Positions 1-27,483 of a DNA stretch of 27,483 nt are shown in pieces. The stretch comes from Candidatus Micrarchaeia archaeon (lineage in GTDB: Archaea > Micrarchaeota > Micrarchaeia > Anstonellales > J096), in contig JBGQMB010000009.1 in NCBI GenBank assembly GCA_041500405.1, forward strand, positions 1 to 27,483, in the 5' to 3' direction. The position numbers and the translations under genes are program-made. Numbering within the stretch: the first letter of the stretch is position 1; each line of letters begins with the position of its first letter. Under the pieces are notes generated by a model. It saw only the letters and a list, made by a program, of their open reading frames with translations. It had not been told where the DNA came from and made no database searches.

Positions 1-727
1 CTTCGTCATTGAGCCCCTTTATCATCGTGAACCGCAGGACGCGCCTGCAGTTCAGTTTCGGAAGAATCCCAAGGGTCATCTTCAATCTTTCCCATCCGTT
101 CCAATGCACGCTCCTGTTTATCCTGCTGAAAAGCTCCCTGTCAGGGGCGTCAACGCTTATGTACAATTGCGTGGGCAAGGCATTCATCCTCTTCATTTTC
201 AGCAGCATATCGGGCTCCTGCCCGTTGCTCACGACGAATATGCTTTTTACTTCCTTGTGCCTCCTTAATTCCTTTATGAGCTCCGGAAGCCTTGAGTATA
301 ATGTCGGCTCGCCGCTTAGGCTAATCGCCCAGTGGCTAGGAAACATGCCATAAGCTTCGTTCACAAGCTTGACGTTGGCTTTCGGGTTTCCCCTGAAGCC
401 TGCAAGCAGTTTTTTCCTTTTTTCCACAGCGCCCTTGATTATTGTTTCTGGGCTGTCTATCCTCTTTCCCATCTTGGACCTGTAATACCATTCCATGGGC
501 CTCCAGCAGAATATGCACCTTTGCCCGCACCATGCGGTCGCAGGAGACATCTCGGAGCACCTGTGCGTGTCAATGCCGTAAAAAACATTTTTGTAGCAGG
601 TCCCTTTGTCCACAAGCGATTTTTTTGTCCATTCGCAAATATCGACGGAAGAGTGCCTGCCGATGATGCCGTAGCTTTTGGCCCATTTCGCCTTTTGCGC
701 AGGCGTGAGCGAATCAGCGCCTTTCAC
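1..727 (-). CDS. taw1: 4-demethylwyosine synthase Taw1/TYW1 (radical SAM), 3' part runs off the window
   Basis: Manual translation from GTG at 727: ...YGIIGRHSSVDICEWTKKSL...CYKNVFYGIDTHRCSEMSP...WCGQRCIFCWRP (CxxxCxxC)...HWAISLSGEPTLY, the Taw1 signature. Absent from the ORF track because no stop lies inside the window. Confidence 0.93.
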   Translation of the reverse strand, partial: MKGADSLTPAQKAKWAKSYGIIGRHSSVDICEWTKKSLVDKGTCYKNVFYGIDTHRCSEMSPATAWCGQRCIFCWRPMEWYYRSKMGKRIDSPETIIKGAVEKRKKLLAGFRGNPKANVKLVNEAYGMFPSHWAISLSGEPTLYSRLPELIKELRRHKEVKSIFVVSNGQEPDMLLKMKRMNALPTQLYISVDAPDRELFSRINRSVHWNGWERLKMTLGILPKLNCRRVLRFTMIKGLNDE

Positions 728-1070
728 GTTTCTTCGCCTCTTTCCAGAGCCTCTTGGACTCGGCCAGGCTCACGGTTTTTCCCTTAAGGACAAACGGCTT
801 TCTCCTTTTCATCTTTTCGTGGTAATTTTTGATGATCATTTTCTTGCTTATGCCGTGCTCCCTTGAGACCAGGAACATCAACTTGAGCGCGGTCATCGCA
901 ACGTCCCCGGCCTCGTCCATTATCTCATTTTTTGTTTTCGCCTTCTCAAGCTCCTTTATCTCCATTTTCAGCCTTCTTATCATTTCCTTTTTGTCAATAC
1001 TGCGGAGCCAGGGGCAGAGCCTGAACTCCTTTTCCATATAGGAGACGGTCTGGCGCAGTTCCCTATTCAT
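714..1070 (-). CDS. MazG-like nucleotide pyrophosphohydrolase (single domain)
   Basis: CPW motif, E-x2-E...DEAGD acidic motif, KMKRRKPFV and W-x3-K-x2-E, all typical of MazG domains; overlaps both neighbours. Confidence 0.8.
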   Translation of the reverse strand: MNRELRQTVSYMEKEFRLCPWLRSIDKKEMIRRLKMEIKELEKAKTKNEIMDEAGDVAMTALKLMFLVSREHGISKKMIIKNYHEKMKRRKPFVLKGKTVSLAESKRLWKEAKKRERR

Positions 1071-1884
1071 AGTTTTTCCCGCCTTTTTGCTTATACGTGT
1101 CCTTGAGCAGGCTTATCCTGGACCTGAGGTCCGCAACCTCGGAGGCTTCAAGGCCCTTCTCCTTTGCCAGCCTCTTGTCCCAGCCGTCAATGGAATCGGT
1201 GACGTCGTTGAACAGATAATCGGGTATGCTTCCTGTTTCAACAAGATTGAGCAGGAACGCGATTGAGAACGGCATCCTTGATTTCGCGAGCGCCCTTATC
1301 GCGTGCATTATCAGTGTCCTGTAAAGATGGCTTCCCTGGTTCAGGTATGCGGTCAAATGGTGGGCCAGAAGCCTCATCGCCCTTTCGTCGTCCATCTCTG
1401 CCAAAACACCTATGAAGAGCATTATGCCGTCCAGCGAATGCGCGGAGTCGTATATCCTTGTGGTGAGCTCCCTTATGTCGACCTGCTTGTTCAGCTTTTC
1501 CGCCATCTTTGCGGCGCTGACAAACTCCTTTGCCTGCTCTATGTGGCTCATCCTTTCGTTGATTTCCACTATTATTATGTTCTTAATGAAGACGTCCCCC
1601 TTCTTGTACATGTCAATAAGCTCGGCCCTTAGCTGCATAAGCTCCTTGTAGGTTATGTCTATCGGGTAGAATGCGATTTTGGTTACCATCAAATTGACTT
1701 TTTTTATCTGGTCGTTGTACTTTGCCTGCATATGCTGCATCTCGGGCGTGGGCGGCGGAGCCTGCTTGGCCATGGACTGGGGCTGCTGGGCCGGAGCCTG
1801 CGGCGCTTCCTTTTTCGGTTCGGCGCTCTTGGCCGTTTGCATGTCCTTTTTCCCATTTTTTTCCTTCGGAGCGTTTTCTGCCAT
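1063..1884 (-). CDS. Hypothetical alpha-helical protein (P/Q/K-rich N-terminus, possible HEAT-like repeats)
   Basis: 273-aa ORF overlapping the MazG start; TATA-like TTTTAAA upstream (about 1906-1912). Confidence 0.7.
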   Translation of the reverse strand: MAENAPKEKNGKKDMQTAKSAEPKKEAPQAPAQQPQSMAKQAPPPTPEMQHMQAKYNDQIKKVNLMVTKIAFYPIDITYKELMQLRAELIDMYKKGDVFIKNIIIVEINERMSHIEQAKEFVSAAKMAEKLNKQVDIRELTTRIYDSAHSLDGIMLFIGVLAEMDDERAMRLLAHHLTAYLNQGSHLYRTLIMHAIRALAKSRMPFSIAFLLNLVETGSIPDYLFNDVTDSIDGWDKRLAKEKGLEASEVADLRSRISLLKDTYKQKGGKNYE

Positions 1885-1934
1885 ATTCGGCTATGGGATT
1901 GCAGATTTAAAACCCTTGCGCCGCCTATCCCATT

Positions 1935-2447
1935 ATGCGCGAGCTTGAGAGAACGTTCCTTGCGAAATATGTTCCCCAGGGCATCGCCAGCTTCCAGTGC
2001 AAGGAGATAATAGACATTTACATCCCGAAATCCTCAAGGCACCCCGTCTTGAGGCTGAGGAAGAGCGGGGAAAGGTACGAAATCACGAAAAAGGAGCCAG
2101 TCAAGGAAGGCGACGCCTCGCACATGAACGAGCAGACAATAACTCTGGCGCGCGAGGAGTTTGACGCCCTGAAGCGCGTGCACGGCAAGGTAATCCACAA
2201 GTTCAGGCACAATTACCCGTTCGGTCCGCATAATGCGGAGATAGACGTTTTCCAGGAGGATCTCGAAGGTCTCGTTATCATTGACTTTGAATTCAATTCA
2301 ATTGAGGAAAAGGACGCGTTCAAAATGCCGGAATTCTGCCTGGCCGAAGTGACCCAGGATGAGGATTTGGCAGGCGGCATGCTGTGCGGAAAGTCCTATG
2401 AAGAGATAGAGCCGATTTTGAAAAAATACGGATACAGGAAGCTATAG
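1935..2447 (+). CDS. CYTH-domain protein (triphosphate tunnel metalloenzyme fold)
   Basis: N-terminal ELERTFL (ExExK-like), LRLRK, IHKFR, EIDVF, IIDFEF, EVT motifs. Confidence 0.85.
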   Translation: MRELERTFLAKYVPQGIASFQCKEIIDIYIPKSSRHPVLRLRKSGERYEITKKEPVKEGDASHMNEQTITLAREEFDALKRVHGKVIHKFRHNYPFGPHNAEIDVFQEDLEGLVIIDFEFNSIEEKDAFKMPEFCLAEVTQDEDLAGGMLCGKSYEEIEPILKKYGYRKL

Positions 2448-2696
2448 TCAGATTCCGTCGTGCTCAATCTCTCCGTCAACCATAAGGTGCGTGTCCCTTT
2501 TTTCAAAGAACCTCTTTTTGCTGATGGCCTTTCTCATCTTCTTTATTATGATGGACGCCGCAACTGCCGTTGCAACGACAGCAAGCGCCTTCCCTTTCGG
2601 CACCGCGTCAACAAAGTCCTTGAAGCGCACAATCGCCCTTGCGATTCCCTTCGGCGCCTTTGCGCCCTTTGTAAAAGTGTTTTTGTCTGACAACAT
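2448..2696 (-). CDS. Small hypothetical protein with one hydrophobic segment
   Basis: 82-aa ORF abutting the CYTH stop; ALAVVATAVAASIII followed by a basic stretch; AT-rich TTTAAA upstream. Confidence 0.5.
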   Translation of the reverse strand: MLSDKNTFTKGAKAPKGIARAIVRFKDFVDAVPKGKALAVVATAVAASIIIKKMRKAISKKRFFEKRDTHLMVDGEIEHDGI

Positions 2697-2754
2697 GGAT
2701 AGACACCGTTAAACAATATATTTTTAAACGTGCCTAATGGCGGAAAAGAAAAGC

Positions 2755-2804
2755 GCCGGTATGAGAATGGCCCCAAGATTAGTTCAGGAGAAGGAAATAA
2801 ATGC
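2755..2804 (-). other. 3' arm of the 16S rRNA processing stem (BHB helix at 2782-2785, bulge at 2779-2781)
   Basis: Complementary to 4381-4433; together they form a 3-4-3 bulge-helix-bulge. Confidence 0.85.
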
Positions 2805-2828
2805 CTTACCTTGCACAATTTTGTTTTT

Positions 2829-4321
<1,493 letters not shown>

Positions 4322-4380
4322 CATCTGCCTTAAATCCTGCTGCGAATCTATTTCTCTTAATTCTTTGAATTGACAAAGAA

Positions 4381-4433
4381 GCACGTTCACTTCCTTTCTC
4401 CTTGTGAACTCTTGGGACCTATCTCATACCCGC
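4381..4433 (-). other. 5' arm of the 16S rRNA processing stem (BHB helix at 4406-4409, bulge at 4403-4405)
   Basis: Leader GGUAUGAGA..GGUCCCAAGA-GUUC-ACA-AGGAGAA pairs with trailer UUCUCCU-GAAC-UAA-UCUUGGGGCC..UCUCAUACC. Confidence 0.85.
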
Positions 4434-4448
4434 AAGCGCAGATACGCA

Positions 4449-4458
4449 TAATATTAAA
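4449..4458 (-). promoter_or_regulatory. Probable TATA box of the 16S rRNA promoter
   Basis: TTTAATATTA on the minus strand, about 20 nt upstream of the processing-stem leader. Confidence 0.55.
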
Positions 4459-4507
4459 GGTAATTGCTTCCTTTCATCAGTAGCATTTTTAAACTTACCC
4501 CACACCC

Positions 4508-4547
4508 CCTCAGGCCCTTTTTCTTTGCGAAGAAAAAGCCCCTGGGG
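4508..4547. repeat. Intergenic inverted repeat / hairpin
   Basis: CCTCAGG-cc-CTTTTTCTT-tgcg-AAGAAAAAG-cc-CCTGGGG: perfect 9-bp inner stem plus a 7-bp outer stem with one G-U pair. Confidence 0.6.
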
Positions 4548-4580
4548 AAAAAGAAAGCGTTTTGTGCGCTGCGGCGCTCT

Positions 4581-4609
4581 TTTTAACCCCTTTTATGCAT
4601 AATAAAGCC
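4581..4609 (+). promoter_or_regulatory. Cluster promoter cassette 1 (TTTTAA-N11-CATAAT-N6-ATG)
   Basis: TTTTAA 4581-4586, CATAAT 4598-4603, ATG 4610. Confidence 0.75.
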
Positions 4610-5179
4610 ATGGCCCAAAGGCTTAGCGATTCCGGCATTGCAAGATACCTTCACAAAGCAAGAAAAACTCTATTCCACAACCTGAAGTCTGAAAAACTGA
4701 GAAGGATCGTCAACAATAAGGAACAGAAGCGGCTTAACGACAGTCTATTGAAAGCGGCAACTTTAGGTAGGATAAAGAGAGTAGAACAGTTGCTGAAGCT
4801 TGGTGCGGACATAAATACAAGTAATTACACGGACGGCAGCACCGCGCTGATTTTAGCAGCGAGGTACGGATATACCGAGGTCTGTGCGTTGCTGACTGAA
4901 AAAGGCGCAAACATGGAGGCAAAGGAGAGATTCGGCAAGACCCCGCTCATCTTTGCCGCACATAATGGGCACATCGAAACCTGCGCACTGCTGATAGCGA
5001 AAGGCGCAAATATACACGCAAAGGACATTCACGGCATGACCGCGCTCAGGTATACTAAATTACACGGCAGAAAAGAGACAACTACATTCCTTGAGTTCGC
5101 GCATGATGCATTAAGGCTTTTCGCGAACAGGGAAATGTTCGGTTCGTTCTATTCAAGCTTCAAGGCGTGCATCCAATAG
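4610..5179 (+). CDS. Ankyrin-repeat protein 1
   Basis: GSTALILAARYGYTEVCALL, GKTPLIFAAHNGHIETCALL, GMTAL repeats; start moved to ATG 4610 on promoter spacing; ends FGSFYSSFKACIQ. Confidence 0.92.
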   Translation: MAQRLSDSGIARYLHKARKTLFHNLKSEKLRRIVNNKEQKRLNDSLLKAATLGRIKRVEQLLKLGADINTSNYTDGSTALILAARYGYTEVCALLTEKGANMEAKERFGKTPLIFAAHNGHIETCALLIAKGANIHAKDIHGMTALRYTKLHGRKETTTFLEFAHDALRLFANREMFGSFYSSFKACIQ

Positions 5180-5181
5180 CG

Positions 5182-5210
5182 TTTTAATCCCTTTTGCGCA
5201 CAATGAATGC
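5182..5210 (+). promoter_or_regulatory. Cluster promoter cassette 2
   Basis: TTTTAA 5182-5187, CACAAT 5199-5204, ATG 5211. Confidence 0.75.
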
Positions 5211-5789
5211 ATGGCCCAGAAGCTCGGCGAAACAAATAAAAAAAGCCCAAGCAAACAGCTTAATTTAGCCAAGCAAAAATTATCCACGGATAAAAGATTG
5301 ATTAGCCCTGAAAGGCAGGAACGGCTTGATACCAGTCTATTGAGAGCAGCGCCGAAAGGCAAGACAAAGATAGCAGAAAGGCTGCTGGCGCTTGGCGCAA
5401 ACATAGAAGCAAAGACAAATAACGGCGAGACTGCCCTGCACTTAGCCGCAAATTATGGATGCACCGAAACAATTCGGTTCCTTATATCCAAAGGCTTTGA
5501 CGTAAATGCAAAGGACAACAACGGCTGGACCCCGCTCATGCATGCCGTAGTGAATAACCACAGAGACGCCTGCGTAGTCCTGATACAGAAAGGCACAAAT
5601 ATAAAAACAAGGTGCGATAGTGGCTTTACCGCGCTCATGCTTGCCGAATCATATTATACAGCCCCTGAAGATGAATCAGAAAAAGATGAGATAATAGAAT
5701 TCCTCAAATTGATGGAATTGGTTAGTTCAGTGGTTGAGGACAAGGCATTCATCCCTTTTATGGTTTCCTTTGCCAATTGCATCCAATAG
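5211..5789 (+). CDS. Ankyrin-repeat protein 2
   Basis: GETALHLAANYG, GWTPLMHAV, GFTALMLA repeats; ends FIPFMVSFANCIQ. Confidence 0.92.
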   Translation: MAQKLGETNKKSPSKQLNLAKQKLSTDKRLISPERQERLDTSLLRAAPKGKTKIAERLLALGANIEAKTNNGETALHLAANYGCTETIRFLISKGFDVNAKDNNGWTPLMHAVVNNHRDACVVLIQKGTNIKTRCDSGFTALMLAESYYTAPEDESEKDEIIEFLKLMELVSSVVEDKAFIPFMVSFANCIQ

Positions 5790-5791
5790 CA

Positions 5792-5820
5792 TTTTAACCT
5801 GTTTCATCCACAATTGAAAC
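5792..5820 (+). promoter_or_regulatory. Cluster promoter cassette 3
   Basis: TTTTAA 5792-5797, CACAAT 5809-5814, ATG 5821. Confidence 0.75.
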
Positions 5821-6495
5821 ATGGCAGAGCGCAAGAGACTCCGCGAAAGGGCGGCGGAGCTAACGAAAAAGTCGGTTTCATTGCTGAAAAAGCTGAATCC
5901 CGAGCCTGCGCTGTCCCGCCTCAGGCTGAACCACAAGCTTGTGAGGGCGATATCTCCATTAATCATAAACAGGATAGACATAAATATAGTTGACTGGAAC
6001 CTTGTGAAAAATCTCATCGTTGCAGGCGCAAACCCAAACATGAGACTGGATGACGGAAATCGTACTCCTCTTCTTGCCCATGCCGCGCGGTTTGGTGATA
6101 CGAAGAGCTTATGCAGGCTTCTGCTGGAAAAAGGCGCAAAGGTCGACTTAAAGAATAAAGAGGGCTATACGGCGCTCGCGGCCGCCGCGAATGATGGGCA
6201 CACCGATATCTGCAAACTGCTGATTGAAAACGGCGCCAACATCGAAGGATATAACAAAGATGGCATTACCCCTCTTATGCTTGCCGCGCAGGATGGACAT
6301 ACAGATACGTGCGCCCTTCTTATTGAAAACGGCGCCAACATCGAAGTGAAAAACAAGAAATATGGCGCAAATTCGCTTATGCTTGCCGAATCAGGGGGGC
6401 GTACAGAAGCAGTAAGAATCCTTAAGTTGGGCCTCCTGCTTGGAAAGGACGGATTCAGGTCGTTCCGCGCTAATTTCAGGGAATGCGTCCAATAG
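5821..6495 (+). CDS. Ankyrin-repeat protein 3
   Basis: GYTALAAAANDGHTDICKLL, GITPLMLAAQDGHTDTCALL repeats; ends FRSFRANFRECVQ. Confidence 0.92.
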   Translation: MAERKRLRERAAELTKKSVSLLKKLNPEPALSRLRLNHKLVRAISPLIINRIDINIVDWNLVKNLIVAGANPNMRLDDGNRTPLLAHAARFGDTKSLCRLLLEKGAKVDLKNKEGYTALAAAANDGHTDICKLLIENGANIEGYNKDGITPLMLAAQDGHTDTCALLIENGANIEVKNKKYGANSLMLAESGGRTEAVRILKLGLLLGKDGFRSFRANFRECVQ

Positions 6496-6498
6496 CAT

Positions 6499-6527
6499 TT
6501 TTAACCCCTCTTATACACAATGAGCCT
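6499..6527 (+). promoter_or_regulatory. Cluster promoter cassette 4
   Basis: TTTTAA 6499-6504, CACAAT 6516-6521, ATG 6528. Confidence 0.75.
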
Positions 6528-7478
6528 ATGCCTGAAAAATTGATGGCCAAAAGGCTTACGCGCGGCATGGCCGCGAAAAAGCCATTGATATCATCCAAGC
6601 TGAAGGACATCATCGAAAACACGCCTTCGGCGCCGGCCCTTGCAAACAAAAGAGGCAGGAAAAAGCTCACGATACAGGATATTCAAAGGATGGCAAAGGA
6701 AAAATGGGGCAAATGCCTTTCCAAGGAATACGTAAATTCACATACCAGGCTAAGATGGCAGTGCGGCAAAGGCCATAAATGGAAAGCGATTCCAAACAGC
6801 ATATGCCAGGGGCACTGGTGCCCTCGTTGCTTTTATGAAACCATTAGGCCCAGAAGCATGCTGACAATCGAAGAAATGCACAAAATGGCAAGGAAAAGGG
6901 GCGGAAAATGCCTTTCCAGGGAATACGGCGGTTCATTCACCAAGCTAAAATGGCAGTGCAGGAAAGGCCACGTATGGCTTGCCATCCCCCACCATATCAG
7001 GCAGGGGCACTGGTGCCCGCATTGTGCGCATGAAAGCAGGAGAACGATAAAAGACATGCAGAAAATAGCAAGGAAAAGGGGCGGAAAATGCCTTTCCACT
7101 GCGTATGTCAGCAGGGACTCAAAGCTAAGGTGGCAGTGCGCGAAGGGCCACGAATGGGAAGCGCGCCCGGAAAACATAAAACGCGGAAGCTGGTGCCCGA
7201 AATGCGCGGCCGAGGCCAGGGCGGCCAAGAAAAAATTCACAATCGAACAGATGCGGAAAATAGCAAGGAAAAGGGGCGGAAAATGCCTTTCCACTGTATA
7301 TGTCAGCACGCTTTCAAGATTAAGGTGGCAGTGCAGGAAAGGACACGAATGGAATGCCTTCCCCGGAAACATCATTTACCATAAAGAATGGTGCCCGGAT
7401 TGCGCCAAGGAGAAGAGGAGAGCCCACAAGGTTGTGAAAAAAGCGGCAAAGAAGAAAGGAAAAGCAAGGAAAAGATGA
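6528..7478 (+). CDS. Basic protein with four tandem zinc-ribbon (C-x3-H...C-x2-C) repeats, probable nucleic-acid binder
   Basis: Four 60-65 aa units: TI-x2-(M/I)-x3-A-x2-(R/K)(G/W)GKCLS-x2-Y-x5-(K/R)L(R/K)WQC-x-KGH-x-W-x-A-x-P-x2-I-x4/5-WCP-x-C; K/R-rich termini; start moved to ATG 6528. Confidence 0.88.
   Translation: MPEKLMAKRLTRGMAAKKPLISSKLKDIIENTPSAPALANKRGRKKLTIQDIQRMAKEKWGKCLSKEYVNSHTRLRWQCGKGHKWKAIPNSICQGHWCPRCFYETIRPRSMLTIEEMHKMARKRGGKCLSREYGGSFTKLKWQCRKGHVWLAIPHHIRQGHWCPHCAHESRRTIKDMQKIARKRGGKCLSTAYVSRDSKLRWQCAKGHEWEARPENIKRGSWCPKCAAEARAAKKKFTIEQMRKIARKRGGKCLSTVYVSTLSRLRWQCRKGHEWNAFPGNIIYHKEWCPDCAKEKRRAHKVVKKAAKKKGKARKR
6888..7293 (+). repeat. Intragenic 31-nt direct repeat x3 (GCAAGGAAAAGGGGCGGAAAATGCCTTTCCA)
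   Basis: Exact copies at 6888-6918, 7068-7098 and 7263-7293 (spacing 180 and 195 nt), all in frame. Confidence 0.9.
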
Positions 7479-7500
7479 CACAAGTCTGCTTCAGCGTTGT

Positions 7501-7529
7501 TTTTAATGGCTTTGGCGCATAATATCTCC
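7501..7529 (+). promoter_or_regulatory. Cluster promoter cassette 5
   Basis: TTTTAA 7501-7506, CATAAT 7518-7523, ATG 7530. Confidence 0.75.
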
Positions 7530-8120
7530 ATGCAGGAAAGGAAACCATTGCCTGGGGATGCGCCTAAGATGCGCACAAAAAGGAGCATCCAAGAGCCTGC
7601 GCCAACAGAGAAGCCAAAATTATCGGAAGACGATCAAAAGTGGTTCAATAAAAAGCTGCTGGAGGCCGCCACATGGGGGAAAACATACGAAATCCAACGG
7701 CTGCTGGAAAAAGGTGTGGATATCAACGCAAGAGATGAGATTCTCGGTAGAACTGCACTAATGTGGGCCGCAATGGGCGGCCACACCAAGGCATGCAAGC
7801 TCCTGGTTGAAAAAGGCGCAAAAATTGATGAAGAGGACGACAATGAGGGCATGAATCCGCTCATGTACGCCGCATTGACCAGCCGGACCGACATCTGCGC
7901 TTTCCTGCTTGAAAAGGGCGCGGATTTGGAGACAAGGGTTACGAAACAAACATCTGAATATTATGGCATGACTGCGCCTATGATTGCTGAAATGATAGCT
8001 GCAAAGCTTGGCCATACCAGAATCGTGCCGTTCCTAAGATATATGAAATCTATGCATAAACAGTTTGGCAGCGAAGGGCTGAAAAAGTTCTTTTTGGATT
8101 TCAGGGAATGCCTCTCCTAA
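7530..8120 (+). CDS. Ankyrin-repeat protein 4
   Basis: GRTALMWAAMGGHTKACKLL, GMNPLMYAA repeats; start ATG 7530; ends LKKFFLDFRECLS. Confidence 0.92.
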   Translation: MQERKPLPGDAPKMRTKRSIQEPAPTEKPKLSEDDQKWFNKKLLEAATWGKTYEIQRLLEKGVDINARDEILGRTALMWAAMGGHTKACKLLVEKGAKIDEEDDNEGMNPLMYAALTSRTDICAFLLEKGADLETRVTKQTSEYYGMTAPMIAEMIAAKLGHTRIVPFLRYMKSMHKQFGSEGLKKFFLDFRECLS

Positions 8121-8125
8121 CAATA

Positions 8126-9643
8126 CTACAAAAATTCCGAAAACTCGTTCTTCCTGTTCTTTTCCTTGCCTTTCCACTCGCTTATCATGTCCCCGAGCCC
8201 GGTCTTCTTTCCGTCGGCGACCTTCTTGCCCCTTACGCGGAATATCAGCGGAGACCTGACCGCCTCTCCGACAACAACGGCTTCCCCGACCTCCAAGCCA
8301 GGAAGCATGCCCATCAAGGACGAAGTCAAATTCTCTGAGCCCCTTTTTATGAAATCCAAATCGTTCGGGTTCGCAATCCTCAGGAAAACGTGGGTGTTGC
8401 ACTGGCTCAGTGCTGTCTGCGAAAGGTGCGCCGGCCTCTGCGTAATCAGGCAGATGGAAATCCCGAATTTCCTGCCTTCGCGCGCTATCTTCTCGACCTG
8501 CGACTTTGAGACATTCTCCCTTTTCTCCGCCTTTTCAGGGGCGAAGGTGTGCGCCTCCTCTAAGAAAACAACAACAGGCGGAATCCTTCCGGCTTTCCGC
8601 AGCTCAAACAATTGCTTCAATATGTAATATCCCTTGACTATCGCAGAGCGCGGGTCGTCCATCTCGGAAAAGTCAAAAACAAGCATGTGCCCAAGCTTGA
8701 CTTTCGAGACAAGGTCCGGGTGCCTTTCCTTCCCGATTATGCCCCTTCTGCCAAGCGAGCCGAACCTGCGCTTCAAAACGCCGTAAGTCCCGCCGGACTT
8801 CTTGTCAGCTTCGTTGGCGGACATGGTGTCTATTATGCCCATCAGCGTCGCCTCGTCCTGCGGCGCCTTCTCCGCGGCCATCTTCTCGTGCAGCGCCCCA
8901 AGCACCTGCTCCATCTTCTCCTCCTGCGCCTCGCTAGTGTCGGGGTAAAGCTCCTTCATTATGCCCATGCTCGCGTCCGCAGCGCCCATCCTTATGCTGT
9001 TTGCGCCAATCCTCTCAGTCCGCGGGCCGAACGTCTTGTCAGAGGCAAAATCAACATATTCCCCGTGCATGTCCAGCACAACGACGGCAGGCGCATCAGG
9101 GCTTGAAAGCAGCTCCTCAAGCATGACTTTCGTGAAATAGCTTTTTCCAGCCCCGCTCATGGCAAGCACCGCGGCATGCTTCTGGAACATCCTTTCGATG
9201 CTGAGGCTTACGCCAAGGCCGTGCGCCTCTATCTCCCCGAGTGCCATCCCGCCCTGCTTGAACCCGAAGAACCTGCCCAAAAGCTCGTTGTCCGCGACCA
9301 TTATCGCGGTGCCGGGGGAAACCGAAATCGTCGAGCGCCTGAAGCGTTTCTCCTTGTCCACTATGCCAAAAATGTCAACGTCCGCAACCGTGCTTTCGCC
9401 TTCCTTCACAGGATAGGCATCAGCGACGTTTCCGACAAAGCTGACGTCCTGTACATCTGAAAAGTAGATGTTCATGCTCCTTATCTCGGATATCATGCCT
9501 ATGGCGTGCCTTTCGCCGGGCAATTCCGCCTTTATGTACATGCCCTTCTGGATTCCAGCGCCCTTCTCCGCTATGAACGAGAATGAGTGCGTGTTGGGCC
9601 TTTCCTGGCTGCTGATGGCAGTACCTATCATCATAAGTGCCAT
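8126..9643 (-). CDS. herA: HerA-family ATPase / DNA helicase-translocase
   Basis: N-terminal HAS-barrel-like region, Walker A AMSGAGKS, LDMHGEY, Walker B FLEEAH, REGRKFG, TQRP, SQCNT. Start at ATG 9643 (or 9634); the longer ORF overlaps a real + strand gene. Confidence 0.9.
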   Translation of the reverse strand: MALMMIGTAISSQERPNTHSFSFIAEKGAGIQKGMYIKAELPGERHAIGMISEIRSMNIYFSDVQDVSFVGNVADAYPVKEGESTVADVDIFGIVDKEKRFRRSTISVSPGTAIMVADNELLGRFFGFKQGGMALGEIEAHGLGVSLSIERMFQKHAAVLAMSGAGKSYFTKVMLEELLSSPDAPAVVVLDMHGEYVDFASDKTFGPRTERIGANSIRMGAADASMGIMKELYPDTSEAQEEKMEQVLGALHEKMAAEKAPQDEATLMGIIDTMSANEADKKSGGTYGVLKRRFGSLGRRGIIGKERHPDLVSKVKLGHMLVFDFSEMDDPRSAIVKGYYILKQLFELRKAGRIPPVVVFLEEAHTFAPEKAEKRENVSKSQVEKIAREGRKFGISICLITQRPAHLSQTALSQCNTHVFLRIANPNDLDFIKRGSENLTSSLMGMLPGLEVGEAVVVGEAVRSPLIFRVRGKKVADGKKTGLGDMISEWKGKEKNRKNEFSEFL

Positions 9644-9686
9644 TTTATCGCAAAAATTTAAAAACCAAAGAGCCGAACATATGTGC

Positions 9687-9917
9687 ATGAAAGGACAGCT
9701 TTCCGCAGAAATGATAATCCTGGTGGTAGTGATACTCGCGATAGTCGCGATAGTGGCAAGCACGCTCATCTCCTCTGCAAAGGACACGAGCAGCTCGGTC
9801 ACGAACGCAACCACGAAGATATCCGAGAGCCTAGGCGCCATTTGCATAAAGGACGCGGACTGCACTGAGTTGGGCAGCGGCTACAGGTGCATCCAGGGAG
9901 AGTGCCAGCAGAAGTGA
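9687..9917 (+). CDS. Class III signal-peptide (type IV pilin-like) protein with Cys-rich C-terminus
   Basis: MKG|QLSAEM + hydrophobic helix (G|Q-x-S-x-E); tail C-x5-C-x8-C-x4-C. Alternative ATG at 9681. Confidence 0.85.
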   Translation: MKGQLSAEMIILVVVILAIVAIVASTLISSAKDTSSSVTNATTKISESLGAICIKDADCTELGSGYRCIQGECQQK

Positions 9918-10255
9918 AGGGCCAGGCTTCGGTCGAGTATATCATCCTTTTCGCGATAAGCCTAGTCATAGTGCTGATTGTGATAAACGCCCTGATGGTC
10001 CTCTCCGACTCGGTCGGGCAGTACAACAGCAAGCAGCGCTCCCTGCTTGCCAGGGATGCGCTTTTGTCGGCGGCAAGGGACGCATGCTACATCGGGGACG
10101 GGACGTCTTTTTTTGTTGAGCTGGGCGACACTGTCAACGTGACTGAAAACAAGGTAAACGGCCTTGTGTATGAACTTCCGTGCGAAATCGAGCCCGGAGC
10201 CTATAGGGACCGGGTCCTTGTTGAAAACCAGGAAAACAAAATAAAAATAGGCTGA
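9914..10255 (+). CDS. Class III signal-peptide (type IV pilin-like) protein
   Basis: GTG start overlapping the previous TGA (GTGA); MKG|QASVEY + hydrophobic helix. Confidence 0.85.
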   Translation: MKGQASVEYIILFAISLVIVLIVINALMVLSDSVGQYNSKQRSLLARDALLSAARDACYIGDGTSFFVELGDTVNVTENKVNGLVYELPCEIEPGAYRDRVLVENQENKIKIG

Positions 10256-10786
10256 TTATTTTTTCCCGAACTTGTCCTTGTACATCTGCTGGGCCTTGGC
10301 GAAGACCTTCTCGGCCTCCTTTTTGTCGAACCAGCCGACAACGTCGGAGAACTTGCCCTTCTCCAAGTCCTTGTACCTCTGGAAGAAGTGCTGGAGCTCG
10401 TTGAGGAACGCCTCCGGGACGTCGTATATGTCATTGACCTTCTCGTAGTACGGGTCGTCGTTGGGTATGCAGAACAGCTTGTCGTCAGTGCCGTGCTCGT
10501 CCTTCATCCTGAACACGCCGATTGCCCTGCATTCTATCACGCATCCCGGGAAAGTCGGATACCTTGTCAGGACCATGCCGTCTATAGGGTCGTTGTCCTC
10601 GTACCACGTGTGCGGCACGAACCCGTACTCTATCGGGTAGTGGAACGGCGAGTGCAGTATCCTGTCGTGCTTGAATATCTCCGTCTTGAAGTCGTACTCG
10701 TACTTGTTCCTGCTTCCCTTCGGTATCTCCACAACCACGTTCATCTTGTTTAAAGTTCCGCTTTCTATTCCATGCAACAGATTCAT
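10256..10786 (-). CDS. ppa: Family I soluble inorganic pyrophosphatase
   Basis: VEIPKGSRNKYE, YGFVP, DNDPID, DDKL, HFFQRYKDLE. Confidence 0.96.
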   Translation of the reverse strand: MNLLHGIESGTLNKMNVVVEIPKGSRNKYEYDFKTEIFKHDRILHSPFHYPIEYGFVPHTWYEDNDPIDGMVLTRYPTFPGCVIECRAIGVFRMKDEHGTDDKLFCIPNDDPYYEKVNDIYDVPEAFLNELQHFFQRYKDLEKGKFSDVVGWFDKKEAEKVFAKAQQMYKDKFGKK

Positions 10787-12450
10787 TTTTGTTCACCTTT
10801 TTTCGTTATTATGTCCTCGACTATCGCGCTGTATGCCGGCCTTGAGACCAAGACTCCAAGGGCATATGCGAATATTGACGAAACCGCGAATCCCACAACC
10901 TCCACTATGTTCACGAAGAACAGCGGAAGCATGGAAACGGTTGCGACAAGCGCGTTGTTGTTGATTATGCTGAACGCGCGCTTTATCGCGTCCTTCTTGT
11001 CTTCCCTTCTCAGGAGCTCGCCTGTTATGACTATCTGCGCGTCAACGCTGATTCCGGCTGACGCTATGATGCCGGCCATTGCCGGCAGGTCTATGGTGAA
11101 CGAGCCCACTATGGATATGAGTATGACCAGCTCTGCCACGGTTATCAAAAGCATCGGCAGGACCAATTCAATCCTCCTGCTGAATGCGAGTGTCAGGAAA
11201 AGGATGACCGCAACCAGGCTTGCCAGTATGGCTATGATGGAATAGTTGAGGAACTTTTCCCCGAGCGTCGCGGGTATGTAAGTCTTGCTCCCTGCGCTTA
11301 GCTTCACCGGGAACGCCCCTCCCTTGAGCACGGACGTTATGGACTTGGCCTCGTTTTCCGCGGCAACCTGCCTTTCATAGGAGCTTCCCTTGATCGGCGC
11401 GTTTCCGGAGATTGTGTAGCTTAGCGATATGCTTCCCTTTGTTATGTCAGGGCTTAGGACAGGCGCCGAAATCAGGCCTATTGCCTTCCACTGGTTGACG
11501 AACAGCATCGAGCCCGCAGAGAACTCGGGATACATCCCGTCCGCGGAGTAAGAGATGACCTTTGCGCCCCTTGCCCTGAGCGCCTTGTCCAGGGTGGAAT
11601 TCACCTCGACAATATACGTTGTGTTGGAGCTCATGTTGTCCAAAAGGGCTATGCTGTCCTCATATTCCATCTCCACCTTTCCGGCCTCATTGTCAAGCGC
11701 CTCGTCCAGCGCTATTATCACGCTGTCCAGGTCCGTGGTGATGTTGGACGTTATGTTTGACAGCTTTTCCCTGTTGAGCACCAGCGTCGCCCCGGACGGC
11801 ATGTCAAGGTACATGTAAAGCGGGTAGTTGCCCTTGCCCTTGACATTTGCGGCGAACTTCTTTGCGGCATCCGGCGTTACGCTGAATGCGACGCCCCAAT
11901 CAGCGCCCATCTGCGCGGCGTATGTGGATGCTATCTGGTATATCGTTCCAGGCAGTATGTCAGTTCCGCTTATCACGACCTTTCCGTCCACTACGCCCTT
12001 GTATACTCCCTGCTGGGTTATTGCGCTTTCTATCCTTTTGAGCGTTTCCTCGTTGTCGCTGGGCACCTCTATGAATATCCTGTCGTTCCCTATGGCCTGC
12101 ACCTTGACCTGCTCAAGGCCAAGCGTTGAGGCGCGCGTCTTCAGGCTTGTGACTATATTTTGCATGACATCATCCGAGACGGGGCTCTCGAGCGTTACCG
12201 GTATCCTGGTTCCGCCGGCAAAGTCCAGGCCCCACCTTATCCCGTTCAGGTAGATGTTGGAAACTGCAAGAAGGAACAGCAGGCAGAGCGCCAATATCTT
12301 GACATTTTTGTCGGATGACGTGAACGATATGTACCCATAGGTTATGAGCACCACGAGCATTATGAAATTGTTGACCGTGCTGTAAACCGCAAGGCCTGAG
12401 AGGAAGGCAAAGAAAAGCCCGAGCAAAAGCAGGTATTTGAAGTCAATCAT
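10783..12450 (-). CDS. secD: Protein translocase subunit SecD
   Basis: GLDFAGGTRI, LKGGAFP, PATLG, DLPAMAGIIASAGISVDAQIVI; start MIDFK at 12450 overlaps the secF stop (ATGA). Confidence 0.92.
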   Translation of the reverse strand: MIDFKYLLLLGLFFAFLSGLAVYSTVNNFIMLVVLITYGYISFTSSDKNVKILALCLLFLLAVSNIYLNGIRWGLDFAGGTRIPVTLESPVSDDVMQNIVTSLKTRASTLGLEQVKVQAIGNDRIFIEVPSDNEETLKRIESAITQQGVYKGVVDGKVVISGTDILPGTIYQIASTYAAQMGADWGVAFSVTPDAAKKFAANVKGKGNYPLYMYLDMPSGATLVLNREKLSNITSNITTDLDSVIIALDEALDNEAGKVEMEYEDSIALLDNMSSNTTYIVEVNSTLDKALRARGAKVISYSADGMYPEFSAGSMLFVNQWKAIGLISAPVLSPDITKGSISLSYTISGNAPIKGSSYERQVAAENEAKSITSVLKGGAFPVKLSAGSKTYIPATLGEKFLNYSIIAILASLVAVILFLTLAFSRRIELVLPMLLITVAELVILISIVGSFTIDLPAMAGIIASAGISVDAQIVITGELLRREDKKDAIKRAFSIINNNALVATVSMLPLFFVNIVEVVGFAVSSIFAYALGVLVSRPAYSAIVEDIITKKGEQK

Positions 12451-13520
12451 TGCGGCTTCCCCCCGAACAGCTTCAGCAGAAGCACGGCATTGATGCCCCA
12501 TGTGGCGAACAGGTCGCCGACAAGCCCGAGCAGCACGGTCGACGATATCTGGCTGTACACCGGTATCTTGAGCAGCCAGGAGATGTAGAACAAAACCCCG
12601 AATGACAGTATTCCGGAGAATGTCATGAGCACGCCGCTGTGCATGGCTTTCCACGCGCTTTCCTCCGCAGTCTCGTCCCTGCCCTTCTTGAGTATATTGG
12701 TCGTAAGCAGGATGTCTGTGTCAAGCGAATACCCCACTAGGCTCATCAGCGCAGAGAAGCTTGCGAGCGTCATCGGTATCTGGAAAAACGCCATAAGGCC
12801 GACCGATATGGTCACGTCCGCCGCTGCGCCGCTGAGCACCGCGACGCTGGGCCCGATGTTCCTGAAAAGGATGAAAATAAGGACTATTGAGAAAATTGCG
12901 GACATCAGTGCGGCCTGCGTGGCCTTGCCTATCATGGCAATGCTTAGCGTCGGCGTAACAGTCTGGAAGCTGAAGCTGTCGACAGACATCTGCGAGGTCA
13001 GGGAATCCTTTATGCCGTTCTCGTAGTCCGACCTTACCTTGTCGTACATCGCGTTGAACTGGTCCAGGTATTCCCTGGGGTTTGACACGGTCTTGTTGTA
13101 GGGTATGCCGGAGATGTTTTCCGACTTGTCCAGTATTTTGAATATCTCCTGCTGTTCCGCGGAATAATCCTTCTCCTGCGCCATCTTTAACGAGAGGTTC
13201 TCCACAAGCCCGCTTATCTTGTCCTTTTCATCCTCTATATATTCTATGTTTTCGGTGTTGGGAACCTCTATCTCAAGCCTGTATCCGTACGGCGTCTCGT
13301 AGTGCTGTATGCTGACTTCCGAGAAACCGCTCTGCAAAAGCCTGCTTTCTATGAGCGAGGTGTCCACCTGCTGGGACGTGTCCACTATGACAAGCGTTCC
13401 CCCGTTGAACTCGACGCCGTATTTTATGTTGCTGAAATTGAGCAGCGAGAATGCTATCAGCAGGACAGCTATGGCGGTAAAGACAAGGTACATCCTGTTC
13501 TTGTAGATATTCATTTCCAT
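12447..13520 (-). CDS. secF: Protein translocase subunit SecF
   Basis: GVEFNGGT, VTPTLS, GYSLDTDILLT, GLVGDLFATW; start at 13520 or 13514 (the longer ORF runs into the tRNA). Confidence 0.92.
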   Translation of the reverse strand: MEMNIYKNRMYLVFTAIAVLLIAFSLLNFSNIKYGVEFNGGTLVIVDTSQQVDTSLIESRLLQSGFSEVSIQHYETPYGYRLEIEVPNTENIEYIEDEKDKISGLVENLSLKMAQEKDYSAEQQEIFKILDKSENISGIPYNKTVSNPREYLDQFNAMYDKVRSDYENGIKDSLTSQMSVDSFSFQTVTPTLSIAMIGKATQAALMSAIFSIVLIFILFRNIGPSVAVLSGAAADVTISVGLMAFFQIPMTLASFSALMSLVGYSLDTDILLTTNILKKGRDETAEESAWKAMHSGVLMTFSGILSFGVLFYISWLLKIPVYSQISSTVLLGLVGDLFATWGINAVLLLKLFGGKPQ

Positions 13521-13563
13521 TTTCTTTCCCGCCTCTTGCCGTTTTTCATTTTCCGACGGATTT

Positions 13564-13636
13564 TGCTCCGGCCGGGGTTCGAACCCGGGTCGCTGGCTTG
13601 AAAGGCCAGAATCCTTGACCACTAGACGATCGGAGC
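13564..13636 (-). tRNA. tRNA-Glu(UUC), intronless, CCA not encoded
   Basis: GCTCCGA-TC-GTCT AGTGGTCAA GGAT-T-CTGGC CT TTC AA GCCAG-CGAC-CCGGG TTCGAAC CCCGG-CCGGAGC-A. Confidence 0.96.
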
Positions 13637-13766
13637 CCGGTCCTCGGTTGCTTCCAGGTGTTGTTTAATCCTGAACAGGGTTTAAAAATATATTGGGCGG
13701 CGGAAAAACGCCACAAAACCACGGAATAGGACAGTATTTTTAACCCTTTCCAGCCAAAAGGCAGCT

Positions 13767-14591
13767 ATGACGCAGGCCAGCATTGGAAAAACGCATCTAA
13801 AGATACAGCTCAACCCGAACATAAAGATACTGTGGAGCCTGAAATACATAGCTGCATTCATAATAACGTTCCTGATGTTTTATGCGTTCGAGGCTGTGAC
13901 AGGGGGCTGGGACGCGTTCATATCGGATTTCATGCTCCAGCTGGCGTTTGTCGCGATAATCGCGACCTTCGTTTTCTTCTATTATATAGAGATGAAGTAC
14001 AAGGGATATTATTACATGCTTACCGAAACCGAGCTGGTCTTCAGGAAGGGCATAATAAACACGATAAAGACGGTGGTTCCGTTCAAGGAAATACAGAACC
14101 TCAACATAGAGAAAAACGCGCTTGAGCGCATGCTTGGCATAGCGAACCTGCGGATAGAGACGGCAGGCTCCAACATAACGGAGAGCGAGATCATGCTTCC
14201 CGGCGTGGAGAACGCGGACGATCTCTCGGACATGATACGCAGGAAGATGGAGGACATGAAGGCCGGCAAGCCGACCCCAGAGTCCTGCGAGGCGATATCC
14301 TTCGAGCACGTTGACAAGGCCCAGAACAATAAGATAGAAGGCCTTGAGAAGAGGATAACCGGGCTTGAGACAAAGCTGGACGACCTGGCAAGGAGCGAGG
14401 AAAGGCGGGGCAACGAGATAGAGACGGTTATGGAATCGGTTGACACGGTTCATACGGAGATGAAGCTGGTGCACTCGTCTATAGCCAAGCTCATGCACGC
14501 CTCGGAGGAAACCTCCGGCAGCATGGACAAGATAGGCAAGCTGATGGCAAAAATCGCAACCAACGCCAAGGCAAAGCCAAGGAAAAAGTGA
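13767..14591 (+). CDS. Membrane protein with bacterial PH (YdbS/bPH_2-like) domain and C-terminal coiled coil
   Basis: Two N-terminal TM helices, then YYMLTETELVFRKGII..VPFKEIQNL...LERMLGIANLRIETAG, then a heptad-rich tail. Confidence 0.82.
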   Translation: MTQASIGKTHLKIQLNPNIKILWSLKYIAAFIITFLMFYAFEAVTGGWDAFISDFMLQLAFVAIIATFVFFYYIEMKYKGYYYMLTETELVFRKGIINTIKTVVPFKEIQNLNIEKNALERMLGIANLRIETAGSNITESEIMLPGVENADDLSDMIRRKMEDMKAGKPTPESCEAISFEHVDKAQNNKIEGLEKRITGLETKLDDLARSEERRGNEIETVMESVDTVHTEMKLVHSSIAKLMHASEETSGSMDKIGKLMAKIATNAKAKPRKK

Positions 14592-14633
14592 TTTCGCAAG
14601 TATTATAAATGCTTTCCGGCATATGGTGGGTCT

Positions 14634-14813
14634 ATGGAGAACAACAAGTACGTAAGGGCAAGGATTCTTTCCGCAAGGTCGTTCGAGATAGCGGTGGATG
14701 CGCCGATACACGTGAAGGCAACCGGAAAGGAAAGGCCGCTTGAAATCGCGCTCAAGGAAATGGATGAAAAGAAGATTCCGCTCGTCTTATATGACGCGGA
14801 GAAGAAGGAATAA
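14634..14813 (+). CDS. rpoK: DNA-directed RNA polymerase subunit Rpo6 (K)
   Basis: 59 aa, not in the ORF track: MENNKYVRARILSARSFEIAVDAPIHVKATGKERPLEIALKEMDEKKIPLVLYDAEKKE matches the Rpo6 pattern (Y-x-RARI-x2-AR...AP...P-x2-IA-x2-E...IPL). Confidence 0.85.
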   Translation: MENNKYVRARILSARSFEIAVDAPIHVKATGKERPLEIALKEMDEKKIPLVLYDAEKKE

Positions 14814-14814
14814 T

Positions 14815-15243
14815 CTATCTTATCCTTTCAATATTCTTTACTATCATTTCAGACTGGCCGGCATCAAGGCCAAAAAGCGCGCAAATCAGTTCCCTCTCGG
14901 TTTTGTCCCTCATGGATGCCTCGTCCTTGCCGAAAGACGCAAAAGTGAACCTTATCGAATATTTTTGGAGGAAACAAACCCACCTTCTCAGCCTTTCAAG
15001 CTCCCTGGCCTTTTCCGCCCCGTCGCTGGATATCAGGCCGTTCAGCGGAAGAACCGCCGTCAAATTTGGGTTCTTGGACACCTTTGACAGCACGCCCTCG
15101 TTGAATGACTCAAGGAAAATGAATCCTTTGTGCTTGTCTATCCAGTTGTCCGCCCTTTCGCCGATCCTGACAACCTTTTTTGAGCTGAGCAAATCGCTGA
15201 AAAGGAGGCCGTCCGGGCTTTTGAAAAGCGCAATGTCCGTCAT
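14815..15243 (-). CDS. rnp3: Shortened RNase P protein Rpp30-like
   Basis: 142 aa from ATG 15243 (ATGA overlap with rpl15e). C-terminal half resembles Rpp30 (G-x-EKARELERLRR...KY-x-I-x-F...S...MR...ALFGL); rpl15e-rnp3 adjacency is conserved in archaea. Confidence 0.62.
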   Translation of the reverse strand: MTDIALFKSPDGLLFSDLLSSKKVVRIGERADNWIDKHKGFIFLESFNEGVLSKVSKNPNLTAVLPLNGLISSDGAEKARELERLRRWVCFLQKYSIRFTFASFGKDEASMRDKTERELICALFGLDAGQSEMIVKNIERIR

Positions 15244-15812
15244 TTCCTGTAGTGCTCGTATGCCCTTTCCTTCTTTCTGGACCTGATTCTCCTTGTGGAA
15301 AGGCCCTTCGCCCTCAATCCCCTGACCTTCCTCCCGGCAGAAGTCAGTGCCCTGTAGGCCCTTCCCTTGTTGGCTATCTCGTCGCTCATGTATTCCGGCA
15401 GGTTCGGGCTGCCCCTTTCCGCCAGTATGACCTCGAAATACTTGTACTGCCCGTCCTCGCCCACCCAGTAGGAGTTCAGCACTTCCATGTTGCTGAATTT
15501 TCTGGACGCCTTTTCTTCGGCGACCATCCTGAGGGACTTGTCCAGGGCGTCGTAGCTGTAGTTTGTCTTTGCCTTTCTTCCCTTTGCCGGGGTGACCCTC
15601 TTTCTCCTTCCCTTGCCCATTTTTACCCTGGCAACGACTATGCCCTGCTTTGCCTTGTACCCCAGGGAGCGCGCCCTTATCAGGTTTGACGGCCTCTCGA
15701 CCCTCATGATGGTAGGCTCCTTTCTCCACCTTATCACCCTTTCCCTGTATTCCGGGCTCCTCGTCTTGTATTCGTTTTCCAGCGTTTCCTTGATATACTT
15801 GTATGCTCCCAT
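15240..15812 (-). CDS. rpl15e: 50S ribosomal protein L15e
   Basis: MGAYKYI, RARSLGYKAKQG, VLNSYWVGEDGQYKYFEVIL, LTSAGRKVRGL. Confidence 0.97.
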   Translation of the reverse strand: MGAYKYIKETLENEYKTRSPEYRERVIRWRKEPTIMRVERPSNLIRARSLGYKAKQGIVVARVKMGKGRRKRVTPAKGRKAKTNYSYDALDKSLRMVAEEKASRKFSNMEVLNSYWVGEDGQYKYFEVILAERGSPNLPEYMSDEIANKGRAYRALTSAGRKVRGLRAKGLSTRRIRSRKKERAYEHYRK

Positions 15813-15831
15813 CTTCAACACCTTTCATCCT

Positions 15832-16167
15832 TCAGCCTTCGGCCACATCGGACTTTGCAAGCATTATTGCCTCTGCTATGTCCCCATTCGTCCTTTGGAG
15901 GAGCTCCGCGGCCTTTTCCATGCTTATCTCGGCCTTCTCGGACACCATCCTCACGTCGTCCTCGCTGTACGGGGTTTCTGAAACAGTCCCCGTTATCTGG
16001 AACATGGCCTGCCCCTTTATGTCCATCCTTACCACGGACGGGCTTTTTATCACCACGTTCCCGGACGTTCCCCTTATGATTACCTCTTTCGCCTCTATCT
16101 CCGTTGTCTGTATCCCCATCTGCTTCATTGCCTTTTCCATCTGCCTGGGGTCAAACATCTTGAACAC
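15832..16167 (-). CDS. nac: Nascent polypeptide-associated complex protein
   Basis: DPRQMEKAMKQMGI, EVII, FQITG and UBA-like GDIAEAIM. Confidence 0.93.
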   Translation of the reverse strand: MFKMFDPRQMEKAMKQMGIQTTEIEAKEVIIRGTSGNVVIKSPSVVRMDIKGQAMFQITGTVSETPYSEDDVRMVSEKAEISMEKAAELLQRTNGDIAEAIMLAKSDVAEG

Positions 16168-16764
16168 TCAGTTGAATATTTCGTGGAGCTCCAGCTTCTT
16201 TATCACGAGGCTGTCCACCGGGTTTATCTTGTTCACGGATTTCGCTATCTCATCCAGGAAAGTGTCATCCACGATGCCTTTTATAAGGTCGTAGTAGGTC
16301 CTCTCCGTCGCAGCCGCGACCAGCTTTGTGACCAGTTCCCTCCTGACGTTCTTCTTCATCACGGTCGAAACCTTCTCCCTTGTGACAAGCATGGTCTTTA
16401 TCCTGACCTTCCTGCCGTCCTTGGATGTTATGTCAACCACGTCGTGAAGCACGCTTTTCCTTCTCCTTGCGAGCGCCCTCAGGTAGCTGGACGCGAGCGT
16501 CATGCCGATAATTTCGGTTTCTGCCCTCTTGTCCTTCACTCCGGTTATCCTGAAAAGTATCTTTGCGTACATCGACTCCGGCTTCATCCTTCCGGTTATC
16601 TCGACCAGCGCAATCGGCACTATCCTGTTCACAAGGTTGTCCGGGTCGGAGGAAACTACCTCGCCGACCTTCTTGTTCTCGAATGCGGCAGGCGCGAGCA
16701 CCTCGTACCACTCCTTGCTTTTCCACTTGTCAACGACTTTGCCCTTGGGCTTTTTTTCCGCCAT
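16168..16764 (-). CDS. rps3ae: 30S ribosomal protein S3Ae (eS1)
   Basis: DKWKSKEWYEVLAP, YLRALARRRKS, KINPV...IKKLE. Confidence 0.96.
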   Translation of the reverse strand: MAEKKPKGKVVDKWKSKEWYEVLAPAAFENKKVGEVVSSDPDNLVNRIVPIALVEITGRMKPESMYAKILFRITGVKDKRAETEIIGMTLASSYLRALARRRKSVLHDVVDITSKDGRKVRIKTMLVTREKVSTVMKKNVRRELVTKLVAAATERTYYDLIKGIVDDTFLDEIAKSVNKINPVDSLVIKKLELHEIFN

Positions 16765-16769
16765 TCAAA

Positions 16770-17225
16770 TCACCTTACAAGGAGCGCCGCGGTCTCAGGC
16801 GTGTACTTCCAGCCCTTCTCGAGCATCTTCCTTTTTGTGTAATATTTCGTGAGCCTGTTTATCTTCGCAACGACGTGGCCGTACTTGACCTTGTTCAGGG
16901 CGTCCTTCTTGTTGTTCTTCAAATGTCCCCAGAGCCTCGTAGCCTTTGTTATCAGCTGCATGAAATCCTCTGGAAGCTTTGTGTAAAGCTTTTCCTCCCT
17001 GAGGAACTGCATGAGCGTCTTTCCGGTAAGGAGCTTGAACGACGGAACCGCGTAACTGTCCCTGAGCACAAGCCCTATCTCGGAGGGCTTCATTCCCTGC
17101 TTGGAAAGCTTCCTCACGGTCTCTTTTATCTCGTCAACATCGGCGCTTGCCCATTTCGGAAGCTCCTTTGCCTTCGGCCTCTTTCTCCTGCTTTTGCCGC
17201 GTTTTTTTGAATGCATTTTTGCCAT
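16770..17225 (-). CDS. rps15: 30S ribosomal protein S15 (uS15/S13e)
   Basis: MAKMHSKKRGKS, PSEIGLVLRDSY, LPED, HLKNNKKD, KINRLTKYY, WKY. Confidence 0.97.
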   Translation of the reverse strand: MAKMHSKKRGKSRRKRPKAKELPKWASADVDEIKETVRKLSKQGMKPSEIGLVLRDSYAVPSFKLLTGKTLMQFLREEKLYTKLPEDFMQLITKATRLWGHLKNNKKDALNKVKYGHVVAKINRLTKYYTKRKMLEKGWKYTPETAALLVR

Positions 17226-17335
17226 TTTGATTCCACCTTTCCTCTACGGACTAATAGAATGGTATAACCCTTGTGGCAGCATAGCTTTTAAACCCTTATC
17301 ATGGGCTCACTCGGAGAGCACAACCTTTCCTCCTT

Positions 17336-17812
17336 TTATATCTTCTTCAATTTCGAGCGGAGCTCGGTTGTGAATGCCTCGACATCGGACGGAGTAAGAA
17401 TGTATGTGTATGTTAGAGACAATAGAGGCATTTTTGTGTTGGTATTTATGAGGACCGTGTTTTTTGAATATAGTGCCCCTCTGCGGATAAATTTGTATTT
17501 CATGTTATCATCTAATGTTATATAAGGGACAAATCCTGGATCCACAGAACTGCGTACGTCTTTTATATCTTGGTATGAAATAAGCGTGTCCTGTAAGGGC
17601 GCTTTTATCCACAGGCCGTCATCGCCGATTTCATAAGAGTATGTGGTTTGTATATACAATAATATGCCCATCAGCGCGATACCTAATACTATAGACAAAG
17701 ATATTTTCATGAATAAGAACAAAACTGCCAGCAGGATCAGTCCCAAGGCAAGACAGAGTAGCATACTCGAAACCAATGAACGGTACATTCCATATATGCC
17801 CATAATTACCAA
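17336..17812 (-). CDS. Hypothetical membrane protein (2 TM + possible PH-like domain)
   Basis: Two hydrophobic helices, then YEIGDDGLWIK...ISYQDIKDV...ILTPSDVEAFTTELR; more AT-rich than its neighbours. Confidence 0.65.
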   Translation of the reverse strand: MVIMGIYGMYRSLVSSMLLCLALGLILLAVLFLFMKISLSIVLGIALMGILLYIQTTYSYEIGDDGLWIKAPLQDTLISYQDIKDVRSSVDPGFVPYITLDDNMKYKFIRRGALYSKNTVLINTNTKMPLLSLTYTYILTPSDVEAFTTELRSKLKKI

Positions 17813-17844
17813 TCAGCGCATGCCTTTAAACCCTTTTCCTTGTC

Positions 17845-19533
17845 CTATTCGGAAAGCACGAACTCCATGCCTTTTTTCCTATGCAGCCTTGAATAGCCTA
17901 TCCTTTCGAACTGGACAATGTCGCCCTCCTTTAGCGCTCCTGCCGAGGCCTCGCAGAACCCGGAAATCGCCTCCAGGCTGTTTTCGTTGAACGAATCATC
18001 GTCGTTGAGAAGGTTTCCCACTTCATACAGCTTCGCCTCCAGCGCGCCCTTTTCAGGCACCCAGTGGACCTTTATTTTTGGTATTTCCTTTCCTGGGATA
18101 AACTCTATGGACATGCCGTCCTTGTCAGCCTTGGCGTTTGCGTAGTCCTTGAGCCTGAATATCTCCCCGTCTTTCAGCATGTTCCAGTCCCTTTCCTCGA
18201 TATATGCCTCCCCGCTGATGTCAAAGTGCCTTTTTCCGAGGCTCTCGCTCGGGTGCATGGGCAGCTCCGCCTCTTCCGGGAAGCTTCCATTCAGCGACAG
18301 GGTTACGGGGTTGCGGATGAAGAACATCCTTCTTGTTATTTTGTCAAGCGCCTGCCTGTTTTCCTGCATTAAAAAGTCCCAGTCAACCTCCTTTTCCTGC
18401 TTCCCTATGCCGAAGCGCAGCGCGAAGTTCTTTATTGCCTCTTGGCAAATGCCCCTTGTCCTCAGGCCCCTTATCGTCGGAAGCCTCGGGTCGTCCCATC
18501 CCCAGAGCTTTCCAGACTCAACAAGCGGCACAAGGTGCCTCTTGCTTATCACGCTGTTCTTTATGTCCAGCCTTGAGAAGTGAATCAGCGTCGGCTTCCT
18601 CATTTCAGCAAGGTCCAGCATCCTGAAGTACAGCTCTTCCCTCAATTCGTATTCCTTGCTCCTCATGGCATGCGTTATGCCTTCTGTTGAGTCCATCAAT
18701 GGGGCCTCGAAGTCATATGTTGGCCAGACGGCGTACTTGTCGCCCTGCCTGTAATGCGGAGCCTCAACTATCCTGAGCATCGCCGGGTCCCTCATCACGC
18801 TGTTGAGCGCCTTTAAGTCTGATTTTAGAAGCACGACAGCCTCGCCTTCCCTAAACCCGTTGGAAAGCATCCTGTCAAAAAGCTCCAAATTCTTTTCCGG
18901 GGCGTTGTCCCTTCCGCTTATCGTGGTTCCCTTTGCCCTTGCGAGCTTTATCTCCTCGTTCGGTGCGTTGGTGACGTAAAGATGGCCTTTTCCCATCAGC
19001 GTTTTTGCAATCTCGTAAAGCCTTTTCATGCTGTCCGAGGTGTAACTTTCCTTTTTCCATTTGACGCCGAGCCATTCAAGGTCGGACTTCATTGCGTCAA
19101 CGTATTCCTGCTTCTCCTTTTTCGGGTTTGTGTCGTCGAAGCGCAAAAGCATGCTTCCGTTGTAGTCGTTTGCGACCTCGGATTCGAGGAAGATCGCCTT
19201 GGCGTGCCCGATGTGCGCGTATCCGGAAGGCTCCGGCGCGAACCTGGTAATCACCCCGTCCTGCGGATTCGGTATCGTGAACCGATGTTCCCTTGTTTTT
19301 TCAACCTTAGCAAAAGTGTAATTGGCCAGCTCCTTCTCCATCTCCTCCTTTGCCATGCCGTTTACTTCGCTTATTATGATTTCCGCCCTTTCCTTCACTT
19401 CCGCGGCTTTCTGCCTGAGCTCCGGCCTCTCGCCCATCGCCCTGCCCACAACCGCGTTCAAGCTTGCCTTTCCGTATTCCAGCGCGTTCTTGATTGCGTA
19501 TTTCCTTATGATAATGTCAACATCGTCCGGCAT
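17845..19533 (-). CDS. gltX: Glutamyl-tRNA synthetase (archaeal type)
   Basis: TRFAPEPSGYAHIGHAK (HIGH), LRFDDTNP, WPTYDF, ISKR, WDDPRLPT, QFERIGY. Confidence 0.97.
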   Translation of the reverse strand: MPDDVDIIIRKYAIKNALEYGKASLNAVVGRAMGERPELRQKAAEVKERAEIIISEVNGMAKEEMEKELANYTFAKVEKTREHRFTIPNPQDGVITRFAPEPSGYAHIGHAKAIFLESEVANDYNGSMLLRFDDTNPKKEKQEYVDAMKSDLEWLGVKWKKESYTSDSMKRLYEIAKTLMGKGHLYVTNAPNEEIKLARAKGTTISGRDNAPEKNLELFDRMLSNGFREGEAVVLLKSDLKALNSVMRDPAMLRIVEAPHYRQGDKYAVWPTYDFEAPLMDSTEGITHAMRSKEYELREELYFRMLDLAEMRKPTLIHFSRLDIKNSVISKRHLVPLVESGKLWGWDDPRLPTIRGLRTRGICQEAIKNFALRFGIGKQEKEVDWDFLMQENRQALDKITRRMFFIRNPVTLSLNGSFPEEAELPMHPSESLGKRHFDISGEAYIEERDWNMLKDGEIFRLKDYANAKADKDGMSIEFIPGKEIPKIKVHWVPEKGALEAKLYEVGNLLNDDDSFNENSLEAISGFCEASAGALKEGDIVQFERIGYSRLHRKKGMEFVLSE

Positions 19534-19570
19534 GTTTAAGAGTAAAGAGGAGAAAATTTAAAAAATAGGC

Positions 19571-19912
19571 TCATACGCCGAGGGCGCATGACCAATTGTA
19601 CTCCATCCAAATGTCGCTAGATATCCCGAATACCGTTGTTATTATCCACGGCGCAAGCACAAAAATGACTCCACAGGTTATCGCTCCTATAAGCAGGCTT
19701 GTCGCCCAACCATGGAACCTTGCCCTCTGCTCGGAAGCCGTCATCTGTCCTGCCGCATACACCACCGCTGCAAGCAGGAAGCACACCAGCATGAGCGCAG
19801 GTATTATCTCGCAGAAAAGGACGCCTGTCACTATCAGCGCATCCCTTAGCGGTTGCGCGAAGCACAGCATCGCCGCAAACAGCATCGCCGCAACAAACAG
19901 ATTCCTTTTCAT
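19571..19912 (-). CDS. VirB2/TrbC-like pilin paralogue 1
   Basis: Signal peptide ending LCFA; two hydrophobic helices linked by AAGQMTASEQRARFHGWATSLLIG; SD GGTGA. Confidence 0.65.
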   Translation of the reverse strand: MKRNLFVAAMLFAAMLCFAQPLRDALIVTGVLFCEIIPALMLVCFLLAAVVYAAGQMTASEQRARFHGWATSLLIGAITCGVIFVLAPWIITTVFGISSDIWMEYNWSCALGV

Positions 19913-20018
19913 TAGGGTTCACCTTTTGGACATATGCGTTTGCCTATTTAAAAAAGCTTCTTTTTTGTAAAACAAATAGAAAAATAGGCTTACTCCTACG
20001 CAGTCGTGCATATCATTC

Positions 20019-20348
20019 TTACGGATTGCAGATGCTGTGCCCAAAATATGCACTAGGTATGAACAGCTGTACTATCCACATCCCAAGCACAGTAATCACT
20101 CCGCACGTTATCGCGCCTATAAGCAGGCTCGTCGCCCACCCGTGGAACCTCGCCCTCTGCTCCGAGGATGCTATTTGGCCTGCAGCGTACATGACCGCCG
20201 CAAGCAGGAAGCATACAAGCATAAGCACAGGTATTATATCACAGAATAGGCCCTTTATCCACCATAATGCCATCCATAGCTGCCACTGCGCAAAACACAG
20301 GCCTGTCGCAATCAGCACCACTGCCAGAATAAACATATTATTTTTCAT
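20019..20348 (-). CDS. VirB2/TrbC-like pilin paralogue 2
   Basis: Start moved to ATG 20348 (SD AAGGAG); same core. Confidence 0.65.
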   Translation of the reverse strand: MKNNMFILAVVLIATGLCFAQWQLWMALWWIKGLFCDIIPVLMLVCFLLAAVMYAAGQIASSEQRARFHGWATSLLIGAITCGVITVLGMWIVQLFIPSAYFGHSICNP

Positions 20349-20359
20349 AATGCTCTCCT

Positions 20360-20710
20360 TTAGACGCCCGCGCAGCTTCTCCAGTCTTCTGGATACCAAG
20401 ATGGAGTGTTAAGAATTATAACAATCAGCCACGGCGCAAGCACGTACATGACCCCGCACGCTATTCCGCCTATGATAAGGCTTGTAGCCCACCCGTGGAA
20501 CCTCGCCCTCTGCTCAGCTGACGCCATCTGCCCCGCTGCATACATAATGGCGCCAAGCAGGAATGCGACCAGCATTAGCGCCGGAATGATCATGCAGAAG
20601 AAATATCTTATTGACCAAAGCACGCCTATCATTGCGCCCGTTGCGTCCGCAAATGCAAGCCCGGCAAACGCCGCAAGAACTGCCAATACAGACAATATCC
20701 TGTTTTCCAT
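20360..20710 (-). CDS. VirB2/TrbC-like pilin paralogue 3
   Basis: Signal peptide ending LAFA; same core. Confidence 0.65.
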   Translation of the reverse strand: MENRILSVLAVLAAFAGLAFADATGAMIGVLWSIRYFFCMIIPALMLVAFLLGAIMYAAGQMASAEQRARFHGWATSLIIGGIACGVMYVLAPWLIVIILNTPSWYPEDWRSCAGV

Positions 20711-20731
20711 TTTGGTTCGCCTTCTAAACCA

Positions 20732-21055
20732 TTAGCTGCACCGCCAGAAATATTCCGGCATTCCAAACAGAGTCACAATTATCCACGGCGCAAGCACGTA
20801 CATGACCCCGCACGCTATTCCGCCTATGATAAGGCTTGTAGCCCAACCATGGAACCTCGCCCTCTGGTCAGCTGACGCCATCTGCCCCGCAGCGTAAATG
20901 ATTGCGGCAAGCAGGAAGCACACCAGCATAAGCGCCGGAATGATCGTGCAGAAGAACCACTCGATATATATAAGTGCGCTGAATAACTGCCACTGCGCAA
21001 AGCACAATCCGGTCGCAATCAGCACTACTGCCAGAATAAGCATATTGTTTTTCAT
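20732..21055 (-). CDS. VirB2/TrbC-like pilin paralogue 4
   Basis: Signal peptide ending LCFA; same core; SD GGTGA. Confidence 0.65.
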   Translation of the reverse strand: MKNNMLILAVVLIATGLCFAQWQLFSALIYIEWFFCTIIPALMLVCFLLAAIIYAAGQMASADQRARFHGWATSLIIGGIACGVMYVLAPWIIVTLFGMPEYFWRCS

Positions 21056-21173
21056 AACGGTTCACCTTGCGTATGCGTTGAGTATGACTGTTTAAAAATC
21101 TTTCAGCATTTCCGACGAATAATGTGGTCTTTTGTAATGAAAAATGAAAAAATAACGGTTAAAAAAACCGGAT

Positions 21174-21491
21174 TCAGTAGCAAGCCGCTACAGTCGAGCT
21201 AGGCATGAACAGACCGATTATCCACGGCGCAAGCACGACGATTATCCCACACGTAATGCCGCCGATAAGCAGGCTTGTCGCCCACCCATGGAACCTCGCC
21301 CTCTGGTCAGCTGACGCCATCTGCCCCGCAGCGTAAATGATTGCGGCAAGCAGGAAGCACACCAGCATAAGCGCCGGCATAATCATACAGAAGAACGACC
21401 TGATTCCTTCAAGCGCGGTCGTAATCTGTTCTACTGCGAACACGGCTCCCATTGCAAGCAACACTATTGCAATTATTGCATAGTTTTTCAT
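21174..21491 (-). CDS. VirB2/TrbC-like pilin paralogue 5
   Basis: Signal peptide ending AVFA; same core; SD GGTGA. Confidence 0.65.
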   Translation of the reverse strand: MKNYAIIAIVLLAMGAVFAVEQITTALEGIRSFFCMIMPALMLVCFLLAAIIYAAGQMASADQRARFHGWATSLLIGGITCGIIVVLAPWIIGLFMPSSTVAACY

Positions 21492-21582
21492 TTTTTATTC
21501 ACCTTGTGCCATAGAGTAGGTGAAACCCTTTAAAAGCTTTCTGTCCGCCGTAGCGGAAATGCCTTCTGGCAATTGGCATTTT

Positions 21583-23352
21583 TCATTCCAGCTTCAGGTC
21601 CTCTGCGCTTATCCTGCTTCCGAATTCCCTTATCAGCCTTTTCGCGTCGCCGTTGTATTTCTTAAGGAGCAAATCCAGCTCCTCTCCTGAAATCCTTCCG
21701 GCCAGCTCAAGCGCCTGCTTTTTCGTCTTTCCCGAGCAAACCAATTTCATATACTCGTAAATGCCCTTTTTCGTCAATTTTCCGTCCCTGAAAAGCAAAA
21801 GCGCCTCTTCCGTGATCTCTTCCGTGACGTTTATCTTCTCCCTGGAAAGCCTTGTCCAGGTGTCCTCCAAGGCAGTTGCCGCAACTGAAGCGTCAACGCC
21901 CTGCTCAAGCACAGACTCGAACAGCTGCAATTGCCTGCTCCGTATCATCTTTCCCGCAAGGTCCAGGTTTAGGATTCCGTTGAGCCATTCCAATGTTTTC
22001 TCATAAGTATCTGCCGCAATCCTATCCGCTTCCTTTTCCATCCCCTTGTCAATCTCAATCATTGGAATGTCAGTTTCAGGGTACATCCTTGCGCTTGTCG
22101 CCATCGGCCTCATGTAAGCGGTTGCGCCCGACGGAAGCGCCTGCCTTGTCTCTTTCGGTATTGTCTCAACAAGCGCCCTTTCCTTCAAATATCCCAATGC
22201 CTTGAGCGCTGTCTCCATGTTGGCAACAACTATGGCAAGCCCATCCTCTGCCTTCATGCCAAGCTCGTTTGCAATCTCGTTCAGAAAGTTAGCATTTATC
22301 CTGTATCCCGAAAGATCCTCGTCCGAATGGATTATGCCTTTCACGCCGGCCTGCTTCGCGTAATCCGAAAGCTCGGAGCCGTATCTCCTGTCAGGGCCAA
22401 TTTCCATCCCAAGGATGCCCTTATGGTGCGGCATGACGAGCGCAAGCGCCCTGTCCCCCCTGTCAAGCGCAGACTTCACAAACCCGTCAGAAACATATTT
22501 CCTAAGTATGTCCGTGACATCGGCAGGCTCCTGTTTTTTCAGCTGGCCATATGCCTTTTTTGCCCTCAATTTTTTAGCAATCTCCAGCAACGATTTCTGC
22601 CTTTTTGCCTCGTTCTCAACCCATTTGGGTATCATCCAAAGCTCCTGCGCGCCCTTTATTTCCACCCTGTTTCCGCCCTCTATGCTGACGTTGAGGTCCT
22701 GCCTTATTGTCCCTATTCCCCTTTCCGCGACACCCGCTATCCTCATCGCAAGGCCGATTTTCTCGGCGACCTCGGCGCAGTGCGCCTCATCCTTGATATC
22801 CGGCGCGGTCGTTATCTCTATAAGCGGTATGCCGAGCCTGTCCAGCGAGTAAACCCTTTTTCCCCCTGTTTCGCCTATTATGCCCGCGCTTTCCTCCTCG
22901 ATGCACAAGGTCTCTATCCCGACCTTTCCCTTTGACGTTTCAATGAATCCGTTCAATCCAAGCAGCATCGTCCTTTGGAATCCGGACGTGTTGCTTCCGT
23001 CTATCACTATTTTTCTCATGACAACCGGCCTGTCGACAACCTTCATGTTGAACTGCTTTGCCATGCCCAGCGCATAAACAAGCGCCTTCCTGTTCATCTT
23101 GTGCGGAGGTTCTTCATCAGCGTCAACAAGGCAGCAGGCATTGTCATAATAGTTGTATCCCACGCCCCTTCCCTTTTCCGCCTCCCTTCTTGCGGCTATG
23201 TCTATTTTTCCCAATTCAGAAAGCGAGAGGTGGAACTCGCGCGCCATCGTGCTTTGCGGAACGCCCTTTGCATAGGCGTGCGGGCAGTTGCAGAACAATT
23301 TCGCGGTATTGAGCCTTTGGTGCACCTCTATGCCAATCCTCAGACCGTCCAT
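21583..23352 (-). CDS. gatE: Glu-tRNA(Gln) amidotransferase subunit E
   Basis: GIEVHQRL, KLFC, DEEPPH, RKIVIDGSNTSGFQRT, LDRLGIPLIEI, RGIGTIRQDLNVSI, GAD insert (GIIHSDE), RMYPETDIP. Confidence 0.96.
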   Translation of the reverse strand: MDGLRIGIEVHQRLNTAKLFCNCPHAYAKGVPQSTMAREFHLSLSELGKIDIAARREAEKGRGVGYNYYDNACCLVDADEEPPHKMNRKALVYALGMAKQFNMKVVDRPVVMRKIVIDGSNTSGFQRTMLLGLNGFIETSKGKVGIETLCIEEESAGIIGETGGKRVYSLDRLGIPLIEITTAPDIKDEAHCAEVAEKIGLAMRIAGVAERGIGTIRQDLNVSIEGGNRVEIKGAQELWMIPKWVENEAKRQKSLLEIAKKLRAKKAYGQLKKQEPADVTDILRKYVSDGFVKSALDRGDRALALVMPHHKGILGMEIGPDRRYGSELSDYAKQAGVKGIIHSDEDLSGYRINANFLNEIANELGMKAEDGLAIVVANMETALKALGYLKERALVETIPKETRQALPSGATAYMRPMATSARMYPETDIPMIEIDKGMEKEADRIAADTYEKTLEWLNGILNLDLAGKMIRSRQLQLFESVLEQGVDASVAATALEDTWTRLSREKINVTEEITEEALLLFRDGKLTKKGIYEYMKLVCSGKTKKQALELAGRISGEELDLLLKKYNGDAKRLIREFGSRISAEDLKLE

Positions 23353-23388
23353 AAGACCAAATCACTCGTTAGGGTTAAAAGTCTTGCC

Positions 23389-23616
23389 TTATTTCAGCAG
23401 CACTTCCCTTACCCTGATGACGCCGCTTGGCGAAACCGAGGTTGAAAGGGCGATGCCAAGCTGGCTGAAGTATCCCTTCAGCTTTGCAGCGGAATAGCCT
23501 TTCGGCAGCTCCACGCTTACCTTAAAAACAGAATTAAGGGGCGTCTTCTCCTTTATCGCGCTTATCATCCTGTTGAACACAAGAAAAGCCCTTTCTTCCT
23601 CAGTATCCCCTGCCAT
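23389..23616 (-). CDS. Small hypothetical protein
   Basis: Fills the gap upstream of gatE; ATG 23616 preferred over 23646 because the AT-rich promoter-like tract is at about 23650-23660. Confidence 0.5.
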   Translation of the reverse strand: MAGDTEEERAFLVFNRMISAIKEKTPLNSVFKVSVELPKGYSAAKLKGYFSQLGIALSTSVSPSGVIRVREVLLK

Positions 23617-23680
23617 AAGGCGCACTTGCTGGGATAAGCCAGGCATCTATTTTAATAAGTTTCGCAATCATCAAACTGCC

Positions 23681-24367
23681 ATGGCCCAGAAGTCCTATCT
23701 TTTCCTGAAAGACAAGGTTTCCACCGGCATTTACGACCTGGACGTAATCCTTGAAGGAGGCTACCAGAAGGGCTCGTCCATTGCAATCATAGGCCCGCCC
23801 GGCATTGAAAAAAGCCTGCTTGGCATGCATCTCATGTCCTCGCAGAACGCGCTCAACAATTATGTTGCAATAGATTTTTCCCCTGATGACATCGAAAGGA
23901 AAGCCGAAGATTACGGGCTTTCGCTCAACGTCTCCAAATACATCGACATGTATTCCGTCCAGGCCGCGGTCGAGCCGAACAGGAACAGGGACATCGTCAT
24001 AGACGGCGTAACCGCGCTCAACGACCTCTCGCTTGAGATAAGCAGGCTCCTGAACGTGAAGGAGCAGGCGAATCCGATTAACTTCTATTTCCATTCCTTT
24101 TCATCCATGATGCTCGCGAACCAGTTTGACTCGCTGTTCAAGTTTTACCAGGTCGTTTCCGGCAGGATAAAGAGCGCGGAAGGGACGATGGCCATGCTGT
24201 TCGAGGAGGGGCTTCACGAAAAAACGCAGCTCAACACGTTCCTGAGGTCTGTTGACGCGACAATTGAGCTGAAGCAGGTTTCAAAGGGCAAGTGGGAGAT
24301 GTCTGTTTCAACGCTGGACACCCCGGTGTATTTCAGGATATCGACAGAGGGAATTGAGATAATGTAG
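23681..24367 (+). CDS. KaiC/RecA-superfamily ATPase-like protein (single domain, degenerate motifs)
   Basis: VSTGIYDLDVILEGG, GPPGIEKS (Walker A-like), IDMYS, LNDLSLEIS, VDATIELK; start ATG 23681. Confidence 0.85.
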   Translation: MAQKSYLFLKDKVSTGIYDLDVILEGGYQKGSSIAIIGPPGIEKSLLGMHLMSSQNALNNYVAIDFSPDDIERKAEDYGLSLNVSKYIDMYSVQAAVEPNRNRDIVIDGVTALNDLSLEISRLLNVKEQANPINFYFHSFSSMMLANQFDSLFKFYQVVSGRIKSAEGTMAMLFEEGLHEKTQLNTFLRSVDATIELKQVSKGKWEMSVSTLDTPVYFRISTEGIEIM

Positions 24368-24376
24368 GTGCTTGCT

Positions 24377-24667
24377 ATGTATGAGGATCTTGTGAAAGCC
24401 GGCGTGTCGTTCTGCATAATAAAGAGGAATGGCGAAGTAATCCAGTACAACAACCTGGACGACCCCGAGATAATAAAAAGCGTGGTGAGGCTTTACAACA
24501 CCGCCAATTTCGTCCACGAGTCGCTCAAGGATTCCCCAAGCTCAATGTCAATAACATTCAACGGAAAAAGGATAATCATCGTCCCAAAGGGCGATGTAAT
24601 CCAGTTTGCCATATCCTCAAGCCAGCAGGATGCTGGCACAATCTCCAAATCTTTTGGAGGAGTTTAG
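24377..24667 (+). CDS. Roadblock/LC7 (profilin-like fold) small protein
   Basis: About 96 aa; FCIIKRNGEVI hairpin, helix, then SMSITFNGKRIIIVPKGDVIQFAI three-strand pattern. Confidence 0.6.
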   Translation: MYEDLVKAGVSFCIIKRNGEVIQYNNLDDPEIIKSVVRLYNTANFVHESLKDSPSSMSITFNGKRIIIVPKGDVIQFAISSSQQDAGTISKSFGGV

Positions 24668-24668
24668 G

Positions 24669-26273
24669 ATGGCAGAGGCGTTTACAAAAGAGGAAACAGA
24701 GCTGGTTTCGCCCTTTGTCAGCAACACGGACAAGGATGTTTTCGTTTTAAGGAACCTTCCGGAGGTTGTGAAAGGCGCGCTGTTCTCGCGCTACAGCCGC
24801 TCAGCGAAGTCCCTGAGAAGGCTTCTGCTGGACGAGTTCCTGAGAAACGGGGAGATCGGGTTCTCCGAGATAGTCAAATCCGGCACCGCGATGGGCTTTG
24901 ACAAGGCCGTTGCGGTCGAGAAGGCAGAGGAGTTCTACGACCGCGTCCTTGTGGGCTACGGCGACGACAGCGTGGGCGAGCTCGCCTTTTCGCACATCGC
25001 GCTTGAGAGCATATCCAACATCGCGTCAAAGGCGGTTGAGGACCCCAGGATAGGGCTTTCCCCGCTTGAGAAAAGCACAAGGTACGTCTTCTTCGACAAA
25101 AAGACGGACGGCGAATACCTTTTTTACAAGGAAAAGAAGATAATGGGGAGCTTCGCGGACGAGTATAATGACCTGATGAACCTCCTGTTTGACACATATG
25201 CCTCCCTTGTCGAGAAGATGAAGGCTTATGTAATTGAAAAATACCCGAAGCAGGGAGATGCCAGCGACAGGGCATATGATTCCGCAGTAAGGGCAAAGAC
25301 ATGCGACATAATAAGGGGCCTTCTTCCCGCATCCACAAAGACCAACGTCGGGCTTGCGGGCAACGGCCGCTCGTTCGAATATTTATTGGTAAAGATGAGG
25401 GCAAATCCGCTTTCCGAGATGAATGATTTGGCCTCGGAGATGCACAGGGAGCTTTCAACATCCATAAAGCCGTTTGTGAAAAGGGTGTACGGCCAGCACG
25501 GCAACGAGTGGATGGACTATCTGAAGGCGTCCGGCGCTTACCTGAAATCCTCGTTTCCGCATTCCTCAAAGCACGGAAGCGTCGTGCCGGTCAGGCTGGT
25601 TTCGCACCATGGGAACATTGACGACGTGATTGCGCTCTTGATTTTCGAGTCAACGGATGTCGGCATGGACGAGGCAAGGAAAATAGTTTCCGCAATGCCC
25701 CTGCAGAAGAAATCGGAGCTCATATCTGGCTATCTTGCGCTCAGGAAGAACAGGAGGCAGAAGCCGTCGCGCGCATTCGAGTCGGTAAACTACGTTTTTG
25801 AGATCATAGGCAACTTCGGCATATTCAGGGACCTGCAAAGGCACAGGATACTTACGCAGATAAAGCAGGACGTCTCAACGCGCCTTGGCTTTGACATGCC
25901 GGACGAAATCAACGAAGCCGGATTCTCAGGGCTTTGGAAGGACGCGATGTACAAGTCAGCGGAGCTTTACGAAAGGATTTACGCGAAGTTTCCCAAGGAG
26001 GCTTCATACTGCGTTCCGTTTGCGTATAGGATAAGGTGGGTTTTCGGGCTCAACCTGCGCGAGGCGTTCCACTTCGTGGAATTGAGAAGCGGGGAGCAGG
26101 GGCATCCGGACTACAGGAAGGTCGCGATAGAGATGCAAAAACAGATTTCCGAGGCTGACCCGGTCATCGGGCAGATGAAATTCCTCAACACTAATAAAAT
26201 AGGCCTTGAAAGGCTCAATTCGGAAAAAAGGATTGACGACAAGCTGGATGCGATAAGGAAAAGGTACGGCTGA
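24669..26273 (+). CDS. thyX: FAD-dependent thymidylate synthase, long tandem-domain type
   Basis: NLPEVVKGALFSRYSRS, GYGDDSVGELA, EKSTRY, RGLLP, FRDLQRHR, ELRS-x2-QGHPDYR; start ATG 24669. Confidence 0.93.
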   Translation: MAEAFTKEETELVSPFVSNTDKDVFVLRNLPEVVKGALFSRYSRSAKSLRRLLLDEFLRNGEIGFSEIVKSGTAMGFDKAVAVEKAEEFYDRVLVGYGDDSVGELAFSHIALESISNIASKAVEDPRIGLSPLEKSTRYVFFDKKTDGEYLFYKEKKIMGSFADEYNDLMNLLFDTYASLVEKMKAYVIEKYPKQGDASDRAYDSAVRAKTCDIIRGLLPASTKTNVGLAGNGRSFEYLLVKMRANPLSEMNDLASEMHRELSTSIKPFVKRVYGQHGNEWMDYLKASGAYLKSSFPHSSKHGSVVPVRLVSHHGNIDDVIALLIFESTDVGMDEARKIVSAMPLQKKSELISGYLALRKNRRQKPSRAFESVNYVFEIIGNFGIFRDLQRHRILTQIKQDVSTRLGFDMPDEINEAGFSGLWKDAMYKSAELYERIYAKFPKEASYCVPFAYRIRWVFGLNLREAFHFVELRSGEQGHPDYRKVAIEMQKQISEADPVIGQMKFLNTNKIGLERLNSEKRIDDKLDAIRKRYG

Positions 26274-26397
26274 CTTCATATTTACTTATATATAAGCATG
26301 TGGATATATGTTAATTTGTCGACTTATATATAAGATTGCATTTTTCCTTTTAAAAAGGAATGATAAGTTTAAAAAGAGAGGCCACAAATAACCATTT

Positions 26398-26964
26398 ATG
26401 GAAATAAAATTTAGGAAGCGTCTGAAGGACATGGATATAGAAGTGACTGGCAATGAAAATGAAGACGTATTGAAAAAATTTACTGACGTGCTGTCGGCTC
26501 TATATGCCTCCACCTCTGTACAAGTGCCTGTACAAGAGATTTCCGTAGAGCGTTTGCCTGCGTCGCCATCATCTCTAGGAACCAAGACCTTTGAAAGCGA
26601 TTTGGAGAACCTTGTTAGACGGGATGATGACGGGCCTAAACTGTTGTCGACCTTTTTATCTTCACTAGGTGCTGGACAGGTACAAATTCAGAAAAAGGCT
26701 TTTATCGTAATATCTTACCTGTTATCAAGAGCACCATATTCTGAAAAGGAACTTTCTTCAAATAGGATTGTAAGTTTGATGAAAGCCAGCGGAGTCAATA
26801 CAATCAATATACATAATGCGACAGTGCCGCTCACACAAGAGAACTACATTGTAAAAGTAAAAGGTGGCAAACTGTTTGATATTACAACTAAAGGAGAAAC
26901 ATATGCCGAATCAATAATAAGTGAAGCAAAAAAGTCGCTTCAAGATGGGGGTATATCCACATAA
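26398..26964 (+). CDS. Hypothetical protein, possible C-terminal winged-helix
   Basis: 188-aa AT-rich ORF ending L-x4-YI-x-K...FDITTKGETYAE (wing + ITxKG pattern). Confidence 0.65.
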   Translation: MEIKFRKRLKDMDIEVTGNENEDVLKKFTDVLSALYASTSVQVPVQEISVERLPASPSSLGTKTFESDLENLVRRDDDGPKLLSTFLSSLGAGQVQIQKKAFIVISYLLSRAPYSEKELSSNRIVSLMKASGVNTINIHNATVPLTQENYIVKVKGGKLFDITTKGETYAESIISEAKKSLQDGGIST

Positions 26965-26996
26965 CACGAAAAATTTTATGATTGAGGTGTTGAGAT

Positions 26997-27483
26997 ATGG
27001 GATTGAATGAACTTGAAAGGAAACTAGAGGAACATGAAAACAGGATAAGCGCCCTTGAAAAGCTTTTTTCCACGAACAGTCCAACAAAAGTGCAAACCTT
27101 AAAGAAATCGCCAAATCAACTTTTATCTTCTGAGGATATTGCAACATTGAAGCAAAAAATGGAATCGTTGGGCAATGTAAAAGGAAATCGCGCTGCTCTT
27201 GAAATTGTAGCATATCTCGAGAGAGAAAAGAAAATAGAAAACTTTGAATTAGATGACCTTGGCAAATGTTACAGTCTACTAAAAAAAGCCGGAGTAAAAA
27301 ATATTCCTCCAATAAGCAATATGGCACAACTTGTAAGGGATATATGTAATAACAATGGTTGGTTTATGAAAAATACAAAGACTAAGAAACGATTATTTAT
27401 GCTTGATAACTTTCATAAACTACGTACTGGCGGAGGAAGCAAAGATAAAAAGACTGAAATAATATCTGACAGGTCTGAGAGAC
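26997..27483 (+). CDS. Hypothetical protein, runs off the window
   Basis: SD GAGGTG, then MGLNELERKLEEHENRISALEKLF...; frame open to the window end by manual translation. Confidence 0.65.
   Translation, partial: MGLNELERKLEEHENRISALEKLFSTNSPTKVQTLKKSPNQLLSSEDIATLKQKMESLGNVKGNRAALEIVAYLEREKKIENFELDDLGKCYSLLKKAGVKNIPPISNMAQLVRDICNNNGWFMKNTKTKKRLFMLDNFHKLRTGGGSKDKKTEIISDRSER

Follow-up and report, generated by a model that had tools for sequence, protein, structure and literature searches.

The ankyrin gene array

The window, i.e. the whole stretch of 27,483 nucleotides that was analysed, contains four genes for ankyrin-repeat (ANK) proteins with a common C-terminal tail and a non-ANK gene within the same array (Table 1). 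The four open reading frames (ORFs) quoted in the preliminary description, all on the + strand, were confirmed together with their ends, and each of the proteins matched Pfam Ank_2 (E-values of 2.5e-33 to 2.2e-22). Structural matches of a predicted model to DARPins (Z 20-21.5, rmsd 1.0-2.2 Å) supported the ankyrin fold. The gaps between the stop codon and the next ATG along the array are 31, 31, 32 and 51 nt, and TATA-like boxes equivalent to that of gene 1 begin at positions 5182, 5792, 6499 and 7501 for the later genes. The source genome (G000) is a Micrarchaeota genome of 0.92 Mb that is 86% complete. Among named organisms, it is closest to Candidatus Micrarchaeota/Micrarchaeia MAGs, in agreement with the suggested origin from a DPANN archaeon.

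Table 1. Features of the ankyrin array in the window
Feature	Position	Strand	Evidence and remarks
TATA-like TTTTAA box	4581..4586	+	Upstream sequence; about 29 nt upstream of the gene 1 ATG
ANK gene 1, 189 aa	4610..5179	+	ORF, ATG, leaderless-type start, TATA-like box, Ank_2 E 2.5e-33
ANK gene 1 tail	5084..5176	+	HMM match; codons F-7 at 5147, F-3 at 5159, Cys 5168-5170
ANK gene 2, 192 aa	5211..5789	+	ORF, ATG, TATA-like box, Ank_2 match
ANK gene 2 tail	5700..5786	+	HMM match; Cys codon 5778-5780
ANK gene 3, 224 aa	5821..6495	+	ORF, ATG, TATA-like box, Ank_2 match; AlphaFold model m89e252cee3a9
ANK gene 3 tail	6403..6492	+	HMM match; Cys codon 6484-6486; in predicted continuous helix 195-223
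Non-ANK gene within array, DUF4379, four treble-clef zinc-ribbon repeats	6528..7478	+	ORF, Pfam; promoter-like upstream box; without tail
ANK gene 4, 196 aa	7530..8120	+	ORF, ATG, TATA-like box, Ank_2 match; AlphaFold model maf55acd0dded
ANK gene 4 tail	8028..8117	+	HMM match; Cys codon 8109-8111; in predicted helix 165-195

Conservation and distribution of the tail

The strict pattern derived earlier from the four proteins occurred in six of 8,969 stop-to-stop ORFs of at least 50 aa in the whole genome, and all six were ANK proteins. A tail HMM of 32 positions was run on the 19,942 ORFs of at least 25 aa and matched 38 of them at 20.8 bits or more, the next best match reaching 9.7 bits. All 38 matches stop 0-3 residues short of the stop codon, which answers the earlier question of whether the motif is confined to C-termini. 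The observation is real and the family is larger than stated in the preliminary description.

Numbered from the cysteine as position 0, the core motif is F(-7)-x3-F(-3)-x2-C(0)-[IVLT]-[SAG]. Among the 37 aligned tails of this genome, Phe was present at -7 in 35, Phe at -3 in 35 and Cys in all 37. The proposed Phe residues at these two positions and the Cys were conserved, but the Cys was the third residue from the end, as had been claimed, in only 11 of 37 tails; it was the fourth in 21, the fifth in three and the sixth in two. Between two and five residues follow the Cys (two or three in 32/37), and the residue at +2 was S in 12, A in 10, G in eight and Q in four. The last two residues, described previously as [IVL][QS], show a wider choice across the family. 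The hydrophobic position formerly assigned to -13 (Cys-10) was not conserved across the family (F 8, A 8, G 6, L 5; n=37). The last residues of the tail are its least conserved part and the conserved helix lies 3-10 residues upstream. In two congeneric genomes, 38 of the 40 best tail matches were intact, and of these 38/38 keep F-7 and 36/38 keep F-3; one natural copy carries Arg instead of Cys.

The core has been kept although the tail DNA of paralogue pairs has a median identity of 41% and synonymous codons are used at all three core sites (TTC 29 and TTT 6 at each Phe, TGC 34 and TGT 3 at the Cys). The Phe, Phe and Cys positions are thus under purifying selection, and an explanation by recent paralogues lacking such selection was rejected. 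Over their whole length, the proteins share 25-39% identity with gene 3.

The tail is restricted to one genus, in whose three genomes of about 1 Mb the HMM matched 39 (source genome), 81 and 28 places. Searches of 38 relatives, about 400 genomes of the phylum and 1.84 billion representative proteins revealed no tail beyond the genus; the other genomes searched, including the ANK-rich G008 (71 Ank_2 matches) and G020 (33), gave no match. The search of the representative proteins returned 24 matches, of which 20 belong to the same ANK family with a C-terminal tail. The tail occurs on ANK proteins only: non-ankyrin cargo, which had been considered in the preliminary description, was found neither among the genome HMM matches nor among the representative-protein matches examined, and the 13 congener ORFs examined, those with the longest frames, were all ANK proteins. 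Conversely, 23 of the 60 ORFs of the source genome matched by an ANK-family phmmer query are devoid of the tail, and some members have lost it, e.g. by a TGA at a Trp position in C8:23345-23989. The tail motif had no match in Pfam, NCBIfam or PDB sequences (for the profile against PDB sequences, nothing at E <= 10), and literature searches revealed no published description, in line with the earlier statement that none was known.

Predicted structure of the tail and variability of the ankyrin surface

In the AlphaFold models the tail is continuous with the last ANK helix, spanning residues 195-223 in gene 3 (pLDDT 92-97) and 165-195 in gene 4 (pLDDT 90-96); this helix geometry was read from the two models without coordinates or contact inspection. 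Whole DARPins, including their C-cap, align only up to residues 170-178 of the gene 4 model, and the conserved triad of gene 4 lies past this end, at residues 187, 191 and 194. The models place the tail past the end of a complete ANK C-cap, as a straight continuation of the helix, which would make it distinct from the C-cap itself; the reading as a C-capping helix, raised earlier as a possible objection, was not supported in either predicted model. A degenerate ankyrin repeat was rejected, as hhalign of the tail profile against the ANK repeats of the family gave a probability of 2%, versus 99.7% in the repeat-versus-repeat control. The arrangement resembles engineered DARPin shared-helix fusions (PDB 5le6, 5lem, 5cbo), in which the C-cap helix runs rigid and straight into the next module, and 5cbo aligns with residues 37-194 of the gene 4 model. 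Those fusions are designed, whereas the archaeal extension is natural and ends after about 19 residues.

The tails are amphipathic, with a mean hydrophobic moment of 0.52 versus 0.25 for shuffles, and 26 of 37 exceed 95% of their own shuffles. Their mean net charge is -0.19. Being amphipathic without cationic charge, they fit protein packing better than lipid binding. No 19-residue window of a tail reaches a Kyte-Doolittle value of 1.6, as would be expected of a tail-anchor transmembrane (TM) segment. A TM-like segment is absent from 36 of the 37 tail proteins, and the single one falls in an ANK helix. Their N-termini are basic and hydrophilic, and none of the ANK paralogues that have a hydrophobic leader or lipobox at the N-terminus bears the tail. 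Judged by sequence, the tail proteins read as a cytoplasmic class.

Entropy of the ANK repeat was highest (3.2-4.0 bits) at beta-turn and helix-1 positions, which we take to be the canonical target-binding positions, and low (0.2-1.6 bits) in the framework. This pattern supports the proposed family of variable binders with a constant tag.

Possible functions of the tail and comparison with known systems

Our preferred, still tentative reading is that the tail is a constant docking helix on variable binders. It would be a lineage-specific amphipathic alpha-helix of about 20 residues that prolongs the last helix of a complete ANK domain and projects past it. Along one face would run a hydrophobic stripe, with an invariant core of Phe(-7), Phe(-3) and Cys(0) in i, i+4, i+7 register and an aliphatic residue next in sequence. 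Across the 38 copies (81 and 28 tail matches in the congeners), the ANK surfaces may have diversified for different targets, and the common helix may plug into a hydrophobic groove of one putative partner, which could be a symbiont or host protein or assembly, thereby coupling many specificities to one function. The putative role of the Cys would be a specific contact that Ala, Ser or Val could not replace. Against docking counts that a hydrophobic i, i+4, i+7 stripe is frequent in any amphipathic helix. The congener copy with Arg instead of Cys and the members that have lost the tail also speak against it. Moreover, no non-ANK gene family recurs beside the arrays, the 258 neighbouring ORFs yielding one two-member cluster only.

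This lack of a partner hint in the neighbourhood speaks for a purely structural helix that has no separate partner and lends the ANK stack stability or solubility, or packs intramolecularly. The high-confidence prediction of a tail contiguous with the last ANK helix and its presence on ANK proteins only point in the same direction. We nevertheless consider this unlikely: the ANK domain is already complete before the triad, the 23 tail-less family members and ANK-rich genomes such as G008 and G020 do without the tail, and packing alone would not predict an invariant Cys. If the tail were only such an extension, the finding would shrink to a lineage-specific ANK subfamily. Translocation into the host cell, with the tail as a C-terminal signal of cytoplasmic ANK effectors that pass through a DPANN-host connection or a non-Sec route, seems rather improbable. 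Signal peptides and, in 36 of 37 proteins, TM segments are absent, the tail is strictly C-terminal, and the huge, diversified family in tandem arrays is typical of host-interaction genes; substrates of bacterial type IV secretion use C-terminal signals with acidic and hydrophobic residues. Such signals are, however, loosely defined, unlike this rigid and highly conserved helix, and the restriction to ANK cargo would be unusual for a general export signal. No recurring neighbour and no tail-linked secretion machinery were found. A link to the HerA/VirB4-like ATPase nearby was not supported, as this adjacent HerA-like ATPase is present in 32 of 41 relatives with or without the tail. The NCBIfam Dot/Icm Ank effector models reached 57-62 bits, against cut-offs of 500-600, and covered the ANK repeats only.

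A CaaX-like prenylation or other lipidation of the invariant Cys, carried out by the archaeon or its host, could also anchor the ANK protein to a membrane. The CaaX rule of prenylation demands the Cys at -4, an aliphatic a2 and, at X, a residue that FTase or GGTase-I accepts; the processing enzymes are the prenyltransferase alpha and beta subunits, Rce1 or Ste24, and ICMT. An aliphatic-small-X-stop ending comes after the Cys in 21/37 tails of the source genome and 23/38 of the congeners, and a polyprenyl synthase, an M48 peptidase and an ICMT/PEMT-family methyltransferase are encoded in the genome. Members of the ICMT family occur in 3/3 genomes of this genus, compared with 0/16 genomes from other genera of the same taxonomic family. 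However, the spacing of two to five residues places the Cys off -4 in 16/37 and 15/38 tails, respectively, S, A, G or Q stands at a2 in place of an aliphatic residue, and 9 of the 21 four-residue endings have K, R, G or H as X. Searches of the 86%-complete genome for prenyltransferase subunits (alpha or beta) and Rce1-like proteases (PF00432, PF01239, PF02517) found none, and no DHHC match was credible. The ICMT match was barely above that to PEMT (39.4 versus 37.5 bits), and the ICMT family also occurs in 8/22 tail-less genomes of other families; it is absent from G008, which bears its own Cys tail with the Cys 13-18 residues before the end. In addition, according to a table in a review, the archaea that it covers have neither CaaX domains nor prenyltransferases (PMC4917890). 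A lipidated membrane anchor, as proposed in the preliminary description, is therefore weakly founded and very unlikely. Least probable is that the tail controls the turnover of the family as a C-terminal degron or quality-control tag. It would agree with the strictly C-terminal position and with the Ala-Ala or Ala-Ser ends of several tails; on the other hand, the conservation lies in the upstream helix and not in the last residues, and no link to a protease was found.

Lipidation of the kind discussed above is described for Legionella AnkB, a bacterial effector with an F-box and ANK repeats whose C-terminal CaaX motif is farnesylated by the host (PMC2916131). As far as that report describes it, AnkB resembles the tailed proteins in coming from a host-dependent microbe and in having ANK repeats and a Cys few residues from the C-terminus. 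It differs in that the archaeal Cys has variable spacing, is followed by a small or polar a2 and is preceded by a conserved Phe-Phe helix, and prenylation enzymes were not found in the archaeal genome. Comparable in architecture are the ANK proteins of poxviruses, Orientia and Wolbachia with a C-terminal PRANC/F-box module (PMC4353913, PMC4148323). In the accounts given there, these families are likewise large, expanded and linked to host interaction, and combine many paralogous ANK binders with one constant C-terminal module. That module docks onto a common partner; for the archaeal tail docking is only inferred. In our search, the four proteins matched only ANK-type families at E <= 0.01, which rejected PRANC, F-box or SOCS-box identity. 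The archaeal tail is a single helix of about 20 residues, in contrast to the PRANC/F-box domain of about 40-50 residues. To our knowledge, the known hosts of such archaea are archaea without SCF ligases. The BC-box of the SOCS box (L-x3-C-x3-hydrophobic) extends at least four residues past its Cys. An ASB-type combination of ANK repeats and SOCS box was rejected, as no SOCS-box match was obtained, 32/37 tails have two or three residues beyond the Cys and S, D, N or P occupies position -4. MYXO-CTERM, CGP-CTERM and similar signals are also short, lineage-specific C-terminal tags with an invariant Cys and dozens of copies per genome. These signals are tripartite (motif, transmembrane segment, Arg-rich cluster) and lie on exported proteins, an organisation that the archaeal tails, with two to five residues past the Cys and neither TM segment (36/37) nor signal peptide, do not share; a CPBP protease was not found in the 86%-complete genome. 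In the p53 helix bound by MDM2, a helix-in-groove motif, a short amphipathic helix likewise displays a triad of hydrophobic side chains along one face, at i, i+4, i+7. The analogy is geometric only, as the sequences are unrelated and no receptor is known for the archaeal tail.

Little is known about the means by which DPANN archaea with genomes of about 1 Mb manipulate their hosts or stay attached to them. Dozens of tailed, diversified ankyrins without export signals in such reduced genomes point to a central role in symbiosis. The constant helix with its invariant Cys offers a concrete handle for finding a common partner or modification, and allows asking whether archaeal symbionts use tagged effector families like intracellular bacteria and poxviruses. 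A more speculative and rather doubtful extension is that ANK-expanded Micrarchaeota genera each add their own constant Cys-bearing helix to dozens or more of diversified binders, as a putative DPANN-specific effector address label for a common machine or the symbiont-host junction, possibly with a covalent or metal-mediated bond of the Cys. If true, it would represent a protein-tagging system so far undescribed in archaea. The parallel, which also speaks for the docking reading, comes from the ANK-rich genus of G008, whose own constant tail is not detectably homologous to the F-x3-F-x2-C tail (hhalign probability 0.3%), so that the likeness may be coincidence. The G008 tail reads L-x3-L-x2-C followed by a second helix, has 18 matches in G008 and keeps L(-7), L(-3), C(0) and K(+2) invariant in 8/8 aligned copies.

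The ankyrin array and its genome

The genome to which the window belongs (as contig C9) is archaeal, comprises 916,473 bases in 60 contigs and is 86% complete. Among named sequences, those nearest to its GluRS (82% and 70% identity) belong to Candidatus Micrarchaeia/Micrarchaeota MAGs, and therefore the DPANN membership supposed in the preliminary description was right. The C-terminal ends quoted there for four ankyrin (ANK) proteins were recovered exactly in all four plus-strand ORFs, which gave ankyrin matches only in Pfam at E <= 0.01.

The ANK genes are arrayed tightly head-to-tail with gaps of 31-32 nt, in which the TATA-like box of the downstream gene begins 2-4 nt past the preceding stop. 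The pattern TTTTAA-N~22-ATG occurred at 52 sites in the genome versus 0.2 in shuffled sequences. Forty-seven of these sites precede an ORF of at least 50 aa, and 17 of the 47 ORFs were flagged, by a crude regular expression, as neither tailed nor ANK. A family-specific promoter was rejected because the pattern also precedes non-ANK genes; thus, it represents the general leaderless-promoter layout of this genome. The DUF4379 gene carries no tail; its product has a Lys/Arg-rich C-terminus, and upstream lies the same TTTTAA box as in the neighbouring ANK genes. The genes of two small proteins with pilin-like signals adjoin that of the HerA-like ATPase.

Features of the window and tail-related loci on other contigs (C, window genome; L147 and L149, loci of G008, an ANK-rich genome from another genus of the same family)
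Feature	Position	Strand	Remark
Archaeal SSU rRNA	2828-4321	minus	
TTTTAA boxes	4581-4586, 5182-5187, 5792-5797, 6499-6504, 7501-7506		about 29 nt before each ATG; leaderless-type promoter layout
ANK gene 1	4610-5179	plus	ATG about 29 nt downstream of TTTTAA box
ANK gene 2	5211-5789	plus	ATG about 29 nt downstream of TTTTAA box
ANK gene 3	5821-6495	plus	ATG about 29 nt downstream of TTTTAA box
Non-ANK gene	6528-7478	plus	lies between ANK genes 3 and 4; product with four DUF4379 repeats of treble-clef zinc-ribbon type
ANK gene 4	7530-8120	plus	ATG about 29 nt downstream of TTTTAA box
HerA/DUF87 ATPase	8129-9634	minus	Pfam; convergent neighbour of ANK array
Small protein	9687-9917	plus	class III (type IV pilin-like) signal peptide, 24.8 bits
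Small protein	9887-10255	plus	class III (type IV pilin-like) signal peptide, 32.3 bits
Interrupted tailed copy	C8:23345-24043		in-frame TGA
Short tailed ORF	C21:15819-15938	minus	no ANK repeats
Short tailed ORF	C45:1128-1400	minus	no ANK repeats; N-terminal part kept
ORF retrieved by phmmer	C29:6761-6919		match in in-frame upstream DNA only
ICMT/PEMT-family membrane methyltransferase	C57:1786-2037 (L042:1432-2115)	minus	
G008 tails	L142-L154, e.g. L147:971-1102, L149:624-755	minus (L147), plus (L149)	

Extent, selection and distribution of the tail

The motif originally proposed, (F/L)-x2-F-x3-F-x2-C-[IVL]-[QS]-stop, matched six of 8,969 ORFs of at least 50 aa, all six encoding ANK proteins. 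With tailed proteins as query, phmmer retrieved 60 ORFs of the genome, and the tail was present on 37 of them. A tail HMM of 32 positions, built from alignment A1 and searched against 19,942 ORFs of at least 25 aa, gave 38 matches of at least 20.8 bits, the next best ORF reaching 9.7 bits. In all 38 matches the distance to the stop was 0-3 residues; the 38th was a 40-aa remnant on contig C21. A genome-level search yielded one further copy, with its tail beyond an in-frame TGA. In the C8 copy the TGA stands at the Trp position of a paralogue and the tail past it is intact, which represents a recent truncation or, possibly, read-through. The short tailed ORFs on C45 and C21 are probably deletion remnants.

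Numbered from Cys as position 0, the 37 tails carry F at -7 and at -3 (35/37 each) and C in all 37. These three residues of the proposed motif were thus confirmed, whereas its outermost Phe (Cys-10) is F in only 8/37. Further preferences are G at -14 (20/37), K at -13 (15/37), E at -12 (17/37), L, M or Y at -6 (12, 9 and 7), E or D at -1 (19 and 5), I, V, L or T at +1 (13, 9, 7 and 5) and S, A, G or Q at +2 (12, 10, 8 and 4). Two residues follow the Cys in 11 tails, three in 21, four in 3 and five in 2.

The full-length paralogues are 25-39% identical to gene 3 and, judged from their sequences, the tail-bearing paralogues are old. The median nucleotide identity of the 25 tail codons is 41% (5-95%: 31-58%), and the conserved codons use both synonyms in approximately the proportions usual for the genome (TTC 29/TTT 6 at each Phe, TGC 34/TGT 3 at Cys). 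With purifying selection on the tail acting, as this codon usage indicates, at the amino-acid level, the view that the motif is confined to recent paralogues lacking such selection was rejected, as was the idea that the tail DNA serves in cassette recombination as a homology arm or acts as an RNA element.

The tail was found in all three genomes of its own genus (39, 81 and 28 matches), in none of 16 genomes from other genera of the family and in none of 22 from other families of the order. When the phylum was sampled evenly (401 genomes from 155 genera), the tail occurred only in the window genome and one congener. Among 1.84 billion representative proteins, 24 matched at E <= 0.001, of which 20 belonged to this ANK family and bore the tail at their extreme C-terminus, and four were repetitive low-complexity translations. 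In the two congeners, 38 of the 40 best matches had intact tails, one copy having a TAG and one an Arg in place of the Cys; two residues follow the Cys in 8 tails, three in 23, four in 3 and five in 4. All 13 longest-frame tailed ORFs of the congeners encode ANK proteins with more repeats, and non-ANK cargo was found neither among these 13, nor among the ORFs of the window genome, nor in the 1.84 billion representatives. The tail profile had no match in PDB sequences at E <= 10, and NCBIfam gave only sub-threshold ANK-repeat matches, none covering the tail. When the tail part of gene 4 was used for a feature search of the ESM Atlas, the top scores were 0.87, 0.86 and 0.81; all belong to clusters without a name and lie under the lead level of 0.9. 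These results demonstrate a real, strongly selected and genus-restricted family combining a variable ANK binder with a constant Cys-helix. The family was apparently undescribed before: in agreement with the preliminary description, no account of it was found in the literature searched on ankyrins in Micrarchaeota/DPANN, archaeal CaaX/prenylation and symbiont C-terminal motifs.

G008 has 71 Ank_2 matches and none to the window-type tail. A distinct constant C-terminus was present in 8 of its 20 ANK ORFs examined; all 8 aligned copies invariably carry L(-7), L(-3), C(0) and K(+2), and approximately 13-18 residues lie beyond the Cys. With an HMM of this tail, G008 yielded 18 matches, and a single further genome among the 41 searched yielded a marginal one (E 0.003). 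Profile comparison by hhalign did not show the two tails to be homologous (probability 0.3%). If they are related or convergent, the functional core would be a hydrophobic-x3-hydrophobic-x2-Cys helix rather than proximity to the carboxyl terminus.

Predicted structure and candidate roles of the tail

AlphaFold models of genes 3 and 4, generated with family alignments, had mean pLDDT values of 87.4 and 91.4. In both, the second helix of the last repeat was predicted to run on through the tail (pLDDT 90-97) without a break, giving a single helix at residues 195-223 and 165-195, respectively. Residues 1-32 of the gene 4 model are disordered, and the tail confidence is therefore independent of an N-terminal helix. 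Foldseek and VIA searches returned ANK/DARPin chains only and were uninformative on the partner of the tail; engineered shared-helix DARPin fusions were among the structural matches of gene 4. Entropy over 94 family ANK repeats peaks at model positions 6, 7, 9, 17 and 18 (3.2-4.0 bits versus 0.2-1.6 bits at framework positions), which we take to be the randomised target-binding positions of DARPins. In alignment A2, a Cys in the second helix (model position 24) is unusually conserved (58/94 repeats).

We tentatively favour, as the most likely mechanism, a docking handle by which the variable ANK binders would share one partner. A purely structural extension of the repeat domain appears rather unlikely. 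The tail is predicted to continue the last repeat helix, but whole DARPins with their caps can be superposed on the gene 4 model at residues 34-178 (Z 20-21.5) and the conserved Phe, Phe and Cys lie at 187, 191 and 194; the aligned ranges and the secondary structure thus suggest that the ANK domain is complete without the tail and that the conserved residues lie on a projecting extension. A degenerate ANK repeat was rejected, since hhalign assigned the tail a probability of 2% with one repeat profile and 1.6% with another (control 99.7%). Prediction of a gene 3 homodimer from two full-length chains and the family alignment (score 0.00, mark 0.42), run without controls, was uninformative in either direction.

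Anchoring of the tail by a lipid is considered improbable. A polyprenyl synthase, a UbiA enzyme, an M48 peptidase and a 227-aa ICMT/PEMT-like protein (39.4 bits for ICMT vs 37.5 for PEMT) are present in the 86% complete genome; searches of it for prenyltransferase alpha and beta subunits and for Rce1-like proteases found none, and its best DHHC match reached 15 bits. The canonical CaaX reading would fit a minority of tails, because the Cys spacing is variable and the +2 residue small or polar, and the G008 parallel, if related or convergent, again speaks against CaaX-type recognition. The ICMT family occurs in 3/3 genomes of the genus versus 0/16 of other genera in the family; this co-occurrence was rejected, as it rests on one lineage and is at odds with the presence of ICMT in 8/22 genomes of other families, which lack the tail, and with its absence from G008. 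The tail helix is strongly amphipathic (hydrophobic moment 0.52 vs 0.25 for shuffles), its mean charge is almost neutral (-0.19), and only 11/37 tails passed the Heliquest-type lipid-binding discriminant of 0.68. A degron at the C-terminus is regarded as highly improbable.

A translocation signal is unlikely as well. The proposed link to a VirB4/HerA-like ATPase did not hold, since this ATPase is present in 32/41 relatives and is therefore unrelated to the tail, and no gene family was found to recur beside the ANK arrays. The tail proteins have basic N-termini, and a TM-like segment is lacking in 36/37 of them. The tail never occurs on ANK paralogues that have a hydrophobic leader at the N-terminus (array on C25) or a lipobox-like signal (C37).
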